Source: Gammaproteobacteria bacterium (GTDB lineage: Bacteria > Pseudomonadota > Gammaproteobacteria > Natronospirales > REEB76). From it: DNA of 64,000 nucleotides. The stretch spans positions 58,770 through 122,769 of the forward strand of contig JAGWOR010000001.1 of assembly GCA_028870845.1 (NCBI GenBank). Reading direction: 5' to 3'. This document shows positions 1 to 64,000 of the stretch, piece by piece; position 1 is the stretch's first letter, and every line of letters starts with the position of its first letter. The notes below the pieces were generated by a model. It saw only the letters and a program-made list of their open reading frames with translations. It did not search any database and was not told the origin of the DNA. A program made the translations under genes and the position numbers.

Positions 1-282
1 TCCACGGCGCTGTGGATGTCGCGCATCAGTTCCGGCATTCCGATTTACGCCATGACGCGGCACGAGGCCACCCGCCGGCTTGTGACCCTGTACCGCGGCG
101 TCTACCCGGTGGCATTTGATGTCATGCACACCAACCCGGATCAGGTGCTGCGCAGCGCTAGCGAAGAACTCGAGAAACGCAACATCGTCAAGCGCGGCGA
201 TTACGTGATCTGCACCAAGGGCGAGTTCAGCGGCGTTTCCGGCGGCACCAACAGCCTCAAGATCCTGCGCGTCGGCGAATAA
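1..282 (+). CDS. pyk: pyruvate kinase, C-terminal fragment (5' end lies outside the window)
   Basis: Frame 1 is open from base 1. The sequence SGIPIYAMTRHEATRRLVTLYRGVYPV...GDYVICTKGE...GGTNSLKI looks like the C-terminal regulatory domain of pyruvate kinases. Confidence 0.8.
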   Translation, partial: STALWMSRISSGIPIYAMTRHEATRRLVTLYRGVYPVAFDVMHTNPDQVLRSASEELEKRNIVKRGDYVICTKGEFSGVSGGTNSLKILRVGE

Positions 283-308
283 CGGCGACGGCCATTGGCC
301 CGCGGTTT

Positions 309-911
309 TTACAGCCAGCCTTTTTGCCGGGCGATGCGCGCGGCTTCGATGCGGTTACCGGCGCCGAGTTTGCCGATGGCTTCGGATAGATAATTCCGTA
401 CCGTGCCCTCGGAGAGGAACAATTGTTTGGCGATGTCGGCGCTTGTCAGACCGTCGCCGGCAAGCCGGAGTACTTGGCGTTCGCGCTCGTTGAGCGGGTC
501 CTCGGTGTCCCAGGCTTCGGTTGCCAGCTCCGGGGCGATTACTTTTCCGCCCTGGTGCACTTTGCGGATGGCATTTGCCAGTTGTTCCGCGGGCGCATCC
601 TTCAAGAGATAGCCTTTGACACCGGCGTCGAGCGCGCGCCGCAGATAGCCCGGCCGCGCAAAAGTGGTGACGATGATGACGCGTGTTGCTGGGTTCTTGT
701 CCTTGAGGGCCGCAGCCAATTCCAGCCCGGTCATGGCCGGCATTTCGATGTCGGTGACGACCACATCAGGATTGAATTCCGCGGCGAGCTTGAGCGCTTC
801 CTTGCCGTTGGAGGCGCGCGCCACCACTGAGAGATCCTCCTCGAGCTCCAGCATCGCTGCCAGGGCTCCCAGGAGCATGCCCTGATCTTCGGCTATCAAG
901 ACCTTGATCAT
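309..911 (-). CDS. NarL/LuxR-family response regulator (REC + LuxR-type HTH)
   Basis: 200 aa. Receiver motifs are MIKVLIAEDQ and DVVVTDIEMPAMTGLE. The C-terminal LuxR HTH is ERERQVLRLAGDGLTSADIAKQLFLSEGTVRNYLSEAIGKLG. It lies 25 nt downstream of the kinase gene. Confidence 0.9.
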   Translation of the reverse strand: MIKVLIAEDQGMLLGALAAMLELEEDLSVVARASNGKEALKLAAEFNPDVVVTDIEMPAMTGLELAAALKDKNPATRVIIVTTFARPGYLRRALDAGVKGYLLKDAPAEQLANAIRKVHQGGKVIAPELATEAWDTEDPLNERERQVLRLAGDGLTSADIAKQLFLSEGTVRNYLSEAIGKLGAGNRIEAARIARQKGWL

Positions 912-936
912 GCCCGGGGCTCGTCCGTTTGGCCGC

Positions 937-2082
937 TCAGCCGGCAGCCGACGGCAGCCGCACGGTCAAACGCGTACCGTTCTGGCCGGAATCGATTTCC
1001 AGCAGACCGGAGGCTGACTTCAGCCGTTCACGCATGCCCTTGAGGCCGTTGCCCTCATGCAGGGCGCCGCCGTGGCCGTCATCCTCGATCAGCAGGCGCA
1101 GTTGCCGGTCGCGCTTCGCCAGTTCGATCCGGCAATGTACCGCGCCGGAATGCCGGATTACGTTGGTGACCGCTTCCCGCAGCACCATGGCGAGCACCGA
1201 ATCCTGGGCTGGTGAAAGCCTTGGCGGGTCCACACTTTCGGCAAGCCTGACATTGGCGGCGGTCAGAGCCACGCGCGCATTGACAAGTTCGCCCAGCAAA
1301 CCGCCGCTGCGATAGCCGCCCACCGCTTCACGCACTTGGGTAAGTGCCTCGCGGGATATGCGTTCCACGTCACGGATTTCCCGGGCCGCGCCGGCCAGGT
1401 CGCGTTCGGCCAGGGTGGCGGCGAGTTCCGCCTTCACGGTGATGAGGGTCAGCGTGTGCCCGAGCAGGTCATGCAAGTCTCTGGCGATGCGTTCACGCTC
1501 GGCGCTGGCCGCGAGCTTGCGGATTTCTTCCTGTGACTGCTTGAGCGCCAGGTTCTTGCGGTGCATCTCGCCGAAGTAGAGGTTGGCGAGGCCGAGAATG
1601 ATCATGAAGAACACCACGTAAAACAGGGTCACCAGGTTGAGCCTGACCGCCAGCGCGCTGATCAGGCAGGCGGCCAGCACCAGCAGCAGTGCCCGTACGC
1701 CTTTTTTGATGGACCCCAGGGAGCCGCACAGTGCGGCGGCGTAGATGAAAAATACCAGGCCGTTGCCATCCGGCCACATAAAACCGCAACCCATGAAGGT
1801 CATGGCCGCCAGGATCCATCCCAGTTCACGCGTATCCCGGTGGTGCGCGTCGTGGTAGGCCCGGAAATACAGGGCGATGAATACCAGCCCGGCCGCGACG
1901 TACAGCCACCAGCGCAGGATGCCGAAGGGCTTGCCGGTGTAGTCGAGAAAGAAAAAAGCGAGGTAGGGCAGCCACAGGTACGGCGTCCAGCCGAACTGGG
2001 AGTCGTGCGGCAGCAGGCGGCGATGCAGCCGGATGAACGGTTGCGCGCAGGCTCGCAGGAGCGTTTTGGCTGTGGTTGTCAC
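937..2082 (-). CDS. membrane sensor histidine kinase, HisKA_3 (DesK/NarX-like) type
   Basis: 381 aa. It has a multi-TM N-terminal half, the H-box ERERIARDLHDLLGHTLT, and HATPase_c motifs REAVTNVIRH, EDDGHGG and GNGLKGMRER. Confidence 0.9.
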   Translation of the reverse strand: MTTTAKTLLRACAQPFIRLHRRLLPHDSQFGWTPYLWLPYLAFFFLDYTGKPFGILRWWLYVAAGLVFIALYFRAYHDAHHRDTRELGWILAAMTFMGCGFMWPDGNGLVFFIYAAALCGSLGSIKKGVRALLLVLAACLISALAVRLNLVTLFYVVFFMIILGLANLYFGEMHRKNLALKQSQEEIRKLAASAERERIARDLHDLLGHTLTLITVKAELAATLAERDLAGAAREIRDVERISREALTQVREAVGGYRSGGLLGELVNARVALTAANVRLAESVDPPRLSPAQDSVLAMVLREAVTNVIRHSGAVHCRIELAKRDRQLRLLIEDDGHGGALHEGNGLKGMRERLKSASGLLEIDSGQNGTRLTVRLPSAAG

Positions 2083-2105
2083 GGGCTTAGCCTATCACCC
2101 CGCAC

Positions 2106-3740
2106 TTATCGCAGGGCGCTGTGCAGGAAGGCGAGCACCTTGTTCCAGGCATCGCGGTCGGCAAAGGCATCGGCGGCCGGCCGGCCCCCGAGAGCAAGGC
2201 TGCCGTATTTCCCGGCTACGACACTGGCATTGGTGGGCCGGTAAGGCGGCAGGATGGCGTGACCGGCACCCGCATAGCACAACGATTCGTCCCGATAGGC
2301 ATGTGGGTGCGCGGCAAGCCGCTGCATGATCTGTTCAGCCATGAGCGACGAAGGCCAGATCTGGTCGTCGCTGGCGGAGACCAGCAGCACCGGAGCGGCA
2401 ATTTTTTCCACCGGAATGGCGGCCTGGCCAACCGCCGGCTTATTTTGCAGGCCGGCCCGGTAGCCACCCACGAAAGCCAGCGGCTGGTGGGATGTGAACA
2501 TGGCCGGATTGAAGACGAAATTGACCCACGGCAGAGGTTTGCCGTGCACAGTCCAGGAAGAGCTGATCGGGCCGGGACCGTTCGGAATGCCGCTCCACAC
2601 CACCGAACTCGGCATCAAGGCCAGCACCGCCTGGAATTCCTTGGGGAATGTGGCTGCCGTGACCAGCGCGGCTTCCGCACCCTTGGACCAGCCGATGACT
2701 GCAACCCGCCGGGGATTCACCCCGGGTTGCCGCCGGAGCCAGTCCGCAGCTGTGGCGAAGTATTCCAGCGGGATGTCCATCAACCGCCTGGGCAGGCGCG
2801 CAAGCCGCGGGTCTAAAGGTTGGAAACCCTGGAAGTAAGCCAGTGCCAGGGCCACATATCCATGGGCAGCCAGCAATGCCGCGAGCGGTGATGACGACGT
2901 CCAGCCGCCTTCCGAACCGCCCAGCACCACGATGGCAGGATGGGGACCGGGCGCGGCCGGCGTGTACAACACCCCCGCCAGGCCCTGCGCGCTGACCCGT
3001 GTTTTGATGACACCCGGTGCGCGCAGGTAACGGGTCACGGTGACTCGAGCCAGGATGCGCTGTCCAGCGAGCGCTTCGATTTTCAACGGCAGATCGGTGG
3101 CTTGGAGGGGTGTGCCGAACAGCACTTCCCGCGGGTTCTTAAGGTGCTGCGGCAGCATCGACCAGACGAGTCCCATGGCGTGTACGCCGGCGTAGCTGCC
3201 ATAGTCCGGGGCCTGCCGGTCCACATCCACACTGCCGCGGTCATCCGCGTGGTAGGTCGCCTCGGCGCTCCAGGAGCGATGTTTGTAATCCTGCAGGCTG
3301 GCGCGCAGCGTCACCGGTTCGCCCGGTTTCAAGCCGCTGACACGGATCGCAAGCGGCTGGTCCACCAGCGCCTTTTCCGGCGTGACGTTCAGGGCGATCG
3401 CCGGTCCGTATCTCCAGTGGTGCCACAACTCCGCGGGAGGCGTCGCCGCGATGACCGCCGGTTCGGAGAATTCCGCGGGCGCCGCCAGGCAATCCGCACG
3501 CCCGGCAGCCGGGGTGTTGGCGTTAGCCACCACTAGCCGCCCGCGGTTCGGCGTGGGCAGCAGGCACAGGATGATCACAGCCGCTGCGATCAACAGCAGA
3601 ATAATCATGCCGCTGCGTGCCATACCGGACTCACGACATTCGTTCCCGGCCCGGGAGCGCGGCATGGCGCGGTGGTTCGGTAACCCCGACGCACTCACCC
3701 ATGGATGACGGGAGGCACCGGGAAAAAATCCAATATGCAT
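2106..3740 (-). CDS. membrane-anchored BAAT/acyl-CoA thioester hydrolase-family alpha/beta hydrolase
   Basis: The N-terminal TM anchor is MIILLLIAAAVIILCLL. This is followed by a BAAT N-terminal beta-sandwich-like region (PLAIRVSGLKPGEPVTLRA) and a C-terminal hydrolase domain with the nucleophile elbow IGWSKGAE. I chose the start at 3740 because AAGGAG lies 7 nt upstream. The ORF itself is open to 3746, and 3623 is another candidate start. Confidence 0.7.
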   Translation of the reverse strand: MHIGFFPGASRHPWVSASGLPNHRAMPRSRAGNECRESGMARSGMIILLLIAAAVIILCLLPTPNRGRLVVANANTPAAGRADCLAAPAEFSEPAVIAATPPAELWHHWRYGPAIALNVTPEKALVDQPLAIRVSGLKPGEPVTLRASLQDYKHRSWSAEATYHADDRGSVDVDRQAPDYGSYAGVHAMGLVWSMLPQHLKNPREVLFGTPLQATDLPLKIEALAGQRILARVTVTRYLRAPGVIKTRVSAQGLAGVLYTPAAPGPHPAIVVLGGSEGGWTSSSPLAALLAAHGYVALALAYFQGFQPLDPRLARLPRRLMDIPLEYFATAADWLRRQPGVNPRRVAVIGWSKGAEAALVTAATFPKEFQAVLALMPSSVVWSGIPNGPGPISSSWTVHGKPLPWVNFVFNPAMFTSHQPLAFVGGYRAGLQNKPAVGQAAIPVEKIAAPVLLVSASDDQIWPSSLMAEQIMQRLAAHPHAYRDESLCYAGAGHAILPPYRPTNASVVAGKYGSLALGGRPAADAFADRDAWNKVLAFLHSALR

Positions 3741-3752
3741 ATTCATTCTCCT

Positions 3753-4532
3753 TCAACGGTCCTGGATGCGCCGCCAGCCAAGACGCGCAAGCCACAGGCA
3801 AACAACGGTGAACATCAGCAGGTAAATTACGTGCGCAAGATAATGGCCGTCACCGCCCTGGTGCACGATGCCGAGCGCAATCCGGCTGAGGTGATAGGCC
3901 GGAAATATGCGCGCGAGCTCCTGCAGCCAGAGCGGAAAGAATTGCAGTGGCACCCACAGGCCCGAAAGAAACGACATCGGCAGGTAGATGAGATTGATGA
4001 TGGCGGCCGATGCCTGGCCACCGGCGCGCAAACCGATCACCAGCCCCAGCGCGCTGAAGGGTGCGGTGCCGGCGATCAGTGCGAGCATCAGTAGGATCCA
4101 CTGCGCACGCGGCAGCGTTACGCCACCGAACAGCCCCGCCAGTGTGAACAGCAGCAGCGCAATCACCAGGGCGAACAGCATGGCCATGGCGGCTTTGGCA
4201 GCCAAGTAGGCCATCGGTGGCATGGGTGCCACGCGCTTCATCGCCAGGATGCCGTGATCACGTTCCATGGCCACGCCCATGCCGAAACCGAACAGCGCCG
4301 GCGCCATGATGCCGAAGGTCGAGTAGCTGGCGAGCATGTAAACCGCCGCGGAGTTGCCACTGCCTTTGGCGAAGATCAGGCCGAAAAACAAGTAGAACAT
4401 GGTGGGGAACAGCAGCGTCGGCAGCGCGAAACCCGGCATGCGCACCAGTCCCCAGAACTGGAAACCGGCTTCGCGCAGATATACGCCGAATGTGTCTCGC
4501 CAAGTCCAGTGTTTGACAGCAACAGTGTTCAT
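3753..4532 (-). CDS. ABC-2 type transporter permease
   Basis: 259 aa with about six hydrophobic helices. Its start overlaps the stop of the upstream ATPase gene (ATGA). Confidence 0.85.
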   Translation of the reverse strand: MNTVAVKHWTWRDTFGVYLREAGFQFWGLVRMPGFALPTLLFPTMFYLFFGLIFAKGSGNSAAVYMLASYSTFGIMAPALFGFGMGVAMERDHGILAMKRVAPMPPMAYLAAKAAMAMLFALVIALLLFTLAGLFGGVTLPRAQWILLMLALIAGTAPFSALGLVIGLRAGGQASAAIINLIYLPMSFLSGLWVPLQFFPLWLQELARIFPAYHLSRIALGIVHQGGDGHYLAHVIYLLMFTVVCLWLARLGWRRIQDR

Positions 4533-5449
4533 GCGGCTTGCTCCTCGGGGCGGTTTTCGGTCAGCGCCAGGAAGGCCTCTTCCAGCCGGGCACCGGTAAT
4601 TTCCAGGTCGTGCAGTGCGGGGTCGAGCTTGAGCATCTCGAGCAGCATGCCCTCGGGATGTGCCGCCACGATGTCGAGACGCTTGCCATCCTGGCGCACG
4701 CTGTTTACACCGGGCAGCCGCCTGATCTGCGTCTCATTGAGCGCGGTCACGCAGCGGATGTGGCGCTGTGCGACGCTGCGTTTGATTTCCGCCGGCGTGC
4801 CCTCGGCCACGACCCGGCCGCGGTTGATGACCACGATACGGTCGGCGAGCGCGTCGGCCTCTTCCAGGTAGTGGGTGGTGAGCACGATGCTGCGTCCGGC
4901 GCGTTTGAATTCCCGGAGGCGGTTCCAAAACCCGCGGCGCGATTCCACGTCCAGGCCCGCGGTCGGTTCGTCCAGGAACAGCAATTCCGGATTGCCGCAG
5001 ACTGCCAGGGCGAATAGCAGGCGCTGTTTCTGGCCGCCGGACAGCTTGAGCACCGGGCGTTTCTCCAGATCTTCCAACCCGGCGCTGCGAAGTATCTCGG
5101 CCAGCGGCATTGGTTCAGGGTAGTAGCCCGAATACAACCGGATGACTTCGCCGACCCGCGCGTGCCCGCCGAGCTGGGCGCCCTGCAGCACGGCGCCGAT
5201 CCGCCGGCGCGCACCGACATCGCGCGGCGACCTGCCGAACAACAGCGCGTTGCCGCTGGACGGCCGGCTGAGGCCCAGCAGCATGTTGACACTGGTGGTC
5301 TTACCGGCGCCGTTCGGGCCGAGCAACGCCAGTACTTCTCCGTGGCGAACTTCGAGATTCACGCCGTCTACGGCCAATACTTTGCCGTAGCGCTTGCTGA
5401 CACCGGTGAGAACGGCAACCGCAGCCCCGGTTTTTGATGTACTGTCCAT
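4529..5449 (-). CDS. ABC transporter ATP-binding protein (DrrA/CcmA-like, partner of the ABC-2 permease)
   Basis: Walker A is GPNGAGKTT, the signature is LSGGQKQRL and Walker B is LLFLDEPTAGLD. I placed the start at ATG 5449 (MDSTSK) because GGGAGAAG lies upstream. The ORF is open to 5509. Confidence 0.9.
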   Translation of the reverse strand: MDSTSKTGAAVAVLTGVSKRYGKVLAVDGVNLEVRHGEVLALLGPNGAGKTTSVNMLLGLSRPSSGNALLFGRSPRDVGARRRIGAVLQGAQLGGHARVGEVIRLYSGYYPEPMPLAEILRSAGLEDLEKRPVLKLSGGQKQRLLFALAVCGNPELLFLDEPTAGLDVESRRGFWNRLREFKRAGRSIVLTTHYLEEADALADRIVVINRGRVVAEGTPAEIKRSVAQRHIRCVTALNETQIRRLPGVNSVRQDGKRLDIVAAHPEGMLLEMLKLDPALHDLEITGARLEEAFLALTENRPEEQAA

Positions 5450-5682
5450 AAGCTTCTCCCTGTGGGTGCGCATAGGGTGAAGCCCGCGGTGCGGTTCCGC
5501 CAGTTTCATACGTCAGGATTTGTGGATGACGAATGTCACATGACGTCCAGCGGTGCCGCCGTGTGAGATTTCTATCTCAAGTAAGCACCGGGACGACTGG
5601 CAATCCAGCGGGGTAACGGCAATAATCCCCGCAGGTTGGGCCGAGGACTCTGCCGGCACGGAGTTCGCGCACCCTGGAGGAC

Positions 5683-6849
5683 ATGCCCGTGAAATACCTG
5701 CCGCTGCTCTGGGCCAATCTCACCCGCCGCAAGACCCGCATCCTGTTCACCTTGCTGTCGGTGATCTTCGCCTTCCTGCTGTTCGGCGTGCTGTTCGCCA
5801 TGCGCCAGGCATTTACCCTGGGAGCCAACCTGGCCGGTGCCGACCGCCTGGTGACCATGAGCGCGGTATCGCTGGTGAACTCCCTGCCCATCAGTTATGG
5901 CGAGCGCATCGCTACGGTTAAGGGCGTGCAGGAGGTAGCCGGCGAAGACTGGGTAGGCGGGTACTTCCGGGATCCGCGCAACCCCATCTTTGCCATGGCG
6001 GTGCAGGCCAGGCGCTTCCTGGACATCCATCGCGATTACCAGCTGGCGCCACGTCAGAAGCGCGCCTGGCTGGCGGACAAGCGCGGGGTAATCGTGGGCA
6101 AAGGGTTGGCCAAGCAATATGGCTGGAAGCTCGGCCAGCAGGTGCCCTTGCGCTCCAACATCTGGCGCGATGCCAACGGCAACAGCACCTGGATCGTCAA
6201 TATCGATGGCATCTTTTCCACCCGCGAGGGCCAGGATTCACAGTTGCTCATGCACTACGAATATCTGAACGACACACGCGCCTATGAGAAGGATACCGTG
6301 AGTTTCTTTGTGCTGAAGATCGCCGATTCGCAACTGGCGGGGGAGGTTGGCCAGTCGGTAGATGCGTTGTTCGCCAATTCGCCGGATGAAACCCGAACCG
6401 CCACTGAAAAAGCCTTCGTACAAGGCTTTGCCTCCCAGTTCGGCGATATCGGCGCCATCGTCACCGCGGTGGTCAGCGCCGTGCTGTTTACCATGCTGCT
6501 GGTGACTGCCAATACCATGGCACAATCGGTGCGTGAACGCACCAACGAGCTGGCGGTACTCAAGGCCCTGGGCTTCAGCAACCGCAAGCTCGCATTCATG
6601 GTGCTCACAGAGTCGCTGCTGGTGACGGTGTCCGGCGGCTTCATCGGCCTGGTACTTGCATATGCACTCATCGGCAGCCTCGGCTTTTTCGCCGGCGCGC
6701 TGCTGGAATTTCTGCCGGGTTTGTTTATCCCGGCGATCAGCACCCTGTTGGGTATGGGACTCACGCTGGTGCTCGGAATTCTGGCAGGCCTGCTGCCCGC
6801 CGTGCACGCCATGCGCGTGAGCGTGATCACGGCTCTCAGGGAGGCGTGA
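5683..6849 (+). CDS. FtsX/MacB-type ABC transporter permease (4 TM + periplasmic domain)
   Basis: 388 aa. It has an N-terminal TM (RILFTLLSVIFAFLLFGVLF), a large extracytoplasmic domain, and a C-terminal FtsX-like three-TM bundle with RTNELAVLKALGFS. Confidence 0.85.
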   Translation: MPVKYLPLLWANLTRRKTRILFTLLSVIFAFLLFGVLFAMRQAFTLGANLAGADRLVTMSAVSLVNSLPISYGERIATVKGVQEVAGEDWVGGYFRDPRNPIFAMAVQARRFLDIHRDYQLAPRQKRAWLADKRGVIVGKGLAKQYGWKLGQQVPLRSNIWRDANGNSTWIVNIDGIFSTREGQDSQLLMHYEYLNDTRAYEKDTVSFFVLKIADSQLAGEVGQSVDALFANSPDETRTATEKAFVQGFASQFGDIGAIVTAVVSAVLFTMLLVTANTMAQSVRERTNELAVLKALGFSNRKLAFMVLTESLLVTVSGGFIGLVLAYALIGSLGFFAGALLEFLPGLFIPAISTLLGMGLTLVLGILAGLLPAVHAMRVSVITALREA

Positions 6850-6850
6850 C

Positions 6851-8032
6851 ATGAACTGGCTATCACAGCTTGTTTCTGTGAGCGGCATGAATTTCCGCAA
6901 CCTGGGCAAACGCCTGGATTCCTCTTTGGTCGCGGTGATCGGTTTCGCCGGCGTGGTGCTGGTGGTGGTGGCGATCCTGTCCGTGCGCAACGGTTTTCAG
7001 GCAACCCTGGGCATGACCGGTTCCCCGGATGTGGCCATTGTGCTGCGCGGCGGCGCCGGCACCGAGGTGAACAGCGGACTGGGCGGCGATGTTGCCAAGC
7101 TGGTGGGCGAAGCACCGGGGGTCGTCCAGGGTGCCGGCGGACCGGTGGTGTCGCCGGAACTGCTGGTGCAAATCAGCCTGAAGAAGCGCTCCAACGGCAT
7201 GTATTCCAATGTTTCATTCCGCGGAGTAACTGCGGATGCGTTCCTGGTGCACGAAAAAATACATGTGGTCTCCGGGCGCATGTTTACCCCGGGTTTGAAT
7301 GAAGTCATCGTGGGCGCCAATGCTGCCCGCAGCTTTCGGGGTTTGCGCCTGGGAAACGTGTTGCACTCGGGACGCTATCACTGGCGGGTGGTGGGTGTAT
7401 TCGACGACGGCGGCGGCCTGCATAATTCCGAGATCTGGGCGAGCCTGCCGCTGCTGCAGGGTGCTTATCAACGCGGCAACTCCATCAGTTCGATCTACGC
7501 GAAACTTACTTCTGCGAGCGTGTTTCCGGCGTTTGCGCGCGCACTCGGCTCCAATCCGCAGCTCAGCGTGAGCGTTGAGCGTGAATCCGCGTATTTTGCC
7601 GGCCAGGCCAAGGGCATGAGCCTGTTCATCAGCATCGTGGGCGGAATCATTGGCGTGTTAATGGGTGGTGGCGCCATATTCGGCGCCATCAATACCATGT
7701 ACACGGCTGTCGCCGCGCGCGCCCGTGAAATTGCCACGCTGCGCGCGCTGGGTTTTAGCCGCACACCGGTATTGCTGTCGGTGCTGCTGGAGGCATTGCT
7801 TCTGGGCCTGGCCGGCGGCGTGTGCGGCGGGCTGTTGGCCTATCTGCTATTCAATAATTTTGAGGCCAGTACCTTCAACCAGTTCAGCATCATCGCATTC
7901 CGCTTCAGAGTGACCCCGCAACTTTTGCTGCAGGGCATCGTCTATGCACTGCTGATGGGTTTGCTGGGCGGGTTGCTGCCGGCGATCCGTGCCATCCGCG
8001 CGCCCATCGCCACCGGTCTGCGACAAGTCTGA
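6851..8032 (+). CDS. FtsX/MacB-type ABC transporter permease, paralogue of the upstream gene
   Basis: 393 aa with the same architecture, including RAREIATLRALGFS. It starts 1 nt after the previous stop. Confidence 0.85.
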   Translation: MNWLSQLVSVSGMNFRNLGKRLDSSLVAVIGFAGVVLVVVAILSVRNGFQATLGMTGSPDVAIVLRGGAGTEVNSGLGGDVAKLVGEAPGVVQGAGGPVVSPELLVQISLKKRSNGMYSNVSFRGVTADAFLVHEKIHVVSGRMFTPGLNEVIVGANAARSFRGLRLGNVLHSGRYHWRVVGVFDDGGGLHNSEIWASLPLLQGAYQRGNSISSIYAKLTSASVFPAFARALGSNPQLSVSVERESAYFAGQAKGMSLFISIVGGIIGVLMGGGAIFGAINTMYTAVAARAREIATLRALGFSRTPVLLSVLLEALLLGLAGGVCGGLLAYLLFNNFEASTFNQFSIIAFRFRVTPQLLLQGIVYALLMGLLGGLLPAIRAIRAPIATGLRQV

Positions 8033-8112
8033 TTCCACCGGGTGGTTTCACTGAATACGCGCCATCCGCAAAACCGGCCAACACCGTTAATGCCGGGGTT
8101 GCAAAAGCGGCG

Positions 8113-8454
8113 CTATTTGATCAGCCGGATGGATATGGGATACCGGTATTCCACGCCTTTGGATGCCTGAATGGAGGCGATTATGATGAAGATCAGGTCG
8201 AGAATCGCCAATGCCCACAGCAGGAAGATACCGATCACCACAAAAATCAGGACTATGCTGATGAGCGCTGCAATTACCATGGTGATCTGGAAATTCAGAG
8301 CTTCCTTGCCCTGGCTGTTCACGAATGGCATCTCATCCTTCTTCATCAGCCACACCACCAGCGGCCCGAGGATGGACCCGAAAGGTATGACGTAACCAGC
8401 CAGTGCGCTCAGGTGAGCGGCCATGCCCCAGTTATGCTCGGCTTCAGTGCTCAT
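8113..8454 (-). CDS. DUF4870-family small membrane protein
   Basis: The sequence NWGMAAHLSALAGYVIPFGSILGPLVVWLMKKDEMPFVNSQGKEALNFQIT is characteristic of DUF4870. The start at 8454 is preceded by GGGAGGAG. The ORF is open to 8493. Confidence 0.75.
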   Translation of the reverse strand: MSTEAEHNWGMAAHLSALAGYVIPFGSILGPLVVWLMKKDEMPFVNSQGKEALNFQITMVIAALISIVLIFVVIGIFLLWALAILDLIFIIIASIQASKGVEYRYPISIRLIK

Positions 8455-8641
8455 TGATACTCCTCCCAATATGTTTGGTTCCAATTCGATCACGGTACCC
8501 CCTCCTTTTGTTATCCGTGGTACCGCCGTGTCCGGAATCCTGCCCTGTTTCGACGCTGGCTGGCAAGCCCGGCATACCAGCTCCAGGCCGGTGAGATACC
8601 ATTACCGGCCTGAATTACCGCGAATCGGGGCACGATAACGC

Positions 8642-11029
8642 ATGCGGCGTTTTGTGACACGCTTGCTGGCATTGGCCGGCATCCTGGCCATACTGCTGGC
8701 CGTGGCCGGGTATGCCTGGTTGCGGGCCAGTGCCCCACAGCTGGACGGTAGTGTGATGCTTGCGGGGCTTTCCGCGCCGGTCACAGTGAACCGCGATCAA
8801 TTGGGCGTTCCCAGCATCCACGCCAACAGCCGGCTGGATGCGGCGCGTGTCTTGGGCTATCTGCATGCCCAGGACCGATTTTTCCAGATGGACCTGATGC
8901 GCAGGCTGGCGGCCGGTGAGTTATCCGCACTGGTGGGCCCGGCGGCACTCAAGGTGGATGAACGGCATCGCCTGTTCAGGCTGCGGGCGGTGGCCCGGGA
9001 GGTGCTCCAACAGGCAACGCCGGAGCAACGCAAATATATCCAGGCCTATACTGACGGTGTAAACGCTGGACTGCACGCGCTCAGGAGCTGGCCTTTCGAA
9101 TATGCGCTGTTGAGGCAACGCCCCGGAAACTGGCAGCCGGCAGATTCTGTACTGGTGATCTTCGCCATGTATTTCGATTTGCAGGATGCTTACGACCGGC
9201 GCGAATCGGATCTGGCCCTGATGCGTGCCACGCTCCCCGCCGCATTGTTCAATTTCCTGAATACGCAAGGCACCCGCTGGGATGCACCGCTTGCCGGCCA
9301 GGCGTTCGCAACGCCGGCAATTCCATCCAGTAATCAGGCTGACATCCATGACTGGCCAAAGGCGGACTTTTCCGAAGCAGGCTATGGGCCGTTAGCCGAG
9401 CCCCCGGTGATCGGCAGCAACAGCTTCGCCGTGGATGCGGCCCACAGCGCCGATGGCCACGCGATTCTCGCCACCGACATGCATTTGGGGCTTGCGGTGC
9501 CGAATATCTGGTACCGGGCGCAGCTGATTTATCCGGACTCCAGGCATTCCGGGACAAGCATCACCACCACCGGTGTGACCCTGCCGGGTTTGCCGGTGAT
9601 CGTGGCAGGCAGCAACCAGCACGTGGCCTGGGGGTTCACCAACAGCTACGGGGACTGGGTGGATCGGGTCATGCTGCATTTGAAAGCCGATGATCCAGGC
9701 GAATATCTGACACCAAAAGGCTGGCGTCCATTCACGCAACATCAGGAAATCATCAAGATCGCGGGCCACACAAGTATCCATATGGAGATACGCGAAAGCA
9801 TCTGGGGACCGGTTTCGGGACGGGACCCTAACGGCATCCCCTATGCACTGCATTGGGTGGCGGAGGATCCGGCCGCCACCAACCTGGAACTGGGCGACAT
9901 GGACCAGGCTCAAAACGAGCAGCAGGCCATGGCGGTCGCCAACCGCGCCGGTATGCCGGAACAGAATTTCCTGGTGGCGGATGCCGACGGCAACATTGCC
10001 TGGACCATCGCCGGCCGAATCCCGGTACGCTCCGGTTACGATCCGAATTTCCCGGCTTATTGGGACAAGTCGGGAGTCGGATGGCTGGGCTGGCTTGCGC
10101 CCGACCGCTATCCGCGCATCGTCAATCCAGCCGATGGCCGCCTGTGGACCGCCAATAACCGCGTCGTGGACGGCGACATGCTCAAGCTAATCGGCAACGG
10201 TGGATACGATCTGGGAGCGCGCGCCCGGCAATTGCGCAATGACCTCATGGCCAGGGACAAGTTTTCACCCGTGGAAATGCTGGCCATCCAGCTGGATGAC
10301 CGCGCAGTATTTCTGCAACGCTGGCGTGCGCTGTTGTTGCAATTGTTGACGCAAGCACGCATCCAGGGGCATGCGCGGCGTACCCAGTTTCTGCATTACG
10401 TGCTGGATTGGGGCGGCCGGGCGAATATCGATTCCGTCGGCTACCGGCTGGTCAGGGATTTCCGCGAGCGTGTAGAGCAGATGGTTTTCGGTGCGCTGAC
10501 CGCGCCCTGTAAAAAACTGGATCCGGATTTCGATTACCACGTGCTTAGCCAGCGCGAAGGCCCGTTATGGGCCATGGTCACGCAGCAGCCAGACAATCTG
10601 CTGGATCCAGAATATCCATCCTGGGACGAGCTGCTGCTGGCGGCGGTGGATCAGGTGGACAAGTCCTTATGGGTGCCCGGATCCGGCCTGGTCAGCCGCA
10701 CCTGGGGCCAGCACAACACCGTTCACATTCGCCAGCCCATGAGCCGTGGACTGCATGTCCTGTCGCATTGGCTGAATATGGCACCGGTAGAATTGCCGGG
10801 TGACAGCAACATGCCGCGGGTGCAGGGGGTAAGCTTCGGGGCCTCGGAGCGTCTGGATGTGGAGCCGGGCCATGAGCAGAACGGCATTTTTGAAATGCCC
10901 ACCGGCCAAAGCGGCTATCCGCTGTCGCCGTTCTATCGCAACAGCCAGCCCGCCTGGGAGCAGGGTATTCCCGCACCGTTCCTGCCGGGGAAAGCCCGTC
11001 ACACCCTGGTATTTCAGCCCTCCATGTGA
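8642..11029 (+). CDS. penicillin acylase (S45, Ntn-hydrolase) family protein, possibly an acyl-homoserine-lactone or siderophore acylase
   Basis: 795 aa. It has an N-terminal signal/anchor LLALAGILAILLAVAGYAWL, RFFQMDLMRR in the alpha-subunit, and a candidate autoprocessing site and nucleophile at GSNSFAVD. Confidence 0.85.
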   Translation: MRRFVTRLLALAGILAILLAVAGYAWLRASAPQLDGSVMLAGLSAPVTVNRDQLGVPSIHANSRLDAARVLGYLHAQDRFFQMDLMRRLAAGELSALVGPAALKVDERHRLFRLRAVAREVLQQATPEQRKYIQAYTDGVNAGLHALRSWPFEYALLRQRPGNWQPADSVLVIFAMYFDLQDAYDRRESDLALMRATLPAALFNFLNTQGTRWDAPLAGQAFATPAIPSSNQADIHDWPKADFSEAGYGPLAEPPVIGSNSFAVDAAHSADGHAILATDMHLGLAVPNIWYRAQLIYPDSRHSGTSITTTGVTLPGLPVIVAGSNQHVAWGFTNSYGDWVDRVMLHLKADDPGEYLTPKGWRPFTQHQEIIKIAGHTSIHMEIRESIWGPVSGRDPNGIPYALHWVAEDPAATNLELGDMDQAQNEQQAMAVANRAGMPEQNFLVADADGNIAWTIAGRIPVRSGYDPNFPAYWDKSGVGWLGWLAPDRYPRIVNPADGRLWTANNRVVDGDMLKLIGNGGYDLGARARQLRNDLMARDKFSPVEMLAIQLDDRAVFLQRWRALLLQLLTQARIQGHARRTQFLHYVLDWGGRANIDSVGYRLVRDFRERVEQMVFGALTAPCKKLDPDFDYHVLSQREGPLWAMVTQQPDNLLDPEYPSWDELLLAAVDQVDKSLWVPGSGLVSRTWGQHNTVHIRQPMSRGLHVLSHWLNMAPVELPGDSNMPRVQGVSFGASERLDVEPGHEQNGIFEMPTGQSGYPLSPFYRNSQPAWEQGIPAPFLPGKARHTLVFQPSM

Positions 11030-11820
11030 TTGCCGGCGGTTTGCGACACCACTTCCGGTAACCCGTGTGCCGACGCTGCGCGCGGCCTTGCTTCCAGCCA
11101 TTGAATCAGCGGATCCCAGTCGCGCAGATCCTGCCGGTTCTTGTGGGCAATGAGTTCGTGGATGCCCAGCCCGGTTTCGGCGGCATGCACGTAGTTCTGG
11201 GTATCGCGCAAGCTGGTGATAAAGGCAATATTCAGGCCCTGGAGAAAATGCTGCAGTTTTTCATAGATGAGCGTGTGCTTTTTCACCCGGTTGGCCACGA
11301 TGGCTACGCGTTCGGCGTGTTGTGCGACCCGGCCCACCAGCAGCAAGTCAGCTATGCAGCGCGACACGGCGTGGATGTCGATAGCCGAGGGTAGCACGGG
11401 TATGAGGATGGCATCGGCATCACGGGTGAATTCTTTCAGGGAAAAACTGTCCAAGGCTGCAGGCGTATCCACGATCAAGCGTTCGGTCGCGTGCGGCGCG
11501 CGTACCTGGAAGCTGCGGGTGACGCGGCCGCTGCGTTGCGCACCATCAATGGCGGCGATGGCCGCCGGTTTGTCGCCACGATTCCTGAGCCATTGCAGGC
11601 TCGAGCCCTGGATGTCGGCATCCAGGAGTGCGGTGCGGTAACCGTGGGATGCGTAATAACCCGCCAGATTGGTGCATAGTGTGGTTTTGCCGCAGCCACC
11701 CTTGGTATTGAGGGCCACGATGCGCAGCAGCGGCCGTGGAGCCATGGCCGGCGGGTTTTGCGCCCGCTGATCCAGCGGTACGTGCCTGGGTTTGGATTGC
11801 CAAAGTTTAAGGTTCAGCAT
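11014..11820 (-). CDS. ParA/MinD-family P-loop ATPase (orphan)
   Basis: The deviant Walker A is LNTKGGCGKTT, with LLDADIQGSS and VDTPAAL also present. The start is uncertain (11820 or ATG 11745) and neither has a good SD. The 3' end overlaps the convergent acylase gene by 16 nt. Confidence 0.75.
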   Translation of the reverse strand: MLNLKLWQSKPRHVPLDQRAQNPPAMAPRPLLRIVALNTKGGCGKTTLCTNLAGYYASHGYRTALLDADIQGSSLQWLRNRGDKPAAIAAIDGAQRSGRVTRSFQVRAPHATERLIVDTPAALDSFSLKEFTRDADAILIPVLPSAIDIHAVSRCIADLLLVGRVAQHAERVAIVANRVKKHTLIYEKLQHFLQGLNIAFITSLRDTQNYVHAAETGLGIHELIAHKNRQDLRDWDPLIQWLEARPRAASAHGLPEVVSQTAGNHMEG

Positions 11821-12116
11821 GTTAACCGGTCCGAATTACACGATGGGTAAACTGCTTACCGCGGTGGTTCAGCGGGCAATTGCCAGCTTTCTGATTTGGC
11901 TGGTATTTGCATGCTCATGATCTTACTATCTGCCCGCCAGGTCCATAAAATTACCGGCGAGAATCGCGGCCCAGGTATTATGGGATGTGTACACCCACGA
12001 CTCTCAATCAGAATTTCCCCGGCATTTAGCGCCACATCTGACATAACAACCTCCAAATAATCCCGGATTTATGATCCCAACCACGTACCCGTTCGACATT
12101 CACTTGGTGGCTACGC

Positions 12117-13328
12117 GTGCACGAGCAGCACATCCTCCAGTCAGCAGCTTACACGTCGCGTATGCATGACGATTCGGGCCGTGGGCGTAAACTGGGGCTG
12201 GTGCTGCCGGGCGGCGGTGCGCGTGCCGCATACCAGGCGGGGGTGCTGTCGGCCATCGCCGAATTGCTGCCATCCAATGCCGCCAATCCGTTTCCGATCA
12301 TTACCGGCACATCGGCGGGCGCCATCAATGCGGCCTTCATCGCAACCAATGCCGGACATTTCAGCCGGGGCGTCGAACAGTTGGCGGGCGTATGGAAGCA
12401 TATTCACAGCGACCAGGTGTTCCGCACCGACTCGCTGACCATACTCCGGAACGCCATGTATTGGCTGTTGGCGCTCATCAATACCAATTTCGCGCACAAC
12501 CGGCCTCTCGTGCTGCTGGATAACTCGCCATTGCGGCGATTATTGGAGCAGCACATCGTGTTTGCGCGAATGTCTGAGTTGATCGATGGCGGCAGTCTTG
12601 AAGCGCTGGCCATCACCTGTTCCGGTTACACCTCTGCGCGTGCCGTGACTTTCTATCAGGGAAGAACCGGCTTAATGCCCTGGCAGCGCACCCGCCGGCT
12701 GGGACAGCCCGCGGAGCTGCGCCTGGACCACATCATGGCATCGGTGTCGCTGCCGGCGTTATTCCCGGCGGTGCGCATCGATCGCGAGTACTTCGGTGAT
12801 GGCTCACTGCGCCAGGCGGCGCCACTCAGTCCCGCGGTTCACCTGGGAGCGAACCGGCTGCTGGTGATCGGGGTACGCGATGAACAACCCAACAGGCTGC
12901 CGGACGAAACTGAACAGATCACGTATCCGCCGCTCGGCCAGATCGCGGGTTATCTGCTGGACGTGATCTTCAGCGACAGGATATATACCGATCTGGAGCG
13001 ATTGCAGCGTATTAATGCAACCATCGCCCACATGTCCCGGCAGGAACTGGATGAACAGCCGCTCAGGAGCATCGACACCCTGGTAATCGTGCCCAGCGAT
13101 GACATCCGCGAGATCGCCAGGCGCCACATGCGTGAACTTCCCTCCAGCATGCGGCTCCTGTTGCGCGCCATGGGCGGTTTGCACAAGAGCGGCAGCCAGT
13201 TGCTGAGCTACCTGCTGTTCGAAGCCGGCTACTGCCAGGAATTGACGCAGCTCGGCAGGAAGGACGGGCTGGCGCAGGCGGACAAGATCATCCGATTCCT
13301 GGCGGATGATGCCGGCGAGGCGCGCTAA
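12117..13328 (+). CDS. patatin-like phospholipase family protein
   Basis: The oxyanion motif is LVLPGGGARAAYQAGV, the lipase serine is in GTSAGAINAA, and the catalytic Asp is in FGDGSL. The start is uncertain (GTG 12117 or ATG 12162). Confidence 0.85.
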   Translation: MHEQHILQSAAYTSRMHDDSGRGRKLGLVLPGGGARAAYQAGVLSAIAELLPSNAANPFPIITGTSAGAINAAFIATNAGHFSRGVEQLAGVWKHIHSDQVFRTDSLTILRNAMYWLLALINTNFAHNRPLVLLDNSPLRRLLEQHIVFARMSELIDGGSLEALAITCSGYTSARAVTFYQGRTGLMPWQRTRRLGQPAELRLDHIMASVSLPALFPAVRIDREYFGDGSLRQAAPLSPAVHLGANRLLVIGVRDEQPNRLPDETEQITYPPLGQIAGYLLDVIFSDRIYTDLERLQRINATIAHMSRQELDEQPLRSIDTLVIVPSDDIREIARRHMRELPSSMRLLLRAMGGLHKSGSQLLSYLLFEAGYCQELTQLGRKDGLAQADKIIRFLADDAGEAR

Positions 13329-13334
13329 AACCGA

Positions 13335-14192
13335 TCATTTCAATTCGTTGTGTCTTACCAGTACTTCACGTCCCAGTTCACGGAAATGGGCCGCAAGTTT
13401 CTCAACCACGTAAACCGAACGGTGATAGCCTCCGGTACAGCCGACCGAGACCGTCAGGTACTGTCGATTGGATGATTCAAACTGGGGTATCCAGTGAGCC
13501 AGCAGGGTGCGCAGATCCTGTACGAAGCGCTGGCCCACCGGACTTTCGTCCAGGAAACGCACGACATCCGGGTCCTTGCCCGTCAATGCCCGCAAGCTGG
13601 GTTCCCAGTACGGATTTGGCAGGCCGCGGGCATCGAATATGAAGTCCGAATCGCCCGGCAGTCCGTGACGGAAGCCGAATGACTGCAGCATCAGCGAGAG
13701 TCCGCGCCGCTCGCCCCGGTGGATGCGTTCTCGCACCAGTTCCCGCAGGTCGTGTATCGAGGTGCGCGTGGTATCCAGTACCACATCAGCTTCATCCGCA
13801 ATCACACCCAAGAGTTCGCGTTCCGCGCGGATCGCGTCGCGTAATAAACGTCCCTTTTCGGCCAACGGGTGTGGACGGTGGGTTTCGTTATAACGCTTCA
13901 GCAGCACGCCTTCTTCGGCGTGCAAAAATACGATTTCGCACTCAATGCCCTGGGTGCGCAGCTGGCGGACCGTAGCCGGCACGGACTGGATGTCCTCCAG
14001 GCGGTTGCGTGCATCGATGCCGATGGCCATGTCCTGGTATGCAGGATCCCTGCTTAACAGGGTGACGCGCACGAATTCCTGCAGCAGGCTCGCGGGAATA
14101 TTATCGACACAGTAATAGTCCAGATCCTCGAGCATGTGCAACGCCACGGATTTCCCGGAACCGGACAAACCGCTGAGGATGACTAGGCGCAT
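13335..14192 (-). CDS. rapZ: RNase adapter protein RapZ
   Basis: 285 aa. The sequences MRLVILSGLSGSGKSVALHMLEDLDYYCVDNIP and the C-terminal CTGGYHRSV are diagnostic of RapZ/YhbJ. Confidence 0.95.
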   Translation of the reverse strand: MRLVILSGLSGSGKSVALHMLEDLDYYCVDNIPASLLQEFVRVTLLSRDPAYQDMAIGIDARNRLEDIQSVPATVRQLRTQGIECEIVFLHAEEGVLLKRYNETHRPHPLAEKGRLLRDAIRAERELLGVIADEADVVLDTTRTSIHDLRELVRERIHRGERRGLSLMLQSFGFRHGLPGDSDFIFDARGLPNPYWEPSLRALTGKDPDVVRFLDESPVGQRFVQDLRTLLAHWIPQFESSNRQYLTVSVGCTGGYHRSVYVVEKLAAHFRELGREVLVRHNELK

Positions 14193-14259
14193 GCGCCAGC
14201 TGCGGATGGATTGGCGACGATCTGCATGCCGTTAGCATACCTGCTGGCCGTGAGAATGC

Positions 14260-14290
14260 AAAAAAACGGCGCACCCGGCAGGCGCGCCGT
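14260..14290 (-). terminator. rho-independent terminator downstream of hpf
   Basis: On the minus strand, the stem ACGGCGC...GCGCCGT (7 bp, GC-rich) is followed by a T7 run. It lies about 30 nt after the hpf stop. Confidence 0.7.
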
Positions 14291-14321
14291 TCTTAATAAC
14301 GGCATTCAGGAATCCCAGCGG

Positions 14322-14645
14322 CTAGGAGGCGGTGCCAGTGCGCACACTGGTCCGGTCGCTGTGCGCCAGGTGTTTTTCCTTGTATTTCTTGATCTGGCGG
14401 TCGAGTTTATCGGTAAGTGCATCGATGGCCGCGTACATATCCTTGTCCACCGCGTCGGCAAAAATCTTGCCTTGTACCACCGGCAAAGTGGCTTCCGCCC
14501 GATGTTCTAGCTTTGCGACCGTCAACACCACATGCACATCTGTGACATGGTCGAAATGCCGCTCCAGTCGTTCTAATTTGGTATGTATGTAACTGCGGAT
14601 CGCAGGTGTGATTTCCAGATGTTGTCCTGTGATGTTGATTTGCAT
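14322..14645 (-). CDS. hpf: ribosome hibernation promoting factor (short HPF)
   Basis: 107 aa. The sequence is MQINITGQHLEITPAIRSYIHTKLERLERHF...DMYAAIDALTDKLDRQIKKYKEK. It lies immediately downstream of rpoN. Confidence 0.95.
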   Translation of the reverse strand: MQINITGQHLEITPAIRSYIHTKLERLERHFDHVTDVHVVLTVAKLEHRAEATLPVVQGKIFADAVDKDMYAAIDALTDKLDRQIKKYKEKHLAHSDRTSVRTGTAS

Positions 14646-14670
14646 GTTCTACTCCTGCTTTTTGAGTTTG

Positions 14671-16107
14671 TTACCCCGTTGTGAGGCGTTTACGTTTGTG
14701 CGCCGGAGGAATGGCCATGGACTCGCGGTATTTCGCAACCGTGCGTCTGGCCACGCGTATCCCGCGGCTCACAAGCTCCTTGGTAATACGATCATCACTC
14801 AATGGATTATTCGGATCCTCCTGTACCAGCAGCTTCCGGATTAGTGCGCGGATTGCAACGGCTGACAGTGCGCCGCCGTTATCTGTAGACAATTCATTGG
14901 AGAAAAAGTGCCTGAACGCGTAGGTTCCACGAGGAGTGGCAAGGTGCTTGTTTGCGACCACGCGTGAAATGGTGGATTCGTGCAGCCCCAGTTCGGAAGC
15001 CAGGTCTTTGAGCATCAGCGGGCGCATGGCTTCCTCGCCGGACTCCAGAAAATCCGCCTGATGGCGCACGATGCATTCAGCAACCCTCAACAGGGTCTGG
15101 TTGCGCATCTTGATGCTGCGGATCAACCAGCGTGCTTCCTGCAACTGACGGCCCAAGTCCGCATTCTCGGTATTACGCCCGCGGCGGATAGCGCTTGCAT
15201 ACATGGTGTTGACACGCAAACGCGGCGCAATCGCCGGATTGAGCTCCACCACCCAGCGGCCACCATGCCGTGACAGCACCACATCGGGGATGATGAAGTC
15301 CACGGCACCGGAGGCAAGCGCGGTTCCCGGCCTCGGGTTTAGCGAGTGGATCATGGCGACGGCGGCATCCAGAAGTTCCCTGCTGATATCCAGCTGGCGG
15401 CACAGCTGCGCATGCATGTTGTCCGCCAGTTCCTGCAACCGGTCTTTGGCGATGCGCAGCGCCGCTTCCCTGGCCGCAGAGGGGTGCAGCTGGCGCAGTT
15501 GGATGCACAGGCACTCGCTCAGGTCGCGGGCCGCCACCCCGGGCGGATCCAGCAACTGGATATGGTGCAGCACCGCCTCCATTTCTTCGGGCTCCGGCAG
15601 GTCATCGTGCCCGCCAAATGCCTGCCGCAATTCTTCCAGGCTTGCGGTCAGATAGCCGTCATCGTTCAGGCTGTCGATGATCAGTGTGCCGATGGCCGCA
15701 TCCCGTGCGCTTAAACGTGTCAACTCCAGTTGCTGATGCAGATATTCCTGCAGACTGACATCCACTGGTGAGTTGTGTTCTGGAAGGTCCTGTTCGGCTC
15801 CGCCCCCCCATGACACATCAACATCGGCGCTGTCCCATTCCACGACCGCGGGTTCTTCAGCGGTTTCGGGTTGCGTCGTCGGCAAGGGCTCGCTTTCCAT
15901 GGGCGCGGGCACTTGCATGTCATCACCCGGCGGGGATTCCTCGCCATCCTCGGCTTTTTCCAGCAGCAGATTGTTTTCCAGTGCCTGTTGCACTATGTCG
16001 CGCAATTCAATCGCCGACATTTGCAACAGTCCCAGAGCCTGACGCAGCTCCGGCGTCATGGCGAGCCGGTGGATTTGCTGCAGGCCTAAAGAGGCTTTCA
16101 AAGTCAT
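14671..16107 (-). CDS. rpoN: RNA polymerase sigma-54 factor
   Basis: Region I is MTLKASLGLQQIHRLAMTPELRQALGLLQMS, followed by an acidic region II and the RpoN box ARRTVAKYRE. The start at 16107 fits the canonical N-terminus. The ORF is open to 16170. Confidence 0.95.
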   Translation of the reverse strand: MTLKASLGLQQIHRLAMTPELRQALGLLQMSAIELRDIVQQALENNLLLEKAEDGEESPPGDDMQVPAPMESEPLPTTQPETAEEPAVVEWDSADVDVSWGGGAEQDLPEHNSPVDVSLQEYLHQQLELTRLSARDAAIGTLIIDSLNDDGYLTASLEELRQAFGGHDDLPEPEEMEAVLHHIQLLDPPGVAARDLSECLCIQLRQLHPSAAREAALRIAKDRLQELADNMHAQLCRQLDISRELLDAAVAMIHSLNPRPGTALASGAVDFIIPDVVLSRHGGRWVVELNPAIAPRLRVNTMYASAIRRGRNTENADLGRQLQEARWLIRSIKMRNQTLLRVAECIVRHQADFLESGEEAMRPLMLKDLASELGLHESTISRVVANKHLATPRGTYAFRHFFSNELSTDNGGALSAVAIRALIRKLLVQEDPNNPLSDDRITKELVSRGIRVARRTVAKYRESMAIPPAHKRKRLTTG

Positions 16108-16218
16108 CGATCCTTCTGGCAAACGGCGCTTAACATGCGTGTAAAGGGTAACCGCAGCATACCATTCCAATGCAGCCCGCCGTGATTGGCTGCTTCTGGC
16201 ACGAATGCGTATATATAG

Positions 16219-16944
16219 TTATAGACGAAAATTTTCGCCCAGGTAGACTTCCCGCACCTGGCGGTTGGCAAGGATAGACTCAGGCGAACCATCAGCGATC
16301 ACCTGGCCATTGCTGATGATGTATGCCCGCGAACAGATTCCCAGGGTCTCGCGCACGTTGTGATCGGTCACCAGTATGCCGATATCGCGGGCCTTGAGGT
16401 GGGCAATGATGTGCTGGATGTCGATGACGGAAATTGGATCAACACCGGCGAATGGCTCGTCCAGCAGCATATAGAACGGATCCGCGGCCAGGGCGCGGGC
16501 AATTTCCACCCGCCGCCGTTCGCCGCCAGACAATGACAGCCCCAGTGAATCCCGCAGATGGGCCACGTGCAGTTCATCCATTAATTCCTGGAGGCGTCGA
16601 GCGCGCTCCGCCTTTTTTAGCCCCGGCCTGGATTCCAGAATGGCCTGGATGTTCTGCGCCACGGTCAATTTCCGGAATACGGACGCTTCCTGGGGTAGAT
16701 AGCCCAGGCCCAGACGCGCTCTAGCGTGCACCGGCAAACTGGTGACTTCCTGGTCGTTGATGAAAATGCGCCCACCGTCGGCGGGTACCAGGCCCACAAT
16801 CATGTAAAAAGATGTGGTTTTGCCGGCGCCATTGGGACCCAACAACCCGACCACCTCGCCGCGCGCCACTTCCAGGGAAACATTGCGCACCACCTCACGG
16901 CGGCGGTAGCGTTTCACCAGGTGCTCGGCACGCAAGGTATTCAT
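16219..16944 (-). CDS. lptB: LPS export ABC transporter ATP-binding protein LptB
   Basis: 241 aa with [24 protein letters not shown] and [11 protein letters not shown]. It sits in an lptC-lptA-lptB-rpoN context. Confidence 0.95.
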
Positions 16945-17546
16945 GCGATGCCGTTCTGGCTGGCGCCAGCCGAAGGCGGTGGAATTACCGGGGGCTTTTG
17001 TTTGTGTTTGTGCTTTTTGGTTTGTGGAGCAGCCGTAGCCGCCTTGGGTGGCAAGGTGATATTGACGCGCCCGCCACTGGATTCGCCGCCGATAGCGACC
17101 ACATGCTGGGTGCGCGTGTTGTATTTGATTTTATCGCCAGTCATCTGGCGCTCACCCTGCTGCACCAATGCATTTCCGCGCAGCACAATTAAATTCTTAT
17201 CAGCGCTATAAATAATCTCGCTCGCCATTCCATGCGACAACAGGCCGTTGTCAGCCCGCTGCTGAAAAGTTGCCGGTGCTCCGGTGATGTCGGCGGACTG
17301 CACCTGATTGTCCTGGGTGAGCAATACCGCCCTGTCTGCGGTAATGCGTATGCTGCCCTGGGTTATTACTACGTGCCCTGAGTAGATGCCGGTCCCGCTG
17401 TTCTTGCTGGTATCGTTCTGAAAATCGACATGGTCCGCTTGCACGTGGATGGGCTGGCTGCCGTCGCTCTTCAAGGCCCAGGCGGAAGTCGCTATACACC
17501 ACGCGCATACCAGCAGCAAGCAGCGCGATTTATTTCTTCTGGACAT
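16941..17546 (-). CDS. lptA: LPS transport periplasmic protein LptA
   Basis: The signal peptide is [15 protein letters not shown], followed by OstA-like repeats. The start at 17546 overlaps the lptC 3' end, and the ORF is open to 17609. The C-terminal tail is Lys/His/Pro-rich. Confidence 0.85.
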
Positions 17547-18096
17547 AGTAGCCCCGAGCCTCGGTCTCCAACTGCAGGCGATTTTCCTTGAGATTGGCGT
17601 GCATTCCAACCCCGCTCATACGGCTGGTTCCCTGGGTGATTTCCACCGGAGCTGCGCTGGTGGCGATGTAGGTATTCAGATACAGGTTCATTTGATCCGT
17701 ATGTATGACCAGAGGCTGACCATCGCGGTTACCCGCATGCCGGATTACCACATGACCGTTGAGTTCCACCAGTTTCCCGCCGGCCGGCATCAGGGCGTGA
17801 TCCGCTTGCAGATGCCAAGGCTGCTCACCGGCCACGAAATACTCCACTCGCGGGGTGAAGACTTCCACGCTGTCATTATCAGGATGGTGCAGTATACGCA
17901 GCGCGGTCATGATGGCTTTCGGCTTGCCCTCTTCATTCAGCATGGTCACGGTGGCATCGGTGAAGTAGTAGTCAGGCGCATGGCTGACGGGCGGGGATTT
18001 CTGGATGACCGGGGGCGTCACGTGCCTGAGCAGCCACCAGGTACCCGCGGCGGACAGCGCCAGGATAATTACCAGCAGCCAGATGCGCAGATTCAC
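17530..18096 (-). CDS. lptC: LPS export system protein LptC
   Basis: There is a single N-terminal TM (IWLLVIILALSAAGTWWLL). The gene lies between kdsC and lptA. Its proposed GTG start overlaps the kdsC stop (GTGA). The ORF is open to 18234. Confidence 0.8.
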   Translation of the reverse strand: MNLRIWLLVIILALSAAGTWWLLRHVTPPVIQKSPPVSHAPDYYFTDATVTMLNEEGKPKAIMTALRILHHPDNDSVEVFTPRVEYFVAGEQPWHLQADHALMPAGGKLVELNGHVVIRHAGNRDGQPLVIHTDQMNLYLNTYIATSAAPVEITQGTSRMSGVGMHANLKENRLQLETEARGYYVQKK

Positions 18097-18593
18097 CCGC
18101 CCGCATTCCGCGCTGCAAGAATCAAATCGCACACTTCCCGCACCGCACCGCGACCGCCTGGCGCAGTTGTGCACCAATGCGCCTTGGCGCGAATCTCGGG
18201 TTGGGCATCCGCCACCGCGATCGCGAGTCCGCATGCCAGCATCAGTGGCAGATCCGCCAGGTCGTCTCCCACACAGGCGGTTTGTAGCGGCCGCAAGCCC
18301 AGGTCTTTCAGCAGCTGTTCATAGATCGGCTGTTTTTGATCATCGCCCTGGAATAGGTGCCGGACCCCAAGTTCCTGCATGCGTGTGGTCACTGCTTTGG
18401 ATTTGCGCCCGGAGATCACCGCTACCTGCACACCATCGCGAAGCAGCGACTTTATGCCATGGCCGTCGCGGACATGAAAACACTTGAGTTCCTCGCCATA
18501 CGCGCCGTAATACAGCCGGCCGTCGGTGAACACGCCGTCCAGGTCGAAAACCACCAGGAGTATGCCCGAGGCAAGTCTGTGGATGTCCTGCAT
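18093..18593 (-). CDS. kdsC: 3-deoxy-D-manno-octulosonate 8-phosphate phosphatase KdsC
   Basis: 166 aa with the HAD motifs VVFDLDGVFTDG and GDDLADLP. It lies downstream of kdsD. Confidence 0.9.
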   Translation of the reverse strand: MQDIHRLASGILLVVFDLDGVFTDGRLYYGAYGEELKCFHVRDGHGIKSLLRDGVQVAVISGRKSKAVTTRMQELGVRHLFQGDDQKQPIYEQLLKDLGLRPLQTACVGDDLADLPLMLACGLAIAVADAQPEIRAKAHWCTTAPGGRGAVREVCDLILAARNAGG

Positions 18594-18594
18594 T

Positions 18595-19575
18595 TCACAC
18601 CACGCCGGCGCGCACCAGATCGTGCATGTGCAGCGCGCCGATCAGGGTGTTGTCGGCGTCCACCACCGGCAGTGCGGTTATGCGTTTCACGTTCATGATG
18701 CGGATGGACTCTCCGGTCAGCACCTCGGCGCGGACCGTGGTGCAGTTACGGGTCATGACCTCGTCGATGCGTGCCTGATGGACATTGATCTCGCGATCCA
18801 GCATACGGCGCAGGTCGCCATCGGTGAAAATGCCGGCCACATGCCGCTTCGAATCCACGATCACGGTCATGCCAAGACCCTTGCGTGTCATTTCCACCAG
18901 CGCCCGGCTCAGCAGCGCACCTTCGGGCACGACAGGAATCGCTTCTCCGGTGTGCATGATGTCCTGCACCCGCAACAGCAAACGCCTGCCGAGGCTGCCG
19001 CCCGGATGAGAGCGCGCAAAATCCTCTTCGGTAAAGCCGCGGGCAGAGAACAGCGCTACGGCCAGGGCATCGCCCATGGCCAGGGCCGCAGTGGTGCTGG
19101 CGGTTGGCGCCAGGTTCAATGGGCATGCTTCCTGCGCCACGGACACATCCAGGTTCACATCGGCGGCTTTTGCCAAGGTTGAAGCGGAATTACCGGTCAT
19201 GGCGATGAGCTTTACGCCCAGGCGTTTGATGAGCGGCAGGATGGTGATTAATTCGCCGGTCTCGCCGGAATTAGAAAGAATCAGCACCACGTCTTCACCG
19301 GTAATCATGCCCATGTCACCGTGGCTGGCTTCGCCCGGATGCACGTAGAACGCCGGGGTGCCGGTGCTGGCGAGTGTCGCCGCGATCTTGTTGGCCACAT
19401 GCCCGGATTTGCCCATGCCCATGACCACCACACGACCGCGGCATGCGAGCAGCAGGCGGCAGGCATCCGAGAAACGCCCATCCAATCGGGGCGCAAGCGA
19501 CTGGATCGCGGCGGCTTCGGTTTCGAGCACTTTGTGCGCCAGACCCAGCAGGTCGACGTCTTGCTTGCCGTTCAT
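18595..19575 (-). CDS. kdsD: arabinose-5-phosphate isomerase KdsD (SIS + tandem CBS)
   Basis: 326 aa. The SIS motifs are GMGKSGHVANKIAATLASTG and SNSGET, followed by a C-terminal CBS pair. Confidence 0.95.
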   Translation of the reverse strand: MNGKQDVDLLGLAHKVLETEAAAIQSLAPRLDGRFSDACRLLLACRGRVVVMGMGKSGHVANKIAATLASTGTPAFYVHPGEASHGDMGMITGEDVVLILSNSGETGELITILPLIKRLGVKLIAMTGNSASTLAKAADVNLDVSVAQEACPLNLAPTASTTAALAMGDALAVALFSARGFTEEDFARSHPGGSLGRRLLLRVQDIMHTGEAIPVVPEGALLSRALVEMTRKGLGMTVIVDSKRHVAGIFTDGDLRRMLDREINVHQARIDEVMTRNCTTVRAEVLTGESIRIMNVKRITALPVVDADNTLIGALHMHDLVRAGVV

Positions 19576-19749
19576 CTTAAGGGTGCGTCCGGCGGAGAAA
19601 AGTTCTGCATGGAAGCTAAATGATACACGTTTTGCGCCGGCGTCCAGTGCATGCCCATACCGGCCGGCGTGCTGAATCGGGTATCATTTGCTGCATGAAA
19701 CCCCGATACCCCATGGATCCCCGGGAAAGCCAACCGCCGGAGCCCGTCA

Positions 19750-21281
<1,532 letters not shown>

Positions 21282-21319
21282 CCATCAGGTATTAAAGCCG
21301 CGGCTTGCGCTTGTCAGCG

Positions 21320-22423
21320 CTAGTCGCCGTTCTGCAGCGGGCGCTCCGCCACCCTGACCTGCAGGCTGAAGGGCTTGCCCATGCGTATGCCGGCCAGTGT
21401 CACCACTGTGCCGGGGGCTTTGCTGGCAATCCGGTTGAGTGCGTCACTGCTGTTTTTCACCGCCACACCGTCGATGGTTTCAATGACATCGCCCGGTGCC
21501 AGCCCGGCCTTGCTGCCCGGGCTGCCCTTGGCGATGCTGGTGATGATGAAACCCTGGGTGTTTTTCAATTGAAAAACCCGGGCCAGTTGCGGGGTGATGT
21601 CCTGCGGTTCCACGCCCAGATAACCGCGGCGTACATGCCCGTAAGCAATGAGCTGCTGCATGACGCCGCGCGCCAGGTTTACCGGCGTGGCAAAGCCGAT
21701 GCCGGTGGATCCCCCGCTGGGTGAATACAGGGCGGTATTGATGCCCACCAGCTGCCCCTGGCTGTTGACCAGCGCCCCGCCCGAGTTCCCTGGGTTGATG
21801 GCGGCGTCCGTCTGGATGAAATTTTCGAAGGTGCTCAGCCCCAATTGGCTGCGCCCCAGGGCGCTTACGATGCCCTGGGTCACGGTCTGGCCCACGCCAT
21901 AGGGGTCGCCGATGGCCAAGACCACGTCGCCGACGCGCAGGTTATCCGAACGCCCCATGTGGATGGGTTTTAGCCGCGGCAGACTGATCTTGAGCAGCGC
22001 CAGGTCGGTATCGGGGTCCACGCCCACCACATGGGCTACGGCGCTGCGCCCGTCGGAAACGCCGACCTGGATGGATTCCGCACCGCTGATTACGTGGTAA
22101 TTGGTGAGGATGTAGCCATCGCTGCTGACAATCACCCCTGACCCCAGACTGTTCAACATCCGATCCCGCGGCGCACCATATTGGTTGTGGAAATAATGCT
22201 GCCAAAACGGGTCGTTCATGAGGGGGCCCGCCGCATTGGAGAGTCTTGCCGTATGCACGTTCACTACCGAGGGTGAAGACGCTTCCACCGCGCCGGCATA
22301 ACTCGTTACCGGGTCATTCCGCAGCCATTGGGGGCGGAAAAACATCAATATAATAAATGCGATGGCAAGGCCGGCTGTAATCGCCTGTGACAGAAACAGC
22401 AATCTTCGCAGCAGGCTTCTCAT
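21320..22423 (-). CDS. DegS/AlgW-like periplasmic serine endoprotease (trypsin domain + one PDZ)
   Basis: It has an N-terminal TM, candidate catalytic triad contexts (TNYHV, DLALLK, GNSGGAL), and a single C-terminal PDZ domain. The start is uncertain (22423, 22441 or 22477). Confidence 0.88.
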   Translation of the reverse strand: MRSLLRRLLFLSQAITAGLAIAFIILMFFRPQWLRNDPVTSYAGAVEASSPSVVNVHTARLSNAAGPLMNDPFWQHYFHNQYGAPRDRMLNSLGSGVIVSSDGYILTNYHVISGAESIQVGVSDGRSAVAHVVGVDPDTDLALLKISLPRLKPIHMGRSDNLRVGDVVLAIGDPYGVGQTVTQGIVSALGRSQLGLSTFENFIQTDAAINPGNSGGALVNSQGQLVGINTALYSPSGGSTGIGFATPVNLARGVMQQLIAYGHVRRGYLGVEPQDITPQLARVFQLKNTQGFIITSIAKGSPGSKAGLAPGDVIETIDGVAVKNSSDALNRIASKAPGTVVTLAGIRMGKPFSLQVRVAERPLQNGD

Positions 22424-22600
22424 GGGTATATAAGCTAGCATGCTGCCGCTTGGCGCGTCAGACGGGGGCAGCTGCACTGGCGGGGCCCGGAACGCGCTGT
22501 GTATAATGCGGCGTTCTCTATACAGTATTCCGCCTGGTATTTAATGCTCCATGCCGTATGGCCGGTGAGAAGCGGTTCCCGATTGTCAGGAGAGGGGTGA

Positions 22601-23221
22601 ATGAGCGAAGAAATTGACAAAAGCAAACGCCATTTCCTCACCGTCGCCACAACGGTTGTGGGTGCTGTGGGCGTGGTCATGGCGGCTGTGCCCTTCGTTT
22701 CCTCCATGGAGCCCAGTGCCCGAACCAAAGCGCTGGGGGGGCCGGTCGACATCGACGTGAGCAAAATAGAACCGGGTGCCATGATTCGAGCCAAGTGGCG
22801 CAGCCGGCCCACTTGGGTGGTACAGCGGCCGCCTGCTGTGGTGGCGGAACTTCCCAAGATCAACCAGCGCTTGCGCGACCCTGATTCCAGTGAACCGCAA
22901 CAGCCCAGTTATGTGAAGAACGGCTGGCGTTCCATCAAGCCGGAATTGTTCGTGGTAGTGGGCATTTGCACCCACTTGGGCTGCACCCCCCTGTATGTAC
23001 CGCAGCCCGGAGATCCCAGTGTCGGACCCACGTGGCCGGGCGGATTTCATTGCCCATGTCACGGTTCGCTCTACGATCTGGCGGGCAGGGTATTCAAGAA
23101 CGTGCCGGCGCCGCTGAATCTGCCGGTGCCGCGTCATAGGTATATGAATGACAAGGTGATCCGCATCGGTGAAGATCCCATCGGATCCCACTCGAGCTGG
23201 AAAGAACCGCTGATATGGTAA
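22601..23221 (+). CDS. petA: ubiquinol-cytochrome c reductase Rieske iron-sulfur subunit
   Basis: 206 aa. The Rieske boxes are CTHLGC and CPCHGS, and the N-terminus has a Tat-like motif (KRHFLTVATTVVGAVG). Confidence 0.95.
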   Translation: MSEEIDKSKRHFLTVATTVVGAVGVVMAAVPFVSSMEPSARTKALGGPVDIDVSKIEPGAMIRAKWRSRPTWVVQRPPAVVAELPKINQRLRDPDSSEPQQPSYVKNGWRSIKPELFVVVGICTHLGCTPLYVPQPGDPSVGPTWPGGFHCPCHGSLYDLAGRVFKNVPAPLNLPVPRHRYMNDKVIRIGEDPIGSHSSWKEPLIW

Positions 23222-23282
23222 AGACACTGAATATTTCGGTGATTGGTGGTGGATCAGCCAGGATTTCCGGGAGACTCGTCTG

Positions 23283-24719
23283 ATGAGCGCCGAGCAAGAA
23301 AAACGCGATTATCTCGATGTTACCGGAGGCTGGCTGCTGAAGCTGCGCGATTGGATAGATGCGCGCTTCCCCATGACCAAATTCTGGAATGAGCAGGTTG
23401 CCCAGTACTATGCGCCGAAGAATTTCAATTTCTGGTACTTTTTCGGCTCCATCGCGCTTTTAATTCTCGTGAACCAGATTCTCACGGGGATTTTCCTGGC
23501 CATGAATTACCAGCCGTCAGCAACCGGTGCTTTTGCATCGGTCGAATACATCATGCGTGATGTGGATTGGGGCTGGCTGTTGCGCTACATGCACTCGGTC
23601 GGCGCCTCCATGTTTTTCATCGTCGTTTATCTGCATATGTTTCGCGGTGTGATGTACGGCTCCTACAAGAAGCCGCGCGAATTGCTCTGGATTTTCGGCA
23701 TGCTGATCTACCTTGCGCTGATGGCGGAAGCCTTTATGGGCTATTTGCTGCCGTGGGGCCAAATGTCCTATTGGGGTGCGACGGTGATCATTTCCCTGTT
23801 TGGCGCCATTCCCTGGGTCGGCCCCGGCCTGGAACAGTGGATTCGGGGGGATTTCGCCGTATCCGGTGTCACCTTGAACCGGTTTTTCGCCCTGCACGTG
23901 GTTGCGGTGCCGCTGATTCTGCTTGGCCTGGTGGTGTTTCACCTGATCGCCTTGCATGAAGTGGGTTCCAACAATCCCGATGGCGTGGAGATCAAGAAAC
24001 ACAAAGGTCCGGACGGTATTCCACTGGACGGCATCCCCTTCCATCCTTACTACACCATCAAGGATATCTGCGGCGTCATCATATTCATTGCGGTATTCGC
24101 GGCCATCATTTTCTTCTCCCCGGGACTGCATGGACTGTTCCTGGAGCCCGCCAATTTCATACCGGCCGACACAGTCAGGGCGCCGGCGGACATCCATCCG
24201 TTGTGGTATTTCGGTCCCTACTACGCAATTTTGCGGTCCATTCCCAATAAGGGACTGGGAGCGCTTGCGCTGCTGCTGGCCATTGCGATTCTGTTTGTGT
24301 TGCCCTGGATCGACCGTAATCCGGTCAAATCCATCCGTTATCGTGGTCCCCTGTATCGCTGGCTGCTGTTCGTGTTTGTCCTGACATTCATCGTGCTGGG
24401 CTATATCGGCATGCAGGCAGCCACGCCTTTCTGGGCGGAAATCGGTCAACGCCTGTCGGAACTCTACTTCCTGTTTTTTGTAGTGTCCTGGCTGTACTCG
24501 AAGCCGCGATCTACGTTATACATGGGGATCAGTTTTACGATTGTGATGGTGATCATTACCGTGCTGGATATCGTCACCTATGTGCCCAGTATCGCCACGG
24601 TCAAGATCTACTCATGGGCGATGCCGTTCTTTTATTGCGCGCTATTCATGCTGTTGCCCGGTTTTTTCGCAAAGTTGATCGAACCGAAGCCGGTTCCGCA
24701 AAGAGTCACCTTCAAATGA
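23283..24719 (+). CDS. petB: cytochrome b (bc1 complex), with an extended C-terminus
   Basis: 478 aa. It carries the haem-ligand His contexts (RYMHSVGASMFF, FALHV) and the PEWY-like IHPLWYF. Confidence 0.95.
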   Translation: MSAEQEKRDYLDVTGGWLLKLRDWIDARFPMTKFWNEQVAQYYAPKNFNFWYFFGSIALLILVNQILTGIFLAMNYQPSATGAFASVEYIMRDVDWGWLLRYMHSVGASMFFIVVYLHMFRGVMYGSYKKPRELLWIFGMLIYLALMAEAFMGYLLPWGQMSYWGATVIISLFGAIPWVGPGLEQWIRGDFAVSGVTLNRFFALHVVAVPLILLGLVVFHLIALHEVGSNNPDGVEIKKHKGPDGIPLDGIPFHPYYTIKDICGVIIFIAVFAAIIFFSPGLHGLFLEPANFIPADTVRAPADIHPLWYFGPYYAILRSIPNKGLGALALLLAIAILFVLPWIDRNPVKSIRYRGPLYRWLLFVFVLTFIVLGYIGMQAATPFWAEIGQRLSELYFLFFVVSWLYSKPRSTLYMGISFTIVMVIITVLDIVTYVPSIATVKIYSWAMPFFYCALFMLLPGFFAKLIEPKPVPQRVTFK

Positions 24720-25456
24720 AAGCAATCATCTGCGCGATTTTATTGGCAGTGCTGCCTGCTGTGGCGGTTGCCCAGGATGAGGGCGTGAAGATGCAGTCGG
24801 TCAATGTGGACCTGAGTAACACTGCATCGCTGCAACGCGGCGCCAAGTTCTTTGTGAATTACTGCATGGGCTGCCACTCGGCACGCTACGTGCGTTACAA
24901 CAGCGTAGCCAGGGACTTGGGGCTCACTGACACCCAGTTGGAATATTACCTGATATTCACCGCTGCCAAGACCACCGACACCATGGTGAGTTCCATGCCG
25001 CCAGCGGATGCGGAAAAATGGTTTGGCATTGTGCCGCCGGACCTGTCGCTCGAATCACGCAGCCGCGGCGCCGATTGGATTTACACGTATTTGAAATCTT
25101 TTTACGTCGATCCGTCCTCAAAAACCGGCGTCAATAATACCGTGTACCCCAAGGTCTCCATGCCAGACGTGCTTTGGGAACTGCAGGGAACCCAGAAAGC
25201 GGTATTCAGCACCGTCAAAAACCCGGACGGCAGCAGCTACCAGGTATTCGACCATTTTGAGCCGCTGACTCCCGGCAGGCTTAGCCCGCAACAATTCGAC
25301 AAACTGGACCGGGATCTCACCAGTTACCTGGTCTACATGGGCGACCCCGTCATGCTCAAGAGCCGCAGCCTGGGCCTGCGTGTGATCGGTTTCCTGATCA
25401 TATTCTTTATAATTGCCTATCTGTTGAAGAGAGAGATTTGGAAAAAAGTACATTAA
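24716..25456 (+). CDS. petC: cytochrome c1
   Basis: The signal peptide is MKAIICAILLAVLPAVAVA, the haem site is CMGCHS, and there is a C-terminal TM anchor. The ATG overlaps the petB stop (ATGA). The ORF is open upstream to 24614. Confidence 0.93.
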   Translation: MKAIICAILLAVLPAVAVAQDEGVKMQSVNVDLSNTASLQRGAKFFVNYCMGCHSARYVRYNSVARDLGLTDTQLEYYLIFTAAKTTDTMVSSMPPADAEKWFGIVPPDLSLESRSRGADWIYTYLKSFYVDPSSKTGVNNTVYPKVSMPDVLWELQGTQKAVFSTVKNPDGSSYQVFDHFEPLTPGRLSPQQFDKLDRDLTSYLVYMGDPVMLKSRSLGLRVIGFLIIFFIIAYLLKREIWKKVH

Positions 25457-25544
25457 AGGAATTGCAGTATGCGGATCAGTTACCGGGCTGACGCAATCCG
25501 CCGACCGCAAGGATGCATCATTTCCAGAACCTAGGTCGACTGCC

Positions 25545-26147
25545 ATGACACTATATTCCAGAGCCAGCTGCCCCCATTCCCACCGTGTGCGATTCGTGCT
25601 CTCGGAGAAGGGCATTGCCATGGATATCGTCAATATCGAGGGCAACAAGCTGCCCGAAGATCTGCTGGAACTTAATCCATACAACAGCGTGCCTACGCTG
25701 GTTGACCGTGATCTGGCGTTGTATGAACCGCGTATCATCATGGAATACCTGGATGAGCGTTTCCCGCATCCACCGCTGATGCCGGTTGATCCGGTAGCAC
25801 GTGCGCGTTTCCGTCTGGCCTTGTATCGCATTGAACGCGACTGGTACAGCTGTGTTGATGAAATCGAGCAGTCTCCCAGCAAACCGCATTTACGCGCCCG
25901 TAAAATGCTGCGCGAAAGCCTGCTGGCTGCATCCGAGGCCTTTTCCGCCAAACCGTATTTTCTGAGTGATGAATTTTCCCTGGTGGACTGCAGCATTGCA
26001 CCGATTCTCTGGCGCCTGCCCCGTTACGAGATCGATATCCCGGTACAGGCTAAGGCCATCAGCAAATATGCCGAACGCATCTTCAAGCGCCCGGCATTCA
26101 AATCCAGCCTCACGGAACCCGAGCGTGAGATGCGCGAAGCCGCCTGA
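25545..26147 (+). CDS. sspA: stringent starvation protein A
   Basis: 200 aa, GST-like. The sequence is MTLYSRASCPHSHRVRFVLSEKGI...LNPYNSVPTLVDRDLALYEPRIIMEYLDERFPHPPLMP. Confidence 0.95.
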   Translation: MTLYSRASCPHSHRVRFVLSEKGIAMDIVNIEGNKLPEDLLELNPYNSVPTLVDRDLALYEPRIIMEYLDERFPHPPLMPVDPVARARFRLALYRIERDWYSCVDEIEQSPSKPHLRARKMLRESLLAASEAFSAKPYFLSDEFSLVDCSIAPILWRLPRYEIDIPVQAKAISKYAERIFKRPAFKSSLTEPEREMREAA

Positions 26148-26177
26148 TCCGGAGCTTCACGCCGTTTTTGATATCCC

Positions 26178-26585
26178 ATGCTTTCAAAGAAACCCTACTT
26201 GCTCCGCGCCATGCACCAGTGGATCGTGGACAACGGGCATACACCGCATATTGTGGCGGACGCCGGTATCGAGGGCTTACAGTCGCTGCGCGTTTATGCC
26301 CAGGAGGGCAAGCTGATTTTGAATATCAGCTATGAGGCCACCCAGCAACTCGAAATTGCGGCCGAATATGTGGAATTTTCAGCGCGCTTTTCCGGCGCCT
26401 CGCGCCTGGTGCGCGTGCCCATGGATGCGGTGCTGGCCGTCTATGCGTTTGAAACCGGCCAGGGCATGATCTTTGAGCCGCTGGATACGCCCGCATCCCG
26501 CCAAGCGCCAGGGGAAAACCCCCAAACAACCAGCTCTATCCACTCCGGTAATGCCGGAAAACCGGACCTCAAAATCGTCAAATAG
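26178..26585 (+). CDS. sspB: ClpXP specificity-enhancing factor SspB
   Basis: 135 aa. The sequence is KPYLLRAMHQWIVDNGHTPHIVA, with a C-terminal ClpX-tethering tail LKIVK. Confidence 0.93.
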   Translation: MLSKKPYLLRAMHQWIVDNGHTPHIVADAGIEGLQSLRVYAQEGKLILNISYEATQQLEIAAEYVEFSARFSGASRLVRVPMDAVLAVYAFETGQGMIFEPLDTPASRQAPGENPQTTSSIHSGNAGKPDLKIVK

Positions 26586-26643
26586 CCGCTCGCATGACCG
26601 CAAGATATTGCGGACCACGCCAGTAATCGACCATAGTGACCGT

Positions 26644-27147
26644 ATGCAGACCAAAAGCAGCCTGAATCGCACTGTCACCAAGCTCAACCGTACCCAGCCA
26701 TGGCTGCGCTGGTGGCTGCTTAGCTGGGCATTCGGACGCACTGTGCGTTTCGTGCACACTGCTGGCGTGCGTTTCGAATACCTCTCCGAGGAGCGCGCCT
26801 TGCTGCATCTTCCAAACCGCAAACCGGTCCAGAACCACATCGGTTCCGTGCATGCCGCCGCCATTGCGCTGCTGGCGGAAACCGCCAGCGGCGCCGTACT
26901 GGGCATGAACGTGCCGGATGACCGGGTGCCGCTGCTGAAAAGCATGCAGGTGGAGTATCTGAAACGCGCCAAGGGGGACCTGCGCGCCGAAGCCTCGCTG
27001 GATTCGGCCACCCGCGCCCGCATTCTCAGGGAAGAAAAAGGCGAAGCTGTGGTGGCGGTACGTGTTACGGATGAGAGCGGTGAGCAGCCGGTCCAATGCC
27101 GGATGTTGTGGGCCTGGGTGTCGAAGCAGCGCAGGCAGCCAGCGTGA
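26644..27147 (+). CDS. hotdog-fold protein, DUF4442/YiiD C-terminal-like (putative thioesterase)
   Basis: The pattern GVRFEYLSEERALLHLPNRKPVQNHIGSVHAAAIALLAETASG...MQVEYLKRAKGDL fits the DUF4442 hotdog family. ATG 26644 avoids an overlap with sspB. The ORF is open to 26473. Confidence 0.65.
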   Translation: MQTKSSLNRTVTKLNRTQPWLRWWLLSWAFGRTVRFVHTAGVRFEYLSEERALLHLPNRKPVQNHIGSVHAAAIALLAETASGAVLGMNVPDDRVPLLKSMQVEYLKRAKGDLRAEASLDSATRARILREEKGEAVVAVRVTDESGEQPVQCRMLWAWVSKQRRQPA

Positions 27148-27659
27148 TCAAGGTATTGCAGTACGACATCACCGATCTGGACGTGGATATTATCGTCAAC
27201 GCGGCCAACACCTCGCTGCTGGGCGGTGGTGGCGTGGATGGTGCCATTCATCATGCCGCGGGACCGGAACTGAGGGAGGCGTGCAAAAAACTGGGAGGTT
27301 GTCCCACCGGAGAGGCGCGTATTACTCCAGGTTTCCGGCTCAAGGCCGAGTGGATTATCCATGCAGTAGGGCCGGTCTGGTATGGCGGCGGCAAGGGCGA
27401 ACCACAATTGCTGGATAGCTGTTACCGCAGCGCCTTTCACCTGGCATTGGAAACCAAGGCCCGCAGTATCGCGTTCCCATGCATCAGTACCGGCATCTAC
27501 CGCTATCCCAAGGAGGATGCGGCGCGCATCGCGCTCAAGGTCATGCACGAATATGAAAAGGATTTCCGCAGCATCGTGGCCTGCTGTTTCGATGCCGAGA
27601 ACGCGGTCATATACCGCAAGCTTTCAGGTCCCGGCGGGCAGGAGGAGGATGATCTGTGA
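27144..27659 (+). CDS. macro domain protein (YmdB-like O-acetyl-ADP-ribose deacetylase)
   Basis: The sequence is DITDLDVDIIVNAANTSLLGGGGVDGAIHHAAGPEL...IAFPCISTGIYRYP. The GTG start overlaps the upstream stop (GTGA). The ORF is open to 27096. Confidence 0.88.
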   Translation: MIKVLQYDITDLDVDIIVNAANTSLLGGGGVDGAIHHAAGPELREACKKLGGCPTGEARITPGFRLKAEWIIHAVGPVWYGGGKGEPQLLDSCYRSAFHLALETKARSIAFPCISTGIYRYPKEDAARIALKVMHEYEKDFRSIVACCFDAENAVIYRKLSGPGGQEEDDL

Positions 27660-27690
27660 ATTGGATTGATGCAGCGGGCCCCGACGCAAA

Positions 27691-29695
<2,005 letters not shown>

Positions 29696-29702
29696 TCAGT
29701 GT

Positions 29703-30077
29703 TTAATCGGCACGAAACGCATCTTTGATCCAGTCGGTTTTCATTTCTCCGTTGCCGGTCACGCTCACAGCCACCACATCGAAACGCAGTGGTTTGCGGC
29801 GCAGGCTGGCATCCTGCAACAGGAAATGCTGGGCGGCATGCAGCAGTTTCCGCTGTTTGCGGCCATCCACGGAAGTTGCGGCGTCACCAAAGCCACGCTC
29901 GCGGCGGTAGCGCACTTCCACCATCACCAGTGTTTCGCCTTCTGCCATCACCAGGTCCAATTCCCCCTGCGGGCAACGGTAATTCCGCGTCAGTAGCCGC
30001 AAGCCGCCAGCGGTCAACATGGCGAGTGCCAGATTTTCCGCATCCCGCCCGCTGGCCAGATGGCTCGCCAGTTTCAT
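29703..30077 (-). CDS. yraN: YraN-family (UPF0102) endonuclease-like protein
   Basis: 124 aa with GELDLVM...VEVRYR typical of UPF0102. It overlaps the lpoA stop by 4 nt. Confidence 0.85.
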   Translation of the reverse strand: MKLASHLASGRDAENLALAMLTAGGLRLLTRNYRCPQGELDLVMAEGETLVMVEVRYRRERGFGDAATSVDGRKQRKLLHAAQHFLLQDASLRRKPLRFDVVAVSVTGNGEMKTDWIKDAFRAD

Positions 30078-31978
30078 GGGGGCGGAGCGCTGGCAACGGG
30101 CGCCGGTGCCGGCGGCGTCGAGAGCGGCGCCAGCATCACTGGAACTCCGTTTTTAAAGCTGGCCCAGTCCAATTGGCGGTAAACGCGGCCGGTGCTGTCC
30201 ATGGTCAAGAGGCCGGTCATACCCTGCACCGGCATGTTGAAGCCCCGGCCTTTAAACAGCAACGGCACCAGCCGCCAGGCGTCGAAACCCAGGGCATATA
30301 AACGGCCGTTTGCGGAAAAATTGTTGGGCCACAGGGCCGCGACATTTTTGCTGATACTGGCCGTGGCGCCCGCGGCTTCAAGCGTCCAGGGCATGTCGTC
30401 AAAAGTGATGCCATCCAGATCCGGATCTGGCGGTTCACCTGGCTGGTAGACCTGGGAGACCGAGTACACCGGAACGTTGATGGCGTGATAATACTGGAGC
30501 TGCGGCCTGATCAGCTTGGCGTCAGCGGGATCTGATGCCAGAAAGATGAACTGGATGTCACGCCGGCGGCGCGGCTCGAATTGCAGATGCACTCCCAACA
30601 AGGCGGACAGCTGGTCTTTGCGATATTGGCTCTGGTCCAGGTTCAGCAGGCGGGTGATGGAGATGGAAAAATCACTGGCACCCGGCGGATAGGTCTGGCT
30701 GCCAAGCAGGCTGCCGCCCAATTGTTCAAAACGGCTTGTGAATGCATTCAACACGCGTTTGCCCCAGTCACTCGCGGGCACCAGCGCGACTCCGCGCATC
30801 AGGTTTGCTACGAACAGGCGTTCGGCCACCTGCCGCGCTTCATCTTCGGGCGGCAGGCCGAACTGGAAAAGCATGGGCGGCGCGACTTGCCCCGTGTCCA
30901 GGTCATTCAGGGCCAGCACCGGCACCGCCAGTGTCCCAAGCGAGGCCACACCGTTTACAGCATCCTTGATCAGCGGGCCAATGATCATGTCGGCGCCGGC
31001 AGCTACGGCCCGCCGGTAGGCGGCGCGGGCCCCCGCTGCGGTCGCACCGCTGTCATAAAACCTCACCACGGGTGCATGAGCGCTTTGCGACAACTGGAAA
31101 TATGCCGCCAGTATTCCATCGCGAATCGCGTCTGCGGCACTTTGATAAGTGCCGGTCAAAGGCAATAACACCGCAACCTGTGTCGGATAGGTCACAAAGG
31201 CCTGCTGTTTGGCGATCAGGTCGGGAACAATATCCAGGTTAGCCGGATGATCGGGATACTCCGCCTGCCAGGCCTGCAACTGCTGGAGCAGGTATTGCGG
31301 CTGCTGCCAAAGATTACGGGACAGCAAGCCGAGCTGCAGCCAGCCGCGTACAACCGGCGAGATATTTTTCGGCAGTGACTGGATATTGATGGCTGTGCCG
31401 TTTTGACTGATCAGGTTCCAGATGCGCTGATGATTGTCCTCAATCGCCGCAGTGTTTCCGGCCAGTAAGGATTCACGTTTGCTGAGATCCTGAACAGCAG
31501 CCACGCTGTTGTTCATTGCAGCGTGAACCTGGGAACGCAGCAGCAGGATTTTTGCCTGCAATACATCCGGCAGTGACTGCAGGGGGAATTGCAGATGTTT
31601 AAGTGCGGCCTGCGGCTGCTGGGCGGCGAAATCCATGCTGGCTTTCAGCAGTTCGACGCGCGCGTTCAGCACCGGACTCAGGGTTTGCCCCTGTAACTGT
31701 CCGAGCAGCTTCCAGGCATTCTGGTTCTGTCGGGCCTGCCACCAGTCTTCAGCGGCACTCACCAGGTATTCGTTGCGTTGATCGCCTTGGGCGGTGGTTG
31801 CGAGGCTTGCAAAAATTTGCGCTGCAGCGGTGAATTTCCCCTGTTGTTCCAGGTTATTGGCCTGGGTGGCCTGACTCTGCGGGGTCTGTACGGTCGGGGG
31901 AATGGCGCAGCTGGCGAGCAGCACTGCGAGCGGCAGGCATAGCCATCGAACCGGATAAGGTACAGGCTTGTCTTGCAT
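30074..31978 (-). CDS. lpoA: penicillin-binding protein activator LpoA
   Basis: 634 aa. It has a lipoprotein signal LAVLLASCA, an N-terminal TPR-like domain and a C-terminal periplasmic-binding-protein-like domain. It is divergent from rsmI. Confidence 0.85.
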   Translation of the reverse strand: MQDKPVPYPVRWLCLPLAVLLASCAIPPTVQTPQSQATQANNLEQQGKFTAAAQIFASLATTAQGDQRNEYLVSAAEDWWQARQNQNAWKLLGQLQGQTLSPVLNARVELLKASMDFAAQQPQAALKHLQFPLQSLPDVLQAKILLLRSQVHAAMNNSVAAVQDLSKRESLLAGNTAAIEDNHQRIWNLISQNGTAINIQSLPKNISPVVRGWLQLGLLSRNLWQQPQYLLQQLQAWQAEYPDHPANLDIVPDLIAKQQAFVTYPTQVAVLLPLTGTYQSAADAIRDGILAAYFQLSQSAHAPVVRFYDSGATAAGARAAYRRAVAAGADMIIGPLIKDAVNGVASLGTLAVPVLALNDLDTGQVAPPMLFQFGLPPEDEARQVAERLFVANLMRGVALVPASDWGKRVLNAFTSRFEQLGGSLLGSQTYPPGASDFSISITRLLNLDQSQYRKDQLSALLGVHLQFEPRRRRDIQFIFLASDPADAKLIRPQLQYYHAINVPVYSVSQVYQPGEPPDPDLDGITFDDMPWTLEAAGATASISKNVAALWPNNFSANGRLYALGFDAWRLVPLLFKGRGFNMPVQGMTGLLTMDSTGRVYRQLDWASFKNGVPVMLAPLSTPPAPAPVASAPPP

Positions 31979-32060
31979 GAATTTCGCATTCCAGTGCAGG
32001 ATGTCGAATGCCTAATCATACCTGTATGCACAGGTGGCTGGAAATTCAGGAGATGCTTTG

Positions 32061-32903
32061 ATGCATAAGCACCCGGGTGCGCTGTATGTGGTGGCCACGC
32101 CCATCGGAAATCTTGATGACCTGACGCCGCGGGCGCAGCGCACCCTGGCGGAGGTGGGATTGGTGGCTGCCGAGGACACCCGCCATACAAGCGTGCTGCT
32201 GAATCATTTTGGCATCCACACACCGCTGATCTCCCTGCATGAGCACAATGAGGGCGAAAAAACGCCGGCTCTGGTGGTGCAACTGCTGCAGGGGGTTTCC
32301 ATCGCCCTGGTATCGGATGCCGGCACACCGCTGATCAGTGATCCTGGATTTGATCTGGTGCGCAAGGCCCGATCCGCCGGTATCCGCGTGATACCAGTCC
32401 CCGGGGCCTGCGCATTGGTGACGGCGTTGTCGGCCAGCGGATTGCCGACGGATCGTTTTGTATTTGAAGGCTTCCTGCCTGCGAAGTCCACGGCCCGCAG
32501 GAAGCGGTTGAATGATCTGGCGACGGAATCGCGAACCCTGGTTTTTTACGAATCGGTGCACCGCCTGGCAGAATCCTTGGCGGATATGTCGGTTACCATC
32601 GGCGCTGCCCGGCAAGCCGTCATCGCCCGCGAATTGACCAAGCTGCATGAGGAATTACGTGCTGGCAGCCTGGAGGAGCTGGCGCGCTGGGCGGAAACAG
32701 CTCCCGAGGCGCGGCTTGGGGAGGCGGTGATCTTGGTAAGCGGTGCTCCACCACAGGCACAAAGCTGGCAGGCGGATGCCGTGTTGCAACCGTTACTGGA
32801 GCTGATGCCTGTAAGCCAGGCGGCGGAAACCGCGGCCCGCATCACCGGGATGAACAAGAACCAGCTATATAAACGCGCCTTGCAGCTTGCCGGCTCGCGT
32901 TAG
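32061..32903 (+). CDS. rsmI: 16S rRNA (cytidine1402-2'-O)-methyltransferase RsmI
   Basis: The sequence is GALYVVATPIGNLDDLTPRAQRTLAEVGLVAAEDTRHT. ATG 32061 has AGGAG 8 nt upstream. The ORF is open to 32034. Confidence 0.93.
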   Translation: MHKHPGALYVVATPIGNLDDLTPRAQRTLAEVGLVAAEDTRHTSVLLNHFGIHTPLISLHEHNEGEKTPALVVQLLQGVSIALVSDAGTPLISDPGFDLVRKARSAGIRVIPVPGACALVTALSASGLPTDRFVFEGFLPAKSTARRKRLNDLATESRTLVFYESVHRLAESLADMSVTIGAARQAVIARELTKLHEELRAGSLEELARWAETAPEARLGEAVILVSGAPPQAQSWQADAVLQPLLELMPVSQAAETAARITGMNKNQLYKRALQLAGSR

Positions 32904-33069
32904 ACAAGGCTTCTGACTTGCCGGTCTACACGGGCTGTGTTCATAAACGGTTGCCCGTGCCCTGTGTATGCGTTTTATGCGTAACTCAGTTTGCCATCGC
33001 TGATGTCAGGACATGGATGCGCGGCTCGGATCCCTACCCAAAACAGCCGCTTACGGTATCATTGCCGTT

Positions 33070-33427
33070 GGAGTCGGCCGGACAGTCGCTGCGTACGCGC
33101 AGAGGAAAGTCCGGACTCCGCAGGACGAGGTGCCAGGTAACACCTGGGGGGCGCGAGCCCACGGAAAGTGCCACAGAAAACATACCGCCGATGGCCTTCG
33201 GGCTCAGGTAAGGGTGAAATGGTGCGGTAAGAGCGCACCGCGCGGCGGGTAACCGTTCGCGGCACGGAAAACCCCACCTGGAGCAAGACCAAATAGGGGA
33301 GCAGCGGGTTACGACCCGCACATGTGGATCCGCATGGCTTCCGGGTAGGTCGCTTGAGGTGCACGGTGACGTGCATCCCAGATGAATGGCTGTCCTCGAC
33401 AGAACCCGGCTTACAGGCCGACTCCTT
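33070..33427 (+). ncRNA. rnpB: RNase P RNA, bacterial type A
   Basis: Universally conserved blocks are read directly from the sequence: GAGGAAAGTCCGGACTCC, GGTAAGGGTGAAATGGTGCGGTAAGAGCGCACCG, AGATGAATGGCTGTCC and ACAGAACCCGGCTTA. The terminal P1 pairing is GGAGTCGGCC/GGCCGACTCC. The ends are accurate to within a few nt. Confidence 0.95.
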
Positions 33428-33665
33428 TTCCTTAAATTTCTTCCTTACTTTTTTAATTGTAGCCACCGTCGGTCACAAGAATGTGGTGCTGACCTTGTCA
33501 TTGGAAACCCTGCGGCTTTCTGAGACGCTTGATTCGATACGAAAGTTTTTGGGAGGCTTACAGAAGCGGTAAATTACGACTCGTAATCGATAGCCTATCT
33601 ATATGATTATATTGGATTTTCTGTTATTTCGAAGCAATATTAATTGGGATCGTGGTTGAAGACGC

Positions 33666-33692
33666 AAAACCCGCCTTTATGGGGCGGGTTTT
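33666..33692. terminator. bidirectional rho-independent terminator-like hairpin
   Basis: The sequence AAAACCCGCC-TTTATGG-GGCGGGTTTT is a GC stem flanked by an A-run and a T-run, so it could function on either strand. Confidence 0.6.
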
Positions 33693-33858
33693 GGTAGATA
33701 CCAGCTAACTTGTGTGGGTATCAGAAACACCTGATTTAGACGCAGCAAAATTTCGTCGTTTGCGGCCATGAGCCAGATATTCATGGAATTAGGGGTCCTG
33801 CCCCAATGAGGGCGATCTGGGATTCGGCTGCGCAGGGTAGCGGTTCCCACCAGATCCC

Positions 33859-33887
33859 TTGACAAAGTGTATTTTATACACTATCTT
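33859..33887 (+). promoter_or_regulatory. sigma70-type promoter of the islet operon
   Basis: TTGACA (33859-33864), a 17-nt spacer, then TATCTT (33882-33887). It lies 35 nt upstream of the first ATG. Confidence 0.6.
33866..33882 (+). promoter_or_regulatory. palindromic operator 1 (NrtR-type, GT-N7-AC core)
   Basis: AGTGTAT-TTT-ATACACT has perfect 7-nt inverted arms. It fills the spacer between -35 and -10. Confidence 0.6.
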
Positions 33888-33890
33888 GTA

Positions 33891-33907
33891 AGCGTATTTA
33901 GTACACT
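33891..33907 (+). promoter_or_regulatory. palindromic operator 2 (imperfect copy of operator 1)
   Basis: AGCGTATTTAGTACACT matches operator 1 at 14 of 17 positions and keeps the GT-N7-AC core. It lies 25 bp downstream, and both copies are followed by ATCT. Confidence 0.5.
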
Positions 33908-33922
33908 ATCTAGGGATCGACA

Positions 33923-34591
33923 ATGGCCTACACATACGAATATCCCCATCTGGCGGTCACCACCGATGTAGCAGTCTTTACCCTTCAGAAAGGCGAACTG
34001 CATGTACTTTTGATCCGCCGGGGAAATGATCCTTTCAGGGGCGCCTGGGCTCTTCCCGGGGGCTTTGTCCGGCCTGAGGAGGGTTTGGAAGATTGCGCTC
34101 GACGGGAGTTGGAGGAGGAGACCGGCGTTTCCGGGTTTTATCTGGAGCAGCTCTATACCTTTGGGGCGGTACAACGGGACCCCCGGGAACGAGTCCTCAC
34201 CGTCGCCTATTTCGCGCTCATTCCCAGCGACCGGGTGGTTCTCAAGGCCAGTGCCGACGCCGATGCGGTCGCCTGGTTCCCGGCGAATCGCCTTCCGGAA
34301 CTCGCTTTCGATCACCGAGATATCTTGAAGGCGGCACGAGAGCGCCTGGCCGCCAAGCTCGATTACTCCACCATCGCCTTCCAATTCATGCCGGCGGTTT
34401 TCACCTTAAGCGAACTCCAGACGGTCTATGAAACCATCAAGGGCGAGAAGCTCGACAAGCGAAATTTCCGCAAATCCATCCTCGCACTCAAAAGGCTTGA
34501 AACCACCGGCAAATATAAACGCGAGGGTGCGCACCGTCCCGCCATGCTGTATCGGATCAAGGCCCGTAAGGGCGTTGAAATCATCAAATGA
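33923..34591 (+). CDS. NrtR-family protein: Nudix hydrolase domain + C-terminal winged-helix DNA-binding domain
   Basis: 222 aa. The Nudix box is intact: G-FVRPE-E-GLEDCAR-RE-L-E-EE-T-G-V (nt 34061-34129). The C-terminal domain DYSTIAFQFMPAVFTLSELQTVYETIKGEKLDKRNFRKSILAL...AMLYR is typical of NrtR. Confidence 0.8.
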   Translation: MAYTYEYPHLAVTTDVAVFTLQKGELHVLLIRRGNDPFRGAWALPGGFVRPEEGLEDCARRELEEETGVSGFYLEQLYTFGAVQRDPRERVLTVAYFALIPSDRVVLKASADADAVAWFPANRLPELAFDHRDILKAARERLAAKLDYSTIAFQFMPAVFTLSELQTVYETIKGEKLDKRNFRKSILALKRLETTGKYKREGAHRPAMLYRIKARKGVEIIK

Positions 34592-34618
34592 ACACAGCTC
34601 AATCTAGGGAGAACTACC

Positions 34619-35638
34619 ATGTTTGGATTCAAATACCATAAAGCTTCACCCAATACCTATATTCTGCAGTTCAGAAACGGCCGCCCGGTGCGTGAAGGTT
34701 CGGGGCTGTCATTTTTCTACTTCGCCCCCAGTTCCTCACTGGTGGCAGTGCCCATGCAGTCATTGGAAGCCCCGTTCATGTTTCAGGATGTGAGCCGGGA
34801 TTTTCAGGACGTCACGATCCAGGGGCAGGTGAGTTTTCGGGTAACCGATCCCAAAAAGATCGCTGCCATGATGAACTTCACCCTGAAAAAAGACGCATCC
34901 GGCTGGATCGCCGAAGATCCGGTGAAAGTGCCCCAGAAGGTCATCAATGCCGTCCAGGTACAGGTAAAGAGCATCCTGCACACCCTGACCCTGGAAGAGA
35001 TCCTGCGCGGCACCGACCAGATCGTACGCACAGTCAGTACAAACCTGCACAAGGCGGAAGGCTTGTTGCAACTCGGTATCGAAATATCGGACTTTTCGAT
35101 CCTAGCCATCAAACCAAAGCCTGAGACCTCCAAGGCACTGGAGGCTAAGGTACGGGAAGCGATCCTCAAGGAAGCGGACGATGCGGTCTATGGGCGGCGG
35201 AATTCGGCGATCGAGCAGGAGCGGGCGGTCAAGGAAAACGAGCTTAAGACTGAGATTGCCGTGGAGCAGAAAAAGCGCGAAATCCGTGAAACCCAGATGG
35301 ATGCCGAACGTGCGGTGCTGGGGAAACGCCAGCAAATCCAGGATCAGGAGATGAAAGGCAAAATCAAACTTGAGGAGAAGAACAAGAGCCTGGTGCAACT
35401 CTCGGCCGAGAACGCCAAGAAGCAGGCAGATGCCAAGGCTTATTTCCTAGAGGCTATTATGAAGTCGGTGGCGGATGCAGACCCCAAAGTCCTGCAGGCG
35501 CTGACCCTGGGCTCGGCGGATCCCGCATCCATCATTGCCTTGGCATTCCAGGGACTGGCGGACAATGCCTCCAAGGTGGGCGAGCTGAATATATCGCCCG
35601 ATCTTCTGCAGCACCTCCTCAAGAAAAAGGCCGCCTGA
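34619..35638 (+). CDS. SPFH/Band-7 domain protein with a flotillin-like coiled coil and no predicted TM segment
   Basis: 339 aa. The N-terminal SPFH-like core contains VSFRVTDPKK and EISDFSILAIKP, followed by a roughly 100-aa E/K/Q/A-rich heptad region. I found no hydrophobic stretch long enough to span a membrane. AGGGAGA lies upstream as an RBS. Confidence 0.7.
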   Translation: MFGFKYHKASPNTYILQFRNGRPVREGSGLSFFYFAPSSSLVAVPMQSLEAPFMFQDVSRDFQDVTIQGQVSFRVTDPKKIAAMMNFTLKKDASGWIAEDPVKVPQKVINAVQVQVKSILHTLTLEEILRGTDQIVRTVSTNLHKAEGLLQLGIEISDFSILAIKPKPETSKALEAKVREAILKEADDAVYGRRNSAIEQERAVKENELKTEIAVEQKKREIRETQMDAERAVLGKRQQIQDQEMKGKIKLEEKNKSLVQLSAENAKKQADAKAYFLEAIMKSVADADPKVLQALTLGSADPASIIALAFQGLADNASKVGELNISPDLLQHLLKKKAA

Positions 35639-35639
35639 G

Positions 35640-36575
35640 ATGGACCCGCTGCAGAACAAGATCGTTCTGGTTACACGGCACACGCGGCTCGAGGATCTGG
35701 TGGCCCGGTTCAATACGTTGGAACAGGCCAAGTTCTATGTAGAGCACCTGGGGGCGGACTTCTCCGACTATGAGGTTGAAGACCGTACCTACCACCAAGT
35801 CATTACCGAGGCCGAGAAAGTCCTGGTGAGATTCGGGCGGGTGCAACGCCTGGATCGTGCCTTTTTGCCGAACTTCATCTTTCCACAGCACACACCGGTG
35901 GTGGTTATCGGACAGGACGGGCTGGTGGCCAATACACTGAAGTACCTCCAAGGACAGCCTATCGTTGCGGTGAACCCGGATCCCGCCCGCTGGGACGGTG
36001 TGCTCCTGCCGTTCAAACCTGATGATCTTGCCAAAGTGATGCCGGAAGCGCTCGCTAATAAGAGGCCTACACATAGCATTTCCATGGCCTGCGCCAAATT
36101 GAATGACGGCCAGTCACTGTATGCGGTGAACGATCTCTTCATCGGTCCGAAATCGCATGTTTCAGCTCGATATGCAATCCGGCTGGGAGATAAGACTGAA
36201 CACCACTCTTCCAGCGGCATCATCGTTTCTACCGGACTGGGTTCATCAGGCTGGTTCAGGAGTGTGCTGACCGGTGCCTGCCACATCGCTGCCGGCTCTG
36301 CCGCAAAGGAGATCAATATGCTGCGTGAACAGGGGTTTGCTTGGGAATCGCCCTATCTATATTTTTCAGTTCGCGAACCGTTTCCGAGCAATGTGACAGG
36401 CACCGATCTCGTGTTTGGCAAAGTAGATGCAGAAACACCGTTGCGAATCGTGTCCGAGATGCCGGATTACGGCGTGATTTTCAGTGACGGCATTGAGGCG
36501 GATTTCATGGAGTTTAATTCGGGTATGGAGGCGCGGATCGAACCGGCAGATCGCACGGGTCTTCTGATCAATTAA
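35640..36575 (+). CDS. NAD kinase-fold (ATP-NAD kinase/COG3199-like) protein, divergent
   Basis: 311 aa. VVVIGQDGLVANT aligns with the NADK GGDG motif, AVNDLFIG with the NE/D motif, and SSGIIVSTGLGSSGW with DGLIVSTPTGSTAY. It starts 1 nt after the SPFH stop codon. Confidence 0.65.
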   Translation: MDPLQNKIVLVTRHTRLEDLVARFNTLEQAKFYVEHLGADFSDYEVEDRTYHQVITEAEKVLVRFGRVQRLDRAFLPNFIFPQHTPVVVIGQDGLVANTLKYLQGQPIVAVNPDPARWDGVLLPFKPDDLAKVMPEALANKRPTHSISMACAKLNDGQSLYAVNDLFIGPKSHVSARYAIRLGDKTEHHSSSGIIVSTGLGSSGWFRSVLTGACHIAAGSAAKEINMLREQGFAWESPYLYFSVREPFPSNVTGTDLVFGKVDAETPLRIVSEMPDYGVIFSDGIEADFMEFNSGMEARIEPADRTGLLIN

Positions 36576-36598
36576 TCCAACAATCTTGTGCTAAATCC

Positions 36599-37165
36599 AT
36601 GACCGATATCCGCACCTCCCAAAGTTCACCGCTCCGGATTGATGGCATTGTCGTCAATAATCGCGGTGGCGAAGTAGGCATGACACTCTGTCCGGGGAAA
36701 CAGGGCCCAAGCATCTATGATGCATCCTGGGCTCGTAATCTCGGTGAAGACATTCGAACGATCAAGGAATGGGGCGCCGTGTCACTGGTCACGCTCATGG
36801 AACTCCAAGAGCTATCACTTTTCGGTGTACCAGGGCTGGGAGATGCTGCGCGTAGAGCCGGCTTGAACTGGCTTCATCTGCCGATTCGGGACGGGGAGGT
36901 ACCGGATACACGCTTCGAAAAGTTATGGTCTGATGTAGCCGCATCGCTTCTACGTGAGCTGGGTGCGGGACAGCGGGTGGTAATACACTGTCGCGGCGGC
37001 TTGGGTAGGACAGGACTTGTCTCGGGAATGCTATTAGTTGAGCTGGGTGAAATACCGGGTAAAGCCCTGTATCGGGTGCGTAAAAGCAGACCGGGTGCTG
37101 TTGAGACGGCTGAACAAGAAAGGTACCTGATGTCTTATCGGCCGATTGTCTATAATCAAAACTGA
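36599..37165 (+). CDS. Cys-based phosphatase (PTP/dual-specificity/CDKN3-like fold)
   Basis: 188 aa. The P-loop is VVIHCRGGLGRTG (HCX5R; the Cys codon is at 36989-36991). An upstream LHLPIRDGEVPD is a candidate general-acid loop. Confidence 0.75.
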   Translation: MTDIRTSQSSPLRIDGIVVNNRGGEVGMTLCPGKQGPSIYDASWARNLGEDIRTIKEWGAVSLVTLMELQELSLFGVPGLGDAARRAGLNWLHLPIRDGEVPDTRFEKLWSDVAASLLRELGAGQRVVIHCRGGLGRTGLVSGMLLVELGEIPGKALYRVRKSRPGAVETAEQERYLMSYRPIVYNQN

Positions 37166-37201
37166 GTCCAAAGCTGGATCTTCCATCAACTGGTGTTTGA
37201 C

Positions 37202-37483
37202 ATGCGTAAATCGAAAAAGCAAAAGTCCACACATGTTGATACTGAATTAGCGCATTTGGTTAAAAGCATGCAATCTAAAACGGCTCGTAAAGCGAGTCGC
37301 TCCGTATCAAAGGCAACCCCAGATGAGCTCGCTGATGCGGCTCGCAAATATAGATTGAACGAGAAAGCCATGTATCAGCTACAGGAATTACAGGCTATAG
37401 CTTCTAAACACAAGGGAAAACATAATACATCCATAGTGGATGAATTGATTAATGAACGCAGGCGGGATGCAAAATCTGAATAG
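37202..37483 (+). CDS. hypothetical small basic protein
   Basis: 93 aa from ATG 37202 (96 aa from GTG 37193). The N-terminus is Lys/Ser-rich and the C-terminus looks helical. GC is about 42%, lower than the four upstream genes. I recognise no family. Confidence 0.35.
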   Translation: MRKSKKQKSTHVDTELAHLVKSMQSKTARKASRSVSKATPDELADAARKYRLNEKAMYQLQELQAIASKHKGKHNTSIVDELINERRRDAKSE

Positions 37484-38150
37484 CAATACTTATTCCGGCT
37501 GAGAATCACCACCTATGTCTTATCTTAAAATCGTCGCTAATCCAGGTGGGGAAACCGTCAGCGATTACAGTTGACCTCATCACCATCGCAGACCAGTCGA
37601 TCACGCTACACCAGCGCGGGTCCAATACGCTGTGCGTGGCGAGGATTTTGGTAATCGACCGGGATGCTGTCAACGGCAACTAAAAATGTCCCCTAGTTTT
37701 CGCCCGTTTCGACCTCGGTGGGGCGCTCGGATTTGGGCGATTTGCCGAGCAGCCCCGTTGAATACCGCGAGAGCCTTGGCTTGGTGGCATAAATCAGTCC
37801 AAGAAATTGTCCGCACCCCCCGGAATTTGCATCAGCGTTTGACCCAGATAAAGCATCCCAGAGCCTGTAGCATCACTGGTAGTAGGTGATTTAGCCGGTT
37901 CAATGTTTAATGCAATTATCTGGGGTTATTTGCTCATATTTCGATGCAATTCAACAGTCGATTCATCAATTAGGGGTTTAGTGCAAACAATAAGGGGTTC
38001 GCGACACAGACCCATAAAGACCCTAAGGGCTTAAAGTGCCATCGAAGATGATTTTATAAGCCATTGATATTCAATTCTTTATTTCTCACAAATTGCTGCC
38101 ATTTTTGTTTCTAAGTCCCTGTCCCGCAAGCATTTTTTTGTATTTTGCCC

Positions 38151-38179
38151 TTGACGATGGGCAAACAGCTTCCTATAGT
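38151..38179 (+). promoter_or_regulatory. dcw cluster promoter (Pmra-like)
   Basis: TTGACG (38151-38156), a 17-nt spacer, then TATAGT (38174-38179). It lies 58 nt upstream of the mraZ ATG. Confidence 0.7.
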
Positions 38180-38183
38180 GTGC

Positions 38184-38213
38184 GTGGGTGGGAAAAAGTG
38201 GAATGAAATGGGA
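38184..38213 (+). promoter_or_regulatory. putative MraZ operator (TGGGN direct repeats with 10-nt periodicity)
   Basis: GTGGG is at 38184, and TGGGA, TGGAA and TGGGA are at 38189, 38199 and 38209. They lie just downstream of the -10 box, which resembles the GTGGG repeat operator described for E. coli MraZ. Confidence 0.55.
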
Positions 38214-38236
38214 CAAACAGGCATTACGGTGGGCGC

Positions 38237-38686
38237 ATGTTCCGTGGCGTAAACAACCTGACGCTGGATGCCAAAGGCCGGCTGGCAATTCCGGCCCGAT
38301 ACCGCGCGCCACTCATGGAAACATGCCAAGGCCAGATGGTGGTCACCATCGACCGCGGCTATTACCTGCTGATCTATCCCATGCCGGCCTGGGAAGACAT
38401 TGAGCACAAGCTCGTGAATCTGCCAAGCCTGCATCCACAAGTGCGCGAACTGCAGCGTCTGCTGGTGGGGCATGCCACCGAAGTCAGCATGGATGGCCAT
38501 GGCCGGGTGTTGCTGCCACCGGCATTGCGTGAATTTGCCCGCCTGGAGCGCGACGTGGTGTTGCTCGGGCTGATGAACAAATTTGAGTTGTGGGACAAAG
38601 CCACATGGGATGCACGGCGGGAAAACAGTCTTGCCGGCGAGCACGGTGGCGGACTACCGGAGGAGCTGGCCCGGCTTTCCTTGTGA
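38237..38686 (+). CDS. mraZ: division/cell wall cluster transcriptional regulator MraZ
   Basis: 149 aa with a duplicated SpoVT/AbrB-like motif: MFRGVNNLTLDAKGRLAIPARYR and MDGHGRVLLPPALREFA. Confidence 0.95.
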   Translation: MFRGVNNLTLDAKGRLAIPARYRAPLMETCQGQMVVTIDRGYYLLIYPMPAWEDIEHKLVNLPSLHPQVRELQRLLVGHATEVSMDGHGRVLLPPALREFARLERDVVLLGLMNKFELWDKATWDARRENSLAGEHGGGLPEELARLSL

Positions 38687-38691
38687 GCCGT

Positions 38692-39627
38692 ATGCCAGCC
38701 GGAAACAGCCATCGACCGGTGTTCTTGCAGGAGGCGGTGGCCGGGCTTGCGATACAGCCTGAGGGCATCTATGTGGACGGGACCTATGGGCGCGGCGGGC
38801 ACAGCCGCGAAATCGTCGCGCAGCTTGGTCCGCGTGGCCGGTTGATTGCGATCGATCGCGATCCCGAAGCGGTTGCTGCCGGTAAAAGTGCGTGGCTGGG
38901 TGACCAGCGGGTTGTGATCTACAGAGGTGCATTTTCCATGCTGGAAAGGATAGCGCAGCAAGAGGGTGTATCTGGACGAGTGAACGGCGTGCTGCTGGAT
39001 CTGGGTGTTTCCTCAAACCAGCTGGATGATCCAAAGCGGGGCTTCAGCTTTCAGCATGACGGGCCGCTGGATATGCGCATGGATCCTGATTCCGGAGAGA
39101 GCGTGGCCGCATGGCTGAATCGCGCCACGCAGGAGGAAATCGCGGAGATCATTCGCACCTATGGCGAGGAACGTTACGCCGGCCGGATTGCACGCGCCAT
39201 CGTCGGGTCCAGGGGAAATGCTCCGCTCACCGGCAGCCAACAGCTCGCGCAGATCGTGAGCGCGGCGGTGCCTTCGCGCGAGCGCCATAAACATCCCGCC
39301 ACACGCACATTCCAGGCCCTGCGTATTTTCATCAACCGTGAAATCGACGAACTGCGTGCCGCCCTGGATCAGTGCCTGCGGGTACTGGCTCCTAAAGCCC
39401 GGCTGGCGGTCATCAGTTTTCATTCCCTTGAAGACCGTCTGGTAAAACGTTTCATTCGCGATCACAGCCGCGAGGCTCCACCGGATAAACGCATGCCCTG
39501 GCTGCAGCAATCAGCGCCACCATTGCTCAAGCCGGTTGGCAAGGCGATACGCCCCCAAGATGAGGAAATTGCCGCGAATGTGCGCGCCCGCAGCGCCATC
39601 CTGCGGATCGCCGAGCGTGCGGCATGA
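38692..39627 (+). CDS. rsmH: 16S rRNA (cytosine1402-N4)-methyltransferase RsmH
   Basis: The motifs are HRPVFLQEAV, DGTYGRGGHS, DLGVSSNQLD and FHSLEDR. The alternative start is GTG 38683, which overlaps the mraZ stop. Confidence 0.93.
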   Translation: MPAGNSHRPVFLQEAVAGLAIQPEGIYVDGTYGRGGHSREIVAQLGPRGRLIAIDRDPEAVAAGKSAWLGDQRVVIYRGAFSMLERIAQQEGVSGRVNGVLLDLGVSSNQLDDPKRGFSFQHDGPLDMRMDPDSGESVAAWLNRATQEEIAEIIRTYGEERYAGRIARAIVGSRGNAPLTGSQQLAQIVSAAVPSRERHKHPATRTFQALRIFINREIDELRAALDQCLRVLAPKARLAVISFHSLEDRLVKRFIRDHSREAPPDKRMPWLQQSAPPLLKPVGKAIRPQDEEIAANVRARSAILRIAERAA

Positions 39628-39893
39628 AGCTTACCCGCGCAATATTGGCATTGCTGATAGCCGCAGTTTTCCTGAGCGCGCTCGCGGTCATTGACGCCAG
39701 GCATGAAAACCGCGTGCTGTTTGCCCAATTGCAGCAGTTGCGTCAGCAACGCGACCATATCAATGTCGTGTGGGGGCAATTGCTGCTGGAGCAGAGCACC
39801 TGGTCCACGCATGCCCGCGTTGAACAGATTGCCACGCAAAAACTGGGCATGGAAATGCCCGCACACCCCGAAATCGTGGTGCTGCAGCCGTGA
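39624..39893 (+). CDS. ftsL: cell division protein FtsL
   Basis: 89 aa and bitopic (TM ILALLIAAVFLSALAVI), with a leucine-zipper-like region. It lies between rsmH and ftsI with 4-nt overlaps on both sides. Confidence 0.85.
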   Translation: MKLTRAILALLIAAVFLSALAVIDARHENRVLFAQLQQLRQQRDHINVVWGQLLLEQSTWSTHARVEQIATQKLGMEMPAHPEIVVLQP

Positions 39894-41608
39894 ATCGCGA
39901 ACCCGGAGCGAGCTCCTGGAACTGGCGCAGCCTGCTGGTATTGGGCATTGTCAGCCTGACAGCGGCAGCTTTGTCCGGGCGCGCGATCTACCTGCAGACG
40001 CTGGATAACCGGTTTTTGCAGGACCAGGGCAAAGAACGCCATCTGCGTGTGCTGCAGATTCCGGCTCACCGCGGCATGATATTGGACCGCAACGGCCAAC
40101 CCATGGCCGTCAGCACGCCGGTGGATTCCATTTGGATGGATCCGCAGGAAATCGCTTCAGCCATTGGACGCATCCCGCAGCTGGCCAAGACGCTCGGCAT
40201 GCACAGCCATGAAATTCTGAAGCTGCTGGCGCAAAATCGTGACAAGGAGTTTGTCTATCTGGTGCGCGGCATGGATCCCTATGTTGCGCAACGGGTGCTG
40301 GCACTGGATATTCCCGGTGTCTACAGCCAGCGTGAATACCGCCGTTATTACCCCGCCGGGGAAGTGACTTCCCAGGTGCTGGGTTTTACCAATGTGGACG
40401 ACCTGGGGCAGGAAGGCCTGGAGCTCAGCTATAACAGCTGGCTGCGGGGAATTCCGGGTGCAGAACGGGTGATCGTGGATCGCTTCGGGCATTCGGTACA
40501 GGACGTGGAAAGCCTGCGCACACCACGGCCCGGCAAGGACCTGGTGACCAGCATCGATTTGCGCGTGCAATACCTGGCCTACCGCGCCCTCAAACAGGCC
40601 GTGCTGGAACAGGGCGCGGAATCCGGATCCATCATTGTCATGGACGCCAGGACCGGAGAAATACTGGCCATGGCTAATCAGCCTTCATTCAATCCTAACA
40701 ACCGCGAGGATTACCAGCCCCGGGCGTACCGCAACCGGGCGGTGACCGATCAATTCGAGCCCGGTTCCAGCATGAAGCCGTTCACAATCATGGCGGCGCT
40801 GCTTTCGGGACGCTATACCCCGAATACTTATATAAACACTACTCCGGGCTACTACAAAATAGCCGGTTATACCATTCGTGATGACGCCGATTACGGCGAT
40901 ATCGACCTGACCACCATACTGGAGAAATCCAGCAACGTGGGCGCCAGCAAGATTGCCCTGACACTCCAGCCGCAACTGTTGTGGAACACGCTTACGGCGT
41001 TCGGCTTCGGACATGTGACCGACAGCGGCTTCCCCGGCGAAGTACCCGGATACCTGCCTGATTACCGCAGCTGGTCGCAGGCTCGCCAGGCCACCATTTC
41101 GTACGGTTACGGTATCGCAGTGACCGCACTGCAGCTCGCCAATGCCTACGACATCATTGCCGACAACGGCGTCAGCATCCCGCCGACCTTCGTGCATCCG
41201 GATGCGCCGCCCACCGGACAGCAGGTGATCTCGGCGAATATGGCGGTGACCCTGCGGCACATGCTGGAAACCGTGGTTTCCAACGAAGGCACCGGCAAGC
41301 TCGCGAACGTGGCTGGCTACCACATCGCCGGCAAGACCGGCACTGCGCATATCGCCGAGAACGGGGGTTATTTGCCCAACGATTATTATTCAGTGTTCAC
41401 CGGTATCGCGCCCGCCACGGATCCGCGGCTGGTGACCGTGGTGGTGATCCGCGCGCCCAGCCGCGGGCAGTACTACGCCGCCACCGTCGCGGCGCCGGTT
41501 TTTGCCCGCGTCATGAGCGGCGCTTTGCGTCTGCTGGACATCCCGCCGGATGATTTGAGCAATCTCACCACAACTGCCTACGTGGTCAGACTGGGGCATG
41601 CCTCATGA
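39890..41608 (+). CDS. ftsI: peptidoglycan D,D-transpeptidase FtsI (PBP3)
   Basis: 572 aa with SxxK (GSSMKPF), SxN (SSN) and KTG (GKTGTA) motifs. Confidence 0.95.
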   Translation: MNREPGASSWNWRSLLVLGIVSLTAAALSGRAIYLQTLDNRFLQDQGKERHLRVLQIPAHRGMILDRNGQPMAVSTPVDSIWMDPQEIASAIGRIPQLAKTLGMHSHEILKLLAQNRDKEFVYLVRGMDPYVAQRVLALDIPGVYSQREYRRYYPAGEVTSQVLGFTNVDDLGQEGLELSYNSWLRGIPGAERVIVDRFGHSVQDVESLRTPRPGKDLVTSIDLRVQYLAYRALKQAVLEQGAESGSIIVMDARTGEILAMANQPSFNPNNREDYQPRAYRNRAVTDQFEPGSSMKPFTIMAALLSGRYTPNTYINTTPGYYKIAGYTIRDDADYGDIDLTTILEKSSNVGASKIALTLQPQLLWNTLTAFGFGHVTDSGFPGEVPGYLPDYRSWSQARQATISYGYGIAVTALQLANAYDIIADNGVSIPPTFVHPDAPPTGQQVISANMAVTLRHMLETVVSNEGTGKLANVAGYHIAGKTGTAHIAENGGYLPNDYYSVFTGIAPATDPRLVTVVVIRAPSRGQYYAATVAAPVFARVMSGALRLLDIPPDDLSNLTTTAYVVRLGHAS

Positions 41609-43119
41609 CGGCGCAAGCCCGCAGCCTGAGTGGCGTCAGTCTTGCGCAGGTCATGGGGGGCGTAGCCAAGATTCCGCCGGAGCGCGATCTGATGTTACAG
41701 GGACTGACCCTGGACAGTCGCAGGATTCGTTCCGGTTACCTGTTTCTCGCCTGCCGCGGACAGCAGCACCATGGGCTGGAATTCATGATGGAGGCACGCC
41801 GGCGGGGAGCGGTGGCGGTGGCCTATGATCCGGACGGCGCGGTTGAATACCTGGCGTCGCTCAGGGATTTCCCGGCTTACGCCGTGCGCGATCTGCAGCA
41901 GCACGCCGGCCCCATGGCCGCGCGCTTTTACGCGGACCCATCCGCCGCCCAGACGGTGATCGCCGTCACCGGCACCAATGGCAAGACCTCCGTGAGCCAG
42001 ATCGTTGCCCAGGCACTCACCGGCCTGGGCACGCCGTGCGGAGTGCTGGGCACGCTGGGATACGGCGTGTTTGGCGATCTGGAAATTCCCAGTCATACCA
42101 CCCCCGACGCGGTCAGTGTGCAAGGCTGGCTGGCGCGATTCCGCGATCGCGGCGTGCAGCATGTCAGCATGGAAGCGTCCAGCCACGCCCTCGACCAGGG
42201 ACGGCTGTCCGGCGTGCATGTTGCGGTGGCGGTGTTTACCAATCTGACCCGCGACCACCTGGACTACCACCCCGATATGCAGAGTTATGGCGCCGCCAAG
42301 CGCCGCCTGTTCGGGATGCCGGGCTTGAAGCACGCGGTGGTCAACCTGGATGATGACTTCGGCAGGCAACTGCCGGCCGGGCTGAGCCAGGCCATCGGTT
42401 GCACCGGCTATACGCTGGAGCCCGGGCGCGTGTTCGCCGGCAAACTTCTGCGTGCCACGCATGTCAGCCTGCATGCCGGGGGAACGCGCTTCGATGTGGA
42501 GGGCAGTTTCGGTACAGGGCACGTGCAATCCCGGCTGCTGGGCGCGTTTAACGTGGGCAACCTGTTGGCGGTGCTGGGTGTGCTGCTGGCGCTGGAGGTT
42601 CCGTTTGGCCAGGCATTGCGCGTGATTGAAAACGCTCAGACCGTGCCCGGCCGCATGGAGTGTTTCGGTGGCGGTGGCCGGCCGCTGGTGGTCGTGGACT
42701 ATGCGCATACGCCGGATGCCCTGGAAAAGGCACTGCAGGTGTCACGCGCCCATTGCCGCGGGCTTTTGAGCTGCATATTTGGCTGCGGTGGCGAGCGCGA
42801 CCGCGGCAAGCGAGCGCAGATGGGCGCCATCGCCGCCAGGCTCGCAGACAAGATCATCCTCACCGACGACAACCCGCGCCATGAAAACGGCGATGCCATC
42901 ATCCGGGAAATCCTGGCCGGAATCGGCGCTTTCGGCGGAGTTCAAATACAACGTGATCGCGCACGGGCCGTGCGTCAGGCGGTTGAGAGCGCCGCGGCTG
43001 GAGACGTGGTGCTGGTGGCCGGCAAAGGCCATGAAACCTATCAGGTGGTGGGCGATGAGCAGCTCGCCTACAGCGATCGTGAGACGGTGGCGGGTTTGCT
43101 GCGCCAGGTGACTGCATGA
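41605..43119 (+). CDS. murE: UDP-N-acetylmuramoyl-L-alanyl-D-glutamate--2,6-diaminopimelate ligase MurE
   Basis: 504 aa with the Mur ligase P-loop VTGTNGKTS and DNPR near the C-terminus (meso-DAP type). Confidence 0.95.
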   Translation: MTAQARSLSGVSLAQVMGGVAKIPPERDLMLQGLTLDSRRIRSGYLFLACRGQQHHGLEFMMEARRRGAVAVAYDPDGAVEYLASLRDFPAYAVRDLQQHAGPMAARFYADPSAAQTVIAVTGTNGKTSVSQIVAQALTGLGTPCGVLGTLGYGVFGDLEIPSHTTPDAVSVQGWLARFRDRGVQHVSMEASSHALDQGRLSGVHVAVAVFTNLTRDHLDYHPDMQSYGAAKRRLFGMPGLKHAVVNLDDDFGRQLPAGLSQAIGCTGYTLEPGRVFAGKLLRATHVSLHAGGTRFDVEGSFGTGHVQSRLLGAFNVGNLLAVLGVLLALEVPFGQALRVIENAQTVPGRMECFGGGGRPLVVVDYAHTPDALEKALQVSRAHCRGLLSCIFGCGGERDRGKRAQMGAIAARLADKIILTDDNPRHENGDAIIREILAGIGAFGGVQIQRDRARAVRQAVESAAAGDVVLVAGKGHETYQVVGDEQLAYSDRETVAGLLRQVTA

Positions 43120-44498
43120 ACAAGCGGCGTTTGTCCGATGTGGCCGCAGTCACCGGCGGCAAGCTGGTGGGACAGGACGCTGAGTTCCTGCGGGTCAGCA
43201 CCGACACCCGCCGGATCGAGGCAGGCGACCTGTTTGTGGCCTTACACGGGCCGAATTTCAACGGCCACGATTTTGTGTTACAGGCGGAAAAACTCGGCGC
43301 CAAGGGCGCGTTGGTGGAACACCCGATACTCAGCCACCTGCCTCAGGTGGTGGTACGCGACTCGCGCAAGGCTTTGGGTGCGTATGCAGCGCACTGGCGT
43401 GCCCAGTTCAGCATCCCGGTGATCGGTATCACCGGCTCCAACGGCAAGACCACGGTCAAGGAGATGATCACCAGCATTATGCGCCGGCGGCGGGTCACGC
43501 TGGCCACCCGCGGCAACATGAACAACGACATCGGTGTGCCGCTGACCCTGCTGGAACTGGAGGATAAGTATCGCGCGGCGGTTATTGAAATGGGCACCAA
43601 TCATCCTGGTGAAATCGCCTATCTTGCCTCCGTGACCTCGGCCAATGTCGGTGTGGTGACCAATGCGGGTGCCGCCCACCTGGAGGCGCTCGGTAGCATC
43701 CAGGGCGTGGCCATGGAAAAGGGCGCGCTGTATTCAGGCCTGCGCGCCAATGGCATTGCCGTCATCAACGAGGATGACGCGTATGCCGGGCTCTGGCATG
43801 AGATGGCCGGTAAGCGCATTCAGCGCAGTTTCGGTGTCGACGAACGCGCCGATTTTCATCCGCGCCCAGGTTCAGTCAAACAGCTGTCTACCGGCGTATG
43901 GGCTTTCCGGCTGGTGTCGCCGGCCGGGGAAGCCAGTATCCAGCTGTCGCTTCCCGGACGGCATAACGTGCTTAATGCATTGGCGGCCGCCGCAACCGCG
44001 AGTTGTGCGGGCGCCAGCCTCGACGATGTCATGAGCGGGCTGGCGAACACGCCGAATATCGGCGGCCGCTTGAATGTGGTTCCGGGTGCGCGTGGCAGCC
44101 GTCTGATTGACGATACCTACAACGCCAATCCCCAGTCACTCAAGGCGGCCATGGAGTTCGCCATCAGCCTGGGGGATCCGGTATGGCTGGTGCTGGGCGA
44201 TATGGCCGAGCTGGGAGAAAACGGCGCCACTTTACATGCCGATTGCGGTGAACTGGCGCGCCTGCTTGGAGTCGCCCGGCTGTTCAGTTTCGGCAGCCTG
44301 AGCCTGCACGCCACCGAACGTTTCGGCAAGGGCGCACAGCATTTTGTAAACCGTGATGCCCTGGTGACAGCGTTGCGCAGCAACCTGCGTCAAGGAATCA
44401 GCCTGCTGATCAAGGGGTCGCGCAGCATGCATATGGAGCGCGTGGTGGAGGGCCTGCGGGCGCCCCAAGTCGTAGACAAAACCCTGGGAGTTGACTGA
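43116..44498 (+). CDS. murF: UDP-N-acetylmuramoyl-tripeptide--D-alanyl-D-alanine ligase MurF
   Basis: 460 aa with ITGSNGKTT. It sits in the expected position of the dcw cluster. Confidence 0.95.
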   Translation: MNKRRLSDVAAVTGGKLVGQDAEFLRVSTDTRRIEAGDLFVALHGPNFNGHDFVLQAEKLGAKGALVEHPILSHLPQVVVRDSRKALGAYAAHWRAQFSIPVIGITGSNGKTTVKEMITSIMRRRRVTLATRGNMNNDIGVPLTLLELEDKYRAAVIEMGTNHPGEIAYLASVTSANVGVVTNAGAAHLEALGSIQGVAMEKGALYSGLRANGIAVINEDDAYAGLWHEMAGKRIQRSFGVDERADFHPRPGSVKQLSTGVWAFRLVSPAGEASIQLSLPGRHNVLNALAAAATASCAGASLDDVMSGLANTPNIGGRLNVVPGARGSRLIDDTYNANPQSLKAAMEFAISLGDPVWLVLGDMAELGENGATLHADCGELARLLGVARLFSFGSLSLHATERFGKGAQHFVNRDALVTALRSNLRQGISLLIKGSRSMHMERVVEGLRAPQVVDKTLGVD

Positions 44499-44501
44499 AC
44501 C

Positions 44502-45584
44502 ATGCTGTTATTCCTGAGTGAATATCTGATGCGGTTCGATTCATCGTTCCACGTATTTTCCTATCTGACTTTGCGCGCCATTCTGGGGGTGCTGACCGCG
44601 CTGCTGCTCTCGTTCATCACCGGCCCCGGCATGATCAAGCGCTTGAACACTCTGCAGATCGGCCAGCGGGTGCGCCGGGACGGGCCAAGCACGCATCTTG
44701 CCAAGGCTGGCACGCCCACCATGGGCGGCACCTTGATACTGGTCACCATCATCGTCACCGCGCTGCTGTGGTCGGACTTGCGCAACCGCTACGTATGGGT
44801 GCTGATCGGTGTCACCTCGATGTTCGGACTCATCGGTTTTGTGGATGATTACAAGAAACTGGTGTTGCGGAATTCCAAGGGCCTGTCGGCGGGCAGTAAA
44901 TATCTGCTGCAGTCGGTGGCGGGACTCGTGGCGGCCATCGCCCTGTATGTTGGCCACCGTGACCCCGCGGAAATCGAATATATCGTGCCTTTGTTGAAGC
45001 ACGTAGCGGTGAATTTCGGCGGCTTTTACATCCTCATCACCTATTTCGTGGTGGTCGGCATGAGCAACGCGGTGAACCTCACCGACGGCCTGGATGGGCT
45101 TGCCATCATGCCGGCGGTGATGGTGGGCGGCGCGCTTGGGGTATTCGGCTACGCGTCCGGCAACTTCAACTTCGCCCACTACCTGACCATTCCCTATCTG
45201 CCCGGCGCCGGTGAGATCGTGGTGTATTGCGGCGCGCTGGTGGGCGCCGGACTCGGTTTCCTGTGGTTTAACGCCTATCCAGCGCAGGTGTTCATGGGCG
45301 ATGTGGGCGCGCTGGCGCTGGGCGCGGCGCTCGGAACGCTGGGCGTGATCGTGCGCCAGGAGATCGTGCTGTTCATCATGGGCGGGGTGTTTGTGGTAGA
45401 GACCGCATCCGTGATCCTGCAGGTTGGCTCCTTCAAGTTCACGGGCCGGCGGCTGTTCCGCATGGCGCCGCTGCACCATCATTTTGAACTCAAGGGCTGG
45501 CCGGAACCCAGGGTCATCGTGCGGTTCTGGATCATCACCGTGATCCTGGTGCTCATCGGCCTGTCCATGCTCAAGGTGCGATGA
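44502..45584 (+). CDS. mraY: phospho-N-acetylmuramoyl-pentapeptide-transferase MraY
   Basis: 360 aa and polytopic, with [13 protein letters not shown] and [10 protein letters not shown]. Confidence 0.95.
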
Positions 45585-46936
45585 AGATGCAGGTGCAATA
45601 TTCCCAGCAGCGACCACGCACCCTCATCGTCGGGCTCGGCAAGACCGGCGTGTCGTGCGCCCGGTTTCTAGCCGGCCACGGTGTGGAAGTCGCGGTTACC
45701 GACAGCCGCGAGCAGCCGCCCGGGCTCACGGAACTGCATACCCTGGTGCCGGAGGCGGCGGTGTTTTTGGGCGGCTTTTCCGAGGAGGCGCTCAAGCGCG
45801 CCGATCAGGTGGTGCTGTCTCCGGGAGTCGCCGCCAATACCCCGTTCGTCGCCAGGGCGCGCGGCTTGGGCTTGCCGGTGTTCGGCGACATCGAGCTGTT
45901 CGCCCGCCAGGCAAAGGCGCCGGTAGTGGCGGTCACCGGTTCGAACGGCAAGAGCACGGTGACCACGCTGGTGGGGCGCATGGCGGAACGCGCCGGACTG
46001 GAAGTGCGGGTAGGCGGCAATCTGGGCACACCCGCGTTGGACCTTATCCGGGACCGGGAACCGCAGCTGTATGTGCTGGAACTCTCCAGTTTTCAGCTGG
46101 AAATCACCAGTTCGCTGCAATGCGTGGCGGCCACGGTGCTCAACGTCTCGCCCGACCATTTGGACCGCTACGCCACATTTGCGGATTATGCCGCCGCCAA
46201 AGCCCGCATATATAACCACTGCGATACCGCGGTGGTGAACCGCGACGACGCCCTGGTGAACGGCATGCCACAGCCCGGGCAAAAGCGGGTGAGCTTCGGT
46301 CTGCAGGCGCCGCAACACCGGGACTACGGCGTAATCACCCGGGCGGGTGAGCGCTGGCTCGCGCATGGCGGCCAGGCGCTGCTGCGGGCGGGCGAACTGC
46401 TTATCCATGGTGAACACAATTTGTCCAACGCGCTTGCAGCTTTGGCACTGGCTGAGGCTGCGGGCATGCCGGTGGCGGCCACGCTGGAAGCCCTAAGAAG
46501 CTTTCCCGGTCTGCCGCACCGCATGCAGCACGTGGCCACCATCCACGAGGTGGATTATTACGACGATTCCAAAGGCACCAATCTCGGCGCCACGCTGGCC
46601 GCAGTCTCCGGACTGTCCGGCCCGCTGGTATTGATCGCTGGTGGCGACGGCAAACACCAGGACTTCACAGCTCTGGCGCCGGCGCTCAAAGGCAAGGCGC
46701 GCGCGGTGGTGCTGCTGGGAAAGGACGCCGACACCATCGCCGCGGTGCTGAAGGGCAAGCTGCCGGTGCAGTCGGTGAAAGACATGCAGTCAGCCGTGCG
46801 CACGGCGGCTTCGCTCGCCCGGCCAGGGGACCTGGTTTTGCTGTCCCCGGCCTGTTCCAGTCTCGACATGTTTGAAAATTTTGAACACCGCGGACGCATG
46901 TTTGCCCAGGCGGTGAGGGGACTTGCCGATGGCTGA
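45581..46936 (+). CDS. murD: UDP-N-acetylmuramoylalanine--D-glutamate ligase MurD
   Basis: 451 aa with GLGKTG and VTGSNGKST. Confidence 0.95.
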
Positions 46937-48095
46937 AGCCAAACCAATCGCTGGCGCGTTCCGGGTTCCGGCACCCGACCAGGTGCTGCTGTTCACCTCC
47001 GCGGTGATTCTGGCCGTGGGCCTGGTGATGGTGGCATCCGCGTCCATTACCCTGGCCGACAAACTCACCGGCAATCCTTTCTATTTCCTGGAACGACAGC
47101 TGGTGTTCGCGGTCGCAGGCTTTGTGATAGCCGCCGCGGCATATTCAATTCCATTGGATTTATGGCAACGCACCAGTTTTTTAATTCTGTTGGCGGCGCT
47201 GGCAATGCTGGCGATTGTGCTGGTGCCGGGAATCGGGCGGCATGTGAACGGCAGCATCCGTTGGGTGGTGCTGGGCCCGTTCCGGGTACAGGTGTCGGAA
47301 CCGGCGCGTATGCTGATTCTTATATATATAGCCAGCTACTGCATGCGCAGGCATACTGAACTGGCCACCCGCTTCACTGGTTCGCTAAAACCCATGCTGG
47401 TGGTGGCCCTGGCAGCGCTGCTGTTGCTGGCGGAGCCGGATTTTGGCGCTGCCATGGTGCTGATCGCCACCACCATGGCCATGCTGTTTTTCGCCGGTGC
47501 GCGCCTGCGGGATTTTGCGGTGTTTGCCCTGCTTGGCTTGACCGGCTTCGTGGTGCTGGCGGTGGCCTCGCCTTACCGCCTGGAACGCATCACCGGCTTC
47601 CTGCATCCCTGGAGTCACCCGTTCGACAGCGGCTTTCAGCTCACTCAGTCGCTGATCGCGATCGGTCGCGGCGGATTCTTCGGCGTTGGACTCGGCGAGA
47701 GCGTGCAGAAACTGTTTTATCTGCCGGAAGCCCACACCGATTTCCTGTTCGCGGTGCTGGCCGAGGAACTTGGCCTGCTCGGCTGCATGGTGGTGCTGAC
47801 CCTGTATTTCATATTCACCTGGCGCGCCATCGCCATTGCACGCCAGGCGGCCCGAAAAAACCAGATGTTCAACGCCTATCTGGCATTCGGCCTGGGTTTA
47901 TGGGTCGGGCTGCAGGCGTTCATCAACATGGGCGTGAACATGGGCGTGCTCCCTACCAAGGGCTTGACCTTGCCGCTCATGAGCTATGGCGGCAGCAGTC
48001 TGGTGGTGGTATGCGCTGCCATCGGATTGATATTGCGCGTACACCGGGAAGCCCGAGAGGGCCGCGCCTGGCAGGCACAACAGGCAGCGGCATGA
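46923..48095 (+). CDS. ftsW: peptidoglycan glycosyltransferase / cell division protein FtsW (SEDS)
   Basis: 390 aa, a polytopic SEDS protein (LPEAHTDFLFAVLAEELG, LPLMSYGGSS). Confidence 0.95.
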   Translation: MPMAEAKPIAGAFRVPAPDQVLLFTSAVILAVGLVMVASASITLADKLTGNPFYFLERQLVFAVAGFVIAAAAYSIPLDLWQRTSFLILLAALAMLAIVLVPGIGRHVNGSIRWVVLGPFRVQVSEPARMLILIYIASYCMRRHTELATRFTGSLKPMLVVALAALLLLAEPDFGAAMVLIATTMAMLFFAGARLRDFAVFALLGLTGFVVLAVASPYRLERITGFLHPWSHPFDSGFQLTQSLIAIGRGGFFGVGLGESVQKLFYLPEAHTDFLFAVLAEELGLLGCMVVLTLYFIFTWRAIAIARQAARKNQMFNAYLAFGLGLWVGLQAFINMGVNMGVLPTKGLTLPLMSYGGSSLVVVCAAIGLILRVHREAREGRAWQAQQAAA

Positions 48096-48105
48096 AGGGA
48101 GGCCA

Positions 48106-49182
48106 ATGAAAATCGTGATCATGGCGGGCGGCACAGGCGGTCACGTATTCCCGGCATTGGCGGTGGCGGAAGTACTGCGCGCGCGCGGCCATGATCTGGT
48201 TTGGCTGGGCACGCGCGCCGGACTGGAAGCGCGCATCGCGGCGGGCGCCGGCATCAGCATGGCCTGGATCAGCGTGGGCGGATTGCGTGGCAAAGGCGTG
48301 ACAACCCTGCTGAAAGCACCGTTCGTGCTGGCGCGCGCCGTGTTGCAAGCCGTCGGTGCATTGCGGCGCTACCGGCCCCAGGTTGCCTTGGGTATGGGCG
48401 GATACGCCAGTGGCCCCGGGGGACTGGCGGCGCGGTTGCTGGGCTGTCCGCTGGTTCTGCATGAGCAAAACGCGGTACCGGGACTGACCAACCGGGTACT
48501 CAGCCATATGGCGGCCACGGTCCTGGAAGGATTTCCCGGCAGCTTCATTGCCTCGCGTCATGCAGTGTATGTGGGAAACCCGGTGCGCTCCGGCATTGAA
48601 CGCCTGCCGCTTCCCGAGGCCCGATTCGCGGAACGTGGTGGCCAGCCGCGCCTGCTGGTGGTGGGGGGCAGCCAGGGGGCCCACCTGCTCAACGAGATGG
48701 CGCCGCGGGCCATCGCAGAGCTGCAGCCAGGGCTTCGACCCGAAGTCTGGCATCAAACCGGCGCGCGCGACGCGCAGCAGGTGGCGCGGACCTACGCAGA
48801 ACTTGGCATGACGGCGCGCGTCTCAGCCTTCATTGATGACATGGCTGCGGCTTACGGGTGGGCAGACCTTGCCTTGTGCAGGGCTGGCGCGCTCACGGTC
48901 TCCGAACTGGCTGCCGCAGGCCTGGGGTCGCTGTTGGTGCCGTTCGCCGCGGCCGTCGACGATCACCAAACCCGCAATGCGGCATTTCTTGTGGACGCCG
49001 GTGCAGCGCTGATGCTGCCGGAGACGCAATTGACGCCGCCTGAGCTGGCGAGGTCGCTGGCCGCTCTGCTGCGCGACCGCAGCAGGCTGCTGGACATGGC
49101 CAGACGCGCACGCCAACGAGCCAAAACCAACGCCGCCGAAATCGTGGCCGATGCCTGTGTGCAGGCCGGAGGTCTGGCATGA
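48106..49182 (+). CDS. murG: undecaprenyldiphospho-muramoylpentapeptide beta-N-acetylglucosaminyltransferase MurG
   Basis: 358 aa with [16 protein letters not shown] and HQTRNA. Confidence 0.95.
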
Positions 49183-50618
49183 GCGAATACATGCGCCGCA
49201 TCCGCCACCTGCATTTCGTCGGCATCGGCGGTGCAGGCATGGGCGGGCTCGCCGAAGTTTTCATCAACCTGGGGTATCGGGTTAGCGGCAGCGACCTCAG
49301 GCAGAACGCCATTACCCGGAGACTCGAGGCATTGGGGGCCCGGGTGAAGCTCGGGCACAGCGCCGGCAACCTGACGGACGCCGACGTGGTGGTGATATCC
49401 AGCGCGGTGACCGCCGACAACCTGGAGGTGGCGGCTGCGCACCAACGCCGCATCCCGGTGGTGCGGCGCGCGGAAATGCTCGCCGAACTGATGCGCTTCC
49501 GGTTCGGAATCGCGGTTGCAGGCACCCACGGCAAAACCACCACCACCAGCCTGATCGCCAGCGTGCTCTCCGAGGGCAATTTGGACCCGACGTTCGTGAT
49601 CGGCGGCCGGCTCATCAGCGTGGATTCCAATGCGCGCCTCGGCACCGGGCGCTATCTGGTGGCGGAAGCCGATGAAAGCGATGCGTCATTTCTGCATCTG
49701 CAGCCGCTGGTGGCGGTGGTTACCAACATCGACGCCGACCATCTTGGAACCTACGGTGGTGATTTCAACCGCCTGCGCGCCACCTTCACCGAATTCCTGC
49801 AGCATCTGCCGTTTTATGGACTTGCGGTGCTGTGCCTGGATGATGCCGAGGTGCGCAAGATCCTGCCGGATGTGGCCCGGCCGGTGATCACCTACGGCTT
49901 TGACTCCCGCGCCGACGTTCGTGCTACCGAGGTAACCCGTGCCGGTAACGTCACCCGCTTCAAGGCGTGGTTACCCGGCCGCCCACAAGCACTTGCCGTG
50001 ACCCTTAACCTTGCCGGCCGGCATAACGTGCTCAACGCGCTGGCCGCCATCGCCGTCGCCAAAGACCTGGAAATTCCCGATGAGGCCATCCTCAATGCAC
50101 TCGCCGGCTTCCAGGGTGTGGGCCGTCGATTTCAGATACACGGGGAGATCGGGATTCCAGCGGGCAGTGTGCTGCTGGTGGATGATTACGGCCATCATCC
50201 GCGCGAGCTCGCGGCCACCATTGAAGCAGCGCGCGAAGGCTGGCCGCAGCGGCGGCTGGTGGTGGCTTTCCAGCCGCACCGTTATACCCGCACCCATGAC
50301 CTGTTCGAGGACTTCGCAGAAATCCTGTCGCATGTGGACGTGCTGGTATTGCTGGAAGTGTATGCGGCGGGTGAAACCCCCATTGCAGGCGCTGATGCAC
50401 GCGCGCTGGCGCGCTCCATCCGCAATCGCGGCCGTGTCGACCCGGTATTCGTGGCGCAGCTGCAGGACCTGCCGGAGGCCCTGTTGGGGGTTCTCAAGGA
50501 CGGTGATCTGCTGCTGACACTGGGAGCTGGTGACATCGGCGGCATGGCCGGCGAACTTGCACGCATCCTGCCGCAGAAACGCCCGTCCAGGGTCTCCGGC
50601 AAAGGGCGCAAGCCATGA
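49179..50618 (+). CDS. murC: UDP-N-acetylmuramate--L-alanine ligase MurC
   Basis: 479 aa with [17 protein letters not shown] and [11 protein letters not shown]. Confidence 0.95.
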
Positions 50619-51391
50619 ACCCGCGTGCCCGCGGTACTGGAAACCCGGTGGTGAGGCACCGCTGGATACGCATCGGCGGCTGGTTGGCGGCGCTGACGGC
50701 GGTGTTCGGTTGCGCGGCATTTTTCGCGGGTCCGCTGCTTTCCGGACCGGCGCTGACACAATTGATCGTGCCTGGACCGCTGCTGCATGTGCAGCCGCAG
50801 GCGGTACGCGCCGCGCTGCTGCCGGCACTGCAAGGTAAGGGATTTTTCAGCGTCAACGTGGCGCAGCTGCGCAAGGATGTGCTGGCGGTGCCGTGGGTGG
50901 CGTCTGCGGCAGTGCGCCGCAGCTGGCCGCACACCCTGTATATCGACATAACCGAAGAACTGCCGGTGGCGCGCTGGAACGGCAATGGCCTGATGGATGC
51001 CCAAGGCCGTGTATTTGCGCAATCCGCAGCCGCTTCCTGGGCCAAGTTGCCGGTGCTGAACGGTACCGAGGGCAATGAACAGGACGTCTTGGCCGAATTC
51101 AATGATTTGAACAGCCAGCTGACGGCGCATGGGCTGGCAATGCTGCAGCTGACGGTGGACGCGCGCGGCGATTCCAGCGTGTCGCTGAATGACGGTATCC
51201 AGGTGCGTCTTGGCCGCAGCGATGCACTGCAGCGCCTGCAGCGGTTCCTGGCGGTGGCGCTACCGACCCTTAGCAGCCGGCTGGCGGCAGTCGCCTATGT
51301 GGACATGCGTTACACCAACGGCTTCGCGGTCGGCTGGAAGAGCCAGATGGCCAGCAGCGGACAACACAAAGAGGTCAGACCGAATGGCTAG
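50615..51391 (+). CDS. ftsQ: cell division protein FtsQ
   Basis: 258 aa and bitopic, with POTRA-like and FtsQ-type domains. Its ATG overlaps the murC stop (ATGA). Confidence 0.88.
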
Positions 51392-52625
51392 AAAGACTGA
51401 TAAGCAGCTGATCGTCGGGCTGGATGTGGGCACTTCCAAGGTGGTTGCCATCGTCGGTGAAATACTCACGGACGGTTCCATCGAAATCGTCGGTATCGGT
51501 TCGCATCCGTCACGCGGGCTCAAGCGCGGGGTGGTGGTGAACATCGAATCCACGGTGCAGTCCATACAGCGGGCGGTTGCGGAAGCCGAACTCATGGCCG
51601 GCTGCCAGATTCATTCGGTGTACGCCGGCATCGCCGGCAGCCATGTGCGCAGCCTGAATTCCCACGGCGTGGTGGCGATCCGCGACAAGGAAGTCACCGC
51701 CGGCGACGTGGAGCGCGTCATCGATGCGGCCCGCGCCGTCAGCATTCCGGCTGACCAGCGCATCCTGCACATACTGCCTCAGGATTTTGTGATCGACGGC
51801 CAGGACGGCATCCGCGAACCCATCGGCATGTCCGGCGTGCGTCTGGAAGTACACGTACACATCGTCACCGGCGCCATGAGCGCGGCCCAGAATATCGTGC
51901 GTTGCGTGGAACGCTGCGGCCTCAAAGTAGACGACATCATCCTGGAACAGATTGCTTCCAGTTACTCGGTGTTGAACGAGGATGAAAAGGAACTGGGCGT
52001 GTGCCTGGTGGATGTTGGCGGCGGCACCACCGATATCGCGGTGTTCACGGATGGCGCCATCCGGCATACGGCGGTGATTCCGATCGCCGGCGATCAGGTG
52101 ACCAATGACATCGCCGTGGCCTTGCGCACTCCCACGCACCATGCCGAGGAAATCAAGATCAAGTATGCCTGCGCACTGCCGCAGCTGGCGAGCGCCGATG
52201 AAACCATCGAGGTGCCGAGTGTCGGAGAACGCCCGCCACGGCGCCTGGCGCGTCAAACGCTTGCAGAAGTGGTGGAGCCAAGGTACGAGGAACTCTACAG
52301 CCTGATCCAGACCGAGTTGCGGCGCAGCGGTTTTGAAGACGCGGTGCCGGCCGGCATCGTGCTGACCGGCGGCAGCGCCAAGATGGAGGGCGCAGTGGAA
52401 CTGGCTGAAGAAGTATTTCATGCGCCCGTGCGTCTGGGCGTACCGCAATACGTTACCGGACTGGTGGACGTGGTGCGCAATCCCATCCATGCCACTGGTG
52501 TTGGGCTGCTGTTGTTTGGCGCGCAAAGCCTGCCGCGCGACGGCATGGAACGCCGCAGCAACGCCAACGTGAATATCAAGGATGTCTGGCAGCGCATGAA
52601 GCAGTGGTTTCAGGGTTCGTTTTGA
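51384..52625 (+). CDS. ftsA: cell division protein FtsA
   Basis: The sequence is [26 protein letters not shown], with an actin-like ATPase fold (VDVGGGTTDIAVF). ATG 51384 matches the canonical N-terminus. The ORF is open to 51189. Confidence 0.95.
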   Translation: MARKTDKQLIVGLDVGTSKVVAIVGEILTDGSIEIVGIGSHPSRGLKRGVVVNIESTVQSIQRAVAEAELMAGCQIHSVYAGIAGSHVRSLNSHGVVAIRDKEVTAGDVERVIDAARAVSIPADQRILHILPQDFVIDGQDGIREPIGMSGVRLEVHVHIVTGAMSAAQNIVRCVERCGLKVDDIILEQIASSYSVLNEDEKELGVCLVDVGGGTTDIAVFTDGAIRHTAVIPIAGDQVTNDIAVALRTPTHHAEEIKIKYACALPQLASADETIEVPSVGERPPRRLARQTLAEVVEPRYEELYSLIQTELRRSGFEDAVPAGIVLTGGSAKMEGAVELAEEVFHAPVRLGVPQYVTGLVDVVRNPIHATGVGLLLFGAQSLPRDGMERRSNANVNIKDVWQRMKQWFQGSF

Positions 52626-52665
52626 ATCGTGTTCAAAATCGTAATGTTGCAGAGGAGATCGGGAG

Positions 52666-53835
52666 ATGAACTGGACAATTGAAGAGGATGTGAATCAGAG
52701 CGCCGTCATCAAGGTGGTCGGCGTAGGCGGAGGCGGCGGCAACGCCGTGCAGCACATGCTGGCCAGCGGCATTGAGGGCGTGGACTTTGTCGCCGTCAAT
52801 ACCGACGCCCAGGTATTGAAGAAGATCAATGCCCGCACCACGCTGCAAATCGGCAGTAACCTCACGCGCGGATTGGGCGCGGGCTCCAATCCGGAAACCG
52901 GCAAGCAGGCGGCGCTCGAGGACCGCGACCGGCTGGAAGAAGTGTTGCGCGGCACCGATATGGTGTTCATCACCGCCGGCATGGGGGGCGGCACGGGTAC
53001 CGGCGCCACGCCGGTGGTGGCGCAAGTCGCAAAGGAGCTGGACGTGCTGGTGGTGGCAGTGGTTACCAAGCCATTCCCGCACGAGGGCAGCAAGCGCATG
53101 AAGATCGCCGAGCAGGGCCTGGTGGAACTCAGCCAGTACGTGGACTCGCTGATCGTGATTCCCAATGAGAAACTTTCTGCGGTGCTGGGCCGGGACATTC
53201 CCATGCTGCAGGCATTCCAGGCCGCCAATGAGGTGTTGCACGGCGCCGTGCGCGGCATTGCCGACATCATCACCCGGCCGGGATTGATGAACCTGGATTT
53301 TGCCGACGTGCGAACCGTGATGGCGGAAATGGGCATGGCCATGATGGGCACCGGTCAGGCGGTTGGCGAAGGCCGTGCACGCAAGGCCAGCGAGGCGGCG
53401 GTGACCAGCCCGTTGCTGGAGAACGTCAACCTGCAGGGCGCGCGTGGCATCTTGGTGAACATCACCGCCGGCATGGATCTGACTATGGGAGAATATGAAG
53501 AGGTCATGGATATCGCCCACAGTTACGCGGTGGAAGACGCATCCATTAAGGTAGGCACGGTACTGGATCCCTCCATGAGCGACGAAATCCGGGTCACCGT
53601 GGTGGCTACCGGACTGACGCGTCCGCAGGTTCAGGCGCAGTCGCAGCCGATGGTCAAGCCGGTGACGGCGCCCCCGCAGCTGGTGCCACTGGCGCGCACC
53701 GGAACCGATGAGCGCCCGGACTGGAAAAAGCTGGAAAAACCGGCCTATGTACGGCAGCGTGAGAAGGATGATCTGGACCCCCAAAGCCAGGAATATCTGG
53801 ATATCCCGGCTTTCCTGCGCCGCCAGGCGGACTAA
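52666..53835 (+). CDS. ftsZ: cell division protein FtsZ
   Basis: 389 aa with the tubulin signature GGGTGTGA and the C-terminal peptide [11 protein letters not shown]. Confidence 0.97.
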
Positions 53836-54039
53836 CTAGGGGTAAGTCCCAGATGTGGAAGGAAAAAAACCTTGTGAGGCCTGTGCAGCCTATGATAATT
53901 TAGACGGCCGCGAAGCCATAAACCGGGCTGATGTCCAGCGGCGCTGGCTTCCCTGGTTTACAGCGACACACCGTTCCCGGCACCGGCCACCGGCGGATGC
54001 GGGGTGTTCAGACTCGAGACAACAAGGTACCGCCCCGGC

Positions 54040-54951
54040 ATGCTCAAACAGCGTACGCTCAAGAATTCCATCCGCGCCACAGGCGTCGGCTTGCACACGG
54101 GTGAGAAGGTTTACATGACCCTGCGTCCCGCAGCACCCAACACCGGCATTATCTTCCGCCGTGTGGATCTGGATAAACCCGTCGAAATTCGCGCTTATGC
54201 CGAACATGTCGGCGATACCATGCTTGGTACAACGCTGGTGAACGGCGAAGTGCGCGTTTCCACCGTCGAGCACCTGTTGTCTGCGCTTGCCGGCCTGGGC
54301 ATCGATAACGCTTATGTGGATCTGAGCGCCGCCGAAGTGCCGATCATGGACGGCAGCGCCGGACCATTTGTGTTTCTGCTGCAGTCCGCGGGTATTGAGG
54401 AACAGAACGCCCACAAGCGTTTCATCCGCATTCGCGACAACCTGGAAGTGCGCGACGGCGACAAATGGGCGCGCTTCGAACCGTTTGATGGATTCAAGGT
54501 CAGCTTCCAGATTGATTTCGATCATCCGATTTTCAAGAAACACACCCAGTGCACGACAGTGGATTTTTCCACTACCTCATTTGTCAAAGAGGTCAGCCGC
54601 GCGCGCACTTTCGGTTTCATGCGGGATATCGAGATGCTGCGCCAGCGCCACCTTACTTTGGGCGCCTCATTGGACAATGCCATCGCGCTGGATGATTACC
54701 GGATTCTCAATGAAGACGGCTTGCGTTACGAGGACGAATTCGTAAAACACAAGATTCTGGATTCCATCGGGGATCTGTATCTGCTCGGTCACAGCCTGAT
54801 CGGGGCTTTCAGCGCTTATAAGTCAGGTCATGGATTGAACAATACCCTGTTGCGCGCGCTGCTGGCCAAGCGCTCATGCTGGGAAGAAGTGACTTTCGAC
54901 GATGCTGCAGAAGCGCCGATTTCGTACATGACGCCGGTGCACGCGCTTTAA
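54040..54951 (+). CDS. lpxC: UDP-3-O-acyl-N-acetylglucosamine deacetylase LpxC
   Basis: The sequence is [24 protein letters not shown]...[14 protein letters not shown]. The start at 54040 matches the canonical N-terminus. The ORF is open to 54004. Confidence 0.95.
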
Positions 54952-54978
54952 TATCCGGTAATAAACCGCAAGTTTTAA

Positions 54979-55428
54979 TCAACGCCGCGGATTGCGGTTG
55001 CGGGCCAGACGCAGAAGTGAGGTTTTGAGCGGTCCTTCGGCGAGATGCGTGGCGGTGGATTCGAGGAGTTGCCGCGATTTTTCCGTCAATGCCGGTGCTG
55101 GAGTATTTGCAGACGGCGGTACGGGCGGATAGGGCAGGATCTGTACCTTGAGTGAGTCGCAAGCCAGGCCTGCGGCGGCGAATTTGCCCAGCAGCTCACG
55201 CTGCAGGTAACGGATTGGGGTCGCGGATGCGGCGCTGTCCATGAAGAGTATGAGCGTGCCTGCTTCCAAATAGGCACCCAGGCAATGTGGCGCGAGTGGC
55301 GACGGCAGATGTCGGCGCACTGTGTCACGCAGCTGAATCAGCTGCCGGGAACCGGACAGCAGTTGCCGCAGCCTGGCATCAGGGCCGCTCAGCAGTGCAT
55401 TGAGGGAGTTAAAAGCAGGAGCCGCCAT
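54979..55428 (-). CDS. DUF721 (DciA-like) domain protein
   Basis: 149 aa. The pattern LAPHCLGAYLEAGTLILFMDSAASATPIRYLQRELL resembles DUF721. Its position between lpxC and the M23-secA genes matches other gammaproteobacteria, as far as I remember. Confidence 0.6.
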   Translation of the reverse strand: MAAPAFNSLNALLSGPDARLRQLLSGSRQLIQLRDTVRRHLPSPLAPHCLGAYLEAGTLILFMDSAASATPIRYLQRELLGKFAAAGLACDSLKVQILPYPPVPPSANTPAPALTEKSRQLLESTATHLAEGPLKTSLLRLARNRNPRR

Positions 55429-55461
55429 GTGTGCACGCAGTGATAATGGGGAGTATCGCCG

Positions 55462-56415
55462 ATGAGTCGTATTTTAATCATAAAGCATGGCGGCATGCGT
55501 CAGCTGGACCTGGCCAGGCCCGGGATCATCATCATGGCCGCGGCTGGCGTCCTGCTGCTCGGCGGTTTGCTGTTCTTAGCGGGTTTTGGCACGGCCAACT
55601 GGGTCGAGCGCACACCCCAGAGCGTCACTGCCTGGAAATCGGAACTGGCCCGCCAGGCCGAGGAAATCACTCATGCCAAGCAGGTGGCCCAGGCAAATGT
55701 GGACGCGCTGTCCGCCAAAGTCGGCCAGCTGCAGGCTCACATCATGCGCCTGGACGCTCTCGGCCAGCAGCTGACGCGCATGGCGGGACTCAAGCACGGT
55801 GAATTCAACTTCAACGCGCCGCTGGCGGAAGGCGGCCCGGAAATCAGCGCCCCGGTGCAGCATACGGCTTTGCCGGATTTCGTGAATACCCTCGACCAGC
55901 TTTCCACACAGATCGACAACAGCGAGCAGCAGCTGACGGTGCTCGAAAGCCTGCTCATGAACCGTAACGTACGCCTGCAGGCCACCCCATCCGGGGCGCC
56001 CATTACCGAGGGTTACGAGAGTTCGCCTTTCGGCATGCGCATCGATCCGTTTACCGGTGAGTTGTCGTTTCATCCGGGCATCGATTTTGCCGGCCCTGAG
56101 GGCGAGCCGGTTAAAGCCGCAGCCGCCGGGATTGTCACCTGGGCCGGCGACCGTGACGGCTACGGCAATATGGTGGAGATCGACCATGGCAACGGCTATT
56201 CGACCATCTACGGCCACAGCGAAAAAGTGCTGGTGCATGTGGGTGAAATGGTAAAAAAAGGCCAGGAAATCGCCTTACTGGGTTCCACCGGACGCTCCAC
56301 CGGTCCACACGTGCACTTTGAAGTCCTATACAATGGCAGACCGGTTAATCCGGCACGGTTTGTGAATGCTCTGGGGCAGGTGCGGCTGGCCGCCATGCCC
56401 AGGAATATGGACTGA
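55462..56415 (+). CDS. M23-family metalloendopeptidase with an N-terminal TM and coiled coil
   Basis: The motifs are HPGIDFAGPEGEPV, VEIDHGNGYSTIYGH and GSTGRSTGPHVHFEV. An alternative start is ATG 55495. Confidence 0.9.
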   Translation: MSRILIIKHGGMRQLDLARPGIIIMAAAGVLLLGGLLFLAGFGTANWVERTPQSVTAWKSELARQAEEITHAKQVAQANVDALSAKVGQLQAHIMRLDALGQQLTRMAGLKHGEFNFNAPLAEGGPEISAPVQHTALPDFVNTLDQLSTQIDNSEQQLTVLESLLMNRNVRLQATPSGAPITEGYESSPFGMRIDPFTGELSFHPGIDFAGPEGEPVKAAAAGIVTWAGDRDGYGNMVEIDHGNGYSTIYGHSEKVLVHVGEMVKKGQEIALLGSTGRSTGPHVHFEVLYNGRPVNPARFVNALGQVRLAAMPRNMD

Positions 56416-56653
56416 CAGGATTCCAGGTACGTCCCGCGTCACGCGCTTGCATCGAAATCCTGTAACCGGGGTCAATATCGAGGCAGCGGTTTCTTAGCGG
56501 ATGCAACGCCTGGCGTCCGGTCTATCCACCGCCCGTCAGCGGCATCAGATTCCACCAAAACCGTCTTGATTTCCACCAGCGTGGCCATAGGTCACGCGCA
56601 GGAGCGCGGCCGGCGCCCGATCTCATGCTATCGCTGCTTAACGGAACGAGAAC

Positions 56654-59383
<2,730 letters not shown>

Positions 59384-59422
59384 TTCGCCGGCCGCAACCG
59401 CGGCGGCCGGCGGCTTACTGAA

Positions 59423-60382
59423 ATGCGCGCCGTCCAGGTGGTCGCGGCGGTGCTGGCGGATTCCCGTGGCCGCATACTCATCACCCAGCGCCCGGCCGGA
59501 AAATTCATGGCCGGCTTCTGGGAATTCCCCGGCGGCAAACTCCAGGACGGCGAAAGCCCGGAGTCGGCACTGAAGCGTGAGCTGCGTGAAGAACTCGGCA
59601 TTGAAGTTCAAAGCGCACGGCCGCTGATGCGCCTCTCCCATGCCTATCCGGCCCTGCAGGTGGAACTGGATGTGTGGCGCGTTACCCGCTACCAGGGCGA
59701 ACCCCATTCGGCTGAGGGCCAGGCGCTTGCCTGGGTGGAAGCGCAGAAACTTTCCACCTGGAAGCTGCTGCCGGCGGATGCACCCATCGTCACGGCCCTG
59801 CGGATGCCTGAATTGATGCTGGTGACGCCGTCGCCCGGCCCCGACCATCAGGCGTTTTTGCACGCCCTGCAGCGCGCGCTGCGGCAAGGCGTGGAACTGG
59901 TGCAGCTGCGCGCACCGGAACTCAAGCACCGGGAATTGCTGGATCTGACCCGCGCTGCGGTCGAGGTTTGCCACTCACGCGGCGCGCGTCTGCTGTTAAA
60001 TGGCGAGCCCGAAACCGCACTGGCCGCGGGCGCCGATGGCTTGCACCTGAGCAATGCGCGATTGGCACGCATCCAGGCGCGCCCATTGCCCGAGACTTTC
60101 CTGGTGGGGGCATCCTGCCATGATGAGACCGGTTTGCGCATGGCGGACGCCAATCGTCTGGATTACGTAATCCTGGGTCCGGTGCAGGCCACTCCCAGCC
60201 ATGCGCACGCCGTGCCCCTCGGTTGGTATGGATTCCGGCGCCTGGCGGCACAGACTACATTGCCGGTATACGCCATTGGCGGGCTGTCGGCCGGGGACTT
60301 GCAGCGGGCACAGCAGGCAGGCGCGCAGGGGGTCGCCGCCATGCGTGCCCTGTGGGGGATTCAGGAGCCGGACTCGTCCTGA
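59423..60382 (+). CDS. MutT-type Nudix hydrolase fused to a ThiE-like (thiamine-phosphate synthase fold) domain
   Basis: 319 aa. The N-terminal Nudix box is [24 protein letters not shown]. The C-terminal roughly 190 aa form a TIM-barrel-like ThiE-type region (LVQLRA...LLLNG...GASCH...DYVILGPV...VYAIGG). Confidence 0.85.
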
Positions 60383-60558
60383 GACTCGGGCGGCGGCTGG
60401 TCGGGGATGGCGTGTTTCTCCAGCAGCCAGTCGCCCAGATCAATCAGCCGGCAGCGTTCGCTGCAAAACGGTTTGAATTTTGACTCCGCGGTCCATGGCA
60501 CCAGGGCGCCGCAATGCGGACATTTAACCGATTCGTGGGTTTCTGGCGCTGTGACCAA
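60361..60558 (-). CDS. yacG: DNA gyrase inhibitor YacG (zinc ribbon)
   Basis: 65 aa with the sequence [12 protein letters not shown]...[17 protein letters not shown]. Confidence 0.9.
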
Positions 60559-60575
60559 ACTGCGTTGCCGTCAGC

Positions 60576-61382
60576 CTACAGCTGGCAGCAGACCAGCTTG
60601 AAACTGATGTCGCGCTTGGCCTGCTGCGGCCGGCCATCGGCGGGGTTGGGCTCGAGAAAATGGATGGTGATGCGTTGCCGGCCGGCGCTGATTTCCGGAT
60701 ATACGCCGCTGTTGACCGGAACCATGACGCGCACCAGCGGGCAGATGGGGGTGTCGAACATGCGCAGGTACATGCCCTGTTCGGCCACTTCGCGGCTGGG
60801 CAGGGCGCTCTCACGGGTCAGGGCCATGAGCAGGTTGATGGTGTCCCGCAACGGCCGGATTTCATCCAGCCAATGCTGCAGGTCGCGCATGCGTCTGGCG
60901 TGGGGCTGGGTAAGCCAGGTGTGATACAGGGGCAGGTCAAACTGGCAGGTGCCGCCAGGAATCGCGGCCCGGTTTTTGATGGTGTTGAGGAATTCATTTT
61001 CCTTGAGACCCAGACCCAGCGGCCGGCCGTCGCCGTTCATGGCGCGCCGCAGGGTCTCCAGCTCGCCCAGCACGGATTGCAGGCGGCCGCCATCCACCTC
61101 CGGGCTGTCCTGCAGGCGTCCCAGGAACAGCAGGCAGCGCTCCAGTTCCTTGAGCACTTCGGTGCGCACATCCCCGCGGGTCAGCAGGGCGCTGATTTCC
61201 AGCAGCGCGCTGATGGCCGCGCGGCTGTTCCAGGCGGAGGTCAGTCCCAGGTGGTGGCTGCATTCCTCGAACAGGAATTCCAGCCGCAGGAAGGTGCGCA
61301 CCCGCTCGGTGAGCGGCTGCTCATACACCAGCCATTCCGCCGGTAGCAAGTCCTCCACCGTGTTTTGTTCGAAGTTCAGCAT
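60576..61382 (-). CDS. zapD: cell division protein ZapD
   Basis: 268 aa. The sequence is VYEQPLTERVRTFLRLEFLF, and the gene sits in a coaE-zapD-yacG context. Confidence 0.85.
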   Translation of the reverse strand: MLNFEQNTVEDLLPAEWLVYEQPLTERVRTFLRLEFLFEECSHHLGLTSAWNSRAAISALLEISALLTRGDVRTEVLKELERCLLFLGRLQDSPEVDGGRLQSVLGELETLRRAMNGDGRPLGLGLKENEFLNTIKNRAAIPGGTCQFDLPLYHTWLTQPHARRMRDLQHWLDEIRPLRDTINLLMALTRESALPSREVAEQGMYLRMFDTPICPLVRVMVPVNSGVYPEISAGRQRITIHFLEPNPADGRPQQAKRDISFKLVCCQL

Positions 61383-61400
61383 GAAAAGCCGTGCGCCCCT

Positions 61401-62033
61401 TCAGGGCAATCGTATCCCCGGATATTGCTGGGCCGGATGCCTGGCGATTTTCAGATAGTGCGCATGCAGCCTGCGCACGGATTCACGCAATTGAGCGAGT
61501 CCGCCCACGTTGCCCAGAATATCATCTCCTGCCGCCAGGCGCTGCTTTCTCCCGGCCTGCGCCGCCAGCATGGCTCGCGCGCTCTCGGTATTTTCACCGT
61601 CACGTAACATAAGACGGGCCATTTGCTGGGATTCGGGGCAGTCCACCACCAGCACCCGGTCCACCAGCGCCCGGGTTTCCGGATGTTCCGCCAGCAGCGG
61701 GATCACAGCGATGGCATAAGCACCATGGCTGGATTCCAGCCCGGCTTTGAGTTCGCGGATCACCAGAGGATGCAGCACTGCCTCCACCTTGGCCTTGATG
61801 CCCGCATCCGTGAATAACCTCTGGCGCAAGCGTTTGCGGTCGAGCCGGCCGTGTTCATCAAGGATCTCCGGTCCGAGCACGGCAGTCAGCTGGCTGAGTG
61901 CTGGGCTGCCCGTGGAGGTGAGTTTGCGCGCCAACGCGTCGGCGTCCACCACCGGCACGCCGAGGCGGGAGAATTCCGCTGCCACCGTGGATTTGCCGCT
62001 GGCGACACCGCCCGTGAGGCCCACCTTGAGCAT
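61401..62033 (-). CDS. coaE: dephospho-CoA kinase CoaE
   Basis: 210 aa from ATG 62033, beginning MLKVGLTGGVASGKSTVA. The longer 507-aa ORF is a read-through artefact across pilD. Confidence 0.93.
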   Translation of the reverse strand: MLKVGLTGGVASGKSTVAAEFSRLGVPVVDADALARKLTSTGSPALSQLTAVLGPEILDEHGRLDRKRLRQRLFTDAGIKAKVEAVLHPLVIRELKAGLESSHGAYAIAVIPLLAEHPETRALVDRVLVVDCPESQQMARLMLRDGENTESARAMLAAQAGRKQRLAAGDDILGNVGGLAQLRESVRRLHAHYLKIARHPAQQYPGIRLP

Positions 62034-62038
62034 GGGCT

Positions 62039-62908
62039 TCAGGCACCGCCCATGAGATGGAAATAGGCGCGGGTGATCTGCGGCCCCCACAGCATGGCGA
62101 TCCATCCGGCTGCCGCCAGGTAGGGGCCGAACGGGATCGGATTGCCGCGCTGCACGCGGCGCGCCAGGATCAGGCCGATGCCCAAGAGAGCGCCGGCGGC
62201 GGACGCCAAAAGGATGATCAGCGGCAGGCTTTGCCAGCCCAGCCAGGCGCCCAGCATGGCGAGCAGCTTGAAATCGCCGAAGCCCATGCCTTCCTTGCGG
62301 GTCAGCAGCCGGAATAGCTGATACACGCACCATAAAAGCAGATAGCCTGCCACAGCGCCAATGACCGCCGAGCGCAGATCGGTGAACACCTGGGCGGCAT
62401 TGAACAGCAGGCCCAGCCACAGGAACGGCAGGGTGATGTTGTCCGGCAGCAGTTGCCGGTCCAGGTCGATGACCGACAGGGCCAGCAGCGCCCAGGTGAG
62501 CAAGAGTGCAGCCAACGCCTGCCAGCCGAAGCCGAAGTGCCAGGCTACCCAGGCGCACAGGATTCCAGAGAGCAGCTCGATGAGCGGGTAGCGCAATGAG
62601 ATGGGCTGCTTGCAGGCGCTGCAGCGGCCGCGCAAAAACAAATAACTCAGCAACGGGATGTTTTCCAGGGCGCCGATGGCGTGGCCGCAGTGGGGACAGC
62701 GGGAGCGCGGCACCACCAGATTGTACGGCTCGGTTTCCGCAACCGGCTGTTCGTGCAGTTCCGCGCAATGCTGCCGCCACTGCCGGTCCAGCATGATGGG
62801 CAGGCGGTGGATCACCACGTTGAGGAAACTGCCGACCATCAGGCCGAGACAGCAAACCACCGAGACAAAGGCCCAGGGCGTGGCTTCGAGGAAAGTCACC
62901 AGGTACAT
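62039..62908 (-). CDS. pilD: prepilin peptidase / N-methyltransferase PilD (A24 family)
   Basis: 289 aa and polytopic. It has Cys pairs CPHCGH and CSAC, plus FGDFKLLAMLGAWLG. Confidence 0.93.
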   Translation of the reverse strand: MYLVTFLEATPWAFVSVVCCLGLMVGSFLNVVIHRLPIMLDRQWRQHCAELHEQPVAETEPYNLVVPRSRCPHCGHAIGALENIPLLSYLFLRGRCSACKQPISLRYPLIELLSGILCAWVAWHFGFGWQALAALLLTWALLALSVIDLDRQLLPDNITLPFLWLGLLFNAAQVFTDLRSAVIGAVAGYLLLWCVYQLFRLLTRKEGMGFGDFKLLAMLGAWLGWQSLPLIILLASAAGALLGIGLILARRVQRGNPIPFGPYLAAAGWIAMLWGPQITRAYFHLMGGA

Positions 62909-62966
62909 GCGCGTGCCTTTGCAAGGGCGGCCGGAATACGCGGCACGCCCGCCTGCGGGAAGATTC

Positions 62967-64000
62967 TCAGAACGCGTTGCCCAGGTTGAAGATCGGCAGG
63001 TACATGGCCACCACCAGGCCGCCCACCAGCACGCCCAGGATCACCATGATGAAGGGTTCCATGAGGCTCGACATGCTGTCCACGGCGTTGTCCACTTCCT
63101 CCTCGTAGAAATCCGCCACCTTGGCAGACATGGTGTCGATGGAGCCGGCCTCCTCGCCGATGGCGATCATCTGCACCACCACGTGGGGGAAGATGCCGGC
63201 CTGGGCCATGGCCAGGTTCAGCTGCTGGCCGGTGGACACCTGGTCGCGCATCCTGAGGGTAGCCTTCTCGTAGATAATATTGCCGGTGGCGCCGGCCACC
63301 GACTGCAGGGCCTCCACCAGGTTGACGCCGGCGGCGAACATGGTGGACAGGGTGCGGGCGAAACGCGCGATGGCTGCCTTGGTGAGCACCGCGCCGATGA
63401 CAGGGATCTTGAGCAGCGCGCGGTCCATGAGTTCGTGGAAACGCTGGGAGCGCTTGCGGGCCTGGACGATGCCCACGATGATAGCCACGATCACAATGAG
63501 ATAGAACCAGCCCTTGGTACGCACGGATACGGACAGGTTCACCACAAACTGGGTGAAGGCCGGCAGGGCCGCGCCGGCGCTGGCGAACAGCGACTGGAAC
63601 TGGGGAATCACGAAGATCAGCAGGATGGCGCTGACGATAAAGGCCACCACCAGCACCGCCGCCGGGTAGAACATGGCCTTCTTGATTTTCTTCTTGATGG
63701 CCTCGGTCTTTTCCTTGTAGGTGGCGATGCGGTCCAGCAGGGTTTCCAGGGAGCCGGACTGCTCGCCGGCGCGGATCAGGTTTACGAACAGGGCGTCGAA
63801 GTACAGCGGCTGCTTGGCCAGGGAATCCGCCAGGGTATTGCCGGACTCCACGTCGGCCTTGATGCCCAGCACCATGTCGCGCATGCGCGGATTGGTATGG
63901 CCGCGGCCGATGATGTCGATGGCCTGCACCAGCGGCACGCCGGCGGTCATCATGGTGGCCAGCTGGCGGCTGAAGAAGGCGATGTCGCCGGTGGTGATGC
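62967..64000 (-). CDS. pilC: type IV pilus assembly protein PilC (GspF family), N-terminal part outside the window
   Basis: The frame stays open to the window edge (ITTGDIAFFSRQLATMMTAGVPLVQAIDII). It has a duplicated GspF-domain architecture. Confidence 0.9.
   Translation of the reverse strand, partial: ITTGDIAFFSRQLATMMTAGVPLVQAIDIIGRGHTNPRMRDMVLGIKADVESGNTLADSLAKQPLYFDALFVNLIRAGEQSGSLETLLDRIATYKEKTEAIKKKIKKAMFYPAAVLVVAFIVSAILLIFVIPQFQSLFASAGAALPAFTQFVVNLSVSVRTKGWFYLIVIVAIIVGIVQARKRSQRFHELMDRALLKIPVIGAVLTKAAIARFARTLSTMFAAGVNLVEALQSVAGATGNIIYEKATLRMRDQVSTGQQLNLAMAQAGIFPHVVVQMIAIGEEAGSIDTMSAKVADFYEEEVDNAVDSMSSLMEPFIMVILGVLVGGLVVAMYLPIFNLGNAF

Follow-up and report, generated by a model that had tools for sequence, protein, structure and literature searches.

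Two predicted NrtR operators overlap a promoter-like element upstream of an nrtR–SPFH–kinase operon in a gammaproteobacterium

Introduction

In the NrtR systems described in 2008, a single regulator joins a Nudix domain to a DNA-binding domain of the winged helix-turn-helix (wHTH) type, and its operators are 21-bp palindromes with a GT-N7-AC core that overlap promoters and are predicted to mediate repression (Rodionov et al. 2008, PMC2330246). Table 1 of that study lists the arrangement 'nrtR<#>nrtX-nrtY' in Proteus mirabilis and '#nrtX-nrtY' in Hahella and Streptomyces, with the function of nrtX-nrtY left unexplained (PMC2330246).

The ligands of family members differ: BtAraR responds to arabinose and NdnR to NAD (PMC4666351). 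MsNrtR of Mycobacterium smegmatis was shown experimentally to be an auto-repressor whose DNA binding is disrupted by ADP-ribose (ADPR), and it acts on a single 23-bp palindrome, GTTTTCGA-N7-TCGAAAAC, in an nrtR<>nadABC divergon (PMC6800001). SoNrtR of Shewanella oneidensis (SO1979; structures 3gz5, 3gz6 and 3gz8) is a repressor that is released by ADPR and pADPR; both sites of its tandem operator at prs-nadV are functional in EMSA. BtAraR of Bacteroides thetaiotaomicron (BT0354; structures 5dd4, 5ddg and 5deq; PMC4666351) takes L-arabinose as its signal, is without the Nudix catalytic residues and controls arabinose genes rather than NAD-related ones. In its operons two dimers bind tandem sites, giving two shifted bands in EMSA; the operator in the BtAraR-DNA crystal structure is AAAAGTGTTACTTTTACACCC, where recognition of the GTGT motif falls to Lys179, Arg180, Asn181, Lys184, Lys204 and Arg205 (PMC4666351).

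Here we analyse a short intergenic region within a 64-kb window, by which we mean the whole stretch of DNA under study. We consider it likely, with a probability of roughly 0.85, that positions 33859-33909 hold a sigma-70-type promoter together with two 21-bp operators of the adjacently encoded NrtR-family repressor, which would repress its own operon and be released by a product of NAD. As in the systems of 2008, a Nudix and wHTH regulator is encoded beside 21-bp GT-N7-AC palindromes that lie over the promoter (PMC2330246).

Results

The predicted promoter lies on the forward strand and consists of a -35 hexamer, TTGACA (33859-33864), a spacer of 17 nt (33865-33881) and a -10 hexamer, TATCTT (33882-33887), with 35 nt between the -10 and the ATG of nrtR at 33923. 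A first-pass annotation, made from the sequence alone, had proposed a TTGACA-N17-TATCTT promoter 35 nt before the first gene, and our reading of the sequence agrees with it, as does a consensus promoter scan that recovers the element with 10 of 12 matches. Promoter-like matches are not significant by themselves (4 found against 4.1 expected in 5.3 kb), and the transcription start that we predict, at about 33893-33896, is placed from the position of the -10 only. A Shine-Dalgarno-like AGGGA (33912-33916, forward strand) stands 6 nt before the ATG.

Sixteen of the 17 spacer bases and the first T of the -10 make up a perfect palindrome, AGTGTATTTTATACACT (AGTGTAT-TTT-ATACACT, 33866-33882), which the first-pass annotation had also noticed. 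It had further described a 14-of-17 second copy located 25 bp downstream over the predicted start and leader, and had remarked that both copies keep a GT-N7-AC core and are trailed by ATCT. These observations held: the second copy, AGCGTATTTAGTACACT, occupies 33891-33907 at a start-to-start distance of 25, 14 of its 17 positions match the first, and GT-N7-AC is kept, with ATCT directly following, in both. GT-N7-AC is indeed the core of NrtR operators, as the first-pass annotation had stated (Rodionov et al. 2008, PMC2330246). The definition of the site required minor revision; the palindromes are real, but the unit is a 21-bp site and not a 17-mer, and while the GT core is kept, the conserved half-site is the stricter GTGT. 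When delimited by a repeat search, the unit is a 22-nt direct repeat (33865-33886 and 33890-33911) with 19 of 22 positions identical.

We designate the two predicted 21-bp NrtR sites, which are strandless, as O1 (AAAGTGTATTTTATACACTAT, 33864-33884), with a GTGT-N7-ACAC core, and O2 (TAAGCGTATTTAGTACACTAT, 33889-33909), in which the left half-site is GCGT and not GTGT. Both have 21-bp palindromic symmetry and the GT-N7-AC core, and they precede the regulator's own gene. O1 fills the space between the hexamers of the predicted promoter and overlaps each of them: its position 1 is the last base of the -35, and its final three bases (TAT, positions 19-21) open the -10, which continues for a further 3 nt. 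O2 begins 4 bp past the end of O1 and covers the predicted transcription start and the early leader. The BtAraR operators likewise have GTGT-N7-ACAC within a 21-bp site and occur as tandem sites, 3 bp apart. By comparison, the single MsNrtR palindrome has another half-site sequence, and in Shewanella nrtR itself is not preceded by a site (nrtR-#prs-nadV).

To place these sites in a broader context, we examined 81 ortholog loci from Gammaproteobacteria, Planctomycetota, Myxococcota, Verrucomicrobiota, Chloroflexota and others, counting GTGT-N7-ACAC sites within 150 nt of the start. At least two sites are present in 36 loci and one site in 22. The first-pass annotation had named the absence of the palindromes upstream of orthologous operons as an observation that would speak against its proposal; instead, sites precede 58 of the 81. 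Many of the 23 orthologs without a site in this interval are cases in which nrtR lies inside an operon whose first gene bears the site. The density of the core motif is 7.7 per kb in the upstream 150 nt and 0.22 per kb elsewhere in the same loci, a 35-fold difference, and this control is unaffected by the seeding of the motif search from the window's own site. The consensus of the ortholog sites is TTAGTGTA-N5-TACACTAA; the GTGT and ACAC arms are invariant at 97-99%, the length and sequence of the loop are free, and in the weight matrix the flanking positions, which were outside the selection criterion, agree as well (TTA...TAA).

The layout of the region is shared in addition to the sites themselves. 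A recurrent arrangement of TTGAC, a 21-bp site, 1-6 nt, a second 21-bp site, about 10-15 nt and the ATG is found upstream in dozens of genomes from many phyla. In 27 of the 57 ortholog loci that have a site, TTGAC (at least 5 of 6 matches) lies directly against the distal one, and in 19 of 35 two-site loci an abutting TTGAC is joined by TAnnnT beginning at site position 19. Paired sites are spaced 22-27 bp apart, most commonly 23, except for one pair at 30 bp, and a spacing this variable (22-27 bp) speaks against a fixed cooperative geometry.

A finer view is provided by three close relatives (L084-L086) whose NrtR proteins are 78-88% identical to that of the window. Nucleotide homology to the window (blastn) begins at 33856-33858, that is, at the -35. 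Conserved in the alignment are CTTGACA, both pairs of arms, TATCTTG and the Shine-Dalgarno, where the relatives have AAGGA or GAGGA; the -35 and -10 hexamers are invariant, and the operator centres and everything further upstream diverge. The two operators and both hexamers are the only non-coding sequence conserved in these relatives. At the left half-site of O2 they have AGTGT where the window has GCGT. As this C replaces a T found in 97% of ortholog sites, O2 may be weak as a binding site.

Within the window, the palindrome pattern occurs at two places only, each matched on both strands, compared to 0.19 expected by chance. A weight matrix made from ortholog sites only scores O1 at 29.4 bits and O2 at 22.7 bits, the core information content of this matrix being partly by construction given the seeding described above; elsewhere in the window no score exceeds 12.7 bits (at 29696), and 20 shuffles reach 15.7 at most. 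No further NrtR site therefore rises above chance in the 64 kb by this matrix. Together with the 35-fold upstream enrichment, these figures exclude a fortuitous symmetry in an AT-rich promoter. One may also postulate that the palindromes act as RNA, as leader hairpins of an attenuator or stability element, and O1 could indeed fold into a 7-bp hairpin of -5.6 kcal/mol (z = -3.5). O1 lies upstream of the predicted start, however, the hairpin of O2 reaches merely -2.0 kcal/mol in a leader that is unstructured (z = +0.9), no T run follows either site, and the arms in orthologs are invariant in sequence rather than covarying. On account of the weak energies, the invariant arms and the position of O1 we rejected this reading, and we regard RNA elements or chance symmetry as exceedingly improbable explanations of the repeats.

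The abrupt onset of homology at 33856-33858 could alternatively be taken to mark the edge of a mobile element, with the 22-bp repeats serving as its recognition sites, either as transposase-binding end repeats of a Tn7-like element or as recombination sites. Relatives of the cassette do occur beside TniQ, TniB and TnsB genes, and the island surrounding the window cassette is low in GC. Nevertheless, nrtR orthologs in stable chromosomal synteny (aspS-nrtR-nadA...yebC-ruvCAB) are preceded by the same tandem sites, which are also found in nrtR<>SPFH divergons; the sites always keep a fixed distance from the nrtR start and are embedded in the -35 and -10 hexamers, the far end of the island lacks a matching inverted copy, and the residues that read GTGT are found in the adjacent protein. 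The occurrence of the sites in non-mobile syntenic contexts led us to reject transposon ends, which we consider very unlikely, in favour of operators of the neighbouring regulator.

That regulator is encoded by nrtR (33923-34591, forward strand; 222 aa). The first-pass annotation had taken the first gene to encode a wHTH regulator, and domain searches bear this out: Pfam NUDIX matches residues 16-136 (83 bits against a cut-off of 21, E 1.8e-23), with an intact Nudix box, and NrtR_WHD, the NrtR winged-helix DNA-binding domain, matches residues 152-211 (85 bits against a cut-off of 27, E 3.2e-24). The protein aligns over its full length to the BtAraR and SoNrtR structures, with an N-terminal Nudix fold and a C-terminal NrtR-type winged helix. 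BtAraR is the closest solved homolog (5bs6, E 2e-48), and SoNrtR, a member of the same family, is less similar (3gz5, E 5e-34). The NCBIfam equivalog NF050029, 'ADPR responsive transcriptional repressor', was missed at 179.9 bits against a cut-off of 400. As judged from this score, the protein is a member of the same family in an orthologous group other than that of the characterized protein behind NF050029.

The residues that would contact DNA are those of BtAraR for the most part. The protein shares the recognition helix, DKRNFRK, and the wing Arg205 with BtAraR, and D178, K179, R180, N181, R183, K184, R205 and A207 are individually identical; most DNA-contacting residues are the same, the exceptions being K200 (R here), K204 (H) and A208 (M). 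With the exception of K204, which is H204 in the window protein, the base-contacting residues are kept in 75-86 of 86 orthologs; Ser163, shared by the window protein and BtAraR, is Ser in 49 of 86 orthologs only. The recognition helix of SoNrtR is QGKSFRR, and the sequence of its operator differs accordingly.

The Nudix box, G47-x5-E53-x7-R61-E62-L63-x-E65-E66-x-G68-V69, is intact in the window protein and in at least 81 of 86 orthologs, and Arg33, Arg85 and Arg88 are each kept in 85-86 of the 86. In pairwise sequence alignments, R33 and R88 correspond to the SoNrtR ligand arginines R41 and R98, and the aromatic Tyr7 to Phe15 of SoNrtR; Arg98 contacts ADPR, and the position of Arg88 is occupied in BtAraR by Gly89. 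The ADPR-contact residues are as given in PMC4666351 and in a preprint on a SoNrtR-based biosensor, which reports that the R98E mutation abolishes the response to ADPR.

Further genes follow nrtR on the forward strand. Gene 2 (34619-35638; 339 aa) encodes an SPFH/Band-7 protein (Pfam Band_7, E 8e-19) that lacks a hydrophobic segment at its N terminus and has a long, charged C-terminal region. Gene 3 (35640-36575; 311 aa) encodes a putative NAD-kinase-fold protein, for which no Pfam model matches and the NCBIfam NAD kinase match is weak; a profile of 12 homologs is closest to mitochondrial NADK2 (human, 7r4j, E 2.9e-16), with bacterial NAD kinases at E 2e-4 or weaker. Its motifs are altered from those of NAD kinases (GQDG for GGDG, NDLF.G and STGxGS.GW) and are nearly invariant in the gene 3 family. 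More than 8000 members of that family are on record, under the names 'sugar kinase' or 'NAD kinase'. An exact protein look-up for this kinase returned no identical sequence on record. Genes 2 and 3 are paired in every locus that holds gene 3, except L003 (a fragmentary match) and L078 (a weak 24% match).

Gene 4 (36599-37165; 188 aa) encodes a dual-specificity/PTP-type phosphatase (motif HCRGGLGRTG; Pfam Tc-R-P, CDKN3 and PTP-SAK). It is probably co-transcribed with gene 3, given that it starts only 23 nt past it. A lysine-rich ORF of 96 aa (37193-37483, forward strand), for which no family match passes a threshold, accompanies the phosphatase; its membership in the operon is uncertain. One close relative (L086) has a 50%-identical PTP after nrtY, and another locus (L088) has a 79%-identical phosphatase without nrtRXY, directly followed by an 80%-identical 96-aa ORF; a metagenome scan with the phosphatase returned two loci only. 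By homology, the phosphatase and the 96-aa ORF form a module separate from nrtRXY.

The identity of genes 2 and 3 can be traced through P. mirabilis (L082), where nrtR (2774-2163, reverse strand) is divergent from an SPFH gene (2984-3994) and a kinase gene (4001-4921), with identities to the window of 44% for NrtR, 42% for the SPFH protein and 54% for the kinase. Three GTGT/GACAC-type sites, at 2891, 2926 and 2951, lie between them. This arrangement is the one entered for P. mirabilis in Table 1 of Rodionov et al. 2008 (PMC2330246), and on the basis of species and arrangement the SPFH gene is probably nrtX and the kinase gene probably nrtY. The window differs from this divergon in that its genes are collinear (nrtR-nrtX-nrtY) behind one promoter, such that the regulator would be autoregulated together with its targets, and in that the PTP phosphatase gene is appended. 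No NrtR-type site is present in the SPFH-kinase loci that lack nrtR (L089, L090 and L083), so NrtR control is optional for the pair. A literature search linking SPFH, NAD kinase and Nudix or NrtR found no paper that combines them.

Discussion

From the computed sites, their conservation, the promoter geometry, the protein family and the conservation of DNA-contact residues, we infer the following course of regulation. It follows the switch that the first-pass annotation had put forward, whose elements held up wherever computation could test them. One NrtR dimer would bind each operator through its winged-helix domains, with each monomer reading one GTGT half-site by means of Lys179, Arg180, Asn181, Lys184 and Arg205. 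As O1 fills the spacer and shares bases with the hexamers and O2 covers the start, the bound repressor would exclude RNA polymerase and shut its own operon, which comprises nrtR together with nrtX (SPFH), nrtY (NADK2-like kinase) and probably the gene for the PTP phosphatase. An accumulating NAD-breakdown product, most likely ADP-ribose or 2'-phospho-ADP-ribose, would bind the Nudix domain; the DNA-binding domains would then move apart, the repressor would leave the DNA and the operon would be expressed. Given that the Nudix catalytic signature is intact, NrtR may also hydrolyse its own inducer and thereby reset the switch.

ADPR is the best-supported candidate effector given the intact Nudix box, the conserved Arg33, Arg85 and Arg88, and ortholog regulons that hold NAD and ADPR genes: neighbours of the orthologs include nadA (26 loci), pncA, pncB, an ADP-ribosylglycohydrolase, nadR-like, NADAR and PARG-like genes and nadV, and the window itself holds the NADK2-like kinase. 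One could accept the sites, the repressor and the occlusion of the promoter and still suppose that the physiological effector is something other than free ADP-ribose, such as NADP or 2'-phospho-ADPR, NAD as a co-repressor (as in Corynebacterium NdnR) or a sugar (as in BtAraR and XylR). The closest solved homolog does sense L-arabinose, NdnR responds to NAD, and the protein scores below the cut-off of the equivalog for ADPR-responsive repressors; pADPR, NADP, NADPH and NaADP at 100 uM also release SoNrtR, and NADP or 2'-phospho-ADPR would suit an operon that encodes an NAD-kinase homolog and a phosphatase. This alternative is opposed by Arg88, which aligns to the ADPR-contacting Arg98 of SoNrtR and stands where arabinose-specific BtAraR has Gly89, by the full Nudix box where BtAraR is without catalytic residues, and by the neighbourhoods of the orthologs, which hold NAD and ADPR genes and where no pentose-utilisation gene was found beside any of them. 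Were phospho-ADPR the effector, the main explanation would be varied, not contradicted. We view an effector other than free ADP-ribose as unlikely, albeit a minority prospect to be reckoned with, and retain ADPR as the preferred candidate.

The genomic setting invites a more speculative interpretation. The window cassette lies between rnpB and mraZ, in an island of low GC. Its relatives are carried by Tn7-like transposons, next to a type I restriction-modification system; the SPFH-kinase pair is also present, without NrtR, on an integrative element that adjoins a Wadjet system, and elsewhere the phosphatase module neighbours an OLD-family nuclease. The promoter, the two operators, nrtR, the SPFH gene and the NADK2-like kinase gene might accordingly form a self-contained, horizontally mobile alarm or defence cassette responding to ADPR rather than a housekeeping operon, although we hold this to be a rather improbable interpretation. 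PADLOC defence models return a generic Nudix match for gene 1 (PDC-S07) only and nothing for genes 2-5, a search of viral contigs with an nrtY profile found no relative and no sign of a phage-borne cassette, and a search of the anti-phage literature gave nothing relevant. The NARP3 paper mentions NrtR in passing only. If the interpretation were true, the cassette would be switched on once an NADase toxin or an immune effector such as TIR or SIR2 causes a surge of ADP-ribose in the cell, and the scaffolded kinase, with the phosphatase in the window, would re-partition or protect the NAD(P) pool or phosphorylate ADPR; the long-unexplained nrtX-nrtY would then have a new NAD-centred function in damage control or defence.

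Regardless of that interpretation, the operator pair is a well-supported but ordinary new example of the regulatory design described in 2008. For annotation, it provides a usable weight matrix, a clean promoter and operator for a MAG lineage, and a structural rationale for the GTGT half-site. The clade combines an intact Nudix catalytic box with DNA-reading residues of the BtAraR type, which makes it a good candidate for an inducer-hydrolysing regulator. The SPFH and NADK2-like kinase pair placed under NrtR, with more than 8000 homologs and no known function, is frequently found in mobile elements beside defence genes, which makes its function directly testable.

Predicted promoter and operators

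The region upstream of nrtR, the first gene of the operon, is a predicted sigma-70-type promoter into which two NrtR operators are built, and through these a four-gene operon most probably represses itself until released by a signal of NAD breakdown. The elements named in the first-pass annotation were all present in the sequence: the hexamers TTGACA (33859-33864) and TATCTT (33882-33887) separated by a 17-nt spacer, a 35-nt gap from the -10 to the ATG of gene 1 (33923), a perfect palindrome AGTGTAT-TTT-ATACACT at 33866-33882, and a second copy, AGCGTATTTAGTACACT, at 33891-33907, which lies 25 bp downstream of the first and is identical to it at 14 of 17 positions, with ATCT after each copy. 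A repeat finder stretched the repeat unit to 22 nt (19/22 positions identical), and a promoter scan recovered the same hexamers with 10/12 matches. Promoter-like matches by themselves occurred at chance level (4 observed against 4.1 expected in the 5.3 kb scanned); the palindrome pattern was found at just these two places in the whole 64 kb, with 0.19 matches expected.

We refer to the two predicted 21-bp operators as O1 (distal, 33864-33884) and O2 (proximal, 33889-33909). Position 1 of O1 is the final base of the -35, positions 2-18 are the 17-nt spacer, and positions 19-21 (TAT or TAA) together with three more bases make up the -10. O2 starts 4 bp past the end of O1, and the transcription start, judging from the position of the -10, would lie beneath it at about 33893-33896. 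A perfect 11-bp inverted repeat, CAAAACCCGCC-N7-GGCGGGTTTTG, lies at 33665-33693 in the interval from rnpB to the nrtR promoter, about 165 nt before the -35, and gives a GC-rich hairpin with runs of A and T on its flanks. From its sequence this hairpin looks like a bidirectional intrinsic terminator, in which case the nrtR promoter would be free-standing; the terminator scan gave no listing for it.

Three close relatives of the operon were retrieved, with kinases 79-88% and NrtR proteins 78-88% identical to those of the window. Homology in blastn spans from 33856-33858, the -35, to 36532-36562, the end of gene 3, and in a four-way alignment nothing was alignable upstream of CTTGACA. Kept in this alignment were the -35, GTGT...TACAC, TATCTTG, AG(T/C)GT...ACACTA and the Shine-Dalgarno sequence, and the central 6-7 bases of each operator varied in every aligned sequence. 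Conserved arms around varying centres point to half-sites bound by protein and not to an RNA helix; the latter was rejected given these varying bases, weak hairpins (-5.6 and -2.0 kcal/mol) and a leader without structure.

Predicted operators upstream of distant orthologs

The first-pass annotation had made its reading depend on the palindromes being present upstream of orthologous operons. Our comparison set consisted of 80 loci with NrtR 52-70% identical, taken from one-genome-per-species contigs of many phyla, in which we counted GTGT-N7-ACAC with at most one mismatch within 150 nt upstream of the start codon. With the window included, sites were present in 58 of 81 loci, at least two in 36 and one in 22; the remaining 23 had none. 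Core motif density was 7.7 per kb upstream versus 0.22 per kb across the other 825 kb of these loci, a 35-fold enrichment. Many of the matches elsewhere were tandem pairs before the gene following nrtR or before the first gene of an nrtR-containing operon, which explains many of the upstream regions without a site. Spacing between sites was 22-27 bp, most commonly 23, with one exceptional pair at 30 bp, and the usual order was cTTGAC, a 21-bp site, 1-6 nt, a second 21-bp site, about 10-15 nt and the ATG. Promoter embedding, defined as a match of at least 5/6 to TTGACA directly adjoining the site together with a correctly offset TAnnnT, was preserved in 19 of 35 two-site ortholog loci.

A symmetric weight matrix built from 89 ortholog sites had the consensus TTAGTGTA-N5-TACACTAA, in which the flanking TTA and TAA lie outside the selection criterion. 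The two sites in the window scored 29.4 and 22.7 bits, and the matrix found no further sites above chance elsewhere in the 64 kb. The left half of O2 (33891-33895) reads GCGT instead of the GTGT present in the three close relatives and in 97% of ortholog sites, a single change that costs ~7 bits on the matrix. O2 is probably the weaker of the two predicted sites, and the change may leave it leakier than the relatives' copies.

The putative repressor and its predicted effector

Gene 1 (nrtR, 33923-34591, forward strand) encodes a protein with NUDIX and NrtR_WHD domains (Pfam), whose best solved relatives are BtAraR of Bacteroides thetaiotaomicron (5bs6, E 2e-48) and SoNrtR of Shewanella oneidensis (3gz5, E 5e-34). 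The operator bound in the BtAraR-DNA crystal structure is AAAAGTGTTACTTTTACACCC, and its GTGT motif is defined by Lys179, Arg180 (intercalating), Asn181 and Lys184 with the wing residues Lys204 and Arg205 (PMC4666351). In an HMMER alignment, which gives the window protein the same residue numbering, it is identical to BtAraR at Ser163, Asp178, Lys179, Arg180, Asn181, Arg183, Lys184, Arg205 and Ala207, and has His in place of Lys204. Most of these identical positions are kept in 75 to 86 of 86 aligned orthologs, the exception being Ser163 (Ser in just 49/86). BtAraR operons likewise carry two 21-bp sites, 3 bp apart, seen in EMSA as two shifted complexes (PMC4666351), and SoNrtR occupies each of the two sites in its own tandem operator. 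The ortholog footprint, the promoter embedding and the GTGT-reading residues together back the initial proposal that the palindromes are NrtR-type operators over a near-consensus promoter.

We infer that the effector would be ADP-ribose (ADPR) or a compound close to it. The protein carries the Nudix signature GX5EX7REUXEEXGU in full (G47...E53...R61-E62-L63-x-E65-E66-x-G68-V69), and at least 81 of 86 orthologs retain it; within the family, integrity of this signature correlates with real ADPR pyrophosphatase activity, as seen for NuhA versus Slr1690 (PMC2330246). Three arginines, Arg33, Arg85 and Arg88, vary hardly or not at all (85-86 of 86 orthologs). Arg88 aligns with SoNrtR Arg98, which hydrogen-bonds ADPR; an SoNrtR-based sensor with the R98E mutation no longer responds to ADPR. 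The position of Arg88 is Gly89 in the arabinose-specific BtAraR. nadA lies directly downstream of nrtR in 26 ortholog loci, and other neighbours include pncA, pncB, ADP-ribosylglycohydrolase, nadR-like, NADAR and PARG-like genes. In vitro, both ADPR and phospho-ADPR dissociate SoNrtR and Synechocystis NrtR from DNA, and MsNrtR of Mycobacterium smegmatis is an ADPR-sensitive auto-repressor (PMC6800001). The signature, the arginines, the neighbouring genes and these precedents all support an effector of the ADPR type. This assignment must be made cautiously, however, given that the protein does not reach the curated equivalog model (180 vs 400 bits), that its nearest solved homolog, BtAraR, has arabinose as ligand, and that NdnR uses NAD.

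Predicted target genes

Five same-strand ORFs follow the promoter, the first four closely spaced. After nrtR come genes for an SPFH/Band-7 protein (gene 2, 34619-35638), an NAD-kinase homolog with a profile match to NADK2 (gene 3, 35640-36575) and a PTP or dual-specificity phosphatase (gene 4, 36599-37165), and directly after the last a 96-aa lysine-rich ORF (37193-37483), all on the forward strand. None of genes 2-5 matched a PADLOC defence model. The sole match of the 96-aa ORF, to VMAP-M7, was under threshold and no family was assigned.

A Pfam search gave no family for gene 3. A profile built from 12 homologs matched human mitochondrial NADK2 (7r4j) with E 2.9e-16, covering both fold halves, and matched bacterial NAD kinases more weakly; the family has its own versions of the NAD kinase motifs, namely GQDG (for GGDG), NDLFIG and STGLGSxGW. 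Its homologs number >8000 bacterial proteins, with the source names "sugar kinase" or "NAD kinase", and a search for phage relatives found none.

The SPFH and kinase genes stay together as a two-gene module, whether nrtR is adjacent or absent (window 34619-36575; comparison loci L081, L082, L083, L089, L090). The SPFH gene precedes the kinase gene in every clear case seen, and went undetected beside the kinase matches of L003 (partial) and L078 (24%). In Proteus mirabilis (L082) nrtR is divergent from the pair with three sites between them, and a Rhizobium plasmid carries the same divergon. This arrangement fits Table 1 of Rodionov 2008, which gives P. mirabilis "nrtR<#>nrtX-nrtY", with genes of unknown function (PMC2330246), so genes 2 and 3 are probably nrtX and nrtY; our literature search found no paper connecting SPFH, NAD kinase and Nudix. 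The pairing of kinase and phosphatase recurs, as nrtY has a 50%-identical phosphatase after it in the close relative L086 and one of the HAD type in Kitasatospora. In another close relative, L084, nrtR and the SPFH gene are separated by an inserted nadV (nicotinamide phosphoribosyltransferase; NAMPT_N and NAPRTase domains; 3507-4928), which ties the cassette directly to NAD salvage.

Genomic context and mobility

The operon lies in an island (33430-38230) of 45-55% GC, compared with about 60% in the flanks, bounded by the RNase P RNA and mraZ. The former (bacterial class A, 33070-33429, forward strand) is a full-length match of 324.7 bits, and the ORFs listed over it are spurious. A promoter-like TTGACG-17-TATAGT at 38151-38179, ~60 nt upstream of mraZ (38237), is where the dcw-cluster promoter is expected; mraZ is followed by rsmH, ftsL and ftsI.

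The island is a mosaic of two modules, whose homologies to other contigs meet at about 36560: module A (33856-36562) comprises the promoter, operators and nrtRXY, and module B (36559-37449) the phosphatase gene together with the 96-aa ORF. Close relatives of both lie in Tn7-like cargo regions with TniQ/TnsD, TniB and TnsB genes (L085 6936-12936, L086 8572-12936, L088 1801-4700). Those of module A adjoin TniQ, TniB and TnsB genes and, in L085, a type I restriction-modification system. Module B occurs in L088 at 79-82% identity with nrtRXY absent, its neighbours being TniB/TniQ on one side and an OLD-family ATPase-TOPRIM nuclease on the other; the phosphatase is again followed directly by the 96-aa ORF, conserved at 80%. 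No transposition genes were seen beside the island within the window. The SPFH-kinase pair was also seen without nrtR and without NrtR sites, as in L089 (3970-10936), where it sits on an integrase/TraI/KfrA integrative element with Wadjet-like genes (DUF3375/JetA, JetB and a JetC-like ATPase) immediately downstream; this version is widely spread, and 202 blocks of the collection contain its exact kinase protein.

Earlier publications already describe this class of motif, its tandem layout, the logic of repression and the autoregulation, and very probably the target genes (nrtX-nrtY) too.
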